Virus record (IMG/VR): IMGVR_UViG_2778261161_000002
Reading direction: 5' to 3' (one strand)
DNA: 64,000 bases
Source of the DNA: a virus
Taxonomy: Duplodnaviria > Heunggongvirae > Uroviricota > Caudoviricetes
The notes under the pieces: model-generated
Database searches by the model: none
What the model saw: the letters and a program-made list of their open reading frames with translations, nothing else
Told to the model about the DNA's origin: nothing
Translations under genes and position numbers: made by a program
Shown here: piece by piece, positions 1 to 64,000 of the stretch
Layout: each line of letters opens with the position of its first letter
Position numbering within the stretch: the first letter of the stretch is position 1

Positions 1-60
1 GCGCGCACTCCATGTGTTAGCCGTACTCAACAGGGGGATCTTTTCACCGCTGGTACCGAG

Positions 61-86
61 TTCTCTTAAACCAAGGTTTAGGATTG
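61..86. other. cix/hix-like crossover site for the invertase (imperfect palindrome around AAACC-AA-GGTTT)
   Basis: TTCTCTTAAACCAAGGTTTAGGATTG resembles Hin/Gin/Cin recombination sites; overlaps the 3-prime end of cin. Confidence 0.45.
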
Positions 87-638
87 AAATGATGACGCCG
101 GAAACTTCTTATAAAGCGTGGAAACAGCCACATCATAGATGATTGCAACCTGCTTACGGGGGATGCCCTTCTCGAGCAATCGCCGCATTTGCTGCCATGT
201 TTCTTCTTGGTATTTAGGCCGACGCCCACCTATACGACCTTCTGCGCGAGCTGCATCAAGTCCAGCGCGTGTACGTTCAACGATAAGCTCACGTTCCATT
301 TCTGCCAGCGCCCCCATTACGTGAAAGAAAAAGCGCCCCATTGGTGTACTGGTGTCGATGGAGTCAGTGAGACTCCGGAAGTTAATGCCTCTGTCACGCA
401 GCTCTTCCACCAGCACAACTAAGTGACGCATGCTGCGCCCAAGACGATCTAACTTCCATACGACTAGGGTGTCACCTCTGGAAAGCATACGGAGAACCTT
501 TTTTAACCCTGGGCGTTCAGCCTTTTTGCCGCTCGCCTTATCCTCAAAAATTAGCTCACATCCTGCGCTTTCAAGGGCGTTTCGTTGTAAAGCGGTGTTT
601 TGGTCATTAGTTGATACGCGAATGTATCCAATAAGCAT
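78..638 (-). CDS. cin: serine DNA invertase, Cin/Gin/Hin/Pin family
   Basis: 186 aa; N-terminal GYIRVSTNDQ catalytic-serine motif and C-terminal HTH; near full-length match to P1 Cin as recalled. Confidence 0.9.
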   Translation of the reverse strand: MLIGYIRVSTNDQNTALQRNALESAGCELIFEDKASGKKAERPGLKKVLRMLSRGDTLVVWKLDRLGRSMRHLVVLVEELRDRGINFRSLTDSIDTSTPMGRFFFHVMGALAEMERELIVERTRAGLDAARAEGRIGGRRPKYQEETWQQMRRLLEKGIPRKQVAIIYDVAVSTLYKKFPASSFQS

Positions 639-642
639 ATGT

Positions 643-665
643 CCCCCCTTGTATGTTAAGGGGGG
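643..665. promoter_or_regulatory. GC hairpin in the cin leader that contains the cin Shine-Dalgarno
   Basis: CCCCCCTT-GTATGTT-AAGGGGGG; on the minus strand the 3-prime arm AAGGGGGG lies 5 nt before the cin ATG. Confidence 0.25.
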
Positions 666-743
666 AGATTTTAGAAGATGTCCTGTAAGGAAATAACAAA
701 CTGACTAAGTTAGTGGCGCATTAGATGTTATTTCTGGAGGGGT

Positions 744-1070
744 ATGTTTGCAGATTATGAAAATCTGGCTGTAGTAGTCATAACATCCCTACTAAGTGGA
801 ACCGGCGTATTCCTTCTCGGAGTTAGAGACGGGCGCATTTCTGCGTCCCTGCTCAATCTTGCGAGTGAATTGTTTACTGCGGTAACAGCCGGGCTTGCGG
901 GGTATGGGGTGGCGGTTAGCCAAGAATGGCCTGAAGGTATCATTTTCTGCGTTGTTCTGATTGCCAGTAACAACGGTAGTGAAATTTTACAGGGCTTGAA
1001 GTCCAGAGCTAGTAACGTCTTGAATCTCTTAAGCGTAATAGCGAATGGGGGAAAAGGTGGAGAGAAATAA
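744..1070 (+). CDS. holin-like small membrane protein (LydA-like)
   Basis: 108 aa, three hydrophobic segments; position beside cin as for P1 lydA; stop overlaps next start. Confidence 0.5.
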   Translation: MFADYENLAVVVITSLLSGTGVFLLGVRDGRISASLLNLASELFTAVTAGLAGYGVAVSQEWPEGIIFCVVLIASNNGSEILQGLKSRASNVLNLLSVIANGGKGGEK

Positions 1071-1516
1071 TGGGTAACTTTGGAAATTATTTCATTTTTA
1101 TCATGGCATTTGTTGCCATCATTGACCGTTTCATTTTTCGTCGCAAGAGTGTTGAGATTTTGAGTATTGGTGACGCTGTAGTGAAAGAATCCGCTATAGC
1201 ATTTCCTGTTTCGCTACGTGTTAAGCGAAGCTGGGTCAGCAATGCTCAAATCGAATATTGGTTGCAAGACCTGAAAAATCCATCTGTGGTTATTTCAGGG
1301 AAAACGCGACCAGTTGACGCCTCAAAACGCGGTGAGAGAGAAGAGTATTTGCTCATCGATACGAAATATCTTGAGCCAACGAAGTGGGATCTGAAAGTCA
1401 CATTGACTAACGGTAACTGCCGACTGAATCCGCTTTATCGCATTTTCCCTATCAATGACTGCATAGAGCGCCAGTTTACGATCGAAAAGCGTGAAGGAGA
1501 CTGGGATGTCAAATAA
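1070..1516 (+). CDS. LydB-like protein (possible antiholin)
   Basis: 148 aa, translationally coupled to the holin-like gene; call is positional. Confidence 0.4.
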   Translation: MGNFGNYFIFIMAFVAIIDRFIFRRKSVEILSIGDAVVKESAIAFPVSLRVKRSWVSNAQIEYWLQDLKNPSVVISGKTRPVDASKRGEREEYLLIDTKYLEPTKWDLKVTLTNGNCRLNPLYRIFPINDCIERQFTIEKREGDWDVK

Positions 1517-2126
1517 GAATAATTATGTTCTTCTTAATTATGCTGAATTAAACGAAAAGGGGCTGGCAAAACTCGTCAAAGAAATCAGCAAAGGTGGTTA
1601 CAAGATAGCGAGGGTGATCCCTGCAAGTAATGGCAGGAAGAAAGATGGGATCATGACGCGCACGTTTACCCTTATTGGTATTGATGAACAGACAATGGAA
1701 GTTCAGGTTAACGATACCGGCGATATATCTGGGATCAAACTGAATGGTAAAACAGTACCGTTCAAGCCAGTAAAAACAATGTCGGCTTTGGGGCAATCTC
1801 TTGCGGCTTTATTTAATCGCGGAGCAACTTCTTTCCAGAAGTCATTAGCTCGAAAACTTGCTCGTGCAGCAAAAAATATTGATGACGGAAATAAGAAGCG
1901 GCAGGGAGTTAAATCTAACGCTCAGAAATTAGCTGAAGCGAAAGAATCACGTGATGCACTCCGTGAAGATATCGCTAATGCTAACGACAAACTGTCTAAA
2001 CTCCAGAGCAAGTCAGACAAAGTAATGCAAGATACGGGTAACGTTAAAGCTGCCTTGTCTCAGGAAGTAGCTAAGACACGTGCTCTTAAAGAAGAAATCG
2101 CGCGTCTGGAGGATGAGCATGATTAA
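1506..2126 (+). CDS. hypothetical coiled-coil protein, dar-like operon
   Basis: ORF with GGAG 5 nt upstream of ATG at 1506; charged helical C-terminus. Confidence 0.5.
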   Translation: MSNKNNYVLLNYAELNEKGLAKLVKEISKGGYKIARVIPASNGRKKDGIMTRTFTLIGIDEQTMEVQVNDTGDISGIKLNGKTVPFKPVKTMSALGQSLAALFNRGATSFQKSLARKLARAAKNIDDGNKKRQGVKSNAQKLAEAKESRDALREDIANANDKLSKLQSKSDKVMQDTGNVKAALSQEVAKTRALKEEIARLEDEHD

Positions 2127-4062
2127 CAATCCTTTACGAATTAATATTCAGTCTACTTTTGCTGATACGATCCCCGGCTATATGCCAAGTCGCTGGTCTT
2201 CAGAAGAATTAAGCGAAGATGACCTGATTTTTGAGGCGGCGACCTTAGAAGATATTGAGCTTGCCTATATGGGCAATGAAATTCTGGTTGTGTCTGACGA
2301 AGCTATGTTTGAGTCCATAACTACAACCAGAATTCGGTTAGCTCAAACAATGCGAGCTTTCGTCCGTGCGCTGAATCGTGGCCTGAATGGTACGAATATT
2401 ATGGCAGGGACTGATGAAGCTGGGACCGATGAAAATGGACGTAATTGTATTGGTGGTGCGATTATCGGTCGTGTACGTCGGGTAGCTAATATCCCTGTTT
2501 TGACCGCGCAGATACCGCTTACTGACGGGCAGAGTACAAGCATAATTTTCCACTCTCCAACAGCTGACGGGGCAAAAATAAAGAGTAACGACGAGCTTGT
2601 TGCATTTCAGTTTTTACTTAATAAGCGTAACGTAACTCACGTTGTCGCCCCGATTGGTGGGAGAGATGTTTCTTTAAGCCAGGTATGCCAGGCGCTATCT
2701 AATTTGATTGAGCGTAACAGCGAAAAATTTAAGAAAGCAAAAGAGCGCCAGGACAAAATGAAGGCAGATATTGAGAGTTATCTCAATGAAGCAGATAAAC
2801 TGGCAGAAGAACGGTCAATAATGATTGATCAGGTGGACGTTGCGCAACGTGGGCTGACTGAAAAGCGTGCTGCTCTTACGGAGATGCAAAAAAAACTTGA
2901 TGCCCAGAAAGCTATCAATGAGGAATTACAAGCAAAACGCGATAAATTGTTGTCTGCTAAAGGTGAAAAAACGAAAGAACGAGCGTTTAGTGACCAGCTG
3001 CGACATGTAAAACATAATCTTGCCATTGACGGAAAAACAGTGCTTGATAATGGCGCTGAAGTTAATTATGTCACGTCCGGCAGTGACAATTTCGTTACGA
3101 TAGTAGCACCTGAAGGTAAATTCAGTATTGATGCCAGTGCTGTCAAAGGAGGCAGTTTGGCAGATGCTGCAACCAAATTACTTAAAGCCTACCGAGAGCA
3201 TAACGCAGATAAATATAAAGTTGATGTGTTACCAGGCCAGTTGGAAGACTCCGAACCACCACAGACAGACCCCGAAACGAACCCAGTATTACAACCAGAG
3301 AGCCAAGATGTAGGTGAATACCACTATGCACTTCAATCTCGCCCGGCTGGTGTTGGTGCTGTTCCGGATGGAAATAAAGCCGTGCTTGATCGTCCTGACC
3401 AGGCTGATCAGTATTACGAATATGCTCGTCACGGTATCATTACGTATGACCGTAAACTGACAGATGAAGAAGTCAGCCAGTACGAGTTGCTTTATCTTCC
3501 TGATGAAGATGAGCTGAAAGATTTTGCAGGCCAATTGGTTGCGTCCAGCATGTCGAAACATATTGATGGCTATGTGGACCTGTTTGGCAGTGACCTGAAA
3601 ACATTCAAGGCGCAAGTGAAAATTCTTTTCCGCAAAGCGTTTCCAAACGTGGCGTATCCACTTAGTGATGGGGAGAACCTTTTCATTATGGACGTGTATA
3701 ACGCCCTTCAAAATCATTCAAGCGAAGTAAAAACAGAGCATGTGGTTGAGCCAGAATCACAACCACAACCACAACCACAACCACAACCAGCACCAGAACA
3801 GGAGTCGGAGCCAGAAGAAGCGGGTGAATCAGCAAGTGAAGCTGATCAGGAAGCAGATAAAGCGCTGGAGTACCTGAAATCCGTGCCGGAGCAGTTTACA
3901 TCCCGCGATCTGACGGTCATCAGTGCTGAACTTGATCATGTGCAGGAAGCAGCAAACGCTCTAATCAGTGCAGGTCGATACGACGAGAACGAAGCCACTG
4001 TGGGTGCAGCAGTTGACTACCTGATCAATATTCTGGCTGAAATTCAGCAGGGAGGTGTTTAA
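2119..4062 (+). CDS. large virion-associated protein (DarA-like by position), with PQ repeat linker
   Basis: about 647 aa ORF, GGAGGA before ATG 2119; coiled-coil centre, (PQ)5 linker, acidic tail; no motif proves DarA identity. Confidence 0.45.
   Translation: MINNPLRINIQSTFADTIPGYMPSRWSSEELSEDDLIFEAATLEDIELAYMGNEILVVSDEAMFESITTTRIRLAQTMRAFVRALNRGLNGTNIMAGTDEAGTDENGRNCIGGAIIGRVRRVANIPVLTAQIPLTDGQSTSIIFHSPTADGAKIKSNDELVAFQFLLNKRNVTHVVAPIGGRDVSLSQVCQALSNLIERNSEKFKKAKERQDKMKADIESYLNEADKLAEERSIMIDQVDVAQRGLTEKRAALTEMQKKLDAQKAINEELQAKRDKLLSAKGEKTKERAFSDQLRHVKHNLAIDGKTVLDNGAEVNYVTSGSDNFVTIVAPEGKFSIDASAVKGGSLADAATKLLKAYREHNADKYKVDVLPGQLEDSEPPQTDPETNPVLQPESQDVGEYHYALQSRPAGVGAVPDGNKAVLDRPDQADQYYEYARHGIITYDRKLTDEEVSQYELLYLPDEDELKDFAGQLVASSMSKHIDGYVDLFGSDLKTFKAQVKILFRKAFPNVAYPLSDGENLFIMDVYNALQNHSSEVKTEHVVEPESQPQPQPQPQPAPEQESEPEEAGESASEADQEADKALEYLKSVPEQFTSRDLTVISAELDHVQEAANALISAGRYDENEATVGAAVDYLINILAEIQQGGV
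3758..3788 (+). repeat. (CACAAC)x5 tandem hexanucleotide repeat encoding PQPQPQPQPQ
   Basis: perfect tandem repeat read directly in the sequence inside the 2119..4062 CDS. Confidence 0.85.
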
Positions 4063-4430
4063 TGACCATCTCTGTTTTAGACCGCCTGAAATTAGGTAAA
4101 GAGCTATCAGATCTAATGCAGGCGCAGAAAACTGCGCCAGTATTGCAACGCGTCACCATTGGTAAGCAGATTGTTGATGTGATGCTGAAATTGGGCCTGG
4201 GGACTGCCGCGCAACCGGCAGCGGAACCGCAACAACAGGCTGATCCTGTTGTAGATGAAGTCCCTAAGATAGTGACTGACTTCCTGGGCGGTGTGTTCAC
4301 AAAGTCCACACAAATGGAATTTATTGATGCGCTGCGTGGGATCTCAAACTATGTTGGCGAGTTCCTTACGTTGGAGCAGGCTAAAGAGCAGACCATAAGC
4401 TGGGTGAAAGCTAACGGTTATGCCGGGTAA
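4062..4430 (+). CDS. hypothetical protein
   Basis: 122 aa ORF, TAATG overlap with upstream gene. Confidence 0.5.
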   Translation: MTISVLDRLKLGKELSDLMQAQKTAPVLQRVTIGKQIVDVMLKLGLGTAAQPAAEPQQQADPVVDEVPKIVTDFLGGVFTKSTQMEFIDALRGISNYVGEFLTLEQAKEQTISWVKANGYAG

Positions 4431-4432
4431 TC

Positions 4433-4456
4433 AAAAGGGGCTGAAATGCCCCTTTC
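4433..4456 (+). terminator. intrinsic terminator-like hairpin
   Basis: AAAAGGGGC-TGAAAT-GCCCCTTT followed by T-rich tract. Confidence 0.55.
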
Positions 4457-4512
4457 ACTTATCTGTTCTCACATAAATCACACACTTTTTACACTCACAG
4501 CTTTCTCTATAG

Positions 4513-5910
4513 TTGGAGTGTATTTTGAACAAATCAGTTACTTCTGCGCTTTCCGAGGCCGCAGATATTAACAGCGTCATTGCTCTGGTTTCTTCATTAG
4601 AGAGGAAAGAAACACACCTGGGGCGAAGTAGCTACGTAGTCACCAGCAAAGGTGCAGAGGTAAAGACGGCTTTTAAGGTCGTTGATGCCAGCAGTCTGAT
4701 CATTTCGAACAACCTTGACGGTACGATTAACCCGGCCTTCCCGGAAGAACTCCAACCACGAGATCGTACCCGGCTATCCAGCAAACTCCAGGTTAACCGT
4801 ATTGCCTCCAATTTACGCCCGGCACAATTAACGGATTCCGGTATGAGCAGCCACGGAGCGCCTATAGTTGGTCCGGACAACGTTGTTGAATCCGGCAACG
4901 GAAGGAGTATGGGTATCTGGCGTGCCTATGAGCAAGGACAGGCGGATGAGTATCGCCAGTACCTGATCGACCATGCGAAAGAGTTTGGTCTGAATCCTGA
5001 CGAAATTTCGCAAATGTCTATGCCCGTACTGGTGCGAGAAAGACTCACAGATGTAGACCGCGCTCAATTTGCCCGCGATTCAAACATTAGCGATCTGCAA
5101 GAGATGGCAGCAAGTGAAAAAGCGTATGCGGATGCGCAATTTCTCACTGAGAGCGTCATGGCGCTATTTAATCCTTCAGATGATGGAAATCTGCTGGCGC
5201 GGTCCAATGATGCGTTTATTCGTGCGTTTTTGCGCGAAATTGGCGATACAGCGACGGCAGGCTTGCTTACTGCCGATGGGCGTCCCACGAAACAGCTTAT
5301 CGATCGCATCCAGAATGCAATTTTTGCCAAAGCGTACAAGGATGAAAGGCTTGTTCGGCTGGTGTCGGAAGAGCCAGATCCGGAAATGCGTAATATCCTG
5401 ACCGCATTAAATACGGCAGCCAGCGATTTTGCGCAAATGCAGTCGCTGTCTGGCGACGCTCACCATGACGCAGTAACAGGCTTAGTGGACGGTATAGAGC
5501 AGGTTAATGGCCTGGATACACAGGCGATAGCAGCACTCCAGGAAGCAATTAATCTTGTACGTGAAGCCAAAGACAACGGTCAGGCCGTTGAAGAAGTGAT
5601 CGCCCAAAGGGGGTTATTCGGCGACAGTACACCGGAAGCTGAGGCATTGGCGCTATTCATCGTAGCAAATAATCGCAGTGCGAAGCGTATGGGGGCAGCA
5701 TTCAAAAAAATGGCGCAAAAAATCAACGACGAGCTGACTCATAAACAACAGGCATTGGGCGATATGTTCGGCGGTGGCGATGTTGATCTGCGTCGTATTT
5801 TGTCTGCTGTATCTGATGAAATTGAGGGTGAATTTGGCGAAGGGAAAGGTCTGAACTTTGCTATGTTTGAAAATTCTACGGATCTAAATAATTGCCGTAC
5901 GGAAAACTAA
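4513..5910 (+). CDS. hypothetical protein (possible virion internal protein)
   Basis: 465 aa ORF with uncertain TTG start; no recognisable catalytic motif. Confidence 0.45.
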   Translation: MECILNKSVTSALSEAADINSVIALVSSLERKETHLGRSSYVVTSKGAEVKTAFKVVDASSLIISNNLDGTINPAFPEELQPRDRTRLSSKLQVNRIASNLRPAQLTDSGMSSHGAPIVGPDNVVESGNGRSMGIWRAYEQGQADEYRQYLIDHAKEFGLNPDEISQMSMPVLVRERLTDVDRAQFARDSNISDLQEMAASEKAYADAQFLTESVMALFNPSDDGNLLARSNDAFIRAFLREIGDTATAGLLTADGRPTKQLIDRIQNAIFAKAYKDERLVRLVSEEPDPEMRNILTALNTAASDFAQMQSLSGDAHHDAVTGLVDGIEQVNGLDTQAIAALQEAINLVREAKDNGQAVEEVIAQRGLFGDSTPEAEALALFIVANNRSAKRMGAAFKKMAQKINDELTHKQQALGDMFGGGDVDLRRILSAVSDEIEGEFGEGKGLNFAMFENSTDLNNCRTEN

Positions 5911-5974
5911 ACCAACCGCTGAAATCACATACTGATTATGCTGCCGCAAAACTGGAAACGATTTGCGGTGATTC

Positions 5975-7657
5975 ATGGCAACGAAAGACAAAAACAAAGG
6001 CTTTCTGTCAGCATTGAAGAAAGCCTTCAACGGTGGTGATGTTACGCCCGCCGATCCGGTCGTTTTTACGAGCGGACATAGTGTCGTTGCTCGTTCCGGC
6101 CTGTCTGCTTTACGTCCAGGCATCCTGGGGAGCAATAGCGATGGCATGACGAGTGAGGCAGATTCAATTTCTTTATCCGCTGAACTGCCCGGCGAGCGCC
6201 TGCAAAAGTACAACATCCTGGAAACGATGGCTAAAAGCCCGACTATCTCGACGGCTTTAAACATTCACATTGCACATGCGCTTGCGCCTTCAAAAAAAAC
6301 CGGACAGGCATTCATCCTTTCGCCAAAGGATGGTTCCGATGCCGAGGCAGTAAGTAGATGTGAAGAGTTAACCGCTGATTTGGGGGCGATGATTAATGAC
6401 GGACTTCCTTCATGGGCCATGATCATGGCGATCTTTGGGGTGTCTTATGTCCGACCTTATGCTGAACAGGGCAGGGGGATAACAGGCATTGAGTCCAGTT
6501 ATTACACTCTGCCACATTTCGTCCAGGAATTTTATCGCGGTAGCCAGCTGGTTGGATTCAGTGGTGATTACATCCTGGATACGCATAGTTTGCGCAGAGT
6601 AATAACCGAACCGTGGAATCTGGTTTCCATGAAAAATCCCTATTGGACGCCACAGCATAAAGTTATTCCGGTTAGCTACGGCACAAAAGGGTACTCACTG
6701 TTAAGTGAGCAGGCTGATAAGCCGTTAATGGAGACGCAGAATTACGGAACTTCATTCCTGGAATACAGCTATGAACCTTACCTTAATTTATGTGCTTCGC
6801 TCGCCGCGCTGAAATCAACGCGAAATAATGCAGCCAAAATTGACCGCCTGATTGCTCTTACGACGAACACACTGGACCCGGTTAATGCGGCGAACTATAC
6901 GCGTGGCGTCAGCCAGGCATTGAAGCGTCATAGTGACCTGGTGGCGCAAAGGTCGATTAATGCCAACGCTATTCCGACTGTGCTTAACCATCTGATACCT
7001 GTTATGGGAGACGGGAAGAACGGCATCACCATTGATACGCAATCCATACCCGCAGATATCAGTGGTATCGAAGACGTTATGTTTCACCTCCGGCAGCTTG
7101 CTGCAAGCCTCGGCATTGACGCAACAATGCTTGGCTGGGCTGATCAGATGAGCGGAGGGCTTGGAGAAGGCGGCTGGCAGCAAACTGCTATCCAGGCTGC
7201 ATTGCGTGCGAACTGGATCAGACAGGCCGCCCAGCGAACTATTTATCGGCTTCTGGACATTCACCTCGCTTATAAATACGGCAAGGTTTACACCGAAACA
7301 AACCGCCCTTATGACGTGCAATTCAACTCAATGAACACTGCTATCCAGGAAGAGGAAAACCGGGAACTGGATGCACGCGCCAACTTTGTTGCTGTCATCT
7401 CCCAAATTATGGACCAGATCCAGAACAACCCGAAACTGGCTGGTAGTGACGCGTTTATGCGTTATCTGTTCACTGAGCAGTTGCACATCGACGATGACAC
7501 TCTCAACACCATGATCAAAGAGTTTAAGGCGAATGAATCAGAGCAAAACAACGAGCATGGTATGTACGAATCCGCGCCGTTGTCGTCCGGTGACGATCCG
7601 GAAAACTGGACGCCAGAACAGTTAATAAACTTTGCAAAATTTGTGATGAGCAATTAA
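5975..7657 (+). CDS. putative portal protein (Prt-like)
   Basis: 560 aa; size and position directly upstream of a protease/scaffold-like gene; positional inference only. Confidence 0.35.
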   Translation: MATKDKNKGFLSALKKAFNGGDVTPADPVVFTSGHSVVARSGLSALRPGILGSNSDGMTSEADSISLSAELPGERLQKYNILETMAKSPTISTALNIHIAHALAPSKKTGQAFILSPKDGSDAEAVSRCEELTADLGAMINDGLPSWAMIMAIFGVSYVRPYAEQGRGITGIESSYYTLPHFVQEFYRGSQLVGFSGDYILDTHSLRRVITEPWNLVSMKNPYWTPQHKVIPVSYGTKGYSLLSEQADKPLMETQNYGTSFLEYSYEPYLNLCASLAALKSTRNNAAKIDRLIALTTNTLDPVNAANYTRGVSQALKRHSDLVAQRSINANAIPTVLNHLIPVMGDGKNGITIDTQSIPADISGIEDVMFHLRQLAASLGIDATMLGWADQMSGGLGEGGWQQTAIQAALRANWIRQAAQRTIYRLLDIHLAYKYGKVYTETNRPYDVQFNSMNTAIQEEENRELDARANFVAVISQIMDQIQNNPKLAGSDAFMRYLFTEQLHIDDDTLNTMIKEFKANESEQNNEHGMYESAPLSSGDDPENWTPEQLINFAKFVMSN

Positions 7658-7670
7658 CCGGAGGGAAATA

Positions 7671-8669
7671 ATGCAATCACTGAATACTGTTACGGATCGC
7701 TTCTCCCTGGTAGAGAAAATCCGCAAACACACACCGCAGAACAACCGAAATTATGTCATTCAGTCGGTACGAGACACATTCAACTCGCCAGAAACAAAAG
7801 AGCGTATCGCGCTGGGTGAGATGTATGGTTATTACGGTCATGGTCGCCGGGCGATGCACTATAACAAAACGAAAAGCCTGAACTTGCCGGAAGTCTCTGT
7901 TGTGATGGTAGATGGGAAGCCTGTTGTATTGGAGAACGTGCCGTCAAACAGGACTATCGACATTTCGATTGACGACAACGGCATTGTTACGCATACGCAG
8001 GAAATACTGGATACAGACACCGGGCGTATTGTTCAGGGCATGATTAATTCTGGTGCTGGTGGTTGGTCGTGGGCTACATCTGGTCCAGATTCATCGGTAT
8101 CCCTGGTAAAGTCTTTCCACGGCTTTGATTACGTAACTGTGCCTAACTATATCAGCCTCGACAAGAAAAGCCTGATGCTTGAATCAGCAGAAGAGCGCGA
8201 TGCGGCTATTCATGCAGCACTTATCGAACAAGGTTTTACCGATAACGCTGCTACGGATCTGGTTCACCACTTTTCAGCAATGAAAAATCAGCAAGCCATG
8301 CTCGAATCTGCACATCGTGAAGCCCTGGAATCAGAATTGATGCTCCTTGAAGTGGAAAACATACAGCTTCGAGATAAGCTGCGCGCTCAAACAGCGATGA
8401 TGGAAAGCCAGGGGGAAAATGCAAAGCAATGCCGCCGGATTTTGCGTGACGCTATCCAGGAAATGCCTGTTTTTATCAGCGCAGAACAGCGCCGGGCGCT
8501 CTGCCGTATGCAGTCTGAAGATGATGCCCGCATAGTGGCTGCGATGCTTGAATCTCTTGGGGCAAATGCTACTTATGGCTTACCGGTATCAGGCAAGAAA
8601 GAACCAGAGTTATCACCGAAGGAGAACAAAAACACCACCCCGTTACTCTTCGTTTCTAGAAGGGGGTAA
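7671..8669 (+). CDS. putative head maturation protease / scaffold (Pro-like)
   Basis: 332 aa with C-terminal coiled coil; follows the portal-like gene. Confidence 0.3.
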   Translation: MQSLNTVTDRFSLVEKIRKHTPQNNRNYVIQSVRDTFNSPETKERIALGEMYGYYGHGRRAMHYNKTKSLNLPEVSVVMVDGKPVVLENVPSNRTIDISIDDNGIVTHTQEILDTDTGRIVQGMINSGAGGWSWATSGPDSSVSLVKSFHGFDYVTVPNYISLDKKSLMLESAEERDAAIHAALIEQGFTDNAATDLVHHFSAMKNQQAMLESAHREALESELMLLEVENIQLRDKLRAQTAMMESQGENAKQCRRILRDAIQEMPVFISAEQRRALCRMQSEDDARIVAAMLESLGANATYGLPVSGKKEPELSPKENKNTTPLLFVSRRG

Positions 8670-8675
8670 TCGCCT

Positions 8676-8697
8676 TGTTAAGTTAAATTTCTAACAT
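8676..8697. promoter_or_regulatory. TGTTAAG...TTTCTAACA motif (operator-like site A)
   Basis: member of the dispersed TTTCTAACA/TGTTAGAAA family; upstream of the RepL-like gene. Confidence 0.4.
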
Positions 8698-8782
8698 AGT
8701 GTATTTATATACACTGTTGATCCTGGTGGATGGGATCGAGTAGGATCGCGGTCACTGCTCCGGTAGCGACTGCCAAAAAAGC

Positions 8783-8808
8783 AAAAGCCGCTGAGAAGCG
8801 GCTTTTTG
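8783..8808 (+). terminator. rho-independent terminator
   Basis: GCCGCT-GAGA-AGCGGC followed by TTTTT. Confidence 0.65.
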
Positions 8809-8869
8809 GGTGTATAAATCCACTGCCATAGATTTATACGGTAGATAGATTTTTTCACGGAACTATCTG

Positions 8870-9832
8870 GTGAGTATTTTAAATTCAGTTTCAGTAACTT
8901 TCAACACTTCTGAGTATAAAAACAACACTGAATACCACAAAAAAATCAAAGGTCATCAGTTGAGTTTTTTTGCTCGTCATAGCGGTCTTCTTTCCCCTTC
9001 ACATAGCGCCATTATTGCCGAGTTCGCCAACCTGGCAGGGTCTACCGATGAATACATGATCCGTCGCTCATATGCTGATATGTCCGAGATTACAGGACGC
9101 AGCATTTCTACTGTGCGCCGGGCATTTGCTGAAGCGACGAAGTGCGGAATGCTTGTTAAGCAACATCAGGTAGCGAATAACAATGCCCAGGTGTGTAACG
9201 TATATCGGTTTACGACACAATTTCTCCACTTCATTCATGTAGCAATGGAGATAGGGGGTAAGCAGGGCATCAAATTTGCCAACGCCACAAAGCTGGTTAA
9301 GCAATTGATTTCAAAGGTACGTTATTTTTTTGAAACTGGGAACCCCCTGTTCAAATTGAACAAGTCCCCCCATGTTCAAAATGAACAGCCAATAGAAAAT
9401 AAGAGTCACTCTATAGCCAAAAGAAGAGAAAGATCATGCGCGGTTCAGCCAAAGGCTTCACCAGCAGATAGTACTCAAGCGGATAATGGGGGACTGGATA
9501 AAAAAACAGTAATCAGGGAAGAACATACCAACCACTGCCTGGCGGCGGCAAAAGCGAGAGCTGCAAAGCGTCGTTCAGACGAGGGGCACGCAAAACGGCA
9601 GGCTCTGTATCGTACCGCTGAAAAGCTGGCAAAAAAATTTGCATGGATACGTAGTGCCGCTACCGCAGTGAATAAGCCTAAACAATCCAGTGCCCTGGAT
9701 TTCTCAATGGATTATTCTGGCTCCCAGGGGTGTGTAACCATTGGTGAAGCCTTTGACCTGATGAAACAACGTGGCTATCGGTCTGAATTTGACCGGGAGG
9801 ATTGGTCAATCCCTGCGGGATTTAGGGGATGA
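8870..9832 (+). CDS. putative replication / DNA-binding protein with winged-helix region (RepL-like)
   Basis: 320 aa; HTH-like segment ITGRSISTVRRAFAEATKCGMLVK; preceded by operator-like motif and a GATC cluster. Confidence 0.35.
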   Translation: MSILNSVSVTFNTSEYKNNTEYHKKIKGHQLSFFARHSGLLSPSHSAIIAEFANLAGSTDEYMIRRSYADMSEITGRSISTVRRAFAEATKCGMLVKQHQVANNNAQVCNVYRFTTQFLHFIHVAMEIGGKQGIKFANATKLVKQLISKVRYFFETGNPLFKLNKSPHVQNEQPIENKSHSIAKRRERSCAVQPKASPADSTQADNGGLDKKTVIREEHTNHCLAAAKARAAKRRSDEGHAKRQALYRTAEKLAKKFAWIRSAATAVNKPKQSSALDFSMDYSGSQGCVTIGEAFDLMKQRGYRSEFDREDWSIPAGFRG

Positions 9833-9886
9833 CCTGTGTGTCTACAAAGCATCCCAATGATCGGAAAATGCTCGCTCGATGATTTG

Positions 9887-9916
9887 TGTTAGAAAATTAA
9901 TTTGCTGTTTCTAAAT
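9887..9916. promoter_or_regulatory. paired TGTTAGAAAA / TTTCTAAAT motif (operator-like site B)
   Basis: motif family member ahead of the c4/icd/ant module. Confidence 0.4.
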
Positions 9917-10094
9917 CGGAATGTATGATCTGCATCATCGACTGAAGTCATCCATTGCTGAAATTTTTAGTTGATCTTCCATGTTTTCAGGCTTATATTC
10001 ATGCCGTCGTAGCAAATTCTGCGACCAGGTTTGACAGCCTGAATGTTAGTGCGGACAACCGCAGATTTCCGATATTGCGGTATTTTTGTGTCCG

Positions 10095-10215
10095 TAAACC
10101 GCGTTACGCCCGAATTATGGTGGGGCGTGATGGGGAGGCTTCGGCCTGCTGGTCTCACTAACGCCAGTCTGTCAACCCTGTCACGTCCTGCCACCTGTTT
10201 GACAGCGGGTAGCAG
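10095..10215 (+). ncRNA. c4-like antisense RNA region of an immI-type module
   Basis: GGTCTCACTAACGCC (10151-10165) is complementary to the direct repeats CCTGAATGTTAGTGCGG (10037-) and CCTGTTAGTGAGGCC (10224-); the latter overlaps the icd RBS; exact RNA ends unknown. Confidence 0.4.
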
Positions 10216-10245
10216 GTTGTTAAACCTGTTAGTGAGGCCGTAACT

Positions 10246-10470
10246 ATGGTTAATGCCAATCCTTGCTCACGTCCAGAATTCATCTGGCGTTTCCACTCCC
10301 TGCAAAAACACTGCGATCACTTCGCAATTGCCGCAACCGAAAAAGAAGCCCGTTCTCTGATCCCTGATCAGCATGGTGTTCTTACTGGTCGTTTCTCTAC
10401 TTCCCCACAACCAAACACTAATCCCTGGTATCGCAATATTACCAATCCCGGCATTGCGGAGGCACACTGA
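10246..10470 (+). CDS. icd: Icd-like small protein
   Basis: 74 aa ORF overlapping (ATGA) the antirepressor start; paralogue at 50240..50455. Confidence 0.45.
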   Translation: MVNANPCSRPEFIWRFHSLQKHCDHFAIAATEKEARSLIPDQHGVLTGRFSTSPQPNTNPWYRNITNPGIAEAH

Positions 10471-11177
10471 TGGATATCTGCATTCTTGAAAAGCCATCAA
10501 TGACCAGCATTGAGATCGCGGAGCTGGTGGGAAAACGTCATGACAATGTGAAGCGTACCATTGAAACATTAGCCGAATCCGGCGTTATTGTTCGTCCTCA
10601 AATTGAGGATGAACCAAAAATAGATGTAATGGGGCGTTCTCGATTAATTCAGGTGTTCCGATTTAGCGACGAGCAAGGCAAACGAGACAGTATCATTGTA
10701 GTCGCACAGCTTTGTCCTGAGTTTACTGCCCGGCTGGTGGACCGCTGGCGCGAACTGGAAGAACAAGTACGCCAGCCGTTGACCGAAATAGAGATGATCG
10801 CCGCAATGGCTGCAAATGCAGTTCAGCAGCAAAAGCGGCTTCATGCTGTTGAGTCAAAGGTTAGCCAGGTCGCTGAAACCGTCGAGCAAATCAAGAAGGG
10901 CAATATGCCAGATGGTTACATTGGCTACCGCCAGCTGGCGGCGAAATGCGGCCTGACTGAAGCCAAATGTCGCAACCTTGTCAACGCTTACCGGATTCCC
11001 ACCGATACACATGAGTTTTTAACTCCAGAGGGGGTATTGTCGCGTCGTTCCATCGTGGCCTTATCTCCCTTCATGAATGCTTTTAACCGGATGATGTCGG
11101 AGGCTGAACACCGAGGAAAACGCTGGTATCACCCCAAAATGGGGCAATTCCAGGTGATCGGTTGGGGAGGTGAGTGA
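10470..11177 (+). CDS. ant: Rha-family antirepressor-like regulator
   Basis: 235 aa; N-terminal SIEIAELVGKRHDNVKRTIETL matches the Rha domain signature as recalled; paralogue at 50455..51396. Confidence 0.55.
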   Translation: MDICILEKPSMTSIEIAELVGKRHDNVKRTIETLAESGVIVRPQIEDEPKIDVMGRSRLIQVFRFSDEQGKRDSIIVVAQLCPEFTARLVDRWRELEEQVRQPLTEIEMIAAMAANAVQQQKRLHAVESKVSQVAETVEQIKKGNMPDGYIGYRQLAAKCGLTEAKCRNLVNAYRIPTDTHEFLTPEGVLSRRSIVALSPFMNAFNRMMSEAEHRGKRWYHPKMGQFQVIGWGGE

Positions 11178-11382
11178 TGGACATCATGCAGGCGGTAAAA
11201 AAAATCAGGGAAGGACAGGCTGAAGTGTGCCGCCGTAAAGCATGGAGTGTTGGTGTATGGGCCTGGCCTGATAATTACTCTACTACCGGATGGTTTTGTA
11301 TTAATGGACTCCAGATCCGGGAAGTTGATTTATCGACGGCTGATATAGTCGGTAATGATTGGATCGTGACTTGAAGCGTGAT

Positions 11383-11407
11383 GCCCCGGCCTGGCCGGGG
11401 CTTTTTT
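11383..11407. terminator. bidirectional intrinsic terminator
   Basis: GCCCCGGCC-T-GGCCGGGGC followed by TTTTTT. Confidence 0.7.
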
Positions 11408-11892
11408 CATGCCTCATTAGTTGAGGTTGCTGCGTCTCCGACTGGTAACAGAGCGGTATTGTGTGGTTCGCCAGCAGGCCAGCGATAGCCAGACACTCTT
11501 GATGTTGGGAATGCGCGAATATTAACCGCATCCCCCTGGTTCCCACCCAAGACAAGCAGATCGCCATTGGCGCGGCGTCCGACAACGAAGCCTACGTGCC
11601 CACCGCCTACGCGGGTAAATACAACGATACATCCGTATGCCGGTGTATCTAATTTCTCGCCCCAATCCAGATAGGATTTTGCCGACTCAAATCTTGTTGA
11701 GCGGATGCCTACACGTTCCAGCATTGCACCGACAAATGCTGCGCACCACGGCGTTTCATCGTCTTTAATTCCGCCGCGCTTGATGTCGCGCCAGAACTGA
11801 ACGATTTCAGGGTTGTGTTTAGCGCCTTTTATTTCAGTCAGGCCAATGTGCTTACGGGCTTCAATTAGCCAGCGAGGTTCAATGTTTGCCAT
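11407..11892 (-). CDS. NlpC/P60-CHAP-like cysteine peptidase (phage-associated)
   Basis: 161 aa; Cys in PWCAAFVG and His in GGHVGFVVG spaced as in CHAP-type peptidases. Confidence 0.45.
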   Translation of the reverse strand: MANIEPRWLIEARKHIGLTEIKGAKHNPEIVQFWRDIKRGGIKDDETPWCAAFVGAMLERVGIRSTRFESAKSYLDWGEKLDTPAYGCIVVFTRVGGGHVGFVVGRRANGDLLVLGGNQGDAVNIRAFPTSRVSGYRWPAGEPHNTALLPVGDAATSTNEA

Positions 11893-12043
11893 ATTTTTCT
11901 CCCGGTCATGGGTTAATAAGTAGGCAAACTATGGGGAGTATGTGATTTTGACGGTAGTATCGTCCCCCTGAAAATAACATTCTCCATACCCTCTCAACCG
12001 TACCGCATAGCGGAATTTTTTACGGTTTAGAGGGGGAAATCCT

Positions 12044-15000
12044 TTGGACAAACTACTTCATTCAATCAGTGAAGCCTCCAGCTTAGGCGAACTGATTGAA
12101 ATTGTTAGTCGGTTGCATAAATTACGTGCTGTTGCGACCTTTGGCGTCAGGAAAGCCGATGGCGTCAGTATTCAGAAAACACGCCGGGCAGCAAACAATG
12201 CCGCAGTAAATCTTCTTAATTCCCTTCCGCCCGGCTTCGATGGGGCGAAATTAACTGACGAACAACGTCAGATTCTTGCTGGGTATACCGGTGAAGGCGG
12301 CCTGACAGATGGTGAGGGCAGCCAATACGAATACTACACGCCACAGTTTATGGCTGAAGGTATATGGGATCTGTTTGCTGACTACGGTATTGATGGCGGG
12401 CACGTACTGGAACCATCAGCGGGCACAGGTATTTTCCAGGAGACAAAACGGCAGGGCATGATAATGACCAGCGCCGAACTGTCTCCGATTTCTGGTCGAA
12501 TAAACCAGCTTTTGCACCCGGAAGACGATGTGAATATCGGGGCGTTTGAGGCGCTGGCGGCGAAAGATGCAATGTATGACCACGCTGTTGGTAACGTACC
12601 GTTTGGTGAAGGGCGTTCCGGCGTTGCCGGGCTTGATCCGGCATATGCAAACGAGAAGAACGTTGGCAATTACTTTGTGCTGCGCACGATCGACAAGGTT
12701 AAGCCTGGTGGGCTTATCGTATTGGTGGTGCCAAATGGCATGACCGATGGTACGAAATATAAAAAATTGCGCGATAAAGTCAGCCGTAAAGCGGAATTTT
12801 TGGGCGCGCATCGTATGCCTTCCGGTACGTTCAGTGAATCAGGTACAGATACCGTGGTGGACGTATGGGTATTGCGTAAACACCCGGAAGCCTTCCTGGA
12901 GATGATCCCCGATACGGATGATTCGACGCTCAAATCGGCAAACGTCCTTTGGGATACCTTCCTCAAAGGAAAATGGTTTACAACCGAAGGGAAGCGATTT
13001 GTTTACGGCGACATGGAACGTACCAGCTTCCGCAATACCCTGGTGGTGAAAAAAGACGGTCGTGTATCCAATGAGTCGATGAAAACCGCGCTATCTCGTC
13101 GCTTTGATAGTCGCATCAATTGGGATTTGCTCGGCGTAACTACTCAGGCATGGCAGGGCGCGAAAGTGGGCGATAAACGCCTTGTAGGCGGTATCTGGCA
13201 TGAGTTTGATGGTCTGAAATGGGTTAAGGACACGACAACCAAATCCTCCGCGCTTGATGTAAGTCGATATGGTGTTTCGACGTTTGGCGATCTGCAGATC
13301 GCGTTCCAGTCAACAAACGGGATTCTGGCTTTGTCATGGGACCAGATATCGGCGATCGCGTCCGACTATCCATCGGTTGTCAGTGATGAAGTGGCAGCAA
13401 TGATTCGCTTTGCTGGCAAGCAGCGAGAAAAAGACAGGGAGCGCGTTATGCGCGGTGCACTGATAGGTCAGTTGATCAACAAGGCACTTGATTTGCGTAA
13501 CCTGGGGGTGAACGTTGATGACAAACTGGCAGATGCATCCCGCCTGGCGGCAGCAGAAGTTGCGAAGTATGGACCACCGCACGCGATTAAGCTGAATGGG
13601 CTTGCTGAAGCTGGCGCTAAAAACTGGATGACGTTCACTGGCAATGTGAAACAGGATGGTTCCACTTCTGACCTTCTGGCAGGGCGACTTGATGTAACGG
13701 ATGGTGCTGCCGGTATTGACTTTACGCGTCCTGAACAAGTGATAGCACATCTTTTTAGTGATGTAGCCCTTAATCCTATAACGCTGGGCGACTTTCGTGA
13801 GGCGTTTGCTGGTGAACTGCCAGAGGACGACGACGCGGCCCTTGAATACCTGGCGAAATTTGATGATATCGCTATTGATGGGTATGGCTGTCTGCTGCCG
13901 ATGGACCGCGCCACCAGCGGCGATGTTGCAACCAAAACAGCACTGCTGGTGGGTTGGCGTGATGCGTCAACAGGTGAGCAGAAAGCGAACTTTGAGCGTC
14001 AGTTGGCGAAAATCGAAGAGAAACGCATTTTCACGCCACTAAATAAAGTCACCGTTAATCTGAACGCCCGCTGGCTGGATCGCCGCTTGATAAAAGAGTT
14101 CCTGGCAGAGCAGGGCTATGACGAGTTTAAGTACACTGAACCTGATCTGAAGGTCGTCGATGGCATTCTGGTATCTCCGGACGATTACGAAGGTAAGGAC
14201 GGGGTATTTACCGGCTATCAGCTACGAACCGTAAACGGCAAAAACGGGAATGAGTTCAAGAAGGCCAACAATAAAGACGGCTTCCTGAACCAGTTAGAAA
14301 ACTACCTGAACGGTGTTAAACCGCGTGGGCAGAACGCTAACGAGTACCTGGATAAAATTGCTCAACTGGAAGTTAGCTTTAACGACTGGTTACGCACTCA
14401 CCCGCAGGCTGATCAGATAGCCCGCGAGTATAACGACGCATTCAATGGTTTCATTCCGTTCACGCATTCTGACGCACCGCTTGGCCTGGAAGGGATTAGT
14501 GGAAAGCGCATTCCTCTGACTTATCAGAATGAAGAAGTTCGGCGCTTGTCAGAAGATGGGCGCGGCATCATGGGATTTGGTACCGGGCTGGGTAAAACCA
14601 CGACCGCGCTTGCGCTTGAGGCGTATAACTTCGAAACAGGTCGCACTAAACGCACGTGTATTGTTGTTCCGAAGGCGGTTTATCAGAACTGGTATCACGA
14701 GGCACAGAGTTTCTACAGTGCTGATGCCTTCGCCAATATGATGTTTATCGGTTTGGATGAAGTTCGTGATGACAGCGGAAATATTCTGACCGCGCCGGTG
14801 CTTGATGAAAATGGCGAACCACGCCTCGACAGTAACGGGCAGCCTCTTACCAGAAATGTTGTGAAAGAGTCCGCCAGCGCCGTTATCGTTCAGCGCATGA
14901 ACATGATCCCGTCGTCAAATTGGCGAACGGTCATCATGACAAAAGAACAATTCGCGTCTATCCCGCTACGAGAAAAAACCATCGAGGAGAACTCACAGCA

Positions 15001-18000
15001 AGCTGTCTTTAATGCTGTGGAAATGGGGCGTCTTGACCTGGCGTCTGGCAAACACCGTGATGCACAGAAGAAGAACAAGATTAAGGATCAGGCCGCGAAT
15101 ACCGGTACAACGAAGAAGCAGAATATCCCGTACTTTGAGGATATGAACTTCGATAGCGTGATTGCCGACGAGGGGCATAACTACCGCAACTCCTTTAATG
15201 CCGGGCGTGAAGCGGGACAACTGGCATATTTGCCTAACCCGGCAGTATCCAAGATGGCCCGCGACATGGCTGTAAAAGCTGCGTACATGATGAAACGCAA
15301 CAACGGACGTGGTGTAGTCATGCTGACGGCAACTCCGCTGGTGAACAGTCCGATTGATGCCTTCAACATGCTGTCTACTGTCATTCCGCAGGAAGAGTGG
15401 ATGCGCATGGGCATCATTACGCCTGATGATTTCGTTCGTGTGTTTGGCAAAACAGCCACAGTTCAGGTCCAGAAAATTTCCGGGGAAGTGGAAGAGAAGC
15501 AGGGGCTGGTGGGCTTCCAGAACCTTGATGGCCTGCGTGGTATTTTCCATCGTTGGACCACTCTGAAGACTGCCGCAGATGTCGGAGCGACGGTTAAAAT
15601 TCCCGACATCATCGAGAACACCTTGCAGATCCCGATGACAGGGGAGCAGGAGTCTGCTTATGAAGAACTTCGTAAGCGTGCTCAGGAGTTAAGTCGCAAT
15701 GATGAGCTGACAGTCGATGAAAACGGGCATATCACTAACGACAAACCGGATGATTTCATCTTCTCCATCATCCGTGACATGGACAAGGTTGCTATAGACC
15801 CGGATCTGTATGCCAGTGCGATTACATTCCAGTTCCCCGTTGAGCTTGCAGACCAGGTAAAAGCTATTGCTGATGCCTTGCCAAAAGTAGCTGGTGGTAA
15901 AGTGGCAGATGATGTTGATGAGGCCGAGGAAGACGGCGCTGGCGGGCTGGTCAGTACGCGTACCAGCAAGGTAGTGAAGACCGCTTTTAGTGAACATCCG
16001 ACGCATGTTGAAATACGTGCCAGCATTGAACTGGAAGCTGAAATACTGAAGGCCATTGCGGCTGCCGGTATTGATATGCAGCAGGTATCGCACCCCATCC
16101 CGCCGAAGTATGCCGCGCTGATCGAAAATCTTCGTGAAGGTCTGAAGAACGGTAAGCAGATCGTCTTTATTGATGAAAAAGCCCAGCACCAGAAGCTGCG
16201 CCGTATTATCGCCAGTGCACTGCAAATGCCGGAGCAGGAGATTGGCATTATCAATGCGACGACAGTTAGCCAGGCTGGCGGCATCAAGCTGAAGAAGGTG
16301 AATAAGCCGACCGAACCTACTCCAAACAAAAACGGTGAATACAAAGAAGGGGCATGGGAAACCTACTACAGCAAACTTGCCCAATATGAGGATTATCTCT
16401 CAGCTAAAAATGATGCTGGCCTTGAGGGCATGGAAGGTATTGCCGCCGACTATAACGAAGGTCGCACGCGCATCATAATCTGTAACAAGAAGGCTGAAGT
16501 AGGTATTAACCTGCACATCGGGACAACCGATATCCACCACCTGACACTACCCTGGACACCAGCCAGTATCGACCAACGAAATGGGCGCGGTGCGCGCATA
16601 GGTTCACCGCAAGAGAAGGTCAATGTTCACTACTATTGTGGCAAAGGCACATTCGACGACTTCCGTCTGGATACGCTGAAACGTAAGAAAGACTGGATCA
16701 AGATGGTGATGACCTCCGACATGTCAGAGATCGCCAATGGTGATGTGGATGATGCTGATGAACGCGCCATTATGCTGGCGGCAAACCCGGAAGAACGCCG
16801 CGCAATCATGGCTCGCCAGGCGCAAGAGCGTGAAGAACGTCTGAAACTGAAAGCACAGCGCGAGGCCAACAATGCTCTCGATATCTACCTGAAAGCGGCA
16901 AACGCCGCCGGAAAAGATATCGGCATGATGGAGACAGAACTGAAAAGCGCGATGGAACAGATAGAGTATTACCAGCGCAATCTTGACGACCTGATAAAAG
17001 CGGGTACGAACAGGAATGGGCAAAAATACGCGCTTGAGCAGTTGAGTAGCTACAGAAAACGTGCGCGGGTGCTGCGGTTTGCGATCACCAGGGCAAAAGA
17101 CGCGGATACCATAATGAAACGCTCTCGTGGTGATGTGGAGCGCGCTATTAAGTCTGGTGTGCTGGATATCAGTATCGATGTTATTCAGAACCCACAGGAA
17201 TATATGCGCACTGACAAGAATATCCTGTTGCATAAAGGTAGTTATTACCGTGCAGTCATTGATGATCGCGAAACAACAGCGATTGTCCGGGTGGAAAAAA
17301 TTGACGGTGAAAAAGCACAATACATCTGTCGTATCGCCTGGCTGGATAGAGCAAGTCGTTACGCTCGATCACCGGGGTCAATCGTTACATTGCCGTTTGA
17401 CTCTGTGATTGAAGCGGTAACTTTTGAAGAGGGGGTTGCTGAATCGCGCGCAACGGCTGCGCGTGGTGTTCAGTGCCACCAGCTATCAACAATACTTACT
17501 CGCGATCAGTTCTATGATGCTATTCGCAATGGGGTAATGAATGTTATTGCTGGTAAACCTGGTAATGCATGGGGCGGTGGATCAGCTATTAAATACTGGG
17601 CATATCGCACAGAAGATGGTCAGATCGCGCTGTCATCGGCCTATGATGGCGTGATAGGCCAAAAAATCGGGCGAGCATCGGATATAGCACCTGAACGATG
17701 GATATATCCTGATGGCAACGACGAGGCGCTGAAGCGTGAAGTGGCAAAAATACAAGCCAGTGATAACCCGCTGAATATCGTGGACGGAGAGGGATTCCTC
17801 CAGGCATTGTATGGGTATGATTACATCCAGGGAATGCAGGCATGGGGCGCACAGGCAACGATGGATGATGTTGCCAAGGAGTTCGAAAACTGGATGGCTG
17901 GGCGTGGTCTGTCAGGTCGTTCGCTTAATAAAGTCACTTCTGAAGATATTCTTAGCTTGTTCCGTAAACCGTCCGGAGAAGGTCTGGAATCATTCTGGAG

Positions 18001-18880
18001 GACCGTGCTGGCATACCGTTTATTCCAGGGCAGGATGAAAGCCTTTAGCAATATCGATGATATTGAACGGATGTTTAATCAGGTCAAGATCGCGAAAATT
18101 AAGGCGAAGATCGAAAAAACACGTTCTGCGCTGGTGGCCTGGCGCGATGCATTGTTTGAGCAATATAAATCACTCAGTGATGCAGATGGATGGGCGGCGC
18201 TGGAACAGTTGGCGAATAATGGGGTAGATGGGGCGAAACTCGCCATTGTCCAGGCTGATAACCCCCTGGAATCACCGGCAGCACAGTGGATTAAGGTGGG
18301 GGCTGTCATCAATGCATTTGATGAAAAACACATTAGTAAGGACGATTTTGCTGATGCTGTTTCTGTTAATCGCCTGGTAGAAATGGCTACCCGCCGCGCC
18401 CGTGAGTTGAAAGATGGCGACTATGTGAATGAGTTGCCGGATACGCTCAAATCGGCAACGTGGCAGGACTATGTATCGCTGAAAAACGGCGGGGCCACTG
18501 AATCAGAGATCGCGGAAAGGCTTGAGCAGGCTGAAAGCAAAAGAGAAGAGCAGGCGGCAGTGGCTGAAGCCAGAGCTGATGAAGCGGCAAATGATGACTA
18601 TATCATTGTGGTTAATGATAAGCCTATTCGCGCTAAGGCGCGTGTTCGCGGGCGCTGGTGGAGCGTCAGCGAGGACGTTGGCGCGGTTTATCTCATTGCC
18701 GACCAACCAGGTTCCTCGACAATACGGAACGCCAAAGACGCGATTAAGAAGATTGGCGGGCGTTTCTGGAATTTTGAAGTGAATCCGGTCGCGGATGTGG
18801 ACTTTGACCGTCCGGCGTGGATGGTATCTACGCGTTACTCGGTAGATGAACTGCGTAAAATAATCGCCGATGCGGCTTAA
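12044..18880 (+). CDS. darB: DarB-like methyltransferase-helicase giant protein
   Basis: 2278 aa; N6-adenine MTase motifs (LEPSAGTGIF, NVPFGEG) then SF2 helicase motifs (GTGLGKTTTALA, DEGHNYRN, TATPLVNSP, QRNGRGARIG). Confidence 0.8.
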   Translation: MDKLLHSISEASSLGELIEIVSRLHKLRAVATFGVRKADGVSIQKTRRAANNAAVNLLNSLPPGFDGAKLTDEQRQILAGYTGEGGLTDGEGSQYEYYTPQFMAEGIWDLFADYGIDGGHVLEPSAGTGIFQETKRQGMIMTSAELSPISGRINQLLHPEDDVNIGAFEALAAKDAMYDHAVGNVPFGEGRSGVAGLDPAYANEKNVGNYFVLRTIDKVKPGGLIVLVVPNGMTDGTKYKKLRDKVSRKAEFLGAHRMPSGTFSESGTDTVVDVWVLRKHPEAFLEMIPDTDDSTLKSANVLWDTFLKGKWFTTEGKRFVYGDMERTSFRNTLVVKKDGRVSNESMKTALSRRFDSRINWDLLGVTTQAWQGAKVGDKRLVGGIWHEFDGLKWVKDTTTKSSALDVSRYGVSTFGDLQIAFQSTNGILALSWDQISAIASDYPSVVSDEVAAMIRFAGKQREKDRERVMRGALIGQLINKALDLRNLGVNVDDKLADASRLAAAEVAKYGPPHAIKLNGLAEAGAKNWMTFTGNVKQDGSTSDLLAGRLDVTDGAAGIDFTRPEQVIAHLFSDVALNPITLGDFREAFAGELPEDDDAALEYLAKFDDIAIDGYGCLLPMDRATSGDVATKTALLVGWRDASTGEQKANFERQLAKIEEKRIFTPLNKVTVNLNARWLDRRLIKEFLAEQGYDEFKYTEPDLKVVDGILVSPDDYEGKDGVFTGYQLRTVNGKNGNEFKKANNKDGFLNQLENYLNGVKPRGQNANEYLDKIAQLEVSFNDWLRTHPQADQIAREYNDAFNGFIPFTHSDAPLGLEGISGKRIPLTYQNEEVRRLSEDGRGIMGFGTGLGKTTTALALEAYNFETGRTKRTCIVVPKAVYQNWYHEAQSFYSADAFANMMFIGLDEVRDDSGNILTAPVLDENGEPRLDSNGQPLTRNVVKESASAVIVQRMNMIPSSNWRTVIMTKEQFASIPLREKTIEENSQQAVFNAVEMGRLDLASGKHRDAQKKNKIKDQAANTGTTKKQNIPYFEDMNFDSVIADEGHNYRNSFNAGREAGQLAYLPNPAVSKMARDMAVKAAYMMKRNNGRGVVMLTATPLVNSPIDAFNMLSTVIPQEEWMRMGIITPDDFVRVFGKTATVQVQKISGEVEEKQGLVGFQNLDGLRGIFHRWTTLKTAADVGATVKIPDIIENTLQIPMTGEQESAYEELRKRAQELSRNDELTVDENGHITNDKPDDFIFSIIRDMDKVAIDPDLYASAITFQFPVELADQVKAIADALPKVAGGKVADDVDEAEEDGAGGLVSTRTSKVVKTAFSEHPTHVEIRASIELEAEILKAIAAAGIDMQQVSHPIPPKYAALIENLREGLKNGKQIVFIDEKAQHQKLRRIIASALQMPEQEIGIINATTVSQAGGIKLKKVNKPTEPTPNKNGEYKEGAWETYYSKLAQYEDYLSAKNDAGLEGMEGIAADYNEGRTRIIICNKKAEVGINLHIGTTDIHHLTLPWTPASIDQRNGRGARIGSPQEKVNVHYYCGKGTFDDFRLDTLKRKKDWIKMVMTSDMSEIANGDVDDADERAIMLAANPEERRAIMARQAQEREERLKLKAQREANNALDIYLKAANAAGKDIGMMETELKSAMEQIEYYQRNLDDLIKAGTNRNGQKYALEQLSSYRKRARVLRFAITRAKDADTIMKRSRGDVERAIKSGVLDISIDVIQNPQEYMRTDKNILLHKGSYYRAVIDDRETTAIVRVEKIDGEKAQYICRIAWLDRASRYARSPGSIVTLPFDSVIEAVTFEEGVAESRATAARGVQCHQLSTILTRDQFYDAIRNGVMNVIAGKPGNAWGGGSAIKYWAYRTEDGQIALSSAYDGVIGQKIGRASDIAPERWIYPDGNDEALKREVAKIQASDNPLNIVDGEGFLQALYGYDYIQGMQAWGAQATMDDVAKEFENWMAGRGLSGRSLNKVTSEDILSLFRKPSGEGLESFWRTVLAYRLFQGRMKAFSNIDDIERMFNQVKIAKIKAKIEKTRSALVAWRDALFEQYKSLSDADGWAALEQLANNGVDGAKLAIVQADNPLESPAAQWIKVGAVINAFDEKHISKDDFADAVSVNRLVEMATRRARELKDGDYVNELPDTLKSATWQDYVSLKNGGATESEIAERLEQAESKREEQAAVAEARADEAANDDYIIVVNDKPIRAKARVRGRWWSVSEDVGAVYLIADQPGSSTIRNAKDAIKKIGGRFWNFEVNPVADVDFDRPAWMVSTRYSVDELRKIIADAA

Positions 18881-18916
18881 CAGATAAGGAGCGGCCCCAA
18901 CCGGGGCCGAATTTGA

Positions 18917-19351
18917 ATGACGACACTAATTGACACTGTAAAACCGACGGAATCCTACCTTGAGGACATTTTGCCGCAGGCGCTCAATGGCAGGAGTGAA
19001 GAGGCGTTTCTGGATGCATATCTGAATGGCATGGTGGAAAGGCTGAAACGAGATCCACAGCTTTATCACCTTTATGGGCCGTGGTGGCCTGCGCTTAAAA
19101 CGTTATTGCTGGAGCGCGGCGACATATCATTTGGACAAGTTGTAGATAGTGATGTGGCAGAGATCTACAAAATGAGTCGCCCGGCGCTTACGGTTTTGGC
19201 TGGGCATCTGTATTCGAGCGATCGCCTGGAAAATGACGCGGTATACAATCCTGTTCATGCTCTGGAAGTCGCACCTTATGCCGATGATACAGAGCCATAC
19301 GTGTACACAAGTTACGACGAGTCTATAGAGAAATATCGAATCATGGGGTAG
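18917..19351 (+). CDS. hypothetical protein
   Basis: 144 aa ORF directly after darB. Confidence 0.45.
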   Translation: MTTLIDTVKPTESYLEDILPQALNGRSEEAFLDAYLNGMVERLKRDPQLYHLYGPWWPALKTLLLERGDISFGQVVDSDVAEIYKMSRPALTVLAGHLYSSDRLENDAVYNPVHALEVAPYADDTEPYVYTSYDESIEKYRIMG

Positions 19352-19353
19352 CC

Positions 19354-19614
19354 ATGCGAAAGAATCGTAGGTTTACGGTCGAAGACCTAAAGGAATATTC
19401 CATATCGAAGGGGTATGTCCTTGAGTTCCACCGATACAAGAAGGTTTTTACGCTGCGAAAAGCAGAAAACCCCGCGAACTGGAGCTGGGTATACTTTCCT
19501 CACACCGATGATAAGTTGGTAGAACTTGTTGATGATTTAACCTATGAAGGTTGGTTGATCGCAATCGACAAGACAATCAAAGAATTATCCGAACAGGATA
19601 AAATAACCCTTTAA
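19354..19614 (+). CDS. hypothetical protein
   Basis: 86 aa ORF, tightly spaced. Confidence 0.4.
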   Translation: MRKNRRFTVEDLKEYSISKGYVLEFHRYKKVFTLRKAENPANWSWVYFPHTDDKLVELVDDLTYEGWLIAIDKTIKELSEQDKITL

Positions 19615-19750
19615 AAATAACAGGTTGGGTAAATGCCATGCGATTTACCCTCCTTGTTGATTAAGGTCACTCTTTACTCTAAAAGCAAATCCGACCTGTT
19701 GCATATAGACCATCCTTGAGTAGTATCTCTCTTGTTTTATAAATCTAACG

Positions 19751-20245
19751 TTGTTGTTATTATTTCGCATATTTACTATCAATAGGTGTGTTAGAAAAAT
19801 AGCGCGAAAGAGAAGGCGTCGCAGTGAATATTCTGAAACATCCCCACATGCCGCAGCTCTTAGAGAACTGGAGAAAAACCCAGATCTAATCAAAAGGAAC
19901 CATGAGCATTACGAGCAGGTTCGCGTCCTGGACTGGTTGTATCGCAATATGCGTTATGTGTATGAGCATACTCACGCCACTCCAAACGGTGGCCTGCGAG
20001 GCATAAGGACGGCAATAAAAATGGTGGCAGAGGGCCAAAAGAAGGGATATCCCGATCTTTCTATAGACCTTGCTTGTGGGGGATACCACGGAATGCGCAT
20101 TGAGATGAAACATGGGAGAAATCGCCTGACTCCCGAACAACTCGTCTGGATGACCCGCCTCACTGAAGCCGGTTACTACTGCTTTGAGGCGCGCAGTGCC
20201 GCTGAAGCCATAAAAGCTATCACGGAGTATGTTTGTCTTGATTAA
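19751..20245 (+). CDS. VRR-NUC domain nuclease (start uncertain, probably near 19937-19949)
   Basis: C-terminal 100 aa carry the VRR-NUC pattern TPNGG...GYPDLSIDL...RIEMKHG...LTPEQLVWM; track start is TTG and an operator-like motif lies inside the 5-prime part. Confidence 0.5.
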   Translation: MLLLFRIFTINRCVRKIARKRRRRSEYSETSPHAAALRELEKNPDLIKRNHEHYEQVRVLDWLYRNMRYVYEHTHATPNGGLRGIRTAIKMVAEGQKKGYPDLSIDLACGGYHGMRIEMKHGRNRLTPEQLVWMTRLTEAGYYCFEARSAAEAIKAITEYVCLD

Positions 20246-20259
20246 ACGGAGAAATCGTT

Positions 20260-20460
20260 TTGCGTTTACTTAACGTGGCAGAACTTATCCCTGCAGGAAC
20301 TAATGCTATCGCTCGTCGTCGCTCATGGCAGCAGGCTCTATGTATTGAGATCTCGAAACGTATCAATGGAAGTTTTGAAGCTCGCAATATTGTTACTGGC
20401 GATAAGGTTCACATAACCCCGGAAAGTGCAAGCGCTGATGATTGGGAGTTTGTGCATTGA
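20260..20460 (+). CDS. small DUF2829-like protein (Tad2-like fold candidate)
   Basis: 66 aa; ARRRSW ... ADDWEFV fits the DUF2829 signature as recalled. Confidence 0.4.
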   Translation: MRLLNVAELIPAGTNAIARRRSWQQALCIEISKRINGSFEARNIVTGDKVHITPESASADDWEFVH

Positions 20461-20756
20461 GCAAAAAATATCATGTGAGTCTGGCGTTCGCTGACGATGC
20501 GGGGAGGACGCGGAGTATCACGTTGAGCACGCCGGTTAAGGCTGTGACAGCGCCGTTAATCCGTGAAGCTCTCAGAGAGCTGGAATTGGGGGAAAACTCG
20601 GCACTGTTGTCGGTTAGTTGGTTAGGGAAAATGTCAGAGAAACAATACGTGGATGGAGTTACCCCAATAACAGTAATGAGGCTACTTTCATTGCTGCAAT
20701 GGGCCATCGTACCTGTATTTATCGCGTATCTTATTTATCAGGCTGCAACACAGTAA
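20442..20756 (+). CDS. small C-terminally membrane-anchored protein
   Basis: about 100 aa, C-terminal hydrophobic helix LSLLQWAIVPVFIAYLIY; overlaps upstream gene; start uncertain. Confidence 0.35.
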   Translation: MGVCALSKKYHVSLAFADDAGRTRSITLSTPVKAVTAPLIREALRELELGENSALLSVSWLGKMSEKQYVDGVTPITVMRLLSLLQWAIVPVFIAYLIYQAATQ

Positions 20757-20763
20757 TTGCATA

Positions 20764-20790
20764 AAAACCCGCCAATTAGCGGGTTTTTTG
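20764..20790 (+). terminator. rho-independent terminator
   Basis: AAAACCCGC-CAATTA-GCGGGTTTTTTG. Confidence 0.75.
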
Positions 20791-20831
20791 TTTATTGCAT
20801 CTTCCGATACCGTCATCAAACTAATAAAATA

Positions 20832-20852
20832 TGTTAGAAAACTAATTTAACA
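20832..20852. promoter_or_regulatory. TGTTAGAAAACTAATTTAACA palindromic motif (operator-like site D)
   Basis: motif family member 18 nt before the ATG at 20870. Confidence 0.4.
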
Positions 20853-20869
20853 AAGTGACGGGAACAGCA

Positions 20870-21982
20870 ATGAGTCAACACACTGATACTTCTAATCTGG
20901 AAATTATCTCGACAGCAATTGAAACGCTGCGCACACAAATCGCTCTTATACAGAAACGGAATCCGGGTGATGACCTGTCAAAGCGACTGCACGAGAGTGT
21001 CATTGCCACTACAGATAACCTGGTGGCGGAAATCAACAAGCTGCTTGATGATGGGGCAGTTGATTACAATAAGCTGGTGGATCAGTTTGAGGAATACCAA
21101 CAAGCTGTTAATGATGGCTTGATCCGTTTTTCACAAGTCACAGGCGTATCAGCGACAGTTGAAAGCCTGGGTGATGCAGTTAATCAATTTGCCGCGAATA
21201 TGCGTAATGAGATCGGCAATCTGGAAGCGCGTCTTGAACAGGCAAATACACTGCGTAAATCTGCCGAAGCCGATTTGAACCGTTACAAAAAAGACTATCC
21301 GCCCAGCCTGACAAAGCGGCTGGATGTTGCGGAGAAGGATAACCGCGCGCTGAAAAGAGAGCGCCGGGAACTAAAAGAGCGTTTAACCAAGCTCAATCAG
21401 CAATGCATTGATTATCAAGGCGAAGGCGTCACACTGCGTAAAAAGTTAGCTACAGCGCAGAGCATTATCGAAACATTAAAGCGAGAGTGCTCACAGCTTG
21501 GTCACGATCTGAACCGTGCTTGTGGCATGGGACAAAGACCAGAGACATTTCCACTCATGTATGATGGGCGGGATGCCATTGCCTACATCCATGAGTATCC
21601 GCACGGCCTGGTTGCGGAAACTGGGCAGCGTGGCGAAGCACTGCTGACGGCTAATTACCATCAACAAATCAGAACCAATCGCCTGTTAACGATGGATGTG
21701 ATCCCATCGGTATGGGGAACGCCGCTTTACTATCGCCTGCCGGGCTTCGAAAAGGACTGGAATACCGACATAGACGAATGTCTCGCAGATAAAATTATGG
21801 CGTACCTGGAGACGGATTTTCCGCGCTTATATCGCCGGATTATGGACTCTAAGGATGCGCCAATCGATGAATTAAAAATGCGTCCGGAGACGCTGGAGGC
21901 AATCAAGCAGACGGAGTTTGATACTGTATTCAGTGTGGCCTGCATTCCAAGCTGTTTCCATGAAAGCATCCCGTTCATGTAA
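20870..21982 (+). CDS. hypothetical coiled-coil protein
   Basis: 370 aa; long N-terminal coiled coil, Cys/His-containing C-terminus. Confidence 0.5.
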   Translation: MSQHTDTSNLEIISTAIETLRTQIALIQKRNPGDDLSKRLHESVIATTDNLVAEINKLLDDGAVDYNKLVDQFEEYQQAVNDGLIRFSQVTGVSATVESLGDAVNQFAANMRNEIGNLEARLEQANTLRKSAEADLNRYKKDYPPSLTKRLDVAEKDNRALKRERRELKERLTKLNQQCIDYQGEGVTLRKKLATAQSIIETLKRECSQLGHDLNRACGMGQRPETFPLMYDGRDAIAYIHEYPHGLVAETGQRGEALLTANYHQQIRTNRLLTMDVIPSVWGTPLYYRLPGFEKDWNTDIDECLADKIMAYLETDFPRLYRRIMDSKDAPIDELKMRPETLEAIKQTEFDTVFSVACIPSCFHESIPFM

Positions 21983-22078
21983 GGAGATCGTCGTCAGGAA
22001 ATCATTGACGCTTGCCGGGTATGGGCGAACGAATGGGATAAGAAGAATGGGGGGGTAGAAGATCTTTATGGGAAATAA

Positions 22079-22250
22079 TGTGTTAGAAATCTAAAATCAC
22101 AATTCGAATGTATTGATTGTGAAGATAACTTAACATAGAATTTTCCTTGCTGGTGGGCGGTACCCACGTTTCGCTTGCTGGGCTTGATAGTCACTTATTG
22201 GTTATTGTTCTCCCACCAGCATTTAACAAATTAAAGTGTTAGAAAAATAT
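22079..22250. promoter_or_regulatory. cluster of TGTTAGAAA-type motifs (sites E/F)
   Basis: TGTTAGAAATCTAAAATCACA at 22081 and TGTTAGAAAAA at 22238, plus TTAACATAGAA half-site. Confidence 0.35.
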
Positions 22251-23312
22251 GGTAATACAAGAGCACGCTTTGGCACCGTGCAGGCCAAAGTTCAGCAGGT
22301 TTAGTGCGGAAAGTGGTTTCAGAGAGAGCACTTTGCGGAGTAAACGACAATACATGTTGAGCCACGGAAGGTCTTTTTAAGGTGTTCATTGATGATGGTC
22401 CGGCAGAGAGTAACGGTACATGCTGTATCTAATCATCAATGCACATCTTCAACATTAAGGAGGCATAGGGATTTTTGTGGCGGTTACCTTTTGCCCTGAG
22501 TCTCCTTAATGTTGCGGTAATGCACCTATGCGGATGTGGCCTTGCATTGTGTCTTGAAAGAATGGGGTAAGGCCGGGGATATCCCCAGGGGGAGGCACCC
22601 CCGCTGCAACGAACAGCCACAGACGGCAGTCGAGTGATGGAAACGTGTAAAGACTTTAAACCTCGTTACGGCTGGCGTGGCAAACGCGACAACCGAGACA
22701 GAGCGGTGACGGGCGGAGAGAGTGCCGCATCAAGAAAGAAGCCGACTTGTGATCCCTTTCTGCGGGCATTTGAAAGTGAATCCAGCTCAGGCAGTCGGCT
22801 TCTTTCTTGTGTGAGATGTAGCGTATTTGCCCATCTTCGGGTGGGCTTTTTTAGGGTTTTCGTCATGGTTAGCGACTTTGCGGCGGTTTAGAAACCGACC
22901 ATTAAAGTAAATGCAAACGATGATCTGATGATGGTAGCGGCCTAAGAAGCCTGACGCCACGGGGTATGAGTCGTCCCCCGTCAAAAAATCGACCGCAGAG
23001 TGTCCCCGTCTGTGTATTAGGGAACGGGGAGGCATAACAGGCAAGGGCGCTGGTGTGATTAACCAGATGAATGAGAAGGGTCAGGTCTTTCTGGTCAGCG
23101 CCCTTACCTGTTACGTCCCTCCAGCGTAACAGCCATTGCTTGATGGCACCCTGGGAGAATTTCTTGTAACGGGTAAATCCCGTCATGCTGAAGGCGCTAA
23201 TCACGCTGGAAGCCAGGGTTATGCATCCCCTGTTACCGAATTGCAGCCAGGGCGCGATGCGCCGAAAAGCATACGGAGGTGGAAGCCCTCGCCGGAGACG
23301 TACCCGGCAAGT

Positions 23313-23389
23313 GATGGTGTAGCTCAGTAGGATAGAGCAGCAGCCTTCTAAGCTGTCGGTCGGTGGTTCGAATCCATCCACCATCGCCA
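23313..23389 (+). tRNA. tRNA-Arg (anticodon UCU)
   Basis: hand-folded cloverleaf: 7-bp acceptor GATGGTG/CACCATC, anticodon loop CTTCTAA, T-loop TTCGAAT, encoded CCA; resembles E. coli argU. Confidence 0.85.
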
Positions 23390-23391
23390 AT

Positions 23392-23464
23392 GCCGGTTTA
23401 GCTCAGTTGGTAGAGCGCCTGCCTTGTAAGCAGGATGTCAGCGGTTCGAGTCCGTTAACCGGCA
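23392..23464 (+). tRNA. tRNA-Thr (anticodon UGU)
   Basis: acceptor GCCGGTT/AACCGGC, anticodon loop CTTGTAA, T-loop TTCGAGT. Confidence 0.85.
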
Positions 23465-23476
23465 CCGACACAACAG

Positions 23477-23550
23477 GTAAGGGTATTTTGCGACGTCGGA
23501 GATCGCCGTGCTTGGCAGAGGGTTCGAATCCCTACGAAGTACCCTTACCG
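23477..23550 (+). other. tRNA-like remnant (non-canonical)
   Basis: GGTTCGAATCC T-loop motif inside a 10-bp stem GGTAAGGGTA/TACCCTTACC; no canonical cloverleaf. Confidence 0.3.
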
Positions 23551-23921
23551 TTGTGATGAAGTGCAGCTCTTTGAAGCAACCAGAAGATAAGCATCTGGCT
23601 TCACAACATAAACCGCATGAACGACCAATAAACGGTAGTCCGTATGGAGAACACCCCGTTGAGGAAGAGGCCTGGCCGGAACCGTAACCGGCACTACAAC
23701 GTTGAGAACACTGGCGTAACGGGGTCATATCCCAATCTATGAATAAATGTTGCGTTGCAGCGTGACAACCAGTGTTCTCAACATTGTGGTGAATGCGCAG
23801 GCTGATGCGCGAAAGACATTGCAGCTATTGCGGAAAAGAGCTGTTCGGCGGGGCAATTAAACGCCCGTGAGAGTCTGAAATAACCGCAAGCCGGAGATCA
23901 GCACCGGTCGCCACAATCAGC

Positions 23922-24008
23922 GGAGAGTAGGGGGCATGGTGCTCAAGCGGTCTTGAAAACCGTCCCATTGCGCAAGCGATGATGGTTCGATTCCATTACT
24001 CTCCGCCA
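23922..24008 (+). tRNA. tRNA-Ser (anticodon UGA), type II with long variable arm
   Basis: acceptor GGAGAGT/ACTCTCC, anticodon arm GGTCTTGAAAACC as in E. coli serT, T-loop TTCGATT, CCA encoded; D-arm atypical. Confidence 0.55.
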
Positions 24009-24168
24009 TCGCAACGTTAAGAGTATTTGGCTAATTAAGCGAATGCCGGAAGCAGAACCGGATCATCAAATGCGTACAGGCGTCATCGCCGCCCAGCCAG
24101 CCAAGTGCTCTTACCATTGCGGTGAATGCGGCTAAGCGCACGCGGAACAGTTAAAACAATCCTCCTTA

Positions 24169-24492
24169 GTGGTTAAGTCAAACATCCCGGCGTTAATTGT
24201 TAACTGGTTAACGTCACCTGGAGGCACCAGGCACCGCAATCTAATAAAGTTTCAAGCAATGGGGTTTTTGTTGTCAGACTTCAGATATAGATGGTTGTGG
24301 AAGGAGAGCCTGTACATAGTGCAGTTATTTCTTCCGCTATTTGTCTGCTTTGTCATGCTTCCTGAGCTGAAATACGCAATTTCAGACACTTTAAGCACTA
24401 TCGTTACTTTTGTGTTTTATCTTTACTTTGATTACTTATTGAGCACTAAAATCAATGAATTATCCGAGGAAATGCAAGGTGGCTGTAAGTGA
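24169..24492 (+). CDS. small hydrophobic protein in tRNA island (start uncertain, possibly 24259)
   Basis: AT-rich ORF with two hydrophobic helices. Confidence 0.3.
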   Translation: MVKSNIPALIVNWLTSPGGTRHRNLIKFQAMGFLLSDFRYRWLWKESLYIVQLFLPLFVCFVMLPELKYAISDTLSTIVTFVFYLYFDYLLSTKINELSEEMQGGCK

Positions 24493-24620
24493 TGGATTTT
24501 TGGGCGTTTGCCGATAAGAACCCTGGTTGGACATTTTTATTTTTGCTGGTGGTTGCATATGGGGTCGAGCAAGCGGCTAAAGCCTTACGCGGTTCTGGCA
24601 AAAAGCGTAAGCGGAATTAA
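24492..24620 (+). CDS. 42-aa membrane peptide with basic tail
   Basis: MDFWAFADKNPGWTFLFLLVVAYGVEQAAKALRGSGKKRKRN; TGATG overlap with upstream ORF; ends 10 nt before tRNA-Ile. Confidence 0.3.
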   Translation: MDFWAFADKNPGWTFLFLLVVAYGVEQAAKALRGSGKKRKRN

Positions 24621-24629
24621 CAGTAATCT

Positions 24630-24705
24630 GGCCCTTTAGCTCAGTGGTTAGAGCAGGCGACTCATAATCGCACGGTCACCGGTTCAAATCCGGTAGGGGC
24701 CACCA
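24630..24705 (+). tRNA. tRNA-Ile2 (anticodon CAU, ileX-like)
   Basis: near-identical to E. coli ileX over the D and anticodon arms; encoded CCA. Confidence 0.8.
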
Positions 24706-24759
24706 TATTTGGTTGTAACACGGCGTATGGCACATGCGTCGTTAGCGGTCTGGTGTAGC

Positions 24760-24779
24760 TGTTAGGTACCTTACTAACA
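24760..24779. promoter_or_regulatory. TGTTAGG...CTAACA palindromic motif (operator-like site G)
   Basis: TGTTAGGTACCTTACTAACA upstream of 25160 gene. Confidence 0.35.
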
Positions 24780-25159
24780 CTGCATGGGCACATCAGGTAG
24801 CCGGAATGTGCAAGTCACCGCTGGAGGGATAGCGGACTCAGGGACTCACCATCCTGGCGATTCGGTGTGACAGCCGGAATAGCACGGCGCACAACAGGAA
24901 AAGGCGTTTAATTAACGCGAGCGCCGTTTCCGTTGTGGTAATTGCGGCTATGCGCTCGTGACGAAGCCATTTTCATTCACTACGTTCTGATAAGTGACGT
25001 CGCCGGGAGTGGCTAACCTGGCAGGTGGAGGCACCACCGCCACAACTCCTCTCAATTCATCATATAGCCGCTCAGGCTGTACCTCTTAATTAATACGAAG
25101 TTACGACATCACTACCGGTACTTCCGGGGGATAGTCGCGCGTGTAAAAAAGGAGACGTT

Positions 25160-25735
25160 ATGTTAATGGCGAACGATAACGCATATGCAGAAGAAGATCT
25201 CATTTTGAGTGACTTCATAGGGAAGCGGGAACGCTGGACCCAAAAGCGAGAGGAACTTTACGCCTCATTAGTTCGCAAAGGCGTCAATATCGAAACCGCA
25301 CAGAGCGGCGATATGACAGTGGTAAGCGTTGGATTGCACGGTGTAAGCGTGTCAGCAATCAATCATGAGCCATACGTTGCGTTATCCGAGTCAATGGTAA
25401 GGTTAGTTAAGTTCCTGAAGTACACAGAAGCGAATAATGTAATCATTGGCAAAAAGAATATCCCTTTTTCCTCGGCTTTTTACTGGATGATGAAAGGGCT
25501 TGATGCCCGGCGGACATCATGGCCTAAAGGGAGCTATATATCGATGTTCCGTGGCAGCATTGGCAGCAAAGAAAAGCTCTTCGAATTCTTGCCGGAAGAG
25601 GCATTCGATATTGTGGAAGGGTGCGATGTGATGGTGATGCCTCGCCTGGTAATGATGAATGGGGATTTACAGGCGCAGACAGACTGGTTTGCAACTGGTG
25701 TGGATATTATCGCGACTGACTGGGAGGCTTTCTGA
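25160..25735 (+). CDS. protein with C-terminal DUF2829 (Tad2-like) domain
   Basis: 191 aa; C-terminus FSSAFYWMMKGLDARRTSWPKGSYISMF ... DIIATDWEAF parallels the 33382..34083 C-terminus. Confidence 0.5.
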   Translation: MLMANDNAYAEEDLILSDFIGKRERWTQKREELYASLVRKGVNIETAQSGDMTVVSVGLHGVSVSAINHEPYVALSESMVRLVKFLKYTEANNVIIGKKNIPFSSAFYWMMKGLDARRTSWPKGSYISMFRGSIGSKEKLFEFLPEEAFDIVEGCDVMVMPRLVMMNGDLQAQTDWFATGVDIIATDWEAF

Positions 25736-26127
25736 TGTACGGGACTACCAAATTAAGCACTCAACAGGCCACCAATATGGAGTGGTCTATCGCTAACTGT
25801 AAGATCGTGTCATGCAATGTCACGCGTACTGATGTGGGCCATAAAAGCACTATAACAGGCTATCTAGTAATGACCACCAGGGGGATGAGGGTTAGATTTC
25901 GCTGGAAAGCAGAGCAAGTAACGCCATTCAGAGAGCCATCAATGCCGCTGCAGGTTGAGCAGGATTATCTATGTTTACCAGAAATAGATGGAGGAATGCT
26001 GGTGGAGTCTGATGGTAGTAAGGCTGATTTTGAAGCCAATTTGAAGCTGGCACAGGCCGTAATCAATAGTTATCGCGGAAAGTGGATCGCAAAAGTGAAA
26101 CATGTTGTTCGTTTGTCTCGCTGGTAG
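25735..26127 (+). CDS. hypothetical protein
   Basis: 130 aa, ATGA overlap with upstream gene. Confidence 0.45.
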   Translation: MYGTTKLSTQQATNMEWSIANCKIVSCNVTRTDVGHKSTITGYLVMTTRGMRVRFRWKAEQVTPFREPSMPLQVEQDYLCLPEIDGGMLVESDGSKADFEANLKLAQAVINSYRGKWIAKVKHVVRLSRW

Positions 26128-26128
26128 C

Positions 26129-26162
26129 GTTAGATATTTAATATTAATTTTCTAATATAATC
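26129..26162. promoter_or_regulatory. GTTAGATA ... TTTTCTAATATAAT motif (operator-like site H)
   Basis: motif family member about 75 nt upstream of the lpa-like gene. Confidence 0.4.
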
Positions 26163-26235
26163 ATCTTTTTACCAGTCTATACAGTTTTAACATTCTCATT
26201 ATCATCCCCTCGGTCATTTCCTGCCCGGGGGATTA

Positions 26236-26628
26236 ATGGAACAAATCAGCAGCGCAGAAATTGCGGATATCATGATCAGGGCTGACTGCTATCTGACAGT
26301 CACTGAAATTACCACTCTCGCCAAAGAAAAATACCCTCATCTCCATGTTTCACGAGTAAGTGTAACTAACATCATTCGTCATTTTGTTCGTTCAAGCAGG
26401 GCAATCTGTGAGCTGGATGATCGTGTGTATCCACGAAAATACTGGCTACATGGTCTGAACGGATATCAGTTCAAGGTGCGCGGGCGCACGCCTGAATACG
26501 GTAGCTTACTGGTTAAAAACTGTAGCAGGAAATCAGTCGAACAGGCGCGAAAAGAGCAACGAGAGCTGGTGGACATGGCGAATAAGCTGTGGAATGCCGC
26601 CGTTAAAAAGCGTGGTGTTGCTTTATGA
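26236..26628 (+). CDS. lpa: Lpa-like late promoter activator (positional)
   Basis: 130 aa basic protein overlapping the start of pacA, as gene 10/lpa does in P1. Confidence 0.45.
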   Translation: MEQISSAEIADIMIRADCYLTVTEITTLAKEKYPHLHVSRVSVTNIIRHFVRSSRAICELDDRVYPRKYWLHGLNGYQFKVRGRTPEYGSLLVKNCSRKSVEQARKEQRELVDMANKLWNAAVKKRGVAL

Positions 26629-27989
26629 GTCTGGTTAATTGGGAGGAGCACCGCGCCCGCTTTATAGCGTTGCGTGAAGAAAAAGGGATCACTGTAAAGG
26701 AATACTGTGAGGAGCATGGCCTTAGCTTCAATACAGCCAGAAAGCATCTCAATATGAAAAAAAATGAGGTGCGGTCGCAGGTAAAGACAACAAAAAAAAG
26801 CACCAAATCACCTGAAAAAAAACGGGCGGGAAGAGCAACAAAAAAGCTGGAAGAGGGCGCAGAAAAAACAAAATTTACAGAAATTGACAATTCGCAGGGT
26901 GCAGGTTCTTTCCGAAGTATGCCAAGAAAGAAAACTCCGGATCATGAAAGTAATACCAATAATAACAATGAGATAAAAGAATCTGTCAGGAGATCATTGC
27001 GCGAAAAAATGGCGAAAATGATCCCCGAAGAAGATAAAAGCGCCCCAAAAATTGAGGGATCTTCAGCAATGATCCCTGGCGGTGCTGTGCAACGTGCCAC
27101 ATTGCCCACTACGAATGTGGCTCGCGACATGATGAAGAACGGCGCAGAAGAACACCTGCGGTTAGCAATTCAAATGGCGCAAGAGCGCGCACTTCAGTAT
27201 CAAAGCATTGTTGATCAGGAGGCCGAACGTCTACAGGCGGAAATAGACGCCTTGGGCGATAAAGAGCCAGAAGGAATGCACCCTGGGCAGCGCCTTCTCG
27301 GTCTAATCAGTGACGCGGCCTACTACATGAATGATTTTATCAGTAGGTTGGCAGCTATATATCAGTCCGAACAAAAGCTGCGACAGGGGGATGAAAAGCT
27401 TCGTCAGAGCGCTCGCCAGCAAGCATTCAAAGAGGCTGAGGCCAGAGAAAAACTCGAATTAGCACGCCTACAGGCCGAACAGCGTGGCAAAGAGATTGAA
27501 TATCGCATTGGCGCTGACGCACGCGCAGCCAGAGTTATCGCCGCCGCTATACGTATGCGTGAGCGCGAGGAACTGGATGATATCGGTGTTGCTGAATACA
27601 TCGAGCGCCAGGGGGTCAGCGTCCCGGCTATCCTCGCGGCGCGCGCGGCGAAAGCTATCACTCTTCTCGAACCACCTGTTTCTGACGTCAATGATGTTGA
27701 TGATGAACAGCTGGACAAAGAGGCAAGGGAGTTTGCGACGCTTCAGGCTAACCATCCGCAATGGCTGGCAGAGCGCCGGGCGGATGTGGCAACCATTGTT
27801 GAAGAATTGGGGTGCGGAGATTACGACCGCAATGGCGAGCGTAAAGCTGGAGAATTCGAGGCCAACGACGAAGAGCTGGATATTGACCCTTCGGCAACGG
27901 CTGAAATTTACGGTGATTATGATGCATCTGATGCAGGGTATGACGCCGGAGATGATGATATCGCGATAGAACCGCCGGAGGATGATTAA
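26625..27989 (+). CDS. pacA: terminase small subunit-like (PacA-like)
   Basis: 454 aa, N-terminal HTH-like region, charged centre, acidic tail; immediately precedes the large terminase. Confidence 0.55.
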   Translation: MSLVNWEEHRARFIALREEKGITVKEYCEEHGLSFNTARKHLNMKKNEVRSQVKTTKKSTKSPEKKRAGRATKKLEEGAEKTKFTEIDNSQGAGSFRSMPRKKTPDHESNTNNNNEIKESVRRSLREKMAKMIPEEDKSAPKIEGSSAMIPGGAVQRATLPTTNVARDMMKNGAEEHLRLAIQMAQERALQYQSIVDQEAERLQAEIDALGDKEPEGMHPGQRLLGLISDAAYYMNDFISRLAAIYQSEQKLRQGDEKLRQSARQQAFKEAEAREKLELARLQAEQRGKEIEYRIGADARAARVIAAAIRMREREELDDIGVAEYIERQGVSVPAILAARAAKAITLLEPPVSDVNDVDDEQLDKEAREFATLQANHPQWLAERRADVATIVEELGCGDYDRNGERKAGEFEANDEELDIDPSATAEIYGDYDASDAGYDAGDDDIAIEPPEDD

Positions 27990-29497
27990 TGGCTGGAGGG
28001 CGCAAGATTAAATGCGTCACCAGCGATCCACGCTGGCGCGATATGGTAATCAAATACCGCTACAACTTTACCCAGGCTGTTGTCGATATTTTTGGGATGT
28101 TCCCCTCCCACCAGCAGCAGCAGATCATTCAGTCCGTGCAGGAAACGGGGAGTAGGACGACCGTCACGTCCGGACACGGAACGGGGAAGTCGTCCCTTAC
28201 CGCGATGTTGCTGTTGATTTTCATGATCCTGTTCCCCGATGCCCGTGTCATCATTGTTGCTAACAAGATAGGCCAGGTAAAAACAGGCGTATTCAAATAC
28301 GTTAAACAGTATTGGGCGAATGCAGTTAAGCGTCATGGGTGGTTGCAGACCTATTTTGTCCTCTCTGACACCATGTTTTATGAGCGCTCCCGTAAGGGGA
28401 TTTGGGAAGTTCTCTGCAAAGGTTATCGACTCGGCAACGAAGAAGCGCTGGCGGGGGAACACGCGGCACATTTGCTTCTAATTCTGGATGAAGCATCTGG
28501 TATATCTGATAAGGCGATCGGCGTAATGACCGGTGCTCTTACTGAAGAAGATAACCGGATGTTGATGCTATCCCAGCCAACAAGGCCAAGTGGTTATTTT
28601 TACGATTCGCACCATTCTCAAGCAAAAACCCCAGACAACCCGAAAGGGATCTGGACAGCAATTGTTCTTAACTCGGAAGAATCACCGTTCGTCACACCAC
28701 AATTCATCAAGCAGAAGCTTCTGGAATATGGGGGGCGCGATTCTATTGAGTACATGGTCAAGGTGCTTGGTCAGTTCCCACGAGAAATTAACGGCTATTT
28801 GCTTGGTCGTGATGAATGCGATCGCGCTGCTCGCCGCAAGGTGCTGTTGGAGAAAAACTGGGGATGGGTGGCAACGGCTGACGTTGGTAATGGGCGAGAT
28901 AAGTCGGTCCTCAACATCTGCAAGGTATCTGGTCACAGGGATAAGCGGCGCGTTGTTAACTTTAAGGTAATGGAGATGCCTGGCACTATGGACCCATTGG
29001 CCTTTGCTGACTTCATATATAACGAATGTACGCCGGAAAAATACCCGAATATAACAATCGCGGTTGATGCTGATGGTTTTGGTTCTGATACGTGTGCGCA
29101 GTTGGTGCGTCGTGGTGCGAACCCGGTACGTATTCGGTGGGGAAAACCCATGTTTGCGAACAAAGACAGGGAGCGATTTGTTAATCAGCGTGCCTACGCA
29201 AATATTATGGCGCGAGATGCCATAAAGTCAGGGCGTATGCGGATAGACAGTGACCCTAAAACGGCAGAGCAAGCGTCAAAAATCCCCTTTTTACTGAATG
29301 AAGAAGGGAAAATGGCGATGATGCGCAAAGAGCACATGCGGCAAAAGCTAAACATCAAATCGCCTGACCGATGGGATACCTACTGCTTCACTATGCTGGT
29401 GGACTATGTGCCTGCTAATGAAGATATTGGTGCCGAAATGGCAACTTTCCGAGATCAGGTTCTGGCGGATATCGAAATGCCGGATCTGGATATATAA
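27989..29497 (+). CDS. pacB: terminase large subunit (PacB-like)
   Basis: 502 aa; Walker A SGHGTGKS, Walker B LLLILDEASG, C-terminal nuclease-like region with VDADGFG. Confidence 0.8.
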   Translation: MAGGRKIKCVTSDPRWRDMVIKYRYNFTQAVVDIFGMFPSHQQQQIIQSVQETGSRTTVTSGHGTGKSSLTAMLLLIFMILFPDARVIIVANKIGQVKTGVFKYVKQYWANAVKRHGWLQTYFVLSDTMFYERSRKGIWEVLCKGYRLGNEEALAGEHAAHLLLILDEASGISDKAIGVMTGALTEEDNRMLMLSQPTRPSGYFYDSHHSQAKTPDNPKGIWTAIVLNSEESPFVTPQFIKQKLLEYGGRDSIEYMVKVLGQFPREINGYLLGRDECDRAARRKVLLEKNWGWVATADVGNGRDKSVLNICKVSGHRDKRRVVNFKVMEMPGTMDPLAFADFIYNECTPEKYPNITIAVDADGFGSDTCAQLVRRGANPVRIRWGKPMFANKDRERFVNQRAYANIMARDAIKSGRMRIDSDPKTAEQASKIPFLLNEEGKMAMMRKEHMRQKLNIKSPDRWDTYCFTMLVDYVPANEDIGAEMATFRDQVLADIEMPDLDI

Positions 29498-29524
29498 AGC
29501 CCCGCGATGCGGGGCCGGTTGTGA

Positions 29525-30562
29525 TTACCAGAGCTTCGCGGCGTACTGCGTTTGGGGGAATGTGTATCCGTAACGTTCTTCGATTGCTTTGCCGTATTTT
29601 TTACGAGCTTCATTCAGTTTAATGCCGGTCAGGTCGTCTCCAGAGGCCATCATTACGTCTAACAATTCCAGATCCATTTTATCCAGCCTTGCCATTGCTT
29701 CACGTGATGTACGTATCTTACGTTCAATGATATGGCGAATAGCCGGATCGGCATCCTCCAGCATCTTAGCGGATTTCTGCTTAAGGCTTTCATTGCGAAT
29801 ATCGATGTTCCTTAAGATGTACGACTTCGCAACGTAGCTTGGCTGGTGTTTTTCCAGGTCACGAACACGATATAAGTTAAAATCGCCGAGAAGGCTGCAA
29901 GGTACCGATTCGACGCCAGAATAAATTGTAATGCTCCGGCGTTCACCAACATTATTGACAACGGGGATCGTTGTCTTCGGTAGTCTTGCGAAAACCAATG
30001 CGCCATGTGCGCCAACTCTAAAGCGAGAAAGGGCATTGCTGCCTTCGATGTTTGTTGTCAGCACAACATCTGTATATGCCTCTTTACGCGCCCGGTAGAT
30101 CTCGCCTTCAGGCTCAGCTTCAAAGAAGCGCTGTTCTTCTTCAAGAGCACCTACGATTTGAGAAAAAACCCTATTTTTCAGGCTTTTCTTTATGATTTTG
30201 TCGTATTTTTTTAGCAATTGTTCACGTGTAAATGTACGTGTTGTTGTAGCGCTTTGCACAACGACATGCGTGCTTTGATTGGTGTCCTCAATGATGAATG
30301 GGATCGGAGAATATACAGACTCAACAATGTTCGACGCTTTGCCGTCGGCATCGCGGCACATGTCAACGAAGGCTTTCCATTCAGCAAGACATTTTTCAGC
30401 TTCTTCTAATATGTTTTGGTCATGCGTTAATGCAACATGGCGGAATTCCTCGCCAGCATAACTGGTATCATGGAAAACAGAGTTTGCGACCACCAGCTCT
30501 TTCCACCGTTCAGCGGTTTGCAGGAACCGTTTGTACTCTTTCTCGATCGACTTCTTACTCAT
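29525..30562 (-). CDS. hypothetical protein at immunity-region position
   Basis: 345 aa, transcribed from the rox side toward pacB; operator-like motif at its 5-prime end; no recognisable domain. Confidence 0.45.
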   Translation of the reverse strand: MSKKSIEKEYKRFLQTAERWKELVVANSVFHDTSYAGEEFRHVALTHDQNILEEAEKCLAEWKAFVDMCRDADGKASNIVESVYSPIPFIIEDTNQSTHVVVQSATTTRTFTREQLLKKYDKIIKKSLKNRVFSQIVGALEEEQRFFEAEPEGEIYRARKEAYTDVVLTTNIEGSNALSRFRVGAHGALVFARLPKTTIPVVNNVGERRSITIYSGVESVPCSLLGDFNLYRVRDLEKHQPSYVAKSYILRNIDIRNESLKQKSAKMLEDADPAIRHIIERKIRTSREAMARLDKMDLELLDVMMASGDDLTGIKLNEARKKYGKAIEERYGYTFPQTQYAAKLW

Positions 30563-30577
30563 TATTCCTACTCGATT

Positions 30578-30598
30578 TAGTTTTCTAACATAAAATTA
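30578..30598. promoter_or_regulatory. TTTTCTAACATAAAAT motif (operator-like site I)
   Basis: reads TGTTAGAAAACTAA on the minus strand about 20 nt before the 29525..30562 start; TTTTAGAAAA at 30664. Confidence 0.4.
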
Positions 30599-30771
30599 CT
30601 ATGACAAATTTATGTCGAATAACAGAGTGAGTAAAGGATCGAACTGTGATTTTTTGTCATCAATTTTAGAAAACCAACCGTAGAAACCACACTTCGCAAA
30701 TTAAAGACCATGAAGGCAACGTGTTACTGGTCATCATCAATCTATGATGGATTTAAAAAAATCGGCATTTT

Positions 30772-30805
30772 ATAACTTTAAATAATTGGCATTATTTAAA
30801 GTTAG
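30772..30805. other. rox-type recombination target site
   Basis: TAACTTTAAATAAT-TGGC-ATTATTTAAAGTTA; arms and (reverse-complemented) spacer match the rox site of phage D6 as recalled. Confidence 0.8.
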
Positions 30806-30956
30806 GCTATAATCATGTGTAGATGAACAGTGTTGACATCACTGAAAATACGTGCCTCGAATCAAAGGCTTGTATTTTGAAAATTAACTTATAGCTACCC
30901 TGTCATTTTTATATTTTTCGCGTAGCGTCATCTGTATATAGAGGTGTAATAGTTTC

Positions 30957-31985
30957 ATGAGTGAATTAATTATCTCTGGCAGTTCCGGTGGTTTTCTGCG
31001 CAACATTGGCAAAGAGTACCAGGAAGCCGCAGAAAACTTTATGCGGTTCATGAATGACCAGGGGGCTTATGCGCCGAATACTCTGCGCGACCTCCGGTTG
31101 GTGTTTCATTCCTGGGCGCGCTGGTGTCACGCTCGCCAGCTTGCCTGGTTTCCGATCTCACCAGAAATGGCCCGCGAGTATTTTCTTCAGCTGCATGATG
31201 CCGATCTGGCTTCGACCACCATTGATAAGCACTACGCCATGCTGAACATGCTGCTTTCGCATTGTGGCCTTCCGCCACTTTCGGATGATAAAAGTGTTTC
31301 TCTGGCTATGCGGCGCATCCGGCGCGAAGCGGCAACTGAAAAAGGCGAACGAACAGGCCAGGCTATACCGCTTCGGTGGGACGATCTGAAACTGCTCGAC
31401 GTCCTGTTGTCCAGGTCAGAACGGCTGGTGGACCTGCGCAACCTGGCTTTTCTCTTTGTTGCATACAATACGCTGATGCGTATGTCGGAAATATCGCGTA
31501 TTCGTGTAGGTGATCTGGACCAAACAGGTGACACTGTCACGCTACATATTTCACACACGAAGACAATAACGACCGCCGCCGGGCTTGATAAGGTGCTTTC
31601 CCGTCGCACTACCGCTGTGCTGAATGACTGGCTGGATGTTTCCGGGCTTCGCGAGCATCCTGACGCTGTGCTGTTCCCGCCGATACACCGTAGCAATAAG
31701 GCCAGGATCACGATAACGCCCCTTACTGCACCTGCAATGGAGAAAATATTCAGCGACGCCTGGGTGTTGCTGAATAAAAGAGATGCTACGCCAAACAAAG
31801 GAAGATACCGGACGTGGACCGGGCATAGTGCACGCGTCGGGGCCGCTATTGATATGGCTGAAAAGCAGGTGTCTATGGTGGAGATCATGCAGGAAGGAAC
31901 CTGGAAGAAACCGGAAACACTTATGCGGTATCTTCGCCGTGGCGGCGTGTCTGTGGGGGCTAATAGCCGCCTGATGGATTTGTAA
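30957..31985 (+). CDS. dre: Cre-family tyrosine recombinase (Dre-like)
   Basis: 342 aa; colinear with P1 Cre (WFP..PE, NLAFL..AYNTL.R..EI.RIRV.D, HSARVGAA.DMA); rox site 150 bp upstream. Confidence 0.9.
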   Translation: MSELIISGSSGGFLRNIGKEYQEAAENFMRFMNDQGAYAPNTLRDLRLVFHSWARWCHARQLAWFPISPEMAREYFLQLHDADLASTTIDKHYAMLNMLLSHCGLPPLSDDKSVSLAMRRIRREAATEKGERTGQAIPLRWDDLKLLDVLLSRSERLVDLRNLAFLFVAYNTLMRMSEISRIRVGDLDQTGDTVTLHISHTKTITTAAGLDKVLSRRTTAVLNDWLDVSGLREHPDAVLFPPIHRSNKARITITPLTAPAMEKIFSDAWVLLNKRDATPNKGRYRTWTGHSARVGAAIDMAEKQVSMVEIMQEGTWKKPETLMRYLRRGGVSVGANSRLMDL

Positions 31986-31989
31986 ATTA

Positions 31990-32020
31990 AATTTCTAACA
32001 CATCTTTTTAGATTAACATC
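31990..32020. promoter_or_regulatory. TTTCTAACA ... TTAACAT motif (operator-like site J)
   Basis: motif family member before the 32059..35983 operon. Confidence 0.4.
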
Positions 32021-32058
32021 TTTGCTGTAAAGTACCCTCGCCTATTTAGGAGGGTGCT

Positions 32059-32403
32059 TTGCAGAGTCAAATCACGGAATCAAGACGCTTCAAGGTGGAT
32101 GGTTACACCGTAACCTTCGCCGCTGGTGTTAAGAACAGTCATGCTGTCGTTGTGTTCGGCATCATGACCGGGCTTGAGGCCGTCCCTGTGTTTACCCTCG
32201 AAAAAAACTGGCGAAATCTGGAGGAAGCAGAAAGCTACGTCCGGAAAGTAACCATCATTGCCGCCGAAAAACTCCTGGCCCACTATCAGGAAAATTATCG
32301 CACTATGGTCGAGAAGATTAATCTCGCTTTCACTCGCCCCACTACCGGCTTTATTGCACCGGATACTAATGCAGGTCGATATCCTGCAAGGGGGCGTCGG
32401 TGA
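32059..32403 (+). CDS. hypothetical protein
   Basis: 114 aa ORF, first gene of operon. Confidence 0.45.
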   Translation: MQSQITESRRFKVDGYTVTFAAGVKNSHAVVVFGIMTGLEAVPVFTLEKNWRNLEEAESYVRKVTIIAAEKLLAHYQENYRTMVEKINLAFTRPTTGFIAPDTNAGRYPARGRR

Positions 32404-32876
32404 AAACTTATTACCCATCTCTGAATTGTTACCCGTCTTCCTATCCAGAATTATCCGGGAAGCTGTTAGCTCTATTAGCTAAAGCACCTACGGAATGGTT
32501 TAAGCCAGTCGTTATCAATCCACACTTCCTGGATTACGGAACTGTTCGCACTCGTAACGAACTCAAAAACCTACTGGCGCATGGATTCATTCGACACCGT
32601 GCCGGGAAAGGCTATCAGTTAGCGATTGCGCCAGAAGAGGCCGTGCGGCTATTCGCATATCGTGACAGCCAGACAAAAGCTCGGGTAATAGCTCAAATAC
32701 TTCATAACGGCAGCACCTATGCCCGCCAGTTTGGCGGCGACACGTCGCAGTTCTTGCGGGCGGTGCGATCGCTGGAGGAGCAAGGAGTTATTGAAAGTTC
32801 CTGTCTTCCTGTTCCTACCGTTCCACATATCAAACGTCGGGTTTACACCTTCACGCAGAGAGCTAAAAAACAATGA
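32400..32876 (+). CDS. hypothetical protein, possible winged-helix
   Basis: 158 aa; overlapping start/stop. Confidence 0.4.
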   Translation: MKTYYPSLNCYPSSYPELSGKLLALLAKAPTEWFKPVVINPHFLDYGTVRTRNELKNLLAHGFIRHRAGKGYQLAIAPEEAVRLFAYRDSQTKARVIAQILHNGSTYARQFGGDTSQFLRAVRSLEEQGVIESSCLPVPTVPHIKRRVYTFTQRAKKQ

Positions 32877-33367
32877 TTTACGTAAAAGTGAAACGCCTAC
32901 ATCCGGCAGCAAAACTTCCAGCTTATGCCACCTCCGGATCGGCGGCGATGGATTTTGAGGCTGTTGAAATAAAACCATGCGTCGATAGCAATGGTGCAAT
33001 TTCCTCAAGCTGGTGGGTGTACACCGGACTGGCTATGGAGATCCCGCCCGGCTGGTGTCTGAAACTCTATCCGCGCTCCGGATTGGGCTGCAAAAAACAT
33101 ACTCGCCTGGCTAACTGCGTAGGAATTATCGACTCCGATTATCGCGGTGAAATCATGGCAAAACTGATTACTGATCCCGGCGGGGAAGGCGTTTGTCTCA
33201 AGCCTGGAATGGCTGTCATGCAAGGCATTTTTGAGCGTGTTGAACAAGTCTCACTAGTCGAGGTTGAGGAACTCAACGAAACGGAACGTGGTGCTGGTGG
33301 CTTTGGTAGCACATCGGAAGACCACTTTGAAATCAAGCGCACACCGCTTCAGTACGCAAAGTTTTAA
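32873..33367 (+). CDS. dut: dUTPase
   Basis: 164 aa; GIIDSDYRGE and other dUTPase motifs. Confidence 0.8.
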   Translation: MIYVKVKRLHPAAKLPAYATSGSAAMDFEAVEIKPCVDSNGAISSSWWVYTGLAMEIPPGWCLKLYPRSGLGCKKHTRLANCVGIIDSDYRGEIMAKLITDPGGEGVCLKPGMAVMQGIFERVEQVSLVEVEELNETERGAGGFGSTSEDHFEIKRTPLQYAKF

Positions 33368-33381
33368 GCAGAGGAAAGGCT

Positions 33382-34083
33382 ATGAATTACATGACAACGA
33401 AAGAGCTTTTTAAGTTCCTTCCCAAATACAAAGCTCACAAAAACGTTAGTGCATCGAAAATCAAAAATGTTGTTATTTTCGGAGTAACTGCTTCCCCACT
33501 TTGGGGCTGCATCGAACTCGTTGAACCAAAAGGGGCAACAGTTTGTGTTGACGCAATTTTTTTACAAAAACACCGACCAAAAACTGGCGGGTATCTGATC
33601 GTTTATGAAAACGGTTATCTGTTCTATGCCCCGGAGAAACCATTTGAGCAATGCTATGGCCTGGTTAACGACGCCTCCGAAAATGGGGTATCGCTCAGCA
33701 TTGAAGGTCACAATGGGGTGACATTCATTACAGCCAGGGACGTAACTATTTCTGCTGGCGGTATCGCTACTCTACAAGAAGAAATCGACCTTGAAGCAGC
33801 CGACTTTTCTGACGCGCTGATGTGGCTGAAGGATGGCAAGAAAGTTGCTCGACGCGGGTGGAACGGCGAAAACCAATTCTGCTGGCTGGTTCCTGACAAA
33901 CAGGGTGCTTCAAGACTAACCCCTATAAAACATGCCGCAAACGGAGAGCTTGAAATCAATTTCGACTCTCCTCTTGCTCCTTATGGTGCGCATTTCGTTT
34001 TGAAAAATGCACAAGGTGTAGTTGTTCCATGGATGCCTTCTGTAGGTGACCTGCTGGCATGTGACTGGTTTGTAGTGGAGTGA
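33382..34083 (+). CDS. protein with C-terminal DUF2829 (Tad2-like) domain
   Basis: 233 aa; FSDALMWLKDGKKVARRGWNG ... VVPWMPSVGDLLACDWFVVE fits DUF2829 as recalled. Confidence 0.55.
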   Translation: MNYMTTKELFKFLPKYKAHKNVSASKIKNVVIFGVTASPLWGCIELVEPKGATVCVDAIFLQKHRPKTGGYLIVYENGYLFYAPEKPFEQCYGLVNDASENGVSLSIEGHNGVTFITARDVTISAGGIATLQEEIDLEAADFSDALMWLKDGKKVARRGWNGENQFCWLVPDKQGASRLTPIKHAANGELEINFDSPLAPYGAHFVLKNAQGVVVPWMPSVGDLLACDWFVVE

Positions 34084-34089
34084 TTTAAC

Positions 34090-34896
34090 GTGGAAAATAC
34101 TAAAGCAATTCAATACCGCTTGCGTAATGGCCTGCTGGTGGCTGTTAACGCCGACATGTCACTGCCGTTTGACACGATTGAACGCACCATAATGACGTAT
34201 CTCGGCTTTAATGAAGAACTGAATGAAGAGCATGGCGTAGCTATATGGAGTGATGCAGACAGCGGCGTTCGTCGTTACATCACCGCCAGGGGCAAAGACT
34301 ACTCTCTGGAAGAACTGTTTGCCCTTGCGCAGTCTTTCGAATGTGTAGCATTAGACCTGTTTAATGATCCTGCTATAGCGCAACGACTTATACGCGAGCT
34401 TGGGCTATCCGTTACACCAATTATCTTTAAAAATGGCAGCCTGACTGGCACATGGCGCGTAGAACGCATATCAAACTACCTTCCATATAACCGACAGTTA
34501 AATGGAGTAATCTCCGGCGTTAATCAGCCCGTAGCATGTGAAAATGTAAACCTGGTTGTCGCTGTTTTGGCAACCGCATGTCGTGTTATCGGTTTGGCTA
34601 AACAGGCATTTATTCATTTCCCAAATGGTGCAGAAGGTAGCGCAGAGATTATCGCGTGTGATTTCGAATTTACCTGGATGCTACGCGAATATCTGGACCA
34701 AACAGTATTCCGTGCCGAAGAACTGGATATGTATATCACGTCAACGATTCCAGACGATGTGCGAGCTGAAGCAATCGCTACAGCCAGGGCGAAATGCCGT
34801 GCGGCGATTGCAGAACAGGCCAAAGAAGAACAGTCCGATGAAGTCGCGGCAGATGTGGAGGCAGAGGTAGCGGAGGATGCTGATGCTGACGCCTAA
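34090..34896 (+). CDS. hypothetical protein with acidic C-terminal tail
   Basis: 268 aa; C-terminus EEQSDEVAADVEAEVAEDADADA; overlaps downstream terminase-like gene. Confidence 0.45.
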   Translation: MENTKAIQYRLRNGLLVAVNADMSLPFDTIERTIMTYLGFNEELNEEHGVAIWSDADSGVRRYITARGKDYSLEELFALAQSFECVALDLFNDPAIAQRLIRELGLSVTPIIFKNGSLTGTWRVERISNYLPYNRQLNGVISGVNQPVACENVNLVVAVLATACRVIGLAKQAFIHFPNGAEGSAEIIACDFEFTWMLREYLDQTVFRAEELDMYITSTIPDDVRAEAIATARAKCRAAIAEQAKEEQSDEVAADVEAEVAEDADADA

Positions 34897-35983
34897 AAAC
34901 ATCACCGAATTACCAGAGTGGAGAGAGCTGGTAAGCAAATATAGCCATGACTGGGCATTAGCAGCAGAAGAGTTGATGGGTGTTAAGTTAACCCACCAGC
35001 AAAAGCTAATTGTTGAGGCGATTCAACAAAAAGGTTCAGCAGTCAGCGTCACCACTCCTGAAGGGATAGGCCAAAAGACGGTTATCGCTATAATTAGTAT
35101 TCTTTATACAATCCTGATGCCTGAGTCTAAAACGGTTATTGTTTCCCCAAAGTTCTATAATTGTCGCAGGCAAGTTATCCAATACATAAGTACGTATTGG
35201 GATAGAGTCAGTAACAGAATCCCATTGCTGGGAGAATATTTTAAAGTCGATGGAAACGGCATCAATCATCGTTACCGGGAATATTGGGGCTGCGAAATTA
35301 AGCCATATCACCGAAATTATGAGGAAGGTTTCGGTGGATATTATGCTGAACATCTTTTAATCATTGTTACGGAGGCGGCTCTTGCTGGCGATCGGCTATT
35401 CAGCATGTTAAGAGCATCGTTAGTAAGTGACGATTCACGTATACTTTTAATGTCCGCTCCTTCAGAGGAGGAGCATGGACACTTTTACGATTCCCATCAT
35501 GGTCGTGCTAAATCAGAAGAAAATCCATGTGGTATTTATACAGCCATCAAGCTGAACGCAGAAGATACCCCCATTATTTCTCAAGGTTATCTTGATAACA
35601 TTGCAGAAATATATGGTGGTAAAAACAGCGATTACTACCGTCGTATGATTCTTGGTGAGTTTCCTGGTATTAGGGAGGCTGTTCTTGAATCAGATATGCC
35701 GAAGACAATGCGCTTTTCGATGCCTGATGGTAGTGAATGGATAATGCCATTACGAGTGATAGCCCGGCATCATGCACAGCACCACGCCAAAAAACATGGC
35801 GTTACAACATTGGAGTGGTTGAAATCGCACACCATTCCACTCTTCACTGCAGATCACAATGCTATCGTTGAGTGGGCAAAAACAATTCCGTGGGAGAATG
35901 TTGCTGAATACGCCCACATGCTAAAACCGCCGAAAGACAGGCAAGAAATTAGCTGGCTGACAGCAGAAAAAATCATTGAGTGA
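34877..35983 (+). CDS. terminase large-subunit ATPase-domain paralogue lacking the nuclease domain
   Basis: 368 aa; aligns with PacB ATPase region (GIGQKT vs GTGKSS; shared FYDSHH); Walker B reads LLIIVTEA (D to T); C-terminal 100 aa unrelated to PacB nuclease. Confidence 0.6.
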   Translation: MLMLTPKNITELPEWRELVSKYSHDWALAAEELMGVKLTHQQKLIVEAIQQKGSAVSVTTPEGIGQKTVIAIISILYTILMPESKTVIVSPKFYNCRRQVIQYISTYWDRVSNRIPLLGEYFKVDGNGINHRYREYWGCEIKPYHRNYEEGFGGYYAEHLLIIVTEAALAGDRLFSMLRASLVSDDSRILLMSAPSEEEHGHFYDSHHGRAKSEENPCGIYTAIKLNAEDTPIISQGYLDNIAEIYGGKNSDYYRRMILGEFPGIREAVLESDMPKTMRFSMPDGSEWIMPLRVIARHHAQHHAKKHGVTTLEWLKSHTIPLFTADHNAIVEWAKTIPWENVAEYAHMLKPPKDRQEISWLTAEKIIE

Positions 35984-36018
35984 TAGTAGGAAGCCCGCCT
36001 GGTTGAGCGGGCTTCTTT

Positions 36019-36399
36019 TCAAATATTGGAACCATATAGTTCACGTAGTTTTTCCGCTACTGAAGATACGGGGATTTCACCAGTTGCAGCCCCCACCGCA
36101 AGTTCCACCAGCACGGGAGAATCATATACCTGTATACCGTTACGGCGTAGAAATAGCAGCGCACTGTTTAGCGCGGTACGCTTATTGGCATCATTGAATA
36201 TATGCCCTCTCGCAGTAGCCACCAGGTAGGTTGCGGAGACTTCGAAAAGGTCGGTGATCTCTTCGTAGGCAACTCTGGCCTGAACTCTCCCGATAATGGC
36301 CTCTGCCCTACCCGGATCTGACATTCCCGGCAGGCCGCCGTAGCGGCTTATATTCGCATCATGAAGCGCAATAAGTTCTTCCGGTGATATATGCCTCAT
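36019..36399 (-). CDS. doc: Doc toxin (Fic-fold kinase)
   Basis: 126 aa nearly identical to P1 Doc as recalled. Confidence 0.9.
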
Positions 36400-36620
36400 T
36401 ATCGGTTAACCAGTTCCTTGTTGGTGGAGTCCAGGGTGTCAAACAGGGATGCAAATTCAGCATCCAGCGCCGCCTTTTTGTAGGCTTCGAAAGTAGCCTT
36501 GCTGACAATTACTGCTGGTTCACGGCCTCTGCGGGTGATTTCAACCTCTTCCCCGGCTTCAACATTGTTGAGCAATTCAGAAAGGTTGCCGCGCGCGGTA
36601 CGGAAGTTAATGGACTGCAT
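36399..36620 (-). CDS. phd: Phd antitoxin
   Basis: [15 protein letters not shown]... matches P1 Phd; overlaps doc. Confidence 0.9.
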
Positions 36621-36628
36621 AAACACCT

Positions 36629-36650
36629 CGTGTACTCGTTATGTGTACAC
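36629..36650. promoter_or_regulatory. phd-doc operator-like palindromes
   Basis: GTGTAC-N7-GTGTACAC directly upstream of phd. Confidence 0.45.
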
Positions 36651-36692
36651 AATCATAAACTTCACAGGCATAAAGCACCAGCACTTTGCAGC

Positions 36693-37082
36693 TTAAATGA
36701 CCGGACAATCATCAAACTCCCCACTTCGGGCATCATTGATGACATGAGTGATCACACCAAAAACAGCATTACTACCCGTGTAACCATCGTCATCTACTGG
36801 TAACGCCTCTTTCTTCCCGGTGCTTAAATCCTCCAGGTGCTGGCGCGGATACTTTCGGTATCTCTTTATGCGATATTCACCCTCCATAGCGCACACAAGC
36901 AGCGAACCATCAACTGGAGTAAGCGAAGAATCAACCACCAGCAAAGCACCCTGCAATATTCCCTCACGGTGATGGCTGTCTGCCGCCCGCATGAAGTATG
37001 TCGCTGATGGATGCCTGATTAGTTGCTGATCAAGAGAAATTCTGCTTTCAACATAGTCCGCCGCAGGAGAAGGGAAGCCCAT
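36693..37082 (-). CDS. humD: UmuD-like S24 peptidase (HumD)
   Basis: 129 aa LexA/UmuD-type fold; LexA box upstream. Confidence 0.75.
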   Translation of the reverse strand: MGFPSPAADYVESRISLDQQLIRHPSATYFMRAADSHHREGILQGALLVVDSSLTPVDGSLLVCAMEGEYRIKRYRKYPRQHLEDLSTGKKEALPVDDDGYTGSNAVFGVITHVINDARSGEFDDCPVI

Positions 37083-37102
37083 AGCGTTTTCACCTCAATA
37101 AT

Positions 37103-37122
37103 ACTGTTCATTTATACAGTAT
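37103..37122. promoter_or_regulatory. LexA (SOS) box
   Basis: TACTGTTCATTTATACAGTA = CTGT-N8-ACAG consensus. Confidence 0.75.
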
Positions 37123-37169
37123 ACATTAAAGAGACACCTTTGGTGCAAACGCGTTATCGCCGGTCATCA

Positions 37170-37454
37170 TTAACTCCTACATTCAGGGCAAGAGTTCCCT
37201 TCCGCAAAATAGGGGAAACTGCTATCAAGCTCATCACACCATCTGCGATGGTCGTAGCACCAAAACGCCTCCCACGGTGCACGGAAATACTTCATCCACC
37301 AGGACACTCGATCAGGTATATCTGCTGGTGGCAGCTCTTCTGGCAATAATTTGCCTGATAATTCCCTTTCCGCCCGCGCCAGCATTCCTTTTAGACTCGC
37401 ATTCTCTTTTTCAAGAATCTCTATGCGCGCCTGTAACTCAGCTTTCGTTGGCAT
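37170..37454 (-). CDS. hypothetical protein with coiled coil and Cys-rich C-terminus
   Basis: start set to internal Met to avoid long overlap with upstream gene. Confidence 0.35.
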   Translation of the reverse strand: MPTKAELQARIEILEKENASLKGMLARAERELSGKLLPEELPPADIPDRVSWWMKYFRAPWEAFWCYDHRRWCDELDSSFPYFAEGNSCPECRS

Positions 37455-38205
37455 GGTCCGCCTCATGTTTATCAGCCACCAGCGGCAATAAAGCCTTCGC
37501 CATTTCATGAACCAACATGGCATCAATGACGCCTAGCGTATGGCCCGGCTTAATCTTTAATGCGGCCTCAAGATAGCCTCTTTCCAGAGTGGTTTTTACG
37601 CTTTTCCTGGGCGCTTGTTGGGAACTATCCGGAAAATCCGGATGGTTCCCAGCCTCATAAGCTACCCGCAACCAGTGCATGAATGTTTCCGCAGACACAC
37701 AACCGCAGTCCACATCGATTTTCCCGCGTTGCTGTTCCAGCCATTGCTCAAAATCTAACTTGTAAGCCTTACTTTCAGACTTAACTTTCTGAGACGCTAT
37801 GCGAGCTGCTTCATACTGTTCACGAGTGACAACCGATGTAAACGCACTGCGATCAAGGTCACTGATATCGCAAATAATGCCATCAATGGAATAATTCTTT
37901 GATGATTGGTAATTTTTATGGCGCGTACCAAAAAGAACCGTAGCGCGACTACTACCTGGCATCGTAATGGATAGATGGCAAAAATCTTTTCCATCAGGCC
38001 ATCCACGCCCCTTAGATAATTCCTTCACTAACAAGTCAATCAGTGTCATAGCTTTACCATCCTTGCAAGGCGCTAAAGCTATTTTGGCAAGCTCCAATAC
38101 TTCATCTGCTGTGTATCCAGCACCGTGACCATACATTTCGATACGGGAAATAATATCTGAAATACGCTCTTTAGTGATTCTTGTCATAGTTTTATTTCCT
38201 TGCAT
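37438..38205 (-). CDS. hypothetical protein
   Basis: 255 aa; N-terminal about 40 aa paralogous to the N-terminus of 39254..40174. Confidence 0.45.
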   Translation of the reverse strand: MQGNKTMTRITKERISDIISRIEMYGHGAGYTADEVLELAKIALAPCKDGKAMTLIDLLVKELSKGRGWPDGKDFCHLSITMPGSSRATVLFGTRHKNYQSSKNYSIDGIICDISDLDRSAFTSVVTREQYEAARIASQKVKSESKAYKLDFEQWLEQQRGKIDVDCGCVSAETFMHWLRVAYEAGNHPDFPDSSQQAPRKSVKTTLERGYLEAALKIKPGHTLGVIDAMLVHEMAKALLPLVADKHEADHANES

Positions 38206-38393
38206 GGTTCGCCTTTACGGCAAACAGCTACACGGTCATTTCTTACATTAACCACAGTCACCGTTCCGTCATCGCATTGAATAACGATGAAAGGGTGTTC
38301 ATTCTCTTTTGTGCAATGTTGCTGTTCCCCTGCTGTAACAGTGAGGGGAATTAATAAAATAATAATTACTGCGAATTTACTAAATGTTGCCAT
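38184..38393 (-). CDS. small secreted protein
   Basis: 69 aa; signal-peptide-like N-terminus, four Cys. Confidence 0.35.
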   Translation of the reverse strand: MATFSKFAVIIILLIPLTVTAGEQQHCTKENEHPFIVIQCDDGTVTVVNVRNDRVAVCRKGEPCKEIKL

Positions 38394-38417
38394 AGCAATC
38401 TTTCTTTCTGTTTTTCA

Positions 38418-38711
38418 TTATGGTTGAATCCAGTTATCTTCAATAGCAATGCTCAATCTTTGTAACCATTCTGCTAATTTCAGCATTGCTTCTCTTTCGC
38501 TTAAACCACGAGGAAAATCATCAAGCGATATTGTTGGCTTGAAGTTTCCCAAATTATCCATTTCAACGGTCAGATTTTGCTCCAGCACGGTATTCCTTAC
38601 GCGGCTATTGTGCCGAAGCAAATATACTGAACGTGATTTATTGGTTTTGTGGTCGAACGTATATTCGGTAAGTATCATCTGGCTTCCGCCATGATTATTA
38701 CCGCGCCACAT
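38418..38711 (-). CDS. hypothetical protein
   Basis: 97 aa ORF. Confidence 0.35.
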   Translation of the reverse strand: MWRGNNHGGSQMILTEYTFDHKTNKSRSVYLLRHNSRVRNTVLEQNLTVEMDNLGNFKPTISLDDFPRGLSEREAMLKLAEWLQRLSIAIEDNWIQP

Positions 38712-38997
38712 AATTACTCCGTGTTAATTTTACCTTTATCGCGAACACCTTTACCGGTTTATCGCCGAAGTGCGGGTGTGTGATTATCTTGATTTCATAG
38801 CCGTCATACGGAACATCAATTCTGCGGCTGGAATCGTCGCGCTTCGGATATCCCTTTGTGATAATCAGGCGGTCATACTTACGGTTAACGAGGCGCTTAT
38901 TCCAGTAGTCATTACACAGGCGATACTCTTCCGTTTTCTCCCCGCGAATCATGGCATCGAAGTATTCACCTTTAACGGCAAGTTGCAGGTTAGCCAT
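38698..38997 (-). CDS. ASCH-like (DUF3850-type) small protein
   Basis: LQLAVKGEYFDAMIRGEKTEEYR resembles ASCH-domain N-terminus. Confidence 0.4.
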   Translation of the reverse strand: MANLQLAVKGEYFDAMIRGEKTEEYRLCNDYWNKRLVNRKYDRLIITKGYPKRDDSSRRIDVPYDGYEIKIITHPHFGDKPVKVFAIKVKLTRSNYVAR

Positions 38998-39257
38998 TAC
39001 CTCACCTCCAGTCTCCATACCGCCTGACCAATCCGGCTGGCATGGGTATCTTTGGATACTGTTCCGTCTTTAGCCAGCTCCATAAGAATTTTGCGCAAAT
39101 CTGCCGAACGCCATTCTTCATCAGGAAATTCCTTCTCCATTGCCAACCGCAGATTCCAGGTTGCCATCCTGAATGGATATTCCCCGCCGAGAGCTTTATC
39201 TTGCAGGGCAGCCCGGGAACGCATCACCTGCAAAACCTTCTCTTTTACATCCATCAT
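38997..39257 (-). CDS. hypothetical protein
   Basis: 86 aa ORF in operon. Confidence 0.35.
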   Translation of the reverse strand: MMDVKEKVLQVMRSRAALQDKALGGEYPFRMATWNLRLAMEKEFPDEEWRSADLRKILMELAKDGTVSKDTHASRIGQAVWRLEVR

Positions 39258-40174
39258 TCCGCCTCCTGCGGCGGTTCTGGTAGCGGCATCCAGTGAGTTA
39301 CTTTCGATGCCGGTTCTTCCCCATCGTCAGTAACTGCCCACCATTTGTTTCTCGACCAATCGTAATACCCTTCGAAGGTATTGCACTCAGTCCAGCCGTA
39401 AGACTTACCCCAACACCAAACATACTGTTTATCGTTCGGCATTCGCTCACTACAGCTTATCCAACTATCCGGAGTTCCCGGAGAGTTGCCATTTACATCG
39501 AAGTTTGGCTCTGCGTCCTGAACCAGGAGGATGTAACCATTCTTGGCCGTATCAAGTTCTAACGCCTCGGTGACGGTGCCGAAATAGCGATTACCTAAAT
39601 CAGCATCACAAGTGCTTACATCAATGGAAACTTCCATGCCTTCGATTAATTCTGGCAAGTTGTAAGTTTGGCTTACAGGTTGGCTACCCTGAAGCATGGC
39701 AGCGTGGCAGGCTTCATCAACCATAGCTTCTACGTTTTCGAGAAGTACGTAACTGTACTGCTGCCCACTAACCCATTCTTTTCTGCGAGGTAATGCGCGT
39801 GGGTCCGCTACAATGGTTCGCAAACGTTCCAGAACAGCAGGCACTACCGGCTCTACTGCCAACTGACTGGCATATTTGTTAATGGTAACGATAAGCTCTT
39901 GCTCGGCCTCATCCAGACAATCACCGATACCTCGCCTGTCACCGTCAAAATCATCGAAATCGGCACGAATCCTGGCAACCTCCCGGATTGCGGACAACAC
40001 TTCACCAGGAATAAGCGGAGAGTTGCCCGATAGTACATTCTGCTCCAGTGATGCCAGAGCAATTCGTGCCAGTTCTTCCGCTTCTTCTGCTGGCAGTACA
40101 ACGTTGCTACCAGGTCCGTATGTTTCGCGCCACTGCTTGATTGTCAGCAGTCGCTCTTTGGTAATAGTGGTCAT
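39254..40174 (-). CDS. DUF551-like C-terminal domain protein
   Basis: 306 aa; C-terminal WISC...W.W...HWMPLPEPP pattern. Confidence 0.45.
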   Translation of the reverse strand: MTTITKERLLTIKQWRETYGPGSNVVLPAEEAEELARIALASLEQNVLSGNSPLIPGEVLSAIREVARIRADFDDFDGDRRGIGDCLDEAEQELIVTINKYASQLAVEPVVPAVLERLRTIVADPRALPRRKEWVSGQQYSYVLLENVEAMVDEACHAAMLQGSQPVSQTYNLPELIEGMEVSIDVSTCDADLGNRYFGTVTEALELDTAKNGYILLVQDAEPNFDVNGNSPGTPDSWISCSERMPNDKQYVWCWGKSYGWTECNTFEGYYDWSRNKWWAVTDDGEEPASKVTHWMPLPEPPQEAE

Positions 40175-40180
40175 AGTTAG

Positions 40181-40561
40181 TTACTCTCCATAGTCTAATT
40201 TAACAAGTCGGCATTTGAGATATCCAAAATTCTCTGGCTTGGCATCTCTTAAATAAAATTCTTCAGGGAGTTTCCCCCTTATTTTTAATCTGCATAATTC
40301 TGTAAAAAACAACCCCCTATGATTTACAGGCTCACAACGCGGCATTATCACAAACAACCCAATCCTGCTACCTGATATCACAGGACATAACGCGGCATCG
40401 TTAATTGTCGACATTTGGCGCTCCTGCAAGTTAGCCAGCAAACCATGTAAAAATAGTTTCCATGATTTAAATGTTGGAATTTTTATCACGTAATGTCGCA
40501 AAACTATTACTACACGCGTTGCACCACGCCGGTTAATATAAGCTCGCCTGAAGTTTGTCAC
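40181..40561 (-). CDS. hypothetical protein
   Basis: 126 aa ORF; start uncertain. Confidence 0.3.
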   Translation of the reverse strand: MTNFRRAYINRRGATRVVIVLRHYVIKIPTFKSWKLFLHGLLANLQERQMSTINDAALCPVISGSRIGLFVIMPRCEPVNHRGLFFTELCRLKIRGKLPEEFYLRDAKPENFGYLKCRLVKLDYGE

Positions 40562-40615
40562 GGTCTAATCTCCACCCTCTGAATCTGACAGAGTTCGCGG
40601 TGTGTTAACGCCATA

Positions 40616-41113
40616 TCACTCTCCTTTGATGCGAATGCCAGTGGTACTCATTCTCCTGATTTCCCAGAGCACACGAGGAACACCACCGTTTCCGACCGGA
40701 TCGCGTTTACTCCGCAGGGCGACGCTTGATTCCGCCCAGCTTTTTCTTGGAGGAAGCTCTTTCACACGAACAAAACCAGCTGCGCGAAGAGATGCTCCTG
40801 ATTCATCTGCCTGGGTGTACGTAATACAACGTTGATAACCCATAGCTTTTGCTGCCCGCCAGATAGCACCATAAAGCGCGCTGTTAGCGTTGCGTTCTCC
40901 TGTGGTACATGTGCGATTTACTTCAAGCGTTAATCCATCGTCCAAATGTCGTGCAACAGGTCTACCGGCTGTCGCCACACCTATCAATTCTCCGGCATCA
41001 TTTCTCAGACCAATGCTGAATTTATGCCCCACCGGGGGTTTATTGTGTCGGTGATGTCTGGATATAAACGCCTTCGCAACACGAAGAGTAACCGGTGAAA
41101 TCTGCACTCTCAC
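40616..41113 (-). CDS. GNAT-fold-like phage protein
   Basis: 165 aa, GTG start overlapping upstream stop; C-terminus GIRIKGE shared with upstream gene. Confidence 0.35.
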   Translation of the reverse strand: MRVQISPVTLRVAKAFISRHHRHNKPPVGHKFSIGLRNDAGELIGVATAGRPVARHLDDGLTLEVNRTCTTGERNANSALYGAIWRAAKAMGYQRCITYTQADESGASLRAAGFVRVKELPPRKSWAESSVALRSKRDPVGNGGVPRVLWEIRRMSTTGIRIKGE

Positions 41114-41586
41114 TCTCCTTTGATGCGAATGCCAGCGGCGCGTGGCACATTAACTTCCACGATGCGCACTGTTGGTTTGTACATCTCAATTGCTGTCAGC
41201 CAGTCAGTTCCTGTCATGCGCTTTTCTGCATCGCCATTAGTCCACTGAACTGGTACACCAATAGCCTTCATCGCGATTTCTATTTCCCCGGCAATGGCGC
41301 TTTTTCCGCAACCAGTAAAACCAGATACAACGACAAGAACTTCGCCTTTTGCTGGTTTTATTTCCCGCGCCTCCACCTCTGCAATTCGGCACATAGCATC
41401 GATATTTGTGTCTTCCTGGCGTTTAACTTCATCCAATAATGCCAACGCGATATCTGGCGAAAAGTGCTTCATAAAATCGTTAAGCGCATTAATTCGCTGA
41501 TCGAAAGGCATTACAGGCGCTTCACCAGCAATTTTTGTTTTTTCAGCAATTTCACGAAGCTTTTGATAGTCAATTTTGTTTGTCAT
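41110..41586 (-). CDS. P-loop containing small phage protein
   Basis: 158 aa; Walker-A-like SGFTGCGKS; C-terminus GIRIKGE. Confidence 0.35.
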   Translation of the reverse strand: MTNKIDYQKLREIAEKTKIAGEAPVMPFDQRINALNDFMKHFSPDIALALLDEVKRQEDTNIDAMCRIAEVEAREIKPAKGEVLVVVSGFTGCGKSAIAGEIEIAMKAIGVPVQWTNGDAEKRMTGTDWLTAIEMYKPTVRIVEVNVPRAAGIRIKGE

Positions 41587-42461
41587 GCCACTACCTCTTC
41601 GAATTTCAACTCCAATTGGTCACCCCAGATTTCACATGATTCGGAACACGAACCAGTATCAAACCGCTTGGCCTGCACCATCGCCTGATACAAATTTCTG
41701 TAGTCGCTGTCGGCATACATTCTGGCAATCCCGTCAAGCGTCAGGTGACCACGGTACATAACGTCTTTACCTGTTCTGCGATGACCATCCCTGACGTGTT
41801 TGCCTGTAACCAGTTCATTAAAAACCCGCATCAGACCTGGTTCGTCTTTACATGCAAGCCCCAGCTTTTGCGTTGACTTTTTGATGCAAAAAACACAGTT
41901 CCCGAGGTGCTCCGGGATTTGCAAATCAAAAGGTTGTTTTCGCCACCACCGGATAACATCCGACTTATCAAAATCTGACAGCTCGGCAAGATACCGGACG
42001 CCCGGTTTCGGTTTCAGCCTACGGGGTTCGTCCGCACGAATACCCAGCCATGTGATGTAATTCCCTCGCCCAAAATGGTCATCGCAATATTTCGTGAAAG
42101 GGGTGAGTTTTAGCCTGTCAGTACAGAACGCGCCGCCGATGTATGGCGTACCGTACTTTTTAACCATGTCCATAAACGGTTTAAGCACCGGCATTCGCGT
42201 CTGAATATCCTTTGGTTCCCATTCCGTATAACCATTTGGCTGCCCAAGTTCTGGATTTATATCGACCTGCAACACCGTTAGCGGTACATTCCAGAACTTC
42301 ACAACCTCACGAATAAAGCGATACGTCAGAGGATGTTCACAGCCGGTATCCATAAAAATGAAATGGACGCTAGCGCCAGCTTTTCGCTGTGCTTCCATCA
42401 GATGAACGAGATAAGCCGATGTTCGTCCACCTGAAAAGCTGACGACTTGATGCATACTCAC
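41583..42461 (-). CDS. PAPS reductase-family ATP pyrophosphatase-like protein
   Basis: 292 aa; SFSGGRTS PP-loop motif. Confidence 0.65.
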   Translation of the reverse strand: MSMHQVVSFSGGRTSAYLVHLMEAQRKAGASVHFIFMDTGCEHPLTYRFIREVVKFWNVPLTVLQVDINPELGQPNGYTEWEPKDIQTRMPVLKPFMDMVKKYGTPYIGGAFCTDRLKLTPFTKYCDDHFGRGNYITWLGIRADEPRRLKPKPGVRYLAELSDFDKSDVIRWWRKQPFDLQIPEHLGNCVFCIKKSTQKLGLACKDEPGLMRVFNELVTGKHVRDGHRRTGKDVMYRGHLTLDGIARMYADSDYRNLYQAMVQAKRFDTGSCSESCEIWGDQLELKFEEVVA

Positions 42462-42464
42462 GGT

Positions 42465-43157
42465 TTATTCCTGAACGCGCTTAAACTCGATTACCCATAC
42501 CCACGGGTTAGATAGCCAGTTATCCTGCCCGTAAATACTGCGCCAGATATCACCAAAACCAACGCGATAAACAGCTTCCGGCGGCGTAATTTTGTACATC
42601 GCCGGAGATGCGCCTTCTGCTTTAGCATCTGCCTCGCTCATATCACGCAGCCGTTCCACACGCACGTCGGTAATTTCCAGCAAAATGCGCGATGCCCAGC
42701 GCGGCATGTGAATTGATGGACGCCACCCGCCATCAAATTTTTCATTCACAGTGTGAGGTTTCCAGTCGGCATCATCGGGTATCGACCACAAGCCGTAATC
42801 ACCCGGCTTTTGCTCACAACTGGCCCGATAAATCCTTGCTGCGTTCTTCTCATCGCCACGACAAAGGTTGTCGTTCCAGTCCACACTGCAACCATCCTCA
42901 TTGCCTAATATCGCCCACGCCTCACGGACCCATATGCGATCACCAACGTTACCGAACGGGCATAAACCATGTTCAGGTGCATCCATAACGTGGGTATAGA
43001 CACCATTGCGTTTCTTGGTCGGTTTACGGATAACCAGGCAGTTATCGGCCCTGACATTTTTTACAGGTCGGCGAGTCTGCGTCTTCCTTCCTTCGAGGAT
43101 GGCCCTGACCATCTCATCGTTAAAAATCATCCCGCGTTCTTTCATTTTTTGATCCAC
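42465..43157 (-). CDS. ASCH/PUA-like domain protein
   Basis: 230 aa; FNDEMVRAILEGRKTQTRRP N-terminus. Confidence 0.4.
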   Translation of the reverse strand: MDQKMKERGMIFNDEMVRAILEGRKTQTRRPVKNVRADNCLVIRKPTKKRNGVYTHVMDAPEHGLCPFGNVGDRIWVREAWAILGNEDGCSVDWNDNLCRGDEKNAARIYRASCEQKPGDYGLWSIPDDADWKPHTVNEKFDGGWRPSIHMPRWASRILLEITDVRVERLRDMSEADAKAEGASPAMYKITPPEAVYRVGFGDIWRSIYGQDNWLSNPWVWVIEFKRVQE

Positions 43158-43161
43158 CTCA

Positions 43162-44157
43162 TCAGTTATTGAACGTGATCACTCCGCGCTCGATGGCGAA
43201 GTCGAAAAGCTGGTTAGCTGCTACGTAAAGGCGTATGCCATGTGCTTTTTCCCATGCCCGGACATCGTTTTCTGCGCTTCTGGCGCAGTCATCGCAAAGA
43301 GGAACAGCCCAGCGGTCGTGTTCGTTTAACGAGCGGGCGCGGTACATGAATGGGTGATTAACCTTGCCGCCGCAGCCTACACACGGGCGAGACACCACAA
43401 ACCGGAGATAAGCCGGGCTTTTTCCGAGTAAGGTTTTTGGACGGCGCATATATAGGAGGCCAGAATCTTCATCGACGGACAGATTGACGATCTGCTCTGC
43501 GGAAATATCCACCAGCTCGCGGGTACTATGCTCCCAGGTAATATCCGACTCTTTCAGAGTGCCGGTAGGGATTTCAGTTTTTGGCTGACAAAATGCAATG
43601 CGACCAGCTTCATCAGGCAGTTCGTCTTTAAGATTCCGGCGAATGGCCCAAAAGGTGAGTTCAACCATGCTCAGATCGCGATCTGGCGGAAGTTTTAACT
43701 CGCTGGCAGCCCAGTTCATAATCCAGTTGGCGCGATTCAGTGACAGTTGGTCTTCCAGCTTGCCGTATCCCTTCATCATGTATTCCGCATCATGCTTCCA
43801 GCACAGGCGAACGGCAGAACCGTTATAGAAATGGGTGGTTAACTGGTGGCTGCAATCGCGCTTATCATGCGCCTGGCAATCGTGAATGTTGGTGCTAACC
43901 CAGTGAACGAGAGAATCCTCACCACCTAACGCGTTAAATACGCGCTCACTTTGAAAAAAGGGTGCCAGTGACTGGTTGGTAACCAGTGAATAATTCAGGT
44001 CAACGACACCATCAGGGGTGTTTTCAGCCTGTTCACGCGGCAATGGGGATATAAGAAAACGACGTCCTGCGCCGATGTAATTGCTGGTGGGCTTATCTAC
44101 AGGAAAGACAGCCACACCAGTTTCATTTACGACATATGGGGTGATTATTGCACTCAT
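43162..44157 (-). CDS. DUF968-like protein with C-terminal Cys-rich motif
   Basis: 331 aa; CVGCGG...H...CDDC cluster. Confidence 0.35.
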   Translation of the reverse strand: MSAIITPYVVNETGVAVFPVDKPTSNYIGAGRRFLISPLPREQAENTPDGVVDLNYSLVTNQSLAPFFQSERVFNALGGEDSLVHWVSTNIHDCQAHDKRDCSHQLTTHFYNGSAVRLCWKHDAEYMMKGYGKLEDQLSLNRANWIMNWAASELKLPPDRDLSMVELTFWAIRRNLKDELPDEAGRIAFCQPKTEIPTGTLKESDITWEHSTRELVDISAEQIVNLSVDEDSGLLYMRRPKTLLGKSPAYLRFVVSRPCVGCGGKVNHPFMYRARSLNEHDRWAVPLCDDCARSAENDVRAWEKAHGIRLYVAANQLFDFAIERGVITFNN

Positions 44158-44199
44158 AATGCATACCGACTCTGTTTTGTTCCGAGCGGTAAAATAATA

Positions 44200-44229
44200 T
44201 GTTAGAAAACTAAAATCAATGTTCTAACG
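44200..44229. promoter_or_regulatory. TGTTAGAAAAC ... TGTTCTAACG motif pair (operator-like site K)
   Basis: motif family member inside the leftward operon. Confidence 0.4.
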
Positions 44230-44255
44230 CATTTTTGAGTGCGTAAGTGATTTGA

Positions 44256-44948
44256 TCAGACTTTAAGCTGCCCTCCCTTCACCTGCATTAGCGTCAGATT
44301 TCCGCAAAAAACCGCGCCCGTGTCTATGTAGTGCTGATTCCAGTATGCTTTTGGTCTTCGTACCGGTGTGTGCCCAAAGATAAAGCGATCTGCGCCTGTA
44401 ATTTCTCCACCAATGCCATCTATCGAATCACCGACGCGACTGCGCGACCAGACAACATCAAAAAGCGACACATCCTTACCGAACTGGTACTCTCCACCTG
44501 GATAGTCGGCATGGGCTATAACGATAGTTTCATGCCCGGTGTTCAACTCAATGATATATGGCAGACGCTTTACCAGCTCCACCAGCGCCCTGGCTAATAT
44601 TTCCTGATCAGCGTCCAGCATGAAGAACCATTGTCCGCCATTCATTAGCCAGTTATTCACGTTGCCATCAGGACTTAACGCATCGATCATTAATCGCTCG
44701 TGGTTTCCCATAACCGACCGAAACCAGGGCATCTGCAATAGCTCCAGGCATTCAACATTTTCGGTGCCGCGATCGATAAGGTCGCCAACCGATATCAGTA
44801 AATCCTGCGCCGGGTCAAAATCCACACGATGGAGTTCGGACATCAGTCTGGTGTAGCAACCATGCAGATCACCAACAACCCATATGTTTCTGTAGCCAGA
44901 ACCATCAATACGGCTATATAAATTCACTTCATGCATAGCCTGTGTCAT
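44256..44948 (-). CDS. Ser/Thr protein phosphatase (lambda PPase-like)
   Basis: 230 aa; GDLHG, GDLIDRG, GNHE metallophosphatase motifs. Confidence 0.8.
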
Positions 44949-45256
44949 GCGGCAACCTTCTCACGCAGCCAGATACAAACCGGACCATCTTCAGTGTCAT
45001 GAATAGAGCCAACAAACCAGCCTTCACCCTCTGGTCGCTCCGGTTCCCAGGCGGCAATATCGGGACCAGCTGCGTCCAGATCAAAATCATCTTCATCCAT
45101 ACTGCGAATAGTCCACTGAAGATTATTTCCCTTCATCCAGGCGTCAAATTCCTCAGTGGAAATATATTCACGGCCTGCGCAAAACTTTTCATACTCCGGA
45201 TGTGTCCAGCAGCCATATTCATCACGTTCTACCGGCATTTCTTTAATTGTGCTCAC
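44945..45256 (-). CDS. hypothetical acidic protein
   Basis: 103 aa ORF. Confidence 0.35.
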
Positions 45257-45477
45257 TCTTCATCCTCCAAATCGGCAACGGCCTCCATCACATCAGAACC
45301 GCGAATAAACTCAAAAGCACGGCAAGCCATTTCAAACACCTGTTGTTCTTGCGGATGCGGTGACTCCCAATACTTAAAACCAGGTCGATGCTCGTAACCC
45401 ATCATGGAATAAAAATCGCCAGCAAGTTCAATCGCGGCATCAACAAGTTCGCGATTTGTCATCGTCTGTTCTGTCAT
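45253..45477 (-). CDS. hypothetical protein
   Basis: 74 aa ORF. Confidence 0.35.
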   Translation of the reverse strand: MTEQTMTNRELVDAAIELAGDFYSMMGYEHRPGFKYWESPHPQEQQVFEMACRAFEFIRGSDVMEAVADLEDEE

Positions 45478-45749
45478 TTTGTTTTCTCCTGTCTGAACAT
45501 CACTATCATCAGGTCGCCTTTTGTCGCTATCCTGGCTGTTGTGCCTGGTTCTATGCGGCTAAGTTCAAATGCGTCATAGAACGCTTCTAATGCCTTCTGG
45601 CGTAGTTCCTGTTTGCGCCGTTTTTTCCACTGTTTTAGGAAAATGGAACCCAGCCATCGCCATGTACTGGACATGATGTAAAGCCAACCGAGAAGTGCCA
45701 GTCCGGTATTTAGGGCCGTATCGATCGTTATCGTGGTGTCGATATTCAC
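45474..45749 (-). CDS. small membrane protein
   Basis: 91 aa, one TM helix, basic C-terminus. Confidence 0.35.
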   Translation of the reverse strand: MNIDTTITIDTALNTGLALLGWLYIMSSTWRWLGSIFLKQWKKRRKQELRQKALEAFYDAFELSRIEPGTTARIATKGDLMIVMFRQEKTK

Positions 45750-45994
45750 TGTGGAGGCTCCTGCTTTTCTGCCTTCAATACCATGCGAGAACCATCATCC
45801 AGCTCCCAATTAATTTCACCGCCTTCAGCCATGACTAGATGCCAAACGAGTTGTGCGGCCTCGTTGGTTACATCGCGACCGCGATCATTGCCGACACGAC
45901 GTTTTGTTCCATCCCCTAAGTCACGCATTTTTGCCAACACGATTGTTTTTGATAGCGGTGAAAAACCAAGCTGTAGTCGTGCTGAATTGCTCAC
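45746..45994 (-). CDS. hypothetical protein
   Basis: 82 aa ORF. Confidence 0.35.
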   Translation of the reverse strand: MSNSARLQLGFSPLSKTIVLAKMRDLGDGTKRRVGNDRGRDVTNEAAQLVWHLVMAEGGEINWELDDGSRMVLKAEKQEPPQ

Positions 45995-46755
45995 TGTTTG
46001 CCTCCTTTTCCAAGCTGGGCGGCGATATCTTCGAGAACGCCATCAGAGAATGAGCGGTCAAAATCACCTTCCGGCGCATTAGCCATAAACTCAGTAGAGG
46101 TAAGAATCATCCGGGCAATATCCGCGGCGTTCTTCGCAGTATCATCAATAAAACCAGCTTCCCAGGCAGCCAGCATTCTGTTCGCCACAAAGTAAGCGCC
46201 CTCCTTGCGTGCTTCAGTCTTCACTTCAGCCAGAAAAGCATCGGTGGCTGGTGTTTGCGGCATCCCTCCATCTGTTGCGCAGATATACGCATCAGATATT
46301 TCATCCTGCTCGCCATCAAACACGTAGCAACTCTGTGCGATAAATTTATTCAGCCCTGCATTCTCCGCCGCCAGCGCCGCGCGATTACCCTCCAGCTCTG
46401 CAATGCGCTGTTTTGCGGCATCAAGTTCAATCGATAATTTTTCCAACTGCTCTTTATGCTTCTTGTATTCCTGATATGCGTGCCAGGACTGACCTTTGCG
46501 CACACTATCAGTAATATCAGTAATCTGTTCTGGTGTTAGCGTGGTCAGTGGCTGTGCTGGGAAAATCAGCACTTTCCCGGAATCCCAATCAAAACCAGCG
46601 TGAATTGACTGAACCTCAACTGAGGGTGTTGAACCAATGCTGCCAGGCGAATGAACAACGATCGTTACATCCATATCGCGACGATGGCTGTGGTTATTGG
46701 ACAAAATACGATTCACCAACTCAGAAAATTTGGAGAATTTCATGCGGAGCCTCAA
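45991..46755 (-). CDS. early-operon coiled-coil protein (paralogue of 47159..47662)
   Basis: 254 aa; shares C-terminal domain TDAFLAE...A.R.LAA...GFI. Confidence 0.4.
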   Translation of the reverse strand: MRLRMKFSKFSELVNRILSNNHSHRRDMDVTIVVHSPGSIGSTPSVEVQSIHAGFDWDSGKVLIFPAQPLTTLTPEQITDITDSVRKGQSWHAYQEYKKHKEQLEKLSIELDAAKQRIAELEGNRAALAAENAGLNKFIAQSCYVFDGEQDEISDAYICATDGGMPQTPATDAFLAEVKTEARKEGAYFVANRMLAAWEAGFIDDTAKNAADIARMILTSTEFMANAPEGDFDRSFSDGVLEDIAAQLGKGGKQ

Positions 46756-47162
46756 TATGCAAAATAGACAGTTGCCACACCGTTATAGTGATCAAACGAT
46801 ACGGCGTTTACTTCATAGCTGGCAGGAAGCTTCGAGCCGAGAACGTATCCGGGCCACGTTTTCCATGGAATTTCTCTACTCTCACTATCCCCATATACCG
46901 TACATCCAAGTGAACCTACAGCCTCGTCATAACGTTTGCCGCATGTTATGAAACCTATATTTTTCTTGCCGGTCTTAATGGCGATTGGGTGAACACTAGC
47001 TGATGCATTGGCAGCACGCTGTGACTGTTGGTTTGCGATATTCGCAGAGTTCGCAGCAGCTACAGCAGCCGTGGTCGCGGCGGTAGATGCCACAATAACT
47101 GCTGAAGCCTGCGCCTGTTGGGTAATGGTCAGCAATGCCGCCACAAAAATCATCCTCTTCAC
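46752..47162 (-). CDS. secreted protein with Ala/Thr-rich N-terminal region
   Basis: 136 aa; signal-peptide-like N-terminus. Confidence 0.4.
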   Translation of the reverse strand: MKRMIFVAALLTITQQAQASAVIVASTAATTAAVAAANSANIANQQSQRAANASASVHPIAIKTGKKNIGFITCGKRYDEAVGSLGCTVYGDSESREIPWKTWPGYVLGSKLPASYEVNAVSFDHYNGVATVYFAY

Positions 47163-47662
47163 TTGTCAGCTCCTTTGCGAATCTGTTCCGCCCATTCTTC
47201 AAGGGATTTCTCCGCATATTCACCGGACAGGCCATCAATCGGGTGCGGTTCATTAGCCAACTCTTCTTTCGCTGACAGAATCATGCGCGTAACGTCGAAA
47301 ACTTCACGTAAAGACTTATTGATAAATCCGTGGTTGAAAGCAGCAGCAAGACGGCTTGCGGTATAGTTAATCCCCTCGTTGCGAGCCTCCGCACGAATTT
47401 CAGCCAGGAAAGCATCGGTGACTGGCATATTTCCTGTTGCCTTCATGGCCTCCAAAATAACCAGAACGCCATCTCTCCCTGCCACCTCGCAGATAACCTC
47501 GGTGTTGTCGCCAACAACATCGCAGAATGCCTGAACTGCTTTACGAGCAAGTGCATTCTCCGCCGCCAGCGCAGCACACGCTTTCTCAAGTCGGGAAATT
47601 TCCGTTACATACTCAGCGTTACGCTCTGCCAGTTGTGCGGGCGTTAAACCTTCAGACTTCAT
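47159..47662 (-). CDS. early-operon coiled-coil protein (paralogue of 45991..46755)
   Basis: 167 aa; shared C-terminal domain. Confidence 0.4.
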   Translation of the reverse strand: MKSEGLTPAQLAERNAEYVTEISRLEKACAALAAENALARKAVQAFCDVVGDNTEVICEVAGRDGVLVILEAMKATGNMPVTDAFLAEIRAEARNEGINYTASRLAAAFNHGFINKSLREVFDVTRMILSAKEELANEPHPIDGLSGEYAEKSLEEWAEQIRKGADK

Positions 47663-47969
47663 ACACTCTCCTTTCGAAATAAACGTACTGATTAATCATG
47701 CCCAGGGGCATTTCGAGTTTTTCCGCGATCTCACGGCGGGGAACACCACACTGATGAAGCTGCCGTGCCAGTTCTATATCGCTCTGCCGGTATTTGGCTG
47801 ACGGATGAAAGTCTCCTTTCAGAATCATGCTGATCCCCAACTCCCGCGCTTTAGTCCTGACGGCATCACCGGTACGACCGATCAGCTTCCCAATACTCTC
47901 GACCGTCATAGTTCCGGCGCACTGGCGGAGTATCATGATTTCTGCCCTTCCCCATCCCCGCCAGCTCAC
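47652..47969 (-). CDS. hypothetical protein, possible HTH
   Basis: 105 aa ORF. Confidence 0.35.
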   Translation of the reverse strand: MSWRGWGRAEIMILRQCAGTMTVESIGKLIGRTGDAVRTKARELGISMILKGDFHPSAKYRQSDIELARQLHQCGVPRREIAEKLEMPLGMINQYVYFERRVYEV

Positions 47970-48577
47970 GCAGAACTCCTTCTAACCAAAAGAACGCCAT
48001 CTTCAGAAACAACGTTGCAGGACTTCAGGTAATTCATTGCCTCTTTCGGTAATGGATTCTTTGGATCGGCGTTTGCCAGGGATTTCGATAACCTCATGAT
48101 AAATTTGATCATTACCTTCTGGCGGAGCTTGTGCTCATGAGATAAAGAAAGGTAATAGGAAATGGTATGGGCTAAACGCTCACGAAGCTGTTCTGTGCCG
48201 TGATATACAGCAGCGATATCACGCAGTGCATTGACCAGTTCCCGGTAAATATGCGGAGCAACCTGGCATTCAATGTTGGTTGGTGACTCATAAATTACAG
48301 TCAGCCCCAGCTTTTCAGCCAGCGCGTGCTCTGCACGAGCACCAACCGATTCTTCCCATCGATTGAGCAAATAAATCGCATCAGCAGAACGCACCATTGC
48401 CAGGCAAATATCCATGTATTCACTCTGGCAAAGGCCACCAGGTAACACCGCTGGATTCAGAACGATATGCCCTTCAGCCATCAGCTCGCTCGCTTTCGCA
48501 TTAAACGCCGCACGGTTGTAATCTGGATAACCAGTCATCGGCCCCGCGATGTAAATTTTCAAAACACGTTTCACCAT
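47966..48577 (-). CDS. DUF4406-like (nucleoside 2-deoxyribosyltransferase-like) protein
   Basis: IYIAGPMTG...NRAAF motif near N-terminus; start set to Met after the coupled small ORF. Confidence 0.5.
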   Translation of the reverse strand: MVKRVLKIYIAGPMTGYPDYNRAAFNAKASELMAEGHIVLNPAVLPGGLCQSEYMDICLAMVRSADAIYLLNRWEESVGARAEHALAEKLGLTVIYESPTNIECQVAPHIYRELVNALRDIAAVYHGTEQLRERLAHTISYYLSLSHEHKLRQKVMIKFIMRLSKSLANADPKNPLPKEAMNYLKSCNVVSEDGVLLVRRSSA

Positions 48578-48731
48578 CAAAATTTCCCCAAAATCGTGAC
48601 GCAAAACATAAGCACTGCGAAAAGCTCAATACCAAGTTCAAGTAGCGCCAACGCCCCGAAAAACAACACATAGAACAGGCCAATCTCATTCACAGATGGC
48701 TGGTGGATCGCACTTAAAGCTATAAGCATCA
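48576..48731 (-). CDS. 51-aa hydrophobic peptide, first gene of the leftward operon
   Basis: GGAGGA 4 nt before ATGATG; two hydrophobic helices; stop overlaps next start; below ORF-track size cut-off. Confidence 0.35.
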
Positions 48732-48770
48732 TGTCCTCCAAACAGTTATCAGGAATGATATTAATGTTTT

Positions 48771-48800
48771 GTGTTAGAAAATCAATTTTGAATATCTAAC
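48771..48800. promoter_or_regulatory. TGTTAGAAAA ... ATATCTAACT motif pair (operator-like site L)
   Basis: in divergent region between ref and the leftward operon. Confidence 0.45.
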
Positions 48801-48849
48801 TGTTTTGATCAATCATAGAAAAATAGCTGAAAAGTAAGAGGCAGCCATC

Positions 48850-49428
48850 ATGCAGAAACAGAGCTATTGGGAGAAACAGAGACAAAAAGCCATGCAAAAA
48901 TTGGCTGACCCAGCCTGGCGAGAGGAACAAAGGGCAAAGCGCCTTCAACAAGCTCAACGCCAGCAGCAGCGAGCGAGAGAAAAAGCCGCATCGCCTGAAT
49001 ATCGGCAAAAGAAAATTGAAAAAGCAAAGCAATATGAACAGCGGAGAAAAGATAAAGCTGTATCCGCTCCGCCCAAAAAAACACGCACGTCACGCGGCCT
49101 GAAGGGCAGATCACTCACAGCCGATGAACGCCGGATACAGACCGCTATCGGTACTCTCCCCTGCATTGCCTGCCATATTCACGGGCAACATAGCCCAGTG
49201 GTATCCCTGCACCATATCTTCGGGAGAACGGCAGAGAACGCACATAAATATGTCCTCCCTTTGTGTAAATGGCACCACCAGTACGCAGCGCCAGCCGAGG
49301 TCCGAGAACAATATCCCTGGCTGGTCCCTGTTCATGCTGATGGAAAAATAGGCGGAAAAGCAGATTTCATACGGCACAATGCCGATGAAATGGCGTTGTA
49401 TCAGATGGCGATTGAATTAATAAATTAG
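48850..49428 (+). CDS. ref: Ref-like HNH endonuclease (recombination enhancement function)
   Basis: 192 aa; basic N-terminus and C-terminal GLKGR...LPCIACHIHG...SLHHI...WHHQ.AAPAEVRE.YPWLVPVHADG matching P1 Ref as recalled. Confidence 0.8.
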   Translation: MQKQSYWEKQRQKAMQKLADPAWREEQRAKRLQQAQRQQQRAREKAASPEYRQKKIEKAKQYEQRRKDKAVSAPPKKTRTSRGLKGRSLTADERRIQTAIGTLPCIACHIHGQHSPVVSLHHIFGRTAENAHKYVLPLCKWHHQYAAPAEVREQYPWLVPVHADGKIGGKADFIRHNADEMALYQMAIELIN

Positions 49429-49446
49429 TTTTCTAACATTTTAAGT
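49427..49446. promoter_or_regulatory. TTTTCTAACATTTTAAG motif (operator-like site M)
   Basis: motif family member just after ref. Confidence 0.35.
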
Positions 49447-49759
49447 TGAATTGTAAATTTCTCCGATGTACATTCACTACCGATTGGCACACCGGTCAAC
49501 TTTTTGAGACAAACTGTTTAGTTTTTCGTATTATTGCCCCCGCCATACCTATGGCGGTGCAATATAGGTGGCTGAAAAGCCCCCGTTGACTCACGGTGTT
49601 CCAGCCTTTATTGCGCCGCCACCAGACCGTGGAACAGTCGATGGCGGCTCCGAAAGCAAGGAGTCACTACACTATGAACAACTACAGTCTTTTCCCATCA
49701 CTCGTCGTCCACCACTCACGCGATAATCTGCATTCTTTATTCGCGCTGGGGGAGTCAAA

Positions 49760-49927
49760 ATGACTGTTCGCTACCTCAACTTTCAAATCAAGAACATTAC
49801 TGGCGGTTGCTATGACTGGTTTGTCACTCTCGGAAAAGAAGTGATTACCGGGAAGCTGGATGAAGTGAAAGCTAAAGCAATGGCCTACGCCTGCAAGCAA
49901 GCCCGGAAGAAATCCGCCAAAGCATAA
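49760..49927 (+). CDS. 55-aa basic small protein
   Basis: GGGGGAG RBS then ATG; below ORF-track size cut-off. Confidence 0.3.
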   Translation: MTVRYLNFQIKNITGGCYDWFVTLGKEVITGKLDEVKAKAMAYACKQARKKSAKA

Positions 49928-50094
49928 AATACTGACTGTTGCGCCCTGGCATTATCGTGGGGTATATTTCTACGGCACCTTAGAAAAACGGGTGCCGGGA
50001 TTGGAACCCCGGATAATGCAAAAGGCGACACAGACGCCGAAAGCGTCTTTTCTTGTGTCATGCCATCGCACAGCCATACGTAGCGTTTAGCTCA

Positions 50095-50215
50095 GAGATC
50101 AATGGTAGTGCTGGCTGGGCTGCCGAAAGGCAGGCCGGTTCCCTTTTGCGCCGGTAGTTCCAACCCAGTCAGTGCTACCGCCATTGAGATTGGAACCTCA
50201 CGCGGTAGCTCCTTA
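50095..50215 (+). ncRNA. second c4-like antisense RNA region (distinct specificity)
   Basis: GGTAGTTCCAACC (50152-) complementary to repeated GATTGGAACC elements at 50000 and 50189; same layout as 10030-10240 with different sequence. Confidence 0.35.
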
Positions 50216-50239
50216 AATTAGCAAAAGGAGGCTGCCAAT

Positions 50240-50455
50240 ATGGCTACTATCCCTACCCCAACTCATTCTGAATTTATCTGGCGTTTCTATTCCTGCCAAA
50301 AACACCTGTATATCTGCGTCATGGCTGCAACCGAAGCAGAAGCTCGTTCATACCTTCCTGAAGAACCCTGCATTTTTGCCGCACGCTTCACTCTTGATGC
50401 GATGGAGATCCTCAATTACTGGAATCTGCCAATGAACTGCGTGGAGGTGCACTGA
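50240..50455 (+). CDS. icd: Icd-like small protein (copy 2)
   Basis: 71 aa; paralogue of 10246..10470. Confidence 0.45.
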   Translation: MATIPTPTHSEFIWRFYSCQKHLYICVMAATEAEARSYLPEEPCIFAARFTLDAMEILNYWNLPMNCVEVH

Positions 50456-51396
50456 TGAATCTGTCCATCTCTCAAAAAGCGACAATGACCAGCATTGAGA
50501 TCGCGGAACTGGTAGGAAGTCGCCAAGATAGTGTGAAGAGAACTATCGAAACACTGGCTAAAAAGAGTGTGATCCAATTTCCACAATCTGTGGAAATTGA
50601 AAATAAACAATCAGTTGGCCCTCGTCGATTTTCCAAGGCTTACATCTTTGAAGGCGAACAAGGCAAGCGCGATAGTATCATTGTCGTCGCACAGCTCTCT
50701 CCGGAATTCACCGCCCGGCTGGTGGACCGCTGGCGCGAACTGGAGAATGCCAGGGGACCGTTAAAATCAAAAGCCGAAATCCTGGCTGAAATGGCGCAAA
50801 TGCATCTTGAGCATGAACGCCGGATCAACGCCGTAAATGCCCAGGTAGCCGAGGTATCAGCACAAGTATCGATGGTCGCTGAAACACTCGAGCAAATAAA
50901 GAAAGGCAATATGCCGGAAGGCTACATTGGCTACCGCCAGCTGGCGGCGAAATGCGGCCTGACTGAAGCCAAATGTCGCAACCTGGTTAACGCTTACCGG
51001 ATACCCACTGATACGCATGAGTTTTTGACTCCCGACGGTTTGCTTGCGCGACGCTCAATTGTGGCCCTGGCCCCCTTCCGGAAAGCCTTTAAGCAGGTTA
51101 TGTCGGAGGCAGAACCACGCAACAAACGCTGGTATCATCCAAAGATGGGGATGTTTCAGGCAATCCACCATCCTGTGCCTGAAAGTCCAAAGGCAAACCT
51201 GTCGTTGCATACCGCCAGAGAGAGGATTAAAACAGGGTATGCAATCGTATGCCGTCGAGCATCTTGGCCTGAAGGTGTATGGGTATGGCCCGAAGGTGGA
51301 TCACGAAAGCACTGGCGCACTATCCGGGATGGGAAAATCCATGCGATTGATTTAGCTCCAGAGGATGTTGTTGCTACGGACTGGATTGTTAGTTAA
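50455..51396 (+). CDS. ant: Rha-family antirepressor-like regulator (copy 2)
   Basis: 313 aa; N-terminal and central regions nearly identical to 10470..11177, different C-terminus. Confidence 0.55.
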   Translation: MNLSISQKATMTSIEIAELVGSRQDSVKRTIETLAKKSVIQFPQSVEIENKQSVGPRRFSKAYIFEGEQGKRDSIIVVAQLSPEFTARLVDRWRELENARGPLKSKAEILAEMAQMHLEHERRINAVNAQVAEVSAQVSMVAETLEQIKKGNMPEGYIGYRQLAAKCGLTEAKCRNLVNAYRIPTDTHEFLTPDGLLARRSIVALAPFRKAFKQVMSEAEPRNKRWYHPKMGMFQAIHHPVPESPKANLSLHTARERIKTGYAIVCRRASWPEGVWVWPEGGSRKHWRTIRDGKIHAIDLAPEDVVATDWIVS

Positions 51397-51404
51397 TTAC
51401 TGTT

Positions 51405-51426
51405 GCCCCGGCCTGTCCGGGGCTTT
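51405..51426 (+). terminator. intrinsic terminator-like hairpin
   Basis: GCCCCGG-CCTGT-CCGGGGC then TTT; same design as 11383-11407. Confidence 0.5.
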
Positions 51427-51455
51427 AACTACTAAATAACCGGATTCTCCGCACG

Positions 51456-51740
51456 ATGAAGAAAATAGATTTCACTTACTCTGCTGCCACAATCCAGCGA
51501 CGTTTCAGTCTCATAAGGGAAGTGGAACTATCAAAAAACTGGTATCAAATTCTACTGGATGAAGAGTTTTCACTGATGGTTATAGCAGAAAAATTGGCTA
51601 TGCCGAATGACCGGCACAAGGTCATAGCCAGCCTGGATCTGGTGACAAACAGATACTGGGAATCCGAGGAACTACTTGAAGTTGGCTTGATACGCGAGAT
51701 GATAGAACAGGCTGTTCCCCTCCACTTACAGCAACCATAA
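51456..51740 (+). CDS. hypothetical protein
   Basis: 94 aa ORF. Confidence 0.4.
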   Translation: MKKIDFTYSAATIQRRFSLIREVELSKNWYQILLDEEFSLMVIAEKLAMPNDRHKVIASLDLVTNRYWESEELLEVGLIREMIEQAVPLHLQQP

Positions 51741-51876
51741 TTGAAAGGTCTTAACGATAGTCTGCCACGAATAGTTACTTTCACTGCCTAAAGTTATTTA
51801 ATTGCATTACAAAGTGTAAATTAGTAACATTAGAATCTCACACAGCACTATAACTATATGTTTTTTATGTAAAAGG

Positions 51877-52236
51877 ATGATAATCGTGGCTACTAAAATT
51901 AAACTTGAAAACCCTCAAACTGGCGAATCAATCACCGGTTTTTATGGTTTTTCCTGGACTACATTCTTGTTTGGTGCTTTTCCAGCTTTGTTCAGGAAAG
52001 ACTTTATAACTTTTATTGGGGTATTCGTAGTGATGCTGATACTGGCATTCCTCACAGCCGGAATTGGCCCGTGGATTGCCTCATTTATCTGGGCGTTCAT
52101 GTATAATAAATATTTCACCGTAAATAAGATAAAACAAGGCTTCATTTTTGCTGGTTCTCACACAGAAAATGAGTTGGCTGCTAGCAAGCTAGGATTGTCA
52201 TTAAATCAAAACAACTGCAAAACTATTACCGAGTAA
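51877..52236 (+). CDS. two-TM inner membrane protein (DUF2628-like)
   Basis: GFYGFSWTTFLFGAFPALFRKDF motif and two hydrophobic helices; AT-rich; start may be GTG 51886. Confidence 0.45.
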   Translation: MIIVATKIKLENPQTGESITGFYGFSWTTFLFGAFPALFRKDFITFIGVFVVMLILAFLTAGIGPWIASFIWAFMYNKYFTVNKIKQGFIFAGSHTENELAASKLGLSLNQNNCKTITE

Positions 52237-52276
52237 TAGCCAAAAAGCAGGCTTAATAGTAAGCCTGCTATGTCAA

Positions 52277-53098
52277 TCACGAATCTCTCTGACAATTCAG
52301 AAACATAAACGCCCGCTTGTCTGTTAAATCCGTAACATAATACTCTCTCATGCCTGTAGGTTTTATTCTACGAGCATATACAAACTTATGAACTGGTTGT
52401 TTTTCCCCATAACTTACATCAGTCCTAAATTCATCAACCACGCTACCATCTTTTTCGACTTCCTTCCTCACCAGCTTATTTTCTAATGCTGGCTTTAATT
52501 CGTCCATGCCACTAAAAGCATCCTGGCCTGTACTATTGCCTCGATTTCCGCGCGGCAAATCCCAGGAGAAATAAGTGCCATAGTCAGTAATCACACGATC
52601 CCAGACTCCGGTATCCCCCATATAGTTAGAGCGCTTTCCATTGTAGGTTACAGCCACTTTACAGGAGTACGTTTCTTCATTCCCTCCAGCCTTACTCGCT
52701 GTGGTTGCAGGGATATTTTGGATAGATGCGCTTACGTCATCTTGCGTTAATTCCTCAACTGGAGCAAATTCATATATGGGTGTGCCGAGGCTATTTAAAT
52801 ATAACTTATATCTAACCCTAAGCGCACTTCCATCTGAGAATTCATACGTTCCCAGGCATTGGAGCTTATTTTTTTCTCTTATCTCATTGATCTGATTATA
52901 AGCATCAATTACAGAGATTGCTTCCTGATCGTCCTTCAGCAGTTCATTATAATCATCAATTAACATCTGTCTGGTTTTAGGGGCATTGCAGTCAATTTTG
53001 CTAAAATCATAAGCAAAGGCAAATGTGGGAACAGAGAGAGCAACAACAGTAGCAAGTATTGTTGAGGAACATCTTTTTCCATTTTTTATAAAAAACAT
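52277..53098 (-). CDS. secreted protein of unknown function
   Basis: 273 aa from Met with GGAG RBS; signal peptide ending AFA; AT-rich. Confidence 0.45.
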   Translation of the reverse strand: MFFIKNGKRCSSTILATVVALSVPTFAFAYDFSKIDCNAPKTRQMLIDDYNELLKDDQEAISVIDAYNQINEIREKNKLQCLGTYEFSDGSALRVRYKLYLNSLGTPIYEFAPVEELTQDDVSASIQNIPATTASKAGGNEETYSCKVAVTYNGKRSNYMGDTGVWDRVITDYGTYFSWDLPRGNRGNSTGQDAFSGMDELKPALENKLVRKEVEKDGSVVDEFRTDVSYGEKQPVHKFVYARRIKPTGMREYYVTDLTDKRAFMFLNCQRDS

Positions 53099-53393
53099 TT
53101 CATTAACTCCATACTTTACCATCTTAGCCGCGAGCGCGGTCCCTAAAACCATTAACTTCACTGCACCGTTCCTTCATGCAATCAAAATGACTTTTATGTT
53201 ATAAAAATAATCAGCCAAATCAACATGATTTAGGCCAAATTTCTGTCAAAAAATAAAATCCACAAAAAGTGGTTGACACTATTTTGGAAATCACAAACTG
53301 CACATAATCCATCGCGCTAACGGCTCCCGTTGAAGGTTCTTTTGACGATTAACTTTCAGCCGAAGCGCGGTAGGGAGTCATAACGCCAAAGCA

Positions 53394-53417
53394 GGCCGCC
53401 ATGTGCGGCCTTTTTTT
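53394..53417 (+). terminator. plus-strand intrinsic terminator
   Basis: GGCCGC-CATGT-GCGGCC followed by TTTTTTT, 28 nt before the 53445 start. Confidence 0.65.
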
Positions 53418-53444
53418 GTATCCGTCATCCGTGGAGGAAGGACA

Positions 53445-54098
53445 ATGGAAAAGATCGCAATATTCAGCCTGACCACCAGCAAGCCTCAAATGCTCACTGC
53501 AATACTGAAAGACGGTGCTCTCATTATTAACGAAGTAAAACCCCTTCCCGCGTCAGCATTGGAGCAAAAGCAAAAAATTCCTCCAGCTATAGCAGCCCTG
53601 CGGAAAAGCAAATTTAAGGTACTGGTAGACGAAATTACGCCAACGATCTCCGCTGGCACCGGAGCAAGCCAGGTGACTCTCAAGACCCGTCATGCCGATG
53701 GCAGAGCAGCAATCATCGTCGGGATGGAGAGATACAGAGAGTTAAAACTCCAGAAGCTATTATCCCTGCCGCAAAATAACAAAGGTGCTTTCGAAATCCC
53801 CGACTCCATCGTTGACACCGAATACAACGGTAACGGAGAAGAAGTCTACCGGGTGAACTGGCAGGATATCAGGCCGGAACATATTCTGATGATCCTGTGT
53901 TGCTACGCGACCGTATACCACAACGTTGCCAGTGCAGATTACGTAGAGCAGATGACCGGTACAGTCGAGAAAGAGCAAAAAACAGGCATACTCGCTTCGT
54001 TCCTTTCCATTATTGGGCATGAAAAAGTTAAAGCAGGCACCTCCCAGCCAAAGTCACTGGCCGGGAAAGAAGTTGATGAAGATACCGTGATACTTTGA
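53445..54098 (+). CDS. hypothetical protein (tail-cluster position)
   Basis: 217 aa from Met with GGAGGAAGG RBS. Confidence 0.45.
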   Translation: MEKIAIFSLTTSKPQMLTAILKDGALIINEVKPLPASALEQKQKIPPAIAALRKSKFKVLVDEITPTISAGTGASQVTLKTRHADGRAAIIVGMERYRELKLQKLLSLPQNNKGAFEIPDSIVDTEYNGNGEEVYRVNWQDIRPEHILMILCCYATVYHNVASADYVEQMTGTVEKEQKTGILASFLSIIGHEKVKAGTSQPKSLAGKEVDEDTVIL

Positions 54099-54233
54099 TC
54101 ACATTAGTAGCTTTGTTAACTCCCTCAATACCAGGTAGAAGAGTAACAAAAATATTGACGCAAGTATTTGCGTGGTCAATGAGGCGTTCATAAACAGATC
54201 AATAAGCTTTAACAATTCTAGAATAACATCCAT
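54099..54233 (-). CDS. 44-aa hydrophobic peptide
   Basis: MDVILELLKLIDLFMNASLTTQILASIFLLLFYLVLRELTKLLM; GGAG 8 nt upstream; below ORF-track size cut-off. Confidence 0.3.
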   Translation of the reverse strand: MDVILELLKLIDLFMNASLTTQILASIFLLLFYLVLRELTKLLM

Positions 54234-54411
54234 GTCATTCACTCCGTTTAATTTTTAATCTAATGCCAGCAAATGAAGCTGGCCCCCGCATAAAGATTAA
54301 TGAAAGTCACTTGTCACCAGTGAGGGGATCCCTGAACTGGTGGCCTGTCTGTTTCTCGCATTTCACACCCTGCATACAGTTTCCCCCAGGTTATGACTGA
54401 GAGGCTTTGTT

Positions 54412-54741
54412 ATGGGCTATAGCAGACTCGACGATAGGTACATTGAAGACGATATTTTTCGTGCGCTGTTTCACCAGGAAATGATTAAGCGGGTATCGGA
54501 GTATCACTCTGATAATTTCCAGTACACGATAAAGATTGATGAAGTATATCGTTCAGACCTTGCAGCCTACAGGGCGTATGGCAATGCAGATTTGCGCTGG
54601 GTATTCCGGGTGCTGGTGGGCCATGAGTCAGAAATGGAAGAAATGCCCGCAGGGACCACGTTAACTCTTCCTGATGTGGCATGGCTGAGGAACAAGATCC
54701 GTGATTACGCAAGCGCGGAACCGGAGATAGAAAATGCCTGA
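54412..54741 (+). CDS. tail protein X-like (LysM-like) protein
   Basis: 109 aa; YRAYGNADLRWVFRVLVGHESEMEEMPAGTTLTLPDV resembles P2 gpX. Confidence 0.35.
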   Translation: MGYSRLDDRYIEDDIFRALFHQEMIKRVSEYHSDNFQYTIKIDEVYRSDLAAYRAYGNADLRWVFRVLVGHESEMEEMPAGTTLTLPDVAWLRNKIRDYASAEPEIENA

Positions 54742-55927
54742 TTTCCTGAAAAACCAGGACGGGCGCTATATCACTGACGGCCTGTCCTCTAAGGACTTCA
54801 CGCGTTTATTCGACCTTATCAGGAAAGAACAAACCCGTAAGCGCCGACAAGCTCACCGGACGCTGACGCCAGGTAGACTGAGGAACAAATCCGCCGAAGA
54901 TATTCTCAAGTTAGGGAAGAAAAAAGGCGGCACGTTCTTCACGCGAGACGACCTGAAAGGTTTCGAAAAGCTACGGAGTAAAACGCGCGAAAAATATGAC
55001 AGCAAGACGGCTGGCATCACATACGCCCAGCTGGTGGCATCCAGCCAGGCAATCGATATTAAGCGTGCAAATAACGCCGTGGATGACGGATCTGGTATCA
55101 AAAGAGCTACACCCGTATCTCTTCGCCACAATGTGATTAATATCCGCGTAGAAGCATCGGATATATCCGTCCACCAGCACCATATCGTCCGGATACGCTT
55201 TGAAGAATGGGAGCAGATGGTTGATGACATCGCAGAAGACGATAAATCAGCTCTCAAAATCACTAAATCACTGTGCGCCGGGCGAGTGTCTTTCGATTGT
55301 GACTGTGGTCGTCATCAATACTGGTATCGTTACATCGCCACTGCGGGTAACTTTGCCCTGGCACCGCCAAAAGAATACGCCTATCCAAAAGTTCGCAACC
55401 CGAAGCTGCAAGGCGTCGCCTGTAAACACGTGATCCACTCAATGACGCGGTTACAGTCCGCCAGTTGGCAAATGAGTATTGCTCGTGCGCTACAAAAGGC
55501 TGCAACGCAAATTGCATTTGGTGACGATCGCCGCCGTACAACCAAACACTTCTCAAAAGAAGACGAGAAGGAGTTTAATCGCAATCGTAGCAGTAAAACG
55601 AACGTTGAAGCCGCCAAACGCGAATGGAGGCTCTATCAGAAGCGCCAGGCAGCTTTAAGTACAAAACTGGCAAAGGACAACGGCAAGATCGACAAACTAC
55701 GTGACCAATTGACCAAGGCCAGAAAGTTGTCAGATGCACAGAAAAAACGGGCGGCAGCAAAAGAAGCGGCCTTGCAACGTGAGAAACAGAAAAACAAGGA
55801 GCTTCAGCAACGCCTTGCCGATCAGTTCGCACTGAAGAAGCAGGCGTTCATTGATGCGCTTGTCATGGCTGGAACACCACCAGCACAAGCTGAAAAAATG
55901 TTCATGGAGTATGTAAAAAAAGCATAA
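54734..55927 (+). CDS. SWIM zinc-finger protein with C-terminal coiled coil
   Basis: 397 aa; CxC...CxH arrangement (FDCDCGRHQ ... GVACKHVIH). Confidence 0.45.
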   Translation: MPDFLKNQDGRYITDGLSSKDFTRLFDLIRKEQTRKRRQAHRTLTPGRLRNKSAEDILKLGKKKGGTFFTRDDLKGFEKLRSKTREKYDSKTAGITYAQLVASSQAIDIKRANNAVDDGSGIKRATPVSLRHNVINIRVEASDISVHQHHIVRIRFEEWEQMVDDIAEDDKSALKITKSLCAGRVSFDCDCGRHQYWYRYIATAGNFALAPPKEYAYPKVRNPKLQGVACKHVIHSMTRLQSASWQMSIARALQKAATQIAFGDDRRRTTKHFSKEDEKEFNRNRSSKTNVEAAKREWRLYQKRQAALSTKLAKDNGKIDKLRDQLTKARKLSDAQKKRAAAKEAALQREKQKNKELQQRLADQFALKKQAFIDALVMAGTPPAQAEKMFMEYVKKA

Positions 55928-55960
55928 ACCACACATAGCCTAGCTGCCTAGGCTAGGCTT

Positions 55961-56689
55961 TCATCTTTTTGAAAAATCAATTTCCGTTTTATCAAATAAA
56001 TTTGAAATATCAGCAACCAATTTATTAAAATCATGATCGCCATTATAAAGCGAAGTCTTCTTTATTGCCATTACAAAATCATATAACTTTTCTGGGGAGT
56101 CAATACCAACCCCTCTACTTTTAAAAAGCTCAATGATAACTCCAACATCATCATATAATAACTTTATTGCCGCCATAATCTCTTTTTGCTGCCTAAGCAA
56201 TCTCTCAAGTTCATTTTTATTTTCATCCATAATTCTTTTGTTGAATTGTGTATCATTAATACTTTTTATTATTTCAGTCTCTTTTATTTGCAACGCCTTT
56301 CTTTTATTTTGATCCATGTCGGCATCCAAATACCTTATCTCTGTATATATTTTACTTGTTAGCTTTGATACGCAAAGAGTGACAATCGGAGCTGCAATTG
56401 ATGCAATAATTCCAAAAATAAATGGCAAGCAAAAATGATAAAGCCAAGGAGACAAAACGCCTTCATAAACTAGAGGAATCTTACCTCCAACAAATGTTAC
56501 AGATAAAGTATATAGGATATCATCCTTTGACTTCATCAATATTAGTATATCTTTCCAATTAATAATTAGAAAAGAAATTAATATATATGCAAACACTTTA
56601 TTAAAAAGCTTGTCTTTTATGGCATCTCCAAAAGATACTTTTATTAGATCATTTTCAGTCAATTTTTCTGTTGATGAATCTGTATTCAT
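55961..56689 (-). CDS. AT-rich two-TM membrane protein with long helical C-terminal domain
   Basis: 242 aa; TM helices about residues 33-53 and 80-105; very low GC; no family recognised. Confidence 0.6.
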   Translation of the reverse strand: MNTDSSTEKLTENDLIKVSFGDAIKDKLFNKVFAYILISFLIINWKDILILMKSKDDILYTLSVTFVGGKIPLVYEGVLSPWLYHFCLPFIFGIIASIAAPIVTLCVSKLTSKIYTEIRYLDADMDQNKRKALQIKETEIIKSINDTQFNKRIMDENKNELERLLRQQKEIMAAIKLLYDDVGVIIELFKSRGVGIDSPEKLYDFVMAIKKTSLYNGDHDFNKLVADISNLFDKTEIDFSKR

Positions 56690-56751
56690 ATAAACTACCG
56701 TGATTTCTAATATCTATTTTATGAAAATAGCGGTCATCCAGACCGCCAAAC

Positions 56752-57111
56752 TCAAATACCAACCAAGCTTTCAAGAGGAATGCCAAACTGGGAATGTAAA
56801 CGGCGAATCATAGGTAACGTCAAATTTCGTGTCCCATTTAGCACTTCGTAAACACGATTTGACTTACCAATCGCCGGTTCCAGATCCTTCACGGTCAGCC
56901 CTTGCTGTTCCATACGGAATTTAATGGCCTCAATAGGTGATGGTGGCTCAATTGGGTAATGTTTTTTCTCGTACTCCTCAATGAGAAGACTCATAACCTC
57001 AAAGAAATCACCTTCCGGAGTATTCATTTCCGGTTCGTTATCGAACATCGGTTCGACCGCACGCAGTGCGGCCTCATAATCTTGTTCTGTACGGATAGGT
57101 TTAATGTTCAT
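56752..57111 (-). CDS. HigA-family (COG5499-type) HTH antitoxin-like regulator
   Basis: 119 aa; C-terminal GLTVKDLEPAIGKSNRVYEVLNGTRNLTLPMIRRLHSQFGIPLESL parallels E. coli HigA. Confidence 0.6.
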   Translation of the reverse strand: MNIKPIRTEQDYEAALRAVEPMFDNEPEMNTPEGDFFEVMSLLIEEYEKKHYPIEPPSPIEAIKFRMEQQGLTVKDLEPAIGKSNRVYEVLNGTRNLTLPMIRRLHSQFGIPLESLVGI

Positions 57112-57123
57112 TAATTACAAAGG

Positions 57124-57150
57124 AAAGCCCACTTGCTAAGTGGGCTTTTT
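57124..57150. terminator. intrinsic terminator hairpin (bidirectional)
   Basis: AAGCCCACTT-GCTA-AAGTGGGCTT with flanking T/A runs. Confidence 0.6.
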
Positions 57151-57167
57151 GTATGTGTTTTACTATA

Positions 57168-57506
57168 TCAGGCTGCTTTTTTATTCAGGTTCCGCTGAGA
57201 AATAAATTTTTCAGCAGTATTGATACGACTTAACTCTTCCTGAACGCGCATATCATTTTCGACTTCCCACAGATCTACTGCGGTCTGAAGATTAATCCAA
57301 AAATCTACAGAAGTATCGAATGCTTTTGCCAGGCGATATGCCATATCCATCGTTAGCTTACGATTATTATTAACAAGAGCACTTACGGTGTTACGATGAA
57401 CATGAAGTATTTCTGCTAACTCGTTGATCTTCAGCTCTAACGGCTCCAGGTATTCGTACAGCAGGATATCACCTACGGTCGTCGGTTTTCTGGTTGCCTG
57501 TTTCAT
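57168..57506 (-). CDS. higA: HigA antitoxin (XRE-family HTH)
   Basis: 112 aa; canonical HigA HTH pattern. Confidence 0.8.
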   Translation of the reverse strand: MKQATRKPTTVGDILLYEYLEPLELKINELAEILHVHRNTVSALVNNNRKLTMDMAYRLAKAFDTSVDFWINLQTAVDLWEVENDMRVQEELSRINTAEKFISQRNLNKKAA

Positions 57507-57576
57507 TTTTTGCCCTTACTAGCGTGCGTATTAAGTGGACTCTGGTCAGAACCCGGTCCGTAACCGGGTATCTGTT

Positions 57577-57879
57577 TTAGTATTTGTGAGGGTCGAGATA
57601 CAAGTCCTCGGCCTTTCCGTTAACCCACTTAAAAATTAACCTATATTGCTTATTCACCCTTACTGATGAATAGCCATTTAGCTTCCCTGACAGTTCCTCA
57701 TACCGATTACCTGGTGGTGATCTTAAATCCTTACAGGTAGTTGCGGCATTGATAATGTCCAACTTCCGTGACAATGTCATATGAATATCAGGAGGTATCT
57801 TTCTATGTGGTGTTGAAAATTCAAAAAAATCATCAAGCCACGCATCCCTGAAATCCTTTATGTTAATTTTTTTGGTCAT
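57577..57879 (-). CDS. higB: HigB toxin (RelE/ParE superfamily killer protein)
   Basis: 100 aa; F.D.WL..FFE ... GNRYEELSGKL ... QYRLIF killer-protein signature. Confidence 0.8.
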   Translation of the reverse strand: MTKKINIKDFRDAWLDDFFEFSTPHRKIPPDIHMTLSRKLDIINAATTCKDLRSPPGNRYEELSGKLNGYSSVRVNKQYRLIFKWVNGKAEDLYLDPHKY

Positions 57880-58041
57880 TAGTCATTTGATCCTCCGTGA
57901 TGATTACCGAATGCCATAACTATAGCGCACCGTTGCACTGTGCGCAAGTGCATTTTATGAATTCCCCCTCCTTCATCCAAAATCACAATCTCCCGAAAAT
58001 CTTCCTTTCGATACCTGACAGATCGACCTTTGAGGATGCTT

Positions 58042-58833
58042 ATGGGCCGTTTTGACGAATGGTTTGCTGACGATGTAAACCTGGCAAGTAAGGAGTCAGA
58101 ACATGACTGCACGCAGAGAGAAACGCCAGCGCCGATTGAAGCGAATGCAGGAGGCGCGCCGGAACATGGCAATACCAGTTCGGATTCATTCAGCATTCTG
58201 GAAGAGCAACCCGCCGCCAAAGCTGATAGCCATGATAATTTTGCTGATAGCAACGGTGGCCTTACTCCGGACGCTGGCGAATCAAATATAGCCACACTTC
58301 CACCTTCCCTGGCTGGCAGAGAACCGACTCCACAGCTAAAAGCACGCTATAACGGGCATAAAGCCTTTAACGACCAAATCCGCGCAGACTGGATGCTGAT
58401 TATTGAATCCAGCCCAGACGCGTTTCAGGCTCTCTTATATCGACCAGATGTTGGCACATATGGGGTAGTCAGCGACGAAACAGGAGAAGAGTCATTCACT
58501 GAACTGGATAACAACCAGCGCGAACTGACTTACCAGGAACCTGAAATCGTTTATGTGCTGGATAACCCGGACGGGCGTGACTCTCTCCATGCGATTGACG
58601 CAGACGGTGAGCAGGATGGCTTAACCGATGATGTTCTGATTCTGCGTATTGCAGCAAATAACGTCCCCGTCGGATCAATTCTTGAATGGAATGAAGAGAT
58701 GGTAAACGGCGTAGCCCGCCGCTGGTGGTACGTGCACCGTATTTTTAGCTACGGCACACAGCATGTTGGTTCGCTTTACTACTGCATACCGGCCAGGAAT
58801 TTTGATACGACTCAAAACGGAGTGATCGAATGA
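58042..58833 (+). CDS. putative tail/baseplate protein
   Basis: 263 aa from Met with GAGGA RBS; in cluster ending with spike gene. Confidence 0.4.
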   Translation: MGRFDEWFADDVNLASKESEHDCTQRETPAPIEANAGGAPEHGNTSSDSFSILEEQPAAKADSHDNFADSNGGLTPDAGESNIATLPPSLAGREPTPQLKARYNGHKAFNDQIRADWMLIIESSPDAFQALLYRPDVGTYGVVSDETGEESFTELDNNQRELTYQEPEIVYVLDNPDGRDSLHAIDADGEQDGLTDDVLILRIAANNVPVGSILEWNEEMVNGVARRWWYVHRIFSYGTQHVGSLYYCIPARNFDTTQNGVIE

Positions 58834-59597
58834 CTTCAAATAAAACCCTCCTGGCGCGAACAGGTGAATGGCAAACCTCACGCACAGGAAAATTCCAGAC
58901 CACGGGCTTTGAAAGCGTGGATAACGCGTTTGCTACGCTAATCAGCAATATCTTTTCTGATATCTTACTGGTGGCCCCCGCGCCGGAAGAAAAACGCTTT
59001 GCGTCATTCCTGAATCGTCCACCAGCAGAGCGTGTCTATGTGGCCCGTTTCGACAATGCGATCGAGTTTCTTAAAGCAGTTCGTCGCGCAAATGCCGGGC
59101 AAGGGAGAAAACCTGAAAACCAGAACATTAACCGGGATGCTCTCCCCCTGGTCAATATCTCACGCACTATGGATATCAATTATATCAACGATGATCAGCA
59201 GATTGACCGCAAAAAAGTAGCCAGTTTTTGCGAACCGGATACCGGAATGCCTTTAGCAGAACTGGAATACACCCAGGCCATTCTGACGTATGACGTTACG
59301 TTAATGGCAACTGATAAAGCGACCATGAGTCTGATGTGTAATTCGCTGGGCGCACGGCTTCGCCTGATGACAGGTACACAATTTGAAGCAACCACTCACC
59401 TTGTTCGTGTCCCGGTCCCGCTGATTTGCTCGATACAGGATGCCAAAGAAGTCGGATTTACGGATGTTTCGGCACCAATTGGAGAAGAGCGTATTTATGC
59501 CACACAAGCGCCGATAAGTGTGATTGCAGACGTGATCACAGCATGGGAGTTGGACGCAAAACGTATTATTACCGAAACCTCGATATCTATGGGGTGA
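58830..59597 (+). CDS. putative tail/baseplate protein
   Basis: 255 aa; overlapping start/stop. Confidence 0.4.
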   Translation: MTSNKTLLARTGEWQTSRTGKFQTTGFESVDNAFATLISNIFSDILLVAPAPEEKRFASFLNRPPAERVYVARFDNAIEFLKAVRRANAGQGRKPENQNINRDALPLVNISRTMDINYINDDQQIDRKKVASFCEPDTGMPLAELEYTQAILTYDVTLMATDKATMSLMCNSLGARLRLMTGTQFEATTHLVRVPVPLICSIQDAKEVGFTDVSAPIGEERIYATQAPISVIADVITAWELDAKRIITETSISMG

Positions 59598-59600
59598 TAA

Positions 59601-60581
59601 GTGGCCCAGGAGTTACAACAATATTTTCTACAGTCAGTGCTCATTAACGATAACAAAGTGCCACGAGACTGGATTTTTACCGCAGTATATGTAGAAAAAA
59701 CCAGCCTCAAAGCCCCTTTGCTAAAACTGGAAATTCATGACGCTACCGGCACCGTAATTGATGACTGGAAAGCCAAATACGGTGCATCGCTGGTGGCTGA
59801 AATGGGCGATCCAAACGGTAATGTAGGCACTTTTAAAACAGATTTCTTTGTTACGTCTGCAATGCTGGCTGGTGATGTTGTTACCGTTATTGCTGTCAGT
59901 GAAGACGTGCGCAGGTTTAAGATCCCCTCCCCGCGCACAAATTTACATACCAACAAAACACCAGACGCTATATTCAAGGCATATTCCGGCAAGCTTAAAA
60001 TTACCAGCAGCGTGCTAAAACGCGCAGTTACATATCATCTGAATGCTGGTGACAAACCGTCAAAAATGCTTTCGGAGATAGCGCGAGACAAAGGTGCATT
60101 GTGTTGGGTATGTCGGGGGGAATTTAACTTTTACACCCTGGCTGATCTGATGAAGCAAACGCCATCATTTACCTACGAGGGGAATAACCCTAAAGCAGAA
60201 TACACTTTGTCAAAAATGCGCCTACTCCAACAGGAACATGCGTCAACAGCAAAGAATCAATATCGTTTTGTTGGGTATTCCATGACCGATGGCTACGTCG
60301 AATATGGCGATAGCTCACTCCCAGTGCGTTATATATCCGACTCTGATATGGAAACTCTTCGCAATATGCAGCTGTCTCTCGTCCCCAAAATGGATATAGA
60401 AGTCGCAGGCAATCCTGATATAAAACCGGGGATGGTAATAGAGATTATCGTATACCGCTATGACCAGGAAAACCGCATTGATGAATCAATGCCCCGTAAG
60501 CTGATAGTAAAAAATGTTGCGCACTTTGAGGACCGCGTAGGCTACACAACACGAATGATATTGGGAGTGCCGAACAAATGA
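59601..60581 (+). CDS. putative baseplate hub protein
   Basis: 326 aa directly upstream of, and overlapping, the spike gene. Confidence 0.35.
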   Translation: MAQELQQYFLQSVLINDNKVPRDWIFTAVYVEKTSLKAPLLKLEIHDATGTVIDDWKAKYGASLVAEMGDPNGNVGTFKTDFFVTSAMLAGDVVTVIAVSEDVRRFKIPSPRTNLHTNKTPDAIFKAYSGKLKITSSVLKRAVTYHLNAGDKPSKMLSEIARDKGALCWVCRGEFNFYTLADLMKQTPSFTYEGNNPKAEYTLSKMRLLQQEHASTAKNQYRFVGYSMTDGYVEYGDSSLPVRYISDSDMETLRNMQLSLVPKMDIEVAGNPDIKPGMVIEIIVYRYDQENRIDESMPRKLIVKNVAHFEDRVGYTTRMILGVPNK

Positions 60582-61231
60582 AGCGTAGAGCGCAAATTGT
60601 TGGAACTGTGCACCCGGCAGGGCTTATGCGTGCTCAAGTCCGTGTTTTACCTGACTGGAATGGCGTTCCTGATGACGATCTACCCTGGGCGGAATACCAG
60701 TTACCCATCGGGAACGCTTTTGTACCTACAGTCAAAGGTGACCTGGTCTGGGTAGAGTTTCCTTATTTAGATGTTAACGGTCGAATAGACACCAGACGCC
60801 CAATGATAGTTGGTGCCGCTCAGGATGCACCGGGAGGAATTCCAAACGTTGCACCAGAAGCATCTGGCAAAGGCAACGGCTGGACGCCGCCGGAAGTAGA
60901 TGGAGCACCTCCCCGCCCCCAAATCTCAGCAACGAAAGACTTCGTTATTCACCGCAACAATATTCTTGAAGTACGAACTGCTGGTGGCGGCTATGAAATT
61001 GCCAATACGGCAGCTGGCTCAAGGATTGGCATGAATGAGTCCGGGCAGATATATATCATTGGTCCGGCTGATGTAATCGTGAATGCAGGAGGGAGTGTTA
61101 ACGTCAAATCAGCCAACAACATCAATGTTAATGGGGAAAATATAGCTGTCACCGCTAACGGGGACATAGCTTTCAAGGCAGGAGGAACCTTTCAGGCCAC
61201 TGCTGGCAACTTCGATTTCAAGAAAGGATAG
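60578..61231 (+). CDS. baseplate spike protein (gpV-like)
   Basis: 217 aa; N-terminal OB-fold pattern (GDLVWVEF) and Gly-rich beta-helical C-terminus. Confidence 0.55.
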   Translation: MKRRAQIVGTVHPAGLMRAQVRVLPDWNGVPDDDLPWAEYQLPIGNAFVPTVKGDLVWVEFPYLDVNGRIDTRRPMIVGAAQDAPGGIPNVAPEASGKGNGWTPPEVDGAPPRPQISATKDFVIHRNNILEVRTAGGGYEIANTAAGSRIGMNESGQIYIIGPADVIVNAGGSVNVKSANNINVNGENIAVTANGDIAFKAGGTFQATAGNFDFKKG

Positions 61232-61247
61232 AAAATGCACCCATTTA

Positions 61248-61282
61248 TGTTAGATAATTAACATGCATTTTCTAACATAAAT
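61248..61282. promoter_or_regulatory. TGTTAGATAATTAACA palindrome plus TTTTCTAACATAAAT (operator-like site N)
   Basis: motif family member immediately upstream of the rdgC homologue. Confidence 0.45.
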
Positions 61283-61290
61283 GGTGAGAC

Positions 61291-62196
61291 ATGAGATCAG
61301 TCGCTTTCAAAAATATCTTCATCTATCGTCTTTCACGCGAAGTTAACTGGGATACCGCAGAAGTAAATGCTGCCCTTAGCAAGTTTGTGTTTACCCCATG
61401 CGGTTCTCAGGATATTGCTAAAGCTGGTTGGACCCCCGTCCTTGGCGACAACCTCACCCATGAATACAAGGGTTTTCTTCTGATACAGCATAAACGAGAG
61501 GAAAAAATCCTACCTTCTCAAGTGCTCAAAGAAGAGCTACAGAAAAAAATCCTGAAACTTGAAGAAGAACAAGACAGAAAGCTGAAGAAGACCGAAAAAG
61601 ATTCGCTGAAGGATGAAGTGCTTCACTCTCTTCTTCCTCGTGCTTTCACGAGAAAATCAGTCGCTAAAATCCTGATAGACCGAAGCAATCATCTGGTTTT
61701 TGTCGAGGCGAGCAGTGCTAAAAAAGCAGAGGATCAGCTGGCTTTGTTACGGAAATCTCTTGGCAGCTTGCCCGTTGTCCCCTTCTCTCCGAAAGACCCA
61801 TTAGAACTGACCATCACTGGCTGGATTAAAAATGGCTTCCCGAACGGTTTCCGTGCCGGTGAGGAAGCGACCTTAAAAGCATTGCTTGATGATGGCGGCG
61901 CGGTCCGCTGCAAAAAAGTGGACCTGCTATCCGACGAGATCATGAGTCATATAGAAGCTGGTAAGGTTGCAACCACAGTTGCGGTTAACTGGCAAGACCG
62001 TGCATTTTTCAGACTGAATGACGATATGAGTATCAAGGCTTTGTCGTTCAGCGACGAATTGTACGACCAGAACGACGATATTGATCGAGGGGATGTTGCT
62101 CAACGATTTGACGCTGACTTTATCCTGTTTACTGCTGAATTATCAGCGATGTTCACTTCGCTGGTGGAGGCCGTTGGTGGTGAAGCAGAACGTTAA
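61291..62196 (+). CDS. hrdC: RdgC homologue (recombination-associated protein)
   Basis: 301 aa colinear with E. coli RdgC ([50 protein letters not shown]). Confidence 0.85.
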
Positions 62197-62209
62197 CAAT
62201 AGACCTCTT

Positions 62210-62860
62210 ATGGTGAGTCTTTGTGATTTCACGGGGAAAATGGTCGCCCCCTGGCTGGAGCATGGTATAGATGCTGTTATCGTCGATCCACAACACGCAA
62301 AGACCACAGATGAGCTGATGCAATCAGGCGCAGTTCTGACACGTATCAGTGCGATTATCGATAGTGATGAAGTTTATGCTTTTCTCCGAAATAATTTACA
62401 ACGTATTGTGTTTTTAGCTGGTTTTCCGCCGTGCACGGACCTTGCTGTTTCCGGTGCGCGCTGGTTTGCACATAAGGCTGACAAAGATCCGGTTTTCCAG
62501 TTCAAAGCGATGCAAGTCGTCTGGCAGTGTTACGACATTGCAAAGATGATTGGTTTCCCGTACATGATTGAAAACCCGGTCAGCCAAATATCGACATTCT
62601 GGCGTAAACCTGATCACATCTTCCATCCTTACCACTTCACTGCATATTGCAAGGAAGACAATTACACCAAAAAAACATGCCTCTGGAGCGGGCAGGGCTT
62701 TGTCATGCCTGATGCCCTAATGGACGAATCATTAGGCAAGCCAGATAACAGAATCCATACCGCGCCACCTGGGCCTGAAAGGGCTAATTTTCGAAGTGCT
62801 ACTCCGAATGGATTCGCAAAAGCAGTTTTCGAAGCAAATAAGGGGGTGCTCTATGAGTAA
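62210..62860 (+). CDS. compact C5-cytosine methyltransferase-like protein
   Basis: 216 aa; FPPC (motif IV-like) and IENP (motif VI-like); no separate target-recognition domain. Confidence 0.5.
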   Translation: MVSLCDFTGKMVAPWLEHGIDAVIVDPQHAKTTDELMQSGAVLTRISAIIDSDEVYAFLRNNLQRIVFLAGFPPCTDLAVSGARWFAHKADKDPVFQFKAMQVVWQCYDIAKMIGFPYMIENPVSQISTFWRKPDHIFHPYHFTAYCKEDNYTKKTCLWSGQGFVMPDALMDESLGKPDNRIHTAPPGPERANFRSATPNGFAKAVFEANKGVLYE

Positions 62861-63758
62861 ATCTCTAGTAAGCACAGCCATAGAAAGACATGATTCGATG
62901 GCGGAAATTAGCTATATGCGCACCATTCGGACTCCGGATGAATACGAGCGTCCGATCTTCAAATGGGTAGGCGGTAAATTTTCAGAGTTGCCTATAGTGC
63001 TTGAGCATCTACCACACGGTAAGCGGTTAATAGAACCATTCGTTGGTGGCGGTTCCGTATTTACGAATGCAGGATTTCGCCACAACCTGCTTAATGATAT
63101 TAACGGTGACTTGATTAACTTCTATCAGACATTGCAGCGAGAAAGACATTCTCTAGTCACGCTGTCATATAGTTTTTTCCAAAATTACAACAACGCTGAC
63201 GCTTACCTCGAAGTGCGTGAGGCATTTAACAGAGGAAAGTATGACCAACTACATCATGCTGCTGCCTTTTTGTACCTTAATCGGCACTGTTTTAATGGCG
63301 TAACACGGTACAACCAAAATGGCGAGTTCAACGTAGGGTATGGTAAATACAAAGCGCCCTACTTCCCACATGCAGAGATGGAGGCATTTTTGGCTGATGA
63401 CGTACTCAAAAACACTTCCTTTGTATCAGGTGACTTTGCTGGCGTCATCGAGGCGGCTGGTGAAGGCGATGTGATTTTTTGCGATCCGCCGTATGAACCG
63501 CTGCCGGATACAGAAGGGTTTACCAGTTATTCAGGAAATAGCTTCCGTTTCGACGAACAGAAACGGCTGGTATCTCTATTGGTGGAAGCCCACCAGCGCG
63601 GCGCTAAGGTAGTGATTACAAATAGTGGTGCGCCAAACATCCGTGAACTATATGAAGGAAACGGGTTTAAAGTACATCATATGGCAGCCAGACGGTCGGT
63701 TTCCTGCAAGGCGTCAACACGTGTAGTTGCTAACGATATAATTGCAATAATGAAGTAA
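62853..63758 (+). CDS. Dam-like N6-adenine DNA methyltransferase
   Basis: 301 aa; FKWVGGK, EPFVGGGS, DPPY motifs; start overlaps upstream stop (ATGAGTAA). Confidence 0.8.
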   Translation: MSKSLVSTAIERHDSMAEISYMRTIRTPDEYERPIFKWVGGKFSELPIVLEHLPHGKRLIEPFVGGGSVFTNAGFRHNLLNDINGDLINFYQTLQRERHSLVTLSYSFFQNYNNADAYLEVREAFNRGKYDQLHHAAAFLYLNRHCFNGVTRYNQNGEFNVGYGKYKAPYFPHAEMEAFLADDVLKNTSFVSGDFAGVIEAAGEGDVIFCDPPYEPLPDTEGFTSYSGNSFRFDEQKRLVSLLVEAHQRGAKVVITNSGAPNIRELYEGNGFKVHHMAARRSVSCKASTRVVANDIIAIMK

Positions 63759-63761
63759 AAA

Positions 63762-63787
63762 ACGCCGCAGTAGCGGCGTTTACTTTT
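63762..63787. terminator. bidirectional intrinsic terminator between convergent genes
   Basis: ACGCCGC-AGTA-GCGGCGT with A-run before and T-run after. Confidence 0.7.
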
Positions 63788-63806
63788 TCATGTGGCGAAA
63801 TACCTA

Positions 63807-64000
63807 TTAACCTAACTTCGCCCAGGTATCACGCAGCCCAACGGTGCGGTTAAATACCGGTTTTTCCGCCGTAGAATGGCGGCTGTCGAGGCAGAAATAA
63901 CCTTCACGCTCAAACTGGAATGCTTTACCCGCTACCGCTTCTTTCAGCGACGGTTCAGCAAAGCCTTGTTTGATCACCAGCGATTCCGGGTTAATCACCG
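63807..64000 (-). CDS. glnS: glutaminyl-tRNA synthetase, 3-prime end (partial, continues beyond window)
   Basis: minus-strand translation [18 protein letters not shown]...[35 protein letters not shown] matches E. coli GlnRS C-terminus as recalled. Confidence 0.8.

What the first reader, a model, noticed from the sequence alone, without database searches (positions are those of the whole stretch)
30772..31985. rox/Dre site-specific recombination module places the element in the D6 lineage
The 32-bp site TAACTTTAAATAAT-TGGC-ATTATTTAAAGTTA is the reverse complement of the rox site as I recall it, and lies 150 bp upstream of a Cre-family recombinase colinear with Cre. This is a heterospecific Cre/lox analogue and the strongest lineage marker in the window.
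Basis: partly seen in the sequence, partly recalled or inferred. Interest (0 to 1): 0.4.

Follow-up and report, generated by a model that had tools for sequence, protein, structure and literature searches.

The report
Dre recombinase with its rox site

Summary
Confirmed and already known. A perfect 14-4-14 site, TAACTTTAAATAAT-TGGC-ATTATTTAAAGTTA, lies at 30773..30804, one base right of the stated start. It is unique in the window. It is identical, native flanking bases included, to the rox site annotated in phage D6 and used in published assays. A 342-aa ORF (30957..31985) starts 152 bp downstream. It is 339/342 identical to D6 Dre and 42% identical to Cre, keeps all six Cre catalytic residues, and shows dN/dS of 0.03 against D6.

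The gene order lpa-pacA-pacB-c1-rox-dre-orf-orf-dut matches D6. 55.2 of the 64 kb align collinearly with the D6 genome, mostly at 96-98% identity. The window belongs to the common D6-like phage-plasmids (subgroup P1-g2); the module was found in 144 PLSDB plasmids and 124 of 5426 complete E. coli genomes.

Most likely function, by analogy with Cre/lox: resolving plasmid-prophage dimers and cyclizing injected DNA.

Three side observations:
- A near-consensus promoter has its -35 on the rox spacer, and its -10 is invariant across 33 relatives, which suggests autoregulation.
- rox is a sharp mosaic junction between different c1 immunity alleles.
- The window's Dre carries a rare R163L change.

The parts
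30773..30804 (+). rox site: left arm 30773-30786 (TAACTTTAAATAAT), asymmetric spacer 30787-30790 (TGGC), right arm 30791-30804 (ATTATTTAAAGTTA)
   Evidence: Exact and unique in the window. Identical to the annotated D6 rox and to the published rox with its native flanks. The site lies 152-154 bp upstream of the recombinase ATG in all 35 related loci examined; 23 carry this exact sequence and 12 carry variants.
30786..30813 (+). Candidate sigma-70 promoter reading toward dre: -35 TTGGCA (30786-30791, spanning the rox spacer), a 16-nt spacer that is largely the right arm of rox, and -10 TATAAT (30808-30813)
   Evidence: 11 of 12 consensus matches, and the only promoter-like hit in 30450-32150. 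The -10 is invariant in all 33 Dre-clade relatives while neighbouring bases vary. Its function is inferred, not shown.
30833..30838 (+). Conserved TTGACA hexamer, a possible -35 of a second and weaker dre promoter
   Evidence: Conserved in 7 of 8 divergent sequences aligned. The scan found no good -10 partner. Speculative.
30941..30946 (+). Shine-Dalgarno-like GAGGTG upstream of the dre ATG
   Evidence: Read directly from the sequence. The TATAGAGG block is conserved in 7 of 8 aligned sequences.
30957..31985 (+). dre: Cre-family tyrosine recombinase, 342 aa. Catalytic residues R175, K202, H290, R293, W316, Y325.
   Evidence: 99% identical to D6 Dre. Best solved-structure match is Cre, E = 3e-69. 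PF00589 scores 58.6 bits against a cut-off of 27.1. Catalytic residues mapped against Cre. dN/dS = 0.03 against D6.
29525..30562 (-). c1 prophage repressor gene, the divergently oriented left neighbour of rox (context)
   Evidence: Annotated as C1 in D6 and in the near-identical plasmid. phrog_1678, E = 3e-170. About 98% identical to D6 at the DNA level.

Best explanation
This is the Dre/rox site-specific recombination module of a D6-like phage-plasmid (subgroup P1-g2) that lives as a plasmid of roughly 90 kb in E. coli.

From established Cre-family mechanism, and from published experiments on D6 Dre: one Dre monomer binds each 14-bp arm of rox, and four monomers synapse two rox sites. Tyr325, aided by R175, K202, H290, R293 and W316, cleaves and exchanges one pair of strands around the TGGC spacer. 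This forms a Holliday junction, which is resolved by exchange of the second pair. No accessory protein is needed, and lox sites are not recombined.

Inferred by analogy with P1 Cre/lox: in the element's life cycle, the module converts plasmid-prophage dimers back to monomers so they can be partitioned. It also circularises terminally redundant virion DNA after injection.

Inferred from sequence and conservation: a strong promoter has its -35 on the rox spacer and its spacer region on the right arm. Dre bound at rox probably represses its own transcription.
For: Shown here:
- The rox sequence is identical to the D6 annotation and to the published site.
- The protein is 339/342 identical to Dre.
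- All six catalytic residues are conserved.
- Purifying selection is strong: 28 synonymous against 3 non-synonymous differences from D6, dN/dS 0.03.
- The site sits 152-154 bp from the ATG in all 35 related loci examined.
- The c1-rox-dre-dut synteny matches D6.
- The window is collinear with D6 over 55.2 of 64 kb.
- 124 of 127 matching places in complete E. coli genomes are on plasmids.

From the literature:
- Dre recombines rox efficiently in E. coli with no cross-reaction with loxP, VloxP or SloxP (PMC3082901).
- The Cre active-site residues are conserved in Dre, and rox has a 14-4-14 layout (PMC4777119).
- Dre and rox were previously found in E. coli strains (PMC4957104).
- D6-like elements form the P1-g2 phage-plasmid subgroup, and Cre resolves multimers (PMC7969092).

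For the promoter.
Against: - No activity was measured for this allele.
- It carries L163, where D6 and all 33 Dre-clade relatives examined have R. An effect on activity cannot be excluded. However, Cre has L at the aligned position, and the same allele occurs in an independent human isolate.
- The dimer-resolution and cyclization roles have been demonstrated for P1 Cre/lox. To my knowledge they have not been demonstrated directly for D6.
- The autoregulation idea rests only on a consensus match plus conservation.
- The original Dre paper (Sauer & McDermott 2004) and the D6 genome paper (Gilcrease & Casjens 2018) were not available to check.
Confidence: 0.93

Rival explanations
1. The module is present but the recombinase is crippled: R163L, alone or with T253I and S342L, inactivates the enzyme, and the site is a relic.
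For: R163 is invariant in 33 of 33 Dre-clade relatives down to 70% identity, whereas the window has L.
Against: dN/dS against D6 is 0.03. All catalytic residues are intact. Cre itself has L at the aligned position 161. The L163 allele is carried by plasmids from unrelated sources: UK cattle and a human O111:H8 isolate from Idaho. I253 is a recurring natural polymorphism, seen in 4 of 35 loci. Residue 342 is the C-terminal residue.
Confidence: 0.04
2. The recombinase acts mainly as a phage integrase, inserting the element into a chromosomal rox-like attB, rather than as a plasmid resolvase or cyclase.
For: It belongs to the phage integrase family PF00589. 3 of 127 matching places in complete E. 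coli genomes lie on chromosomes. Published assays show Dre can carry out integrative recombination (co-integration assay, PMC4957104).
Against: 124 of 127 places are on plasmids of about 90 kb. The site is a simple symmetric 14-4-14 core with no additional half-sites anywhere in the window. The enzyme is a Cre orthologue by position and synteny. D6-like elements are classified as phage-plasmids.
Confidence: 0.02
3. The inverted repeat is a chance palindrome or simply an operator or terminator, unrelated to the neighbouring recombinase.
For: It overlaps a promoter-like element, so it could in principle be only a regulatory palindrome.
Against: It is exactly the experimentally validated Dre target. 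None of 100 shuffles gave a match. It stays at a fixed distance from the recombinase gene across relatives, and the 70%-identical relative L036 keeps both arms unchanged.
Confidence: 0.01

Closest known systems
Dre/rox of Escherichia phage D6 (AY753669, MF356679; Sauer & McDermott 2004)
   Same: The 32-bp rox is identical, flanking bases included. The protein is 339/342 identical. The spacing (152 bp), the orientation and the neighbours (c1 on the left, two small ORFs and dut on the right) are the same. The -10 TATAAT and the rest of the regulatory region are the same apart from 7 of 394 intergenic bases.
   Different: DNA identity is about 97%, with 31 nucleotide differences in the CDS, 28 of them synonymous by the Nei-Gojobori count. 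There are three amino-acid changes: R163L, T253I and S342L. The host element is a different D6-like plasmid, with a partly different accessory region at 33.4-47.5 kb.
Cre/loxP of phage P1 (AF234172)
   Same: Same fold family and catalytic residues, about 42% identity, collinear. Same genomic position next to the c1 immunity and pac region. An inverted-repeat site with an asymmetric spacer, no accessory proteins, and presumably the same biological roles.
   Different: The site layout is 14-4-14 rather than 13-8-13, with different arm bases, and the two systems are heterospecific (literature). In P1 the lox-cre distance is 418 bp, with the cra ORF and three annotated cre promoters lying outside lox. 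Here the distance is 152 bp, with no ORF and a promoter overlapping the site.
Panto/pox (Pantoea sp. aB) and other Cre-like tools (Vika/vox, VCre/VloxP, SCre/SloxP, Nigri/nox)
   Same: Cre-family recombinases, each with its own palindromic site near the gene. Panto is 52% identical to Dre, its pox arms differ from rox by one base, and Dre and Panto cross-react (PMC4957104).
   Different: The window's enzyme is Dre itself, not one of these. Loci L038 and L039 (56% identity; site TAACTTTATATAAT-GTCA-GTTATATAAAGTTA) may be Panto-like, but they lie outside the window.
Plasmid and chromosome dimer resolution by XerCD at cer/dif
   Same: Tyrosine-recombinase resolution of replicon dimers, to ensure segregation.
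   Different: Xer uses two host recombinases, plus accessory proteins or FtsK, and has topological selectivity. Dre is a single self-sufficient, phage-encoded enzyme.

Membership tests
Dre/rox system (phage D6) | Recombinase is orthologous to D6 Dre and much closer to it than to Cre | tested here: met
   339/342 identity to AAV84949, against 41-42% identity to Cre of P1, P7, SJ46 and RCS47.
Dre/rox system (phage D6) | 32-bp rox target: 14-bp inverted repeats TAACTTTAAATAAT around the spacer TGGC/GCCA | tested here: met
   Exact match at 30773-30804. Identical to the misc_recomb feature of AY753669 and to the sequence used in assays (PMC3082901; layout in PMC4777119).
Dre/rox system (phage D6) | Site lies immediately upstream of dre, between c1 and dre | tested here: met
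   The c1(-)-rox-dre(+) order and the 152-bp spacing match D6 and the 35 related loci.
Dre/rox system (phage D6) | Catalyses recombination at rox but not at lox, without accessory proteins | not testable with these tools
   Shown in the literature for D6 Dre. This allele differs at 3 non-catalytic residues, so activity is inferred.
Tyrosine recombinase / Cre subfamily | Catalytic R-K-H-R-W-Y set (Cre R173, K201, H289, R292, W315, Y324) and a two-domain, Cre-collinear architecture | tested here: met
   R175, K202, H290, R293, W316 and Y325 are present. PF00589 scores above its cut-off; PF02899 scores 21.6 bits, just under its 22.3 cut-off. The alignment to Cre structures covers residues 22-341.
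D6-like phage-plasmids (P1-g2 subgroup of P1-like elements) | Genome-scale similarity and collinearity with D6 rather than with P1 | tested here: met
   55,216 of 64,000 bases align collinearly with MF356679. The large blocks are 96-98% identical; the short accessory-region blocks are 88-96%. The D6 gene order is reproduced. The subgroup is defined in PMC7969092. A direct nucleotide comparison with the whole P1 genome was not run; only the recombinase was compared.

The most novel reading that the evidence does not exclude
rox is more than a crossover site. Its spacer and right arm form the -35 and spacer of a promoter conserved across the Dre clade, so Dre occupancy of rox would set its own expression level. 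This layout is absent from P1 lox-cre. In addition, rox is the point at which D6-like phage-plasmids exchange immunity (c1) modules through Dre-mediated intermolecular recombination. That would make the recombinase a driver of mosaicism as well as a housekeeping resolvase. I could not check whether the original D6 papers already describe the promoter.
Probability: 0.35. Interest if true: 0.3.

Novelty: already known. Interest (0 to 1): 0.12.

Why it matters
It gives a secure annotation. The window comes from a D6-like phage-plasmid, and this locus is its Dre/rox module. Dre/rox has been used for two decades as a genome-engineering tool orthogonal to Cre/lox.

The practical value lies in the natural variation seen around it:
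- a left-arm A9G rox variant;
- spacer variants GGGG, TAGC and TGGA;
- Dre relatives at 70-94% identity that keep the rox arms;
- a rare R163L allele.

These are a ready-made panel for studying Dre specificity, and possibly for new orthogonal site/enzyme pairs. The promoter-in-rox layout suggests a simple autoregulatory circuit that can be tested.

Tried and rejected
- **Secondary or pseudo-rox sites in the window.** None was found: the full site at up to 3 mismatches and the half-site at up to 2 mismatches gave only the known copy. Inversion or excision between two sites within the window is therefore rejected.
- **Is the window D6 itself?** No. It is about 97% identical at this locus, and 8.8 kb of the window is not alignable to D6.
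- **Is the window plasmid pRHB39-C21_3?** That record is 100% identical over 30600-32060. It is not the same overall: 99.7-99.9% identity, with window 39680-41108 absent from that plasmid.
- **Original papers.** Reading Sauer & McDermott 2004 (PMC534624) and Gilcrease & Casjens 2018 (PMC5800970) failed because neither is held. A literature search for a rox promoter or Dre autoregulation found nothing relevant.
- **P1-style Dam regulation.** There is no GATC between rox and the dre ATG in the window, although some relatives have one there.
- **P1-type pac site.** pacA holds only a modest cluster of 5 GATC in 135 bp, not the P1 array of TGATCA/G hexamers. It is left as a candidate.
- **Not run.** The large protein-database searches, structure prediction and fold search, because near-identity to a characterised protein made them unnecessary.

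Full report
**Observation**

The sequence TAACTTTAAATAAT-TGGC-ATTATTTAAAGTTA is present once in the window, at 30773..30804 on the + strand. The two 14-bp arms are perfect reverse complements of each other. No further half-site exists in the window at up to 2 mismatches.

A 342-codon ORF with an ATG start runs 30957..31985 on the + strand, leaving 152 bp between the site and the start codon.

**Identity of the site**

The phage collection returns only phage D6 for window 30600-32060, at 97.2% identity over the full query against AY753669. The match lies under the annotated features 'dre: tyrosine recombinase' and 'region of crossover (rox) site for Dre recombinase'. The base-by-base alignment shows the 32 bp to be identical to the D6 rox feature at AY753669 4909-4940.

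A paper that assayed the site prints it with its native flanking bases as '(A)TAACTTTAAATAAT TGGC ATTATTTAAAGTTA(G)' (PMC3082901). That is exactly what the window reads from 30772 to 30805. So the site is in the native D6 orientation relative to dre. The 14-4-14 layout is described in PMC4777119.

**Identity of the protein**

- The ORF is 339/342 identical to D6 Dre.
- It scores above the curated cut-off for PF00589.
- Its best solved-structure relatives are Cre chains (E = 3e-69, residues 22-341 against Cre 21-340).
- Against all phage records, only D6 is close at 99.4%. Cre of P1, P7, phiW39, SJ46 and RCS47 sits at 41-42%.
- Aligned with P1 Cre, the catalytic set R173/K201/H289/R292/W315/Y324 corresponds to R175/K202/H290/R293/W316/Y325, all conserved. 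These are the residue numbers published for Dre.
- The specificity positions highlighted by Karimova et al. (Cre K43, R259, G263) are R, P and K, as in D6 Dre.

The CDS differs from D6 at 31 nucleotides. By the Nei-Gojobori count, 28 differences are synonymous and 3 are not, giving dS 0.12, dN 0.004 and dN/dS 0.03. The gene is therefore under strong purifying selection.

The three replacements are R163L, T253I and S342L.
- I253 recurs in 4 of 35 related loci.
- Residue 342 is the C-terminus.
- L163 is rare. All 33 Dre-clade relatives, down to 70% identity, have R. However, Cre has L at the aligned position, and the L163 allele is also carried by plasmid pIDPH8234-1 from a human O111:H8 isolate in Idaho. 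It is a circulating allele and not an error.

**Context and lineage**

The local order is lpa, pacA, pacB, c1 (minus strand), rox, dre, two small ORFs, dut. It is the same as in both D6 records and in near-identical plasmids.

I assembled the D6 genome from two fetches and compared it locally. 55,216 of the 64,000 window bases align collinearly. The large blocks are 96-98% identical and the short blocks in the accessory region are 88-96%. The unaligned stretches fall between 33.4 and 47.5 kb, apart from a 241-bp gap at 24249-24489.

The module is common. 144 PLSDB plasmids hold it, 96 of them at 95% identity or more, mostly non-mobilizable replicons of about 90 kb from E. coli, Salmonella and Shigella. 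124 of 5426 complete E. coli genomes hold it, with 124 of 127 places on plasmids. Three plasmids from UK cattle faeces are 100% identical over this stretch. Over the 41 kb compared, though, the window is 99.7-99.9% identical to one of them, with one 1.4-kb indel.

The literature already places D6-like elements in subgroup P1-g2 of the P1-like phage-plasmids (PMC7969092). It had also already found Dre and rox in E. coli genomes (PMC4957104). The 'D6 lineage' reading is therefore supported, and nothing about it is new.

**How it most likely works**

From the established mechanism of Cre-family enzymes and published work on Dre: one monomer binds each arm, and a tetramer synapses two rox sites. 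Tyr325 forms the 3'-phosphotyrosyl intermediate. Strand exchange proceeds through a Holliday junction around the asymmetric spacer, which sets directionality. No accessory protein is required, and lox-type sites are not used.

The biological role is inferred from P1 (for multimer resolution; the rest is from my own knowledge of P1 biology). It is resolution of plasmid-prophage dimers before partition, and cyclization of terminally redundant DNA after injection. The placement is consistent with the second role. The site lies about 3.8 kb from the densest GATC cluster of the window, inside pacA, which is a candidate pac site. I did not establish that this cluster is pac.

**Regulatory anatomy (new here, inferred)**

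The only promoter-like match in 30450-32150 is TTGGCA-16 nt-TATAAT, with 11 of 12 consensus positions.
- The -35 hexamer (30786-30791) is the last T of the left arm, the spacer TGGC, and the first A of the right arm.
- The rest of the right arm fills the promoter spacer.
- The -10 (30808-30813) starts 3 bp after the site.

In 33 of 33 Dre-clade loci from IMG/VR, including one whose recombinase is only 70% identical, TATAAT is invariant at that position. The three bases before it and the bases after it vary.

Dre bound to rox should therefore occlude RNA polymerase, which would be a simple negative autoregulation. P1 is arranged differently: 418 bp from lox to cre, an intervening cra ORF, and three annotated cre promoters outside lox, with Dam sites. 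The window has no GATC between rox and the ATG. I could not check whether the original papers mention this promoter.

**rox as a mosaic junction**

The recombinase genes of IMG/VR loci L009, L014-L017 and L021-L023 are 97.5-99% identical to the window's at the DNA level. Their c1 genes are only 83.7% identical, and the difference begins at the base next to rox. Many PLSDB matches likewise start at query position 170, which is 4 bp left of rox.

A left-arm variant (A9G) occurs with this c1 allele in seven of those eight loci. L015 has the divergent flank but the canonical arm. The variant also occurs in L031-L033, which carry other c1 alleles or none that could be aligned. This is what crossovers in the spacer between co-resident elements would give. 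A module boundary maintained by selection would look similar.

As a consequence, Dre/rox marks the module and the P1-g2 group. It does not by itself mark the whole element's lineage. For this window, both flanks happen to be D6-like.

**Verdict**

The finding is real, correctly interpreted and already known. Interest is low. The side observations deserve a short follow-up but do not change the classification: the rox-embedded promoter, the junction at rox, the natural rox and Dre variants, and the R163L allele.

Noticed in passing
window 30786-30813: A near-consensus sigma-70 promoter (TTGGCA-16-TATAAT) overlaps rox. The -35 is the rox spacer plus one base on each side, and the -10 is invariant in 33 of 33 Dre-clade relatives. 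This suggests Dre autoregulation. P1 lox-cre has no equivalent.
   Followed up: partly
L009, L014-L017, L021-L023 (about 1305-1350 in each locus); window 30769-30773: There is a sharp identity break at the left edge of rox: the c1 side is about 84% identical and the dre side 97-99%. A left-arm A9G rox variant accompanies this c1 allele in seven of the eight loci. rox looks like a mosaic junction between immunity modules.
   Followed up: partly
L024, L033, L036, L038/L039 (site at about 1316-1349 in each): Natural rox variants occur: spacer GGGG (L024); TGGA plus a changed first base of the right arm (L033); spacer TAGC with unchanged arms beside a recombinase only 70% identical to Dre (L036); and TAACTTTATATAAT-GTCA-GTTATATAAAGTTA beside a 56%-identical recombinase (L038/L039, possibly Panto/pox-like).
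   Followed up: no
window 31443-31445 (codon 163 of dre): The window's Dre has L163, where D6 and all 33 Dre-clade relatives have R. Cre has L at the aligned position. The allele is also present in pIDPH8234-1 (E. coli O111:H8, Idaho).
   Followed up: partly
window 33382-34083 (+): A 233-aa ORF 1.4 kb downstream of dre has a C-terminal Tad2-like (Thoeris anti-defence 2) domain, PF11195, E = 2.7e-21. The D6 counterpart (orf114) is annotated as only the C-terminal half of the SJ46 homologue.
   Followed up: no
window 39680-41108: This segment is absent from the otherwise 99.7-99.9% identical plasmid pRHB39-C21_3. It carries two minus-strand ORFs: one of 126 aa with no Pfam hit, and one of 165 aa with a weak Mom-family hit below the cut-off.
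   Followed up: no
window 26940-27074 (inside pacA, 26607-27989): The densest GATC cluster of the window (5 sites in 135 bp) is a candidate Dam-regulated pac site, about 3.8 kb from rox. It lacks the P1-style array of TGATCA/G hexamers.
   Followed up: partly
window 30895-30946: A block of about 50 bp just upstream of the dre start codon (CTACCCTGTCATTTTT.TATTTTTCGCGTAGCGTCA...TATAGAGG) is nearly invariant even in relatives whose recombinase is 70% identical. It is more conserved than needed for an SD alone. Its role is unknown; it could be a second promoter, a 5'-UTR element or a binding site.
   Followed up: no
E. coli complete genomes: 3 of 127 matches to the rox-dre stretch lie on chromosomes rather than plasmids. 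I did not examine whether these are integrated D6-like elements.
   Followed up: no

What the first reader, a model, noticed from the sequence alone, without database searches (positions are those of the whole stretch)
33382..34083. DUF2829 (Tad2-like) domain protein in the early operon
The C-terminal 90 aa fit the DUF2829 pattern as I recall it (FS.AL..LK.GKKV.RR.W.G ... PW.PS..DLLA.DW.VV). DUF2829 proteins include Tad2, which sequesters immune signalling nucleotides. Here the domain is fused to a 140-aa N-terminal extension and sits downstream of an operator-like motif and dUTPase.
Basis: inference. Interest (0 to 1): 0.55.

Follow-up and report, generated by a model that had tools for sequence, protein, structure and literature searches.

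The report
Tad2-type immune-signal sponge with OB-fold extension
This gene of a D6-like E. coli phage-plasmid encodes a real member of the Tad2 family, phage proteins that soak up bacterial immune alarm molecules, joined to an uncharacterised OB-fold module; databases already recognise the Tad2 part, so only the add-on is moderately new.

Summary
ORF 33382-34083 (+) encodes 233 aa, and residues 141-232 match Pfam PF11195 (Tad2-like/DUF2829) at E=2.7e-21. They are about 40% identical to the solved Myroides Tad2 (9EIB), and the model superposes on solved Tad2 structures. Five of six residues that hold the ADP-ribose signal in solved Tad2 structures are kept; the adenine-contacting Thr is Gly. 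The gene lies in a tightly packed operon (orf-orf-dut-this gene-isaA-like-orf). That operon starts just after a 17-bp motif found 12 times in the window, probably the repressor operator.

The window is a D6-like (P1-family) phage-plasmid. RefSeq already names the protein "DUF2829 domain-containing", and a 2025 survey reports Tad2 in 93% of D6-like elements. The domain call is therefore correct but not new, and no function has been tested.

The new part is the N-terminal extension. Residues ~12-97 form an OB fold homologous to the phage L decoration protein Dec (6E3C). It belongs to a large unnamed family (>5,000 clusters), mostly stand-alone small phage proteins. Members recur fused to Tad2, Acb4, Sequestin, Lockin, Acb2-type and RyR domains. 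Its role is unknown.

Most likely this is an early-expressed sponge for TIR-derived signals carrying an accessory OB module.

The parts
31984..32000 (+). Copy of the 17-bp operator-like motif (AAATTAAATTTCTAACA), 59 nt upstream of the first ORF of the operon. It is the presumed binding site of the D6-type C1-like repressor.
   Evidence: The core TTTCTAACA occurs 12 times against 0.62 expected. The flanks are shared. 11 of 12 copies are intergenic. Repressor binding is inferred, not shown.
32059..33367 (+). Upstream genes of the same operon: orf (phrog_1968), orf (phrog_6669) and dut (dUTPase). Their ends overlap or abut.
   Evidence: The same gene order is annotated in pAPEC201603 and in phage D6.
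33371..33379 (+). Shine-Dalgarno-like GAGGAAAGG before the ATG at 33382.
   Evidence: Read directly from the sequence.
33382..34083 (+). The whole ORF: a 233-aa two-module protein identical to WP_061354287.1.
   Evidence: P0001 is 100% identical.
33415..33672 (+). N-terminal module, residues ~12-97: a Dec-like OB fold from a large unnamed family of small phage proteins.
33673..33789 (+). Linker, residues 98-136, Gly/Thr/Ser/Ile-rich and of low model confidence. It is exchanged by recombination independently of both flanking modules.
   Evidence: pLDDT is below 50 for residues 98-106 and 108-135, i.e. nearly the whole linker. Against three relatives dS=0 here while the flanks have dS=0.4-0.7; against a fourth the pattern is reversed.
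33790..34080 (+). C-terminal Tad2-family (PF11195) domain, residues 137-233. Predicted pocket residues are W160, N161, G162, W217, S220, G222 and D223.
   Evidence: The pocket residues of SPO1 Tad2 and HgmTad2 come from 10.1101/2023.05.01.538930 and 10.1101/2023.11.15.567273.
33892..33981 (+). Variable insertion between strands beta2 and beta3 of the Tad2 domain, residues ~171-200. The window carries the longest of at least four alleles. In HgmTad2 and MoTad2 this region builds the second ligand pocket.
   Evidence: Allele table. pLDDT is below 50 for residues 174-198. The role of the insertion in HgmTad2 is described and in MoTad2.
34090..34896 (+). IsaA-like gene (phrog_2326), starting 6 nt after the stop codon. 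It travels with the DUF2829 gene as a two-gene cassette in both D6-like and P1-like elements.
34877..35983 (+). Last gene of the operon, 368 aa (phrog_5902, with a weak match to terminase-large-like phrog_2). It is absent from phage D6 itself. A terminator-like hairpin follows at 35997-36012.

Best explanation
The ORF encodes an early-expressed counter-defence protein built from two modules.

Shown: residues 137-233 are a true Tad2-family domain by sequence and by predicted fold.

Inferred: like the solved Tad2 proteins, this domain assembles into a homotetramer. Pockets at the protomer interfaces then bind and sequester a TIR-produced ADP-ribose-type alarm molecule (3'cADPR/gcADPR, His-ADPR or N7-cADPR; which one cannot be told from sequence). 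The Thoeris effector is therefore never switched on. The W-N-G loop and the W..S..D helix that hold the diphosphate and riboses are intact. The Thr that contacts adenine is Gly throughout this enterobacterial clade. The Arg and Asn that let HgmTad2 bind cGG/cGAMP are missing. The specificity is therefore likely nearer to MoTad2, its closest solved relative, which binds His-ADPR plus cUMP, than to a cyclic-dinucleotide binder.

Inferred: the gene is transcribed with dut from a promoter guarded by the element's repressor operator. It would be made at once after infection or induction, which is the timing a stoichiometric sponge needs.

Shown: residues ~12-97 are a Dec-like OB fold from a very large family of small phage proteins. 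Members of this family recur fused to at least six different sponge families and to nucleotide enzymes.

Inferred: the OB module is an accessory part. It may act in self-association, as the related, shorter N-domain of RyR Tad does by a domain-swapped dimer, or it may be a further binding or targeting surface. It probably does not alter how the Tad2 domain works.
For: Tad2 domain identity:
- Pfam PF11195 at E=2.7e-21.
- phmmer against PDB: MoTad2 9eib 1.6e-12, 8v3e 2.1e-12, SptTad2 5.8e-9, HgmTad2/AcrIIA7 2e-7, SPO1 Tad2 4.5e-7.
- AF2 model confident over the Tad2 core; Foldseek matches to Tad2 structures at E=1e-7 to 1e-5 with target TM 0.6-0.88.
- About 40% identity to MoTad2. W160/N161/G162, W217, S220 and D223 align with the ligand-contacting W25/N26, W73, S76 and D79 of SPO1 Tad2 and with W21/N22/G23, W87, S90 and D93 of HgmTad2.
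- The W.PSvGD motif is conserved across about 100 relatives.
- dN/dS of the Tad2 part is 0.03-0.34.

Family behaviour and fusions:
- Four of five Tad2 homologues tested inhibited type I Thoeris, and family members bind 3'cADPR, His-ADPR, N7-cADPR, cUMP/cCMP and cyclic dinucleotides.

Expression and distribution:
- Operon packing and the operator-like motif.
- Tad2 is found in 93% of D6-like and 56% of P1-like phage-plasmids.

OB module:
- Structural and profile matches to Dec.
- Fusion partners among 144 representatives: Tad2 7, Acb4/PF13876 4, Sequestin/PF21825 4, Acb2_Tad1 hairpin 1, RyR 1, DUF4406 1. Lockin and Sequestin fusions also appear in published tables.
- The same OB+Tad2 architecture occurs in Klebsiella phage SopranoGao gp55.
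- The RyR Tad N-domain forms a domain-swapped dimer.
Against: - No binding or anti-defence assay exists for this protein or any P1/D6 homologue.
- Not every Tad2 homologue inhibits the systems tested. One of five failed on type I Thoeris, and only subsets of the 18 Tad2 proteins tested by Hadary et al. were active against any one system.
- The adenine-contacting Thr is Gly.
- The 30-residue insertion at 171-200 is modelled with pLDDT below 50, so the second pocket cannot be judged.
- The oligomeric state could not be predicted with the tools here.
- A Dec-type module, which is trimeric on capsids, would not match the symmetry of a Tad2 tetramer if both self-associate.
- Whether Thoeris, Pycsar or CBASS restrict D6-like phages in nature was not examined.
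- The window's OB module departs from its family's near-invariant residues at D77N, S81F, S83A and G91C. Its dN/dS is higher, at 0.34-0.50. Whatever those residues do may be weakened here.
Confidence: 0.62

Rival explanations
1. Two sponges in one protein. The N-terminal OB module is itself a ligand-binding counter-defence domain for a different signal, so the protein blocks two signalling pathways, as Acb4-Tad2 and Acb4-Sequestin fusions do.
For: - 'Guilt by fusion': the module is joined to Tad2, Acb4, Sequestin, Lockin, Acb2-type and RyR sponge domains. The same logic led to the discovery of Sequestin.
- The family keeps a strongly conserved polar and aromatic set (H19, K20, K26, H64, Y71, Y75, D77, Y79, S81, S83, E89, Y92), which looks more like a binding site than a scaffold.
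- Most members are stand-alone proteins of 85-100 aa, the size typical of sponges.
- The genes lie in early or accessory regions.
Against: - The related, shortened N-domain of RyR Tad had no activity against type I Thoeris on its own.
- Hadary et al. set aside proteins carrying this domain rather than treating it as a sponge.
- In this window four of the family's near-invariant residues are replaced.
- The module is also fused to enzymes (MazG, DUF4406, DUF5662), which fits a general adaptor as well as a sponge.
Confidence: 0.22
2. A capsid-associated protein. As in phage L Dec, the OB module plus the Gly/Thr-rich segment binds the phage head, so the Tad2 domain is carried on or in the virion.
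For: - The OB module's closest solved relative is Dec, whose OB fold is the part that binds the capsid.
- The OB fold is followed by a beta-prone segment, as in Dec.
- Some database records name members 'capsid decoration protein'.
Against: - The gene lies in an operator-controlled early operon with dut, not in the head gene cluster.
- Family members in other phages lie in early, immunity or replication regions.
- A sponge on the outside of the capsid would not reach the cytoplasm.
- The linker gives no significant match to fibre or beta-helix families.
- Phage D6 itself has a 146-aa version that lacks the OB module.
Confidence: 0.06
3. A Tad2-fold protein with a different job: an anti-CRISPR (AcrIIA7-like), a toxin (one RefSeq record, NZ_CP031917.1, names a protein under the matching stretch 'MW1434 family type I TA system toxin'), or a binder of a host metabolite unrelated to immunity.
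For: - AcrIIA7 is a DUF2829 protein and matches at E=2e-7 to 4.5e-7.
- The toxin name appears under one hit (H14).
- The pocket Thr-to-Gly change and the novel insertion could mean a different ligand.
Against: - Li et al. could not reproduce Cas9 inhibition by AcrIIA7/HgmTad2 and showed it to be a sponge.
- No NCBIfam model, including any toxin model, matches this protein.
- The diphosphate- and ribose-contacting residues are all kept.
Confidence: 0.08

Closest known systems
MoTad2 / ModTad2 (Myroides odoratus prophage Tad2; PDB 9EIB, 8V3E)
   Same: It is the best sequence match (E=1.6e-12, about 40% identity over 88 aa) and the best fold match. The W-N-G loop and the W-x-P-S-V-x-D helix motif are shared. 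Both have V-P after strand beta2 instead of HgmTad2's R-P.
   Different: MoTad2 is an 89-aa single-domain protein. The window protein has a 136-aa N-terminal OB module plus linker, Gly instead of Ser at the position before the conserved Asp, and a beta2-beta3 insertion about 15 residues longer. MoTad2's binding of His-ADPR and cUMP is experimental; nothing has been tested here.
SPO1 Tad2 (Gp34.65; PDB 8SME/8SMF/8SMG) and HgmTad2/AcrIIA7 (8KBI-8KBM)
   Same: They share the Pfam family and the fold. The residues that contact gcADPR (W/N, W, S, D) are conserved.
   Different: The adenine-contacting Thr (T78 in SPO1 Tad2, T92 in HgmTad2) is Gly222 here. HgmTad2's cyclic-dinucleotide pocket residues R31 and N85 are Val and Pro here. 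Identity is only 30-35%.
Sponge fusion proteins (Acb4-Tad2 of Pasteurella phage Pm86; Tad2-Sequestin; Acb4-Sequestin of phage Ab09)
   Same: A Tad2 or other sponge domain is joined to a second small module in one early phage protein. Many close relatives of the window's Tad2 domain also carry a C-terminal Sequestin (PF21825) domain.
   Different: The window protein has no Sequestin or Acb4 domain. Its partner is the Dec-like OB module, whose activity is unknown.
RyR Tad (gp68 of Pectobacterium phage vB_PatP_CB1)
   Same: [quoted passage not shown] That module carries short versions of the same motifs (YQSHKLVWA ... GYLVVY ... SWSPQGVFDAGN) and scores 22 bits against the family profile.
   Different: The match is weak (E about 1e-3). 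The RyR Tad module is about 25 residues shorter, and the sponge domain is a RyR repeat rather than Tad2.
Phage L decoration protein Dec (PDB 6E3C)
   Same: It has the same OB-fold variant, with 28-30% identity over about 81 residues including KPEVGGYL...Y...S..AFE.NY.
   Different: Dec is a structural protein that binds capsids as a trimer through a C-terminal beta-helix spike. The window gene sits in an early operon, ends in a Tad2 domain, and has no demonstrable spike.

Membership tests
Tad2 / DUF2829 (Pfam PF11195) | Significant match to the family HMM above the curated threshold | tested here: met
   76.3 bits against a cut-off of 25, E=2.7e-21, profile positions 2-73 of 73.
Tad2 / DUF2829 (Pfam PF11195) | [quoted passage not shown] | tested here: met
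   The AF2 model has H142-150, E154-157, E166-170, E204-208, E214-216, H221-225 and E229-232. Foldseek matches 24 Tad2 chains at E below 1.1e-5, probability 1.0 and target TM 0.60-0.88.
Tad2 / DUF2829 (Pfam PF11195) | Ligand-pocket residues of the gcADPR site (W-N in the beta1-beta2 loop; W, S, T and D around helix alpha3) | tested here: inconclusive
   W160, N161, G162, W217, S220 and D223 are conserved. The adenine-contacting Thr is Gly222, a clade-wide change. The pocket is mostly intact, but its specificity cannot be decided.
Tad2 / DUF2829 (Pfam PF11195) | Homotetramer with pockets at the protomer interfaces | not testable with these tools
   Only monomer prediction was available.
Tad2 / DUF2829 (Pfam PF11195) | Binds and releases intact signalling nucleotide; relieves Thoeris, Pycsar or CBASS in vivo | not testable with these tools
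   This needs biochemistry and phage assays.
Tad2 / DUF2829 (Pfam PF11195) | Short single-domain protein (~90 aa), as in the founding members | tested here: not met
   The protein has 233 aa, with an OB module and a linker in front. Multi-domain Tad2 proteins are known and functional, so this does not exclude membership.
Dec-like OB-fold module (phage L Dec, 6E3C) | OB fold with detectable sequence homology to Dec | tested here: met
Dec-like OB-fold module (phage L Dec, 6E3C) | C-terminal trimeric beta-helix spike | tested here: inconclusive
   Residues 98-136 are beta-prone and Gly/Thr-rich, but pLDDT is below 50 over nearly the whole segment and no fibre or beta-helix family matches.
Dec-like OB-fold module (phage L Dec, 6E3C) | Structural (capsid decoration) role and gene context | tested here: not met
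   The gene lies in an operator-controlled operon with dut. Relatives in other phages lie in early or accessory regions. Capsid binding itself was not testable.
Sequestin (PF21825), Acb4 (PF13876), Lockin, Acb5 | Sequence match of the N-terminal module to these sponge or enzyme families | tested here: not met
   Pfam gives no hit for residues 1-138. The family profile does not match LockinA or Acb5A.
MW1434 family type I TA toxin / NCBIfam named families | Match to an NCBIfam model | tested here: not met
   No NCBIfam family matches at E<=0.01.

The most novel reading that the evidence does not exclude
The Dec-like OB module (LPxYKCHKxVxALKI ... KHxPxxGGYxVVYxDGYxSxSPAxAFEEGY) is a still-unnamed, very large family of phage counter-defence domains in its own right. 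It would be either a new sponge for an unidentified signal or a common adaptor that sponges and nucleotide enzymes need, for example for self-association or for reaching the site of signal production. On this reading the window protein is a two-activity inhibitor.
Probability: 0.25. Interest if true: 0.7.

Novelty: new member of a known kind. Interest (0 to 1): 0.4.

Why it matters
If the protein works as inferred, most D6-like and many P1-like phage-plasmids carry a ready-made inhibitor of TIR-based (Thoeris-type) signalling. These elements circulate in pathogenic E. coli, Shigella and Salmonella. The inhibitor would affect both their own spread and that of other phages co-infecting the same cell.

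The gene is a three-piece mosaic whose parts recombine independently, and the Tad2 domain has at least four alleles of the pocket-lining insertion. That makes the locus a natural set of specificity variants that could be tested directly.

The wider point concerns the OB module. It has more than 5,000 sequence clusters and no Pfam family. It recurs fused to nearly every known family of signal sponge, yet published screens have set it aside or tested only a truncated relative against one system. Defining what it does could add a new component to the phage anti-signalling toolkit.

Tried and rejected
- The P1 C1 operator consensus ATTGCTCTAATAAATTT gave no match in the window at up to 3 mismatches. 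The operator-like element is a different 17-mer.
- NCBIfam and PADLOC gave no hits for this protein or its four neighbours of unknown function.
- I checked whether the N-terminal module is Acb5, Lockin or Sequestin, using the sequences in the supplementary tables of 10.1101/2025.07.12.664507. It is not, although it is fused to Lockin and Sequestin domains in those tables.
- The multi-stretch matches of the linker region to P0123 (1243 aa) and P0140 (926 aa) are compositional matches to Ig-like repeat proteins, not homologues.
- P0027, the 306-aa relative with Phage_fiber_2, is a chimera with a tail-fibre N-terminus and says nothing about function.
- The IsaA-like and 368-aa neighbours have no solved relatives.
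- The sigma-70 scan found no convincing promoter directly at the operon start, so the promoter is not located.
- The D6 genome paper (Gilcrease and Casjens 2018) is not in the searchable library, so the operator assignment could not be checked against it.

Full report
**What is there.** The window carries an ORF at 33382-34083 on the + strand (ATG to TGA, 233 aa), preceded by a GAGGAAAGG ribosome-binding stretch. It is the fourth gene of a tightly packed same-strand series:
- orf, 32059-32403
- orf, 32400-32876
- dut, 32873-33367
- this ORF, 33382-34083
- an IsaA-like gene, 34090-34896
- a 368-aa ORF, 34877-35983

A terminator-like hairpin follows at 35997-36012, and the convergent doc/phd pair lies beyond it.

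**Origin of the window.** The 4.1-kb stretch around the ORF is 100% identical to E. coli plasmids CP057047 and NZ_CP127300 (pAPEC201603). Over the 63% of that stretch that aligns, it is 97% identical to phage D6. The Dre recombinase gene and its rox site (30773-30804) lie just upstream. The window therefore comes from a D6-like, P1-family phage-plasmid.

Pfam PF11195 (Tad2-like, formerly DUF2829) matches residues 141-232 over the whole profile at E=2.7e-21 and 76.3 bits, against a cut-off of 25. Sequence search of the PDB finds five solved Tad2 proteins:
- Myroides MoTad2, 9EIB and 8V3E, E about 2e-12
- SptTad2, E=5.8e-9
- HgmTad2/AcrIIA7, E=2e-7
- SPO1 Tad2, E=4.5e-7

An AlphaFold2 model built on 128 homologues is confident over the Tad2 core. 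It superposes on 24 Tad2 chains with Foldseek probability 1.0 and target TM-scores of 0.60-0.88.

**The pocket.** In SPO1 Tad2 the gcADPR ligand is held by W25/N26, W73, S76, T78 and D79 (10.1101/2023.05.01.538930). In HgmTad2 the equivalents are W21/N22/G23, W87, S90, T92 and D93, and mutating them abolishes binding (10.1101/2023.11.15.567273). My alignment puts W160/N161/G162, W217, S220 and D223 of the window protein at these positions. The adenine-contacting Thr is Gly222.

The motif W-x-P-S-v-G-D is almost invariant in about 100 enterobacterial relatives, so the Gly is a feature of the clade and not a lesion. HgmTad2's cyclic-dinucleotide pocket residues R31 and N85 are Val and Pro here, as in MoTad2. 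Published work shows that Tad2 proteins bind 3'cADPR, His-ADPR, N7-cADPR, cUMP/cCMP or cyclic dinucleotides, depending on the homologue (10.1101/2025.08.24.671296). Membership of the family is therefore solid, a sponge function is likely, and the ligand cannot be named.

**Expression.** The P1 C1 operator consensus is absent. A different asymmetric 17-mer, about AAATTAgTTTTCTAACA, is present. Its 9-bp core occurs 12 times against 0.62 expected, and 11 copies are intergenic. One copy lies at 31984-32000, 59 nt before the first gene of the operon. I infer that this is the operator of the D6-type repressor and that the operon is switched on early. This is not shown, and I could not locate the promoter.

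**Not new as an annotation.** PGAP names the protein "DUF2829 domain-containing protein". A survey of phage-plasmids reports "Tad2 AcrIIA7 (anti-Thoeris)" in 93% of D6-like and 56% of P1-like elements (10.1101/2025.09.12.675607). I found no experimental test of any P1 or D6 homologue.

**The N-terminal extension.** Residues 1-138 have no Pfam match. An exhaustive HMMER search with them found 1,595 cluster representatives at E<=0.001. A profile search found more than 5,212 clusters at 90% identity, mostly stand-alone proteins of 85-100 aa from phages and metagenomes.

The shared module spans residues ~12-97, with the motif LPxYKCHKxVxALKI ... KHxPxxGGYxVVYxDGYxSxSPAxAFEEGY. Modelled alone it is confident (pLDDT 87). 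Its best solved match is the OB fold of the phage L decoration protein Dec, 6E3C:
- Foldseek E=2.3e-3
- family profile against PDB sequences, E=4e-4

Hadary et al. state that they removed sponge homologues carrying "PDB 6E3C" from their analysis. The fusion has therefore been seen but not studied.

**Fusion partners of the module.** Among 144 representatives, Pfam finds these domains on the same protein:
- Tad2, 7
- Acb4/PF13876, 4
- Sequestin/PF21825, 4
- Acb2_Tad1 hairpin, 1
- RyR, 1
- DUF4406, 1
- DUF5662, 1

The published Lockin and Sequestin tables contain proteins with this module at 60 and 91 bits. BFVD adds a MazG fusion. [quoted passage not shown] That domain forms a domain-swapped dimer and has no activity against type I Thoeris on its own (10.64898/2026.06.04.730250). 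Its sequence carries shortened versions of the same motifs and scores 22 bits against my profile.

Genes for the module in isolated phages lie in early, immunity or replication regions, not among head genes. Klebsiella phage SopranoGao gp55 has the same OB+Tad2 layout.

I therefore read the module as an accessory part of anti-signalling proteins, not as a capsid decoration. Whether it self-associates, binds a ligand or targets the protein somewhere remains open. In this window it departs from the family's near-invariant residues at D77N, S81F, S83A and G91C. That weakens the idea that it is an active second sponge here.

**Mosaic structure.**
- Phage D6 itself has a 146-aa version that lacks the OB module.
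- P1-like SJ46 has OB + linker + Tad2 placed after ssb and again followed by isaA.
- In RCS47 the gene is split by a roughly 10-kb insertion.

Codon-level comparison of five alleles shows that the OB, linker and Tad2 segments have unrelated divergence patterns. Window against EC361 gives dS=0.017 in OB but 0.65 and 0.85 in linker and Tad2. Window against E. marmotae gives dS=0.70, 0 and 0.43 for the same three segments. The pieces are therefore exchanged by recombination. dN/dS is 0.34-0.50 for OB and 0.03-0.34 for Tad2, so both are under purifying selection.

The beta2-beta3 insertion of the Tad2 domain has at least four alleles, and the window has the longest and a rarer one. This insertion builds the second pocket in HgmTad2 and MoTad2. 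One common 216-aa allele also changes two pocket residues (WNG to WKG, VGD to VDD). This pattern fits diversification of ligand specificity.

**Verdict.** It is a new, untested member of a known family, and the domain is already recognised by annotation pipelines. The more interesting lead is the Dec-like OB module.

Noticed in passing
window 30773-30804 and 30957-31985: A perfect 14-4-14 inverted repeat, TAACTTTAAATAAT-TGGC-ATTATTTAAAGTTA. It is the rox site, and the adjacent gene is the Dre (Cre-like) tyrosine recombinase of phage D6.
   Followed up: partly
window 8688, 9887, 19789, 20832, 22081, 22237, 30582, 31992, 44200, 48772, 49430, 61269 (core start positions): Twelve copies of an asymmetric 17-bp motif (~AAATTAgTTTTCTAACA), 11 of them intergenic, while the P1 C1 operator consensus is absent. 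This is probably the operator set of the D6-type immunity repressor and would define its early regulon.
   Followed up: partly
window 33382-34896; L002 (SJ46) 3854-5488; L004 (D6) 2594-3817: The DUF2829 gene and the isaA-like gene always travel together but sit in different places: after dut in D6-like elements and after ssb in P1-like SJ46. This suggests a mobile two-gene cassette. IsaA-like (phrog_2326) has no known function or solved relative.
   Followed up: partly
window 33382-34083 compared with L008, L009, L010 and L002: Intragenic mosaic: the OB, linker and Tad2 segments show unrelated dS values between the same pairs of plasmids (for example 0.017 / 0.65 / 0.85 and 0.70 / 0 / 0.43). 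Recombination breakpoints therefore fall at the module borders.
   Followed up: yes
relatives P0006-P0019, P0038 and P0043-P0052 (216-aa and similar alleles): A common allele of the Tad2 domain changes two predicted pocket residues (WNG to WKG and PSVGD to PSVDD) and has the shortest insertion. It may bind a different ligand or none.
   Followed up: no
window 34877-35983: A 368-aa ORF (phrog_5902, with a weak match to terminase-large-like phrog_2 at E=1.6e-10) overlaps the isaA-like gene by 20 nt. It is present in this plasmid lineage but absent from phage D6 itself, which has a pdcA-like gene there instead.
   Followed up: no
phage RCS47 (FO818745) 15.5 kb and 25.6 kb: In the P1-like resistance phage-plasmid RCS47 the homologous gene is split into 'part 1' and 'part 2' about 10 kb apart, flanked by annotated inverted repeats. 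An insertion has therefore disrupted the putative anti-defence gene. No match to phage P1 itself appeared among the listed Tad2-domain hits.
   Followed up: no
plasmid NZ_CP031917.1 (hit H14): One RefSeq record names a protein under the matching stretch 'MW1434 family type I TA system toxin'. No NCBIfam model matches the window protein, so the naming looks inconsistent across records.
   Followed up: partly
window 36019-36626 (-) and 36693-37082 (-): P1-type doc/phd toxin-antitoxin pair and a humD (UmuD'-like, S24 peptidase) gene, convergent with the operon.
   Followed up: no
representatives P0225, P0223, P0131; BFVD A0A384WK77: The OB module is also fused to non-sponge partners: DUF4406 (nucleoside deoxyribosyltransferase-like), DUF5662 and a MazG pyrophosphatase. 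It can sit at either end of the protein.
   Followed up: partly

What the first reader, a model, noticed from the sequence alone, without database searches (positions are those of the whole stretch)
34090..35983. Degenerate terminase large-subunit paralogue with no nuclease domain, paired with an acidic-tailed protein
34877..35983 aligns with the PacB ATPase domain (shared FYDSHH block and Walker A), but its Walker B reads VTEA instead of LDEA and the C-terminal nuclease domain is replaced by an unrelated 100 aa. The upstream gene (268 aa) has a poly-acidic tail. An ATPase-defective terminase copy in an early operon could act as a packaging decoy or interference factor, or be a repurposed NTPase.
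Basis: partly seen in the sequence, partly recalled or inferred. Interest (0 to 1): 0.6.

Follow-up and report, generated by a model that had tools for sequence, protein, structure and literature searches.

The report
Catalytically dead terminase copy in phage-plasmid
A D6/P1-type phage-plasmid carries, besides its real DNA-packaging enzyme, an extra copy that keeps the motor's fold but has lost its ATP-site residues and its nuclease half; it belongs to an undescribed, fast-diversifying accessory family that may act by mimicking the packaging enzyme.

Summary
The ORF at 34883-35983 (probable start; 34877 is the first ATG) matches the ATPase half of the window's own PacB (27989-29497): 34% identity, E 3e-52. 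Its predicted fold is that of a terminase large-subunit (TerL) ATPase domain.

One correction: Walker A is not intact. The lysine is lost (GIGQKT against GTGKSS). Walker B reads TE instead of DE. The nuclease domain is absent. In its place is an unrelated ~100-aa domain that occurs as a free-standing small protein in at least 152 phage loci.

The degeneracy is family-wide. Among 150 representatives, every TerL of 430 aa or more keeps GK[ST] and [DE]E. About 20 short proteins without a nuclease have lost both motifs.

The gene is under purifying selection and is accessory: D6 and reference P1 lack it. Its central ATPase-like segment exists as discrete, very divergent alleles that do not track the element's own PacA, PacB or IsaA.

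It is the last gene of the dre operon, which also encodes a dUTPase, a Tad2-like protein and IsaA. The upstream gene is a P1 IsaA homologue. Its acidic tail is not conserved, and the pairing is not obligatory.

Function is untested. I favour a non-catalytic TerL mimic used in phage-host or phage-phage conflict. I found no paper describing the family.

The parts
34883..35983 (+). Pseudo-terminase: PacB (TerL) paralogue of 366 aa (368 aa from the first ATG at 34877). It is a full-length member of phrog_5902.
   Evidence: BLASTP to window PacB E 3e-52. phrog_5902 E 1.7e-133 and phrog_2 TerL E 1.6e-10. AlphaFold2 pLDDT 82. Foldseek best hits are TerL ATPase domains of P74-26, T4, Sf6, D6E and HK97. 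GGAGG lies 6 nt before the ATG at 34883.
34883..35677 (+). TerL ATPase-like domain (aa 1-265), catalytically degenerate. The segment aa ~60-180 is hypervariable between alleles.
   Evidence: dN/dS 0.46-0.48 between close alleles, against ~0.1 in neighbouring genes. Only 10 plasmids share the central segment at DNA level, although 44 share the C-domain at 95% or more.
35057..35080 (+). Walker A remnant PEGIGQKT. The lysine position holds Q.
   Evidence: Across the clade this position holds Q, H, R, T, E, M, C or I.
35354..35377 (+). Walker B remnant LLIIVTEA (Asp replaced by Thr; Glu kept in this allele).
   Evidence: Across the clade the DE pair reads TE, AE, MD, VD, VN, LN, IN, PN, PD, PQ, LH or TD.
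35483..35500 (+). FYDSHH. This is the core of the block G-x-FYDSHH...NP-G...AI-L-E-SP (aa 201-232), which is conserved in both the pseudo-TerL and true PacB.
   Evidence: Invariant columns in A1. Third-codon identity to pacB is only 32% in this block, so this is not gene conversion.
35678..35983 (+). C-terminal ~100-aa domain of unknown function. It is unrelated to the nuclease domain and occurs elsewhere as a free-standing small phage protein.
   Evidence: hhalign against the PacB C-terminal half gives probability 0.3%. Free-standing representatives are P0077, P0141, P0143, P0165 and P0168. 152 relatives were found in IMG/VR, mostly 98-120 aa ORFs. It matches phrog_17928 positions 400-511. 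There is no Pfam or PDB match. dN/dS is ~0.1.
34090..34896 (+). IsaA homologue (268 aa, phrog_2326) with a non-conserved acidic tail. Its 3' end carries the ribosome-binding site and start codon of the next gene.
33382..34083 (+). Tad2-like (DUF2829) protein, in the same operon.
   Evidence: Pfam PF11195, E 2.7e-21.
32873..33367 (+). dUTPase, in the same operon.
   Evidence: Pfam PF00692, E 1.7e-14.
32059..32876 (+). Two small genes of unknown function (homologues of D6 orf117 and orf116; phrog_1968 and phrog_6669), in the same operon.
30957..31985 (+). Dre-type tyrosine recombinase, first gene of the operon. The rox site lies at 30772-30803.
30786..30813 (+). The only strong sigma-70-like promoter match upstream of the operon (TTGGCA-16-TATAAT).
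   Evidence: This is a consensus match only.
35990..36020 (.). GC-rich hairpin followed by a T-run, between the convergent pseudo-TerL and doc genes. Probable end of the operon.
27989..29497 (+). Comparator: the true PacB (TerL, 502 aa) with intact GHGTGKSS and LLLILDEAS motifs and a nuclease half. pacA lies at 26625-27989.

Best explanation
**Shown.** The gene encodes a pseudo-terminase. It is an old duplicate of the PacB-type large terminase subunit that keeps the ATPase-domain fold, the N-terminal helices, the adenine (Q) motif, motif III and the FYDSHH block. It has lost the Walker A lysine, the Walker B aspartate and the whole nuclease domain. In this lineage it is fused to a small, widespread phage domain. 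It cannot power or cut DNA during packaging. It is accessory, is kept by purifying selection, and exists as discrete, very divergent alleles of its central segment that do not follow the element's own PacA, PacB or IsaA.

**Inferred.** It works by binding, as a mimic of the terminase ATPase domain, in a conflict between the phage-plasmid and its host or competitors. My preferred version is that it is made from the dre/Tad2-like accessory operon before the late terminase appears. It would then occupy or mislead factors that recognise the TerL ATPase domain. The Avs1-3 and Upx sensors are the known examples. On this reading, loss of the ATP-site residues is what stops the protein from triggering those sensors itself.
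For: **Identity**
- Homology and fold.
- Family-wide loss of both catalytic motifs, always together with loss of the nuclease domain.
- The core pseudo clade is monophyletic with no active TerL inside it (NJ tree).
- Selection: dN/dS 0.2-0.5 in the N-domain and ~0.1 in the C-domain, and all copies are intact ORFs.
- The FYDSHH block is kept at protein level, with 32% third-codon identity to pacB.

**Accessory status**
- Absent from D6 and reference P1.
- The C-domain is found in 44 plasmids at 95% or more, against 115 with D6-type PacB, and in 113 at 60-80%, against ~600 with P1-type PacB.

**Conflict-type pattern**
- Window against CP115379: PacA 99.8%, PacB 100%, C1 100%, IsaA 98.9%, yet pseudo-TerL N-domain 76% and C-domain 98%.
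- CP115379 against CP056699 shows the reverse pattern.
- Alleles fall into discrete classes.

**Context**
- It is co-oriented and tightly packed with a Tad2-like gene and a dUTPase; an orphan N6/N4 methyltransferase takes the dUTPase slot in relatives.
- In P1-type relatives it lies between ssb and the dar antirestriction operon.
- The isaA region is a recognised hypervariable region of P1-like elements (PMC9603915, PMC6906374).

**Literature**
- The TerL ATPase domain alone activates EcAvs2 and Upx.
- In the EcAvs2 complex, a bridging ATP held by EcAvs2 hydrogen-bonds to the ATP and Mg2+ in the terminase active site.
- T4 vs.8, a free-standing TerL-ATPase-like protein with intact Walker motifs, triggers EcAvs2 (PMC13601566).
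Against: - There is no experimental or structural evidence that it binds any sensor, PacA, PacB or the portal.
- A protein that cannot hold ATP-Mg may simply not bind Avs2 or Avs3. It would then be invisible rather than a decoy.
- Upx is reported to recognise an unfolded ATPase core and to tolerate Walker B mutations, so the dead motifs would not hide the protein from Upx.
- The role of the C-terminal domain is unexplained. The free-standing copies sit in replication and recombination neighbourhoods, which fits a DNA-metabolism role at least as well.
- PADLOC and Pfam give nothing.
- Timing of expression is inferred, not measured.
- The NJ tree has no support values, and two pseudo members (P0057, P0117) fall elsewhere.
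Confidence: 0.35

Rival explanations
1. Packaging interference or superinfection exclusion. The resident phage-plasmid makes a dead TerL ATPase domain. This binds the small subunit (PacA), or joins the PacB ring, of incoming or co-resident P1/D6-type phages and stalls their packaging. The allelic diversity would track the diversity of competitors' pacases.
For: - It keeps the N-terminal helices and the FYDSHH block, the regions most conserved with PacB. Whether these form subunit or PacA contacts is inference only.
- It lies in hypervariable accessory regions of P1-like elements that also hold res-mod and sim (PMC9603915).
- PacA is itself variable, 74-99% among D6-type plasmids.
- There is a precedent for a prophage-encoded block of packaging through the terminase: TERi in Listeria (bioRxiv 10.1101/2025.02.27.640495).
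Against: - It needs a way to spare the element's own pacase. Two very different alleles coexist with identical PacA and PacB, so specificity against self is unexplained.
- No self-immunity gene is evident.
- No homology to TerI was tested, as I had no sequence.
- It lacks the C-terminal half of TerL. If that half is what docks on the portal (from my recollection of the TerL literature, not checked here), the protein could not reach the motor.
Confidence: 0.25
2. DNA replication or recombination accessory factor. The dead ATPase fold serves as a DNA- or protein-binding scaffold. The C-terminal domain tethers it to replication or recombination proteins during early development.
For: - Neighbours in other lineages: immediately after a DnaB/Ban-like helicase (L005, L052), after ssb in P1-type relatives, and after Ref, the RecA-dependent nuclease (L094).
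- Free-standing C-domain genes lie among DnaB, lambda P, Gam, endonuclease VII, HNH, DUF551 and Ead/Ea22 genes.
- The C-domain is also fused to a DUF1351-like protein.
Against: - These neighbourhoods are generic early or accessory regions and vary between loci. No single partner gene recurs.
- Hypervariable discrete alleles among otherwise identical elements are unusual for a housekeeping replication factor.
- The gene is dispensable in many relatives.
Confidence: 0.15
3. Regulator of the element's own pacase. It would hold PacA or PacB inactive so that pac is not cut in the plasmid prophage or too early, or it would act as an assembly chaperone.
For: - It is a paralogue of the resident PacB and retains the blocks most conserved with it.
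- It is transcribed from a different, probably earlier or constitutive, operon 5.4 kb downstream of pacAB.
Against: - There is no co-variation with the element's own PacA or PacB.
- It is absent from D6, reference P1 and most relatives, which package normally.
Confidence: 0.1
4. A decaying duplicate with no function.
For: - The catalytic motifs are lost.
- dN/dS is raised in the N-domain (0.46-0.48 between close alleles).
Against: - Intact ORFs occur in all alleles and in lineages down to 36-38% identity.
- dN/dS is well below 1.
- Strongly conserved blocks remain, with saturated synonymous sites.
- The start is translationally coupled to isaA.
- The cluster sizes add up to several hundred database sequences.
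Confidence: 0.03

Closest known systems
PacB, the large terminase subunit of P1/D6 (TerL family)
   Same: - Homologous ATPase domain: 34% identity, E 3e-52.
- Same fold.
- Shared N-terminal helices, Q motif (HQQ), motif III (S-x-P) and the FYDSHH...NP-G block.
   Different: - Walker A lysine and Walker B aspartate are lost.
- There is no RNase H-like nuclease domain.
- It is not next to pacA or the portal gene.
- It is accessory rather than universal.
- It carries an unrelated C-terminal domain.
T4 vs.8, a free-standing TerL-ATPase-like protein that activates EcAvs2 (PMC13601566)
   Same: - A second, nuclease-less copy of the terminase ATPase fold, encoded outside the packaging module.
- Function unknown.
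   Different: - vs.8 keeps Walker A (GGRQSGKS) and Walker B (IIDE).
- No detectable sequence relationship to this family: hhalign probability 0.1%.
- It has no C-terminal extra domain.
TERi (TerI) of Listeria prophages, and the packaging-interference proteins of satellites (SaPI Ppi and PICI Rpp, the last two from my own knowledge)
   Same: These are proteins encoded by a prophage or mobile element that act on another phage's terminase rather than on its DNA. This is a possible functional analogy.
   Different: - They are small proteins that are not reported to derive from TerL.
- They target the small subunit.
- No homology was tested, and the function of the present gene is untested.
P1 IsaA (gp017, 'IS1-associated'), for the upstream gene
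   Same: - 48% identity over 84% of the length.
- Same phrog_2326.
- In P1-type variants it is likewise followed by the pseudo-TerL.
   Different: - It sits at a different place in the genome here: after the Tad2-like gene in the dre operon, rather than after ssb.
- Reference P1 has IS1 and an unrelated isaB downstream instead.

Membership tests
Terminase large subunit (TerL/PacB) | ATPase domain homologous to TerL and with the TerL fold | tested here: met
   BLASTP E 3e-52. phrog_2 E 1.6e-10. Foldseek to P74-26, T4, Sf6, D6E and HK97 TerL gives probability 1.0 and target-normalised TM-score (TMt) up to 0.68.
Terminase large subunit (TerL/PacB) | Walker A with the conserved lysine (G-K-[ST]) | tested here: not met
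   GIGQKT against GTGKSS. All 150-representative TerLs of 430 aa or more have GK[ST]; the pseudo clade does not.
Terminase large subunit (TerL/PacB) | Walker B hhhh[DE]E | tested here: not met
   IIVTEA. Across the clade the pair reads TE, AE, MD, VD, LN, IN and others.
Terminase large subunit (TerL/PacB) | C-terminal RNase H-like nuclease domain | tested here: not met
   The protein ends ~100 aa after the ATPase domain. hhalign against the PacB C-terminal half gives probability 0.3%. The model shows a hairpin plus helices.
Terminase large subunit (TerL/PacB) | Encoded in the packaging module next to the small subunit, and present in all relatives | tested here: not met
   It lies 5.4 kb from pacAB in the dre operon. 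It is absent from D6 and reference P1. It is present in a minority of plasmids that carry PacB.
phrog_5902 (unknown function) | Full-length profile match | tested here: met
   E 1.7e-133, residues 7-367 on profile positions 3-358 of 359.
T4 vs.8-like terminase ATPase paralogues | Sequence homology to vs.8 and intact Walker motifs | tested here: not met
   hhalign probability 0.1%. vs.8 has GKS and DE; this protein does not.
Known anti-phage defence systems (PADLOC-DB 2.0) | Match to any defence-protein profile | tested here: not met
   No family matched either protein at E up to 1.
Terminase-targeting interference proteins (TerI, Ppi, Rpp) | Binds a terminase subunit and blocks or redirects packaging | not testable with these tools
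   This needs binding and packaging assays. I held no reference sequences.
P1 IsaA / phrog_2326 (upstream gene) | Full-length homology to P1 IsaA | tested here: met
   phrog_2326 E 8.8e-137. tblastn to P1 isaA gives 48% identity over 84%.

The most novel reading that the evidence does not exclude
The pseudo-terminase is an immune-evasion mimic. It is a TerL ATPase-domain look-alike made early, and it occupies or misdirects bacterial sensors that detect phage terminase (Avs1-3- or Upx-type). It lacks the ATP-bound active site that at least some of those sensors contact. Its central segment diversifies in an arms race with the sensors. A close variant of the idea is a poison subunit directed at rival phages' pacases.
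Probability: 0.25. Interest if true: 0.85.

Novelty: new variant of a known kind. Interest (0 to 1): 0.6.

Why it matters
The large terminase subunit is a molecular pattern sensed by several bacterial immune receptors (Avs1-3, Upx). It is also the target of packaging-interference systems.

A family of terminase-derived pseudoenzymes would be a new type of conflict protein built by duplicating a core virion-assembly enzyme. The features that point this way are:
- purifying selection on the gene;
- cassette-like allelic diversity in the central segment;
- co-transcription, probably, with a Tad2-like anti-defence gene;
- presence in common E. coli and Salmonella phage-plasmids.

Simple assays can test the idea. 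The work also defines a widespread ~100-aa phage domain with no family description.

If the protein turns out to be a replication accessory factor instead, it would still be a clear example of a packaging ATPase fold put to a non-catalytic use.

Tried and rejected
- **P1 IsaB.** I asked whether P1 IsaB is a remnant of this gene. It is not.
- **Deeper alignments.** The word-index homologue search gave only 7 and 13 proteins for the paralogue, even with a 19-sequence profile. The structure prediction therefore used a 9-row alignment.
- **Identity of the C-terminal domain.** Pfam, a PDB profile search and hhalign against the PacB nuclease half gave nothing. Both Foldseek searches were dominated by the ATPase domain and say nothing about the C-domain fold.
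- **Locus searches that failed.** The search for related loci with the mixed alignments had no stretch conserved enough to search with. P0026 gave no viral locus.
- **C1 operator.** The P1 C1-operator consensus has no match anywhere in the window, so C1 control of the operon could not be assessed.
- **Gene conversion with pacB.** Rejected as the cause of the conserved block: the longest exact DNA match is 11 nt.
- **Relationship to T4 vs.8.** Rejected.
- **Defence-system profiles.** None matched.
- **Literature.** I found no description of this family.
Full report
**What the window is**

The region is 100% identical to E. coli plasmid pRHB39-C21_3 (CP057047.1), a 93-kb non-mobilizable element. 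The upstream gene is 97.5% identical at DNA level to phage D6. The recombinase at 30957-31985 is preceded by a rox site at 30772-30803, so this is a D6-type (Dre/rox) member of the P1 family of phage-plasmids.

The true packaging genes are pacA (26625-27989) and pacB (27989-29497). After them come the C1-type repressor gene (minus strand) and a run of co-oriented, abutting or overlapping genes:
- dre;
- two small unknown genes, 32059-32876;
- a dUTPase, 32873-33367;
- a Tad2-like/DUF2829 gene, 33382-34083 (Pfam 2.7e-21);
- the 268-aa gene, 34090-34896;
- the 366/368-aa gene, ending at 35983.

The only strong sigma-70-like match lies before dre (30786-30813). A GC-rich hairpin with a T-run (35990-36020) separates the last gene from the convergent doc/phd pair. 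That this is one operon is an inference from gene spacing.

**Check of the observation**

The downstream protein aligns with the N-terminal half of the window's PacB (34% identity, aa 7-263, E 3e-52). It also aligns with PacB of P1, P7, RCS47 and D6 (E 1e-44 to 1e-49).

The AlphaFold2 model (pLDDT 82) matches the TerL ATPase domains of P74-26, T4, Sf6, D6E and HK97 and viral terminases in BFVD.

Walker A is not intact: GIGQKT replaces GTGKSS, so the lysine position holds Q.

The last ~100 residues have no relation to the PacB nuclease half (hhalign probability 0.3%).

The probable start is the ATG at 34883. It has a GGAGG 6 nt upstream and lies inside the codons of the upstream protein's acidic tail.

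The upstream protein is a homologue of P1 IsaA (48% identity). P1 isaA is non-essential by CRISPRi (PMC10695390).

**The degeneracy is a family trait**

I aligned the window protein with database relatives at 88, 81, 65, 48 and 38% identity. The Walker A lysine position holds Q, Q, H, R, E or T. The Walker B pair reads TE, AE, MD, VD, IN or LN.

An exhaustive profile search of 1.8 billion representatives gave 2,593 hits. I extracted the motifs from the best 150:
- Every protein of 430 aa or more has GK[ST] and [DE]E, apart from one intein-containing TerL whose P-loop was not read cleanly and P0027 (next point).
- About 20 representatives have lost both motifs. All are short (230-366 aa). One is 444 aa with a different C-terminal domain (P0027). 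None has a nuclease domain.

The Q motif (HQQ), motif III (S-x-P) and the block G-x-FYDSHH...NP-G...AI-L-E-SP remain conserved in this clade. In this window the block shares only 32% third-codon identity with pacB, so it is held by selection on the protein and not by gene conversion.

In a neighbour-joining tree the 12 core pseudo members form one clade with no active TerL inside it. The tree has no support values, and two further pseudo members branch elsewhere. The closest active relatives are PacB-type terminases.

This is therefore an old, maintained pseudoenzyme lineage (phrog_5902), not a recent broken copy.

**Selection and population structure**

All copies examined are intact ORFs. 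Pairwise dN/dS values are as follows:

| Region | dN/dS |
|---|---|
| ATPase-like domain, close alleles | 0.46-0.48 |
| ATPase-like domain, distant alleles | 0.2-0.3 |
| C-terminal domain | ~0.1 |
| isaA | 0.06-0.18 |
| dut | ~0.1 |

The most striking result concerns co-variation:

| Comparison | PacA | PacB | C1 | IsaA | Pseudo-TerL N-domain | Pseudo-TerL C-domain |
|---|---|---|---|---|---|---|
| Window vs CP115379 | 99.8% | 100% | 100% | 98.9% | 76% | 98% |
| CP115379 vs CP056699 | 74% | 92% | 81% | 74% | 94% | 97% |

The divergence is concentrated in residues ~60-180, between the two dead motifs.

At DNA level only 10 plasmids share this central segment: 7 are identical and 3 are ~80% identical. 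By contrast, 44 plasmids share the C-domain at 95% or more. The gene therefore exists as discrete alleles in a conserved frame. These alleles reassort independently of the element's own pacase and of IsaA.

**Distribution**

The gene is accessory.
- D6 has IsaA followed by pdcA.
- Reference P1 has isaA, then IS1, then an unrelated isaB.
- P1 variants such as MH422554 have ssb, isaA, the pseudo-TerL, then hxr and the dar operon.
- Klebsiella and Enterobacter relatives have IsaA alone.
- A 38%-identical member follows a DnaB/Ban-like helicase, without IsaA.
- A 263-aa member without the C-domain follows Ref.

In PLSDB about 777 plasmids carry a PacB homologue, and 166 carry the C-domain. Of these, 44 are D6-type against 115 D6-type PacB records, and 113 are P1-type against roughly 600.

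The isaA region is one of the recognised hypervariable regions of P1-like elements (PMC9603915, PMC6906374).

**The C-terminal domain**

It occurs as a free-standing protein of ~100 aa. IMG/VR holds 152 confirmed relatives. Of the 80 best loci kept, nearly all carry it as a short ORF. One carries it on another pseudo-TerL, and one on a DUF1351-like protein.

Neighbouring genes are heterogeneous early-region genes: DnaB, lambda P, Gam, Lar, HNH, endonuclease VII, DUF551, Ead/Ea22 and integrase.

It has no Pfam family and no relative in the PDB by sequence. Its fold could not be placed, because both fold searches were dominated by the ATPase domain.

**IsaA**

The acidic tail is present in the E. 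coli and Klebsiella versions and absent from the Enterobacter versions. In this window it also encodes the ribosome-binding site and start codon of the next gene.

The adjacency of isaA and the pseudo-TerL in two lineages, at different genomic sites, suggests a loose module. Their independent occurrence and independent allele assortment argue against an obligate, co-evolving pair.

**Mechanism**

*Shown.* The protein has a TerL ATPase fold without the residues needed to hydrolyse ATP and without a nuclease. It therefore cannot act as a terminase. It is maintained by selection, it is accessory, and it has a variable core that is independent of the cognate pacase.

*Inferred.* It acts by binding, as a mimic of the terminase ATPase domain.

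I favour a conflict role (about 0.35) and, within that, evasion of terminase-sensing immunity. Four points lead me there:
- The gene is probably co-transcribed with a Tad2-like gene and, in relatives, with an orphan methyltransferase.
- In P1-type elements the pair follows ssb. In reference P1, ssb lies behind the C1-controlled operator Ossb, and the dar operon is next door.
- The TerL ATPase domain alone activates EcAvs2 and Upx, and a bridging ATP held by EcAvs2 hydrogen-bonds to the ATP and Mg2+ in the terminase active site.
- T4 vs.8, a free-standing ATPase-like paralogue with intact motifs, does trigger EcAvs2 (PMC13601566).

Losing the ATP site may thus be what makes such a protein tolerable or inhibitory.

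The main rival (0.25) is interference with the packaging of competing phages. TERi is a functional precedent.

A replication or recombination role (0.15) is suggested by the neighbours of the gene and of the free-standing C-domain.

Regulation of the element's own pacase (0.1) is disfavoured by the lack of co-variation and by the gene's dispensability.

None of these has been tested.

**Comparison with known families, and novelty**

It fails four of the five defining features of TerL and should not be annotated 'terminase large subunit', as some records do. It is unrelated in sequence to T4 vs.8 and matches no PADLOC profile. Four literature searches found no description of it.

I rate it a new variant of a known kind: a terminase-derived accessory paralogue, here a pseudoenzyme fused to a novel domain. 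I score interest at 0.6. The sequence facts are solid and unusual and the hypotheses can be tested directly, but no function has been demonstrated.

Noticed in passing
window 30772-30803 and 30957-31985: A perfect rox-type inverted repeat (TAACTTTAAATAAT-TGGC-ATTATTTAAAGTTA) lies upstream of the recombinase gene, so this element uses Dre/rox rather than Cre/lox. The only strong promoter-like match of the region (30786-30813) overlaps the site.
   Followed up: partly
window 33382-34083: The Tad2-like (DUF2829) protein is 233 aa here. It is 146 aa in D6 and 157-213 aa in Klebsiella and Enterobacter relatives. Its N-terminal extension varies, while the Tad2 domain (aa 141-232) is kept.
   Followed up: no
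L008/L009 2711-3868 (Enterobacter phage-plasmids): In these relatives the dUTPase slot of the recombinase operon is occupied by an orphan N6/N4 DNA methyltransferase. This fits the operon being a cargo site for anti-defence genes.
   Followed up: no
representatives P0053, P0058, P0069, P0074, P0091, P0096, P0123, P0157: Several PacB-like terminases carry a large insertion, intein-like (GHGC...HNTGK[ST]), inside the Walker A loop.
   Followed up: no
P0027 (444 aa): This is a pseudo-TerL with dead motifs fused to a different, unrelated ~180-aa C-terminal domain. The dead ATPase module has therefore been combined with more than one partner domain.
   Followed up: no
L061 3897-5312: The ~100-aa C-domain is fused here to a ~370-aa DUF1351-like N-terminal part, which is the phrog_17928 architecture. 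From memory, and not checked here, DUF1351 sits in phage recombination modules.
   Followed up: partly
window 34090-35983 compared with L010-L013: There is mosaicism within the two-gene module. NZ_AP027414 has the window's pseudo-TerL allele but an IsaA only 77% identical. NZ_CP115379 has the window's IsaA but a pseudo-TerL N-domain only 76% identical.
   Followed up: yes
L005 1869-2261: In the contig carrying the 38%-identical pseudo-TerL, a crAss001_48-related protein (PF21825, listed as 'Sequestin' in the precomputed table) and a Band_7 protein lie upstream, after a fused DNA methylase.
   Followed up: no
window 36019-36626 and 37170-37526: A doc/phd toxin-antitoxin pair lies convergent to the operon. 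The matching plasmid record also annotates a second gene as 'antitoxin PHD', at window ~37170-37454, downstream of humD.
   Followed up: no
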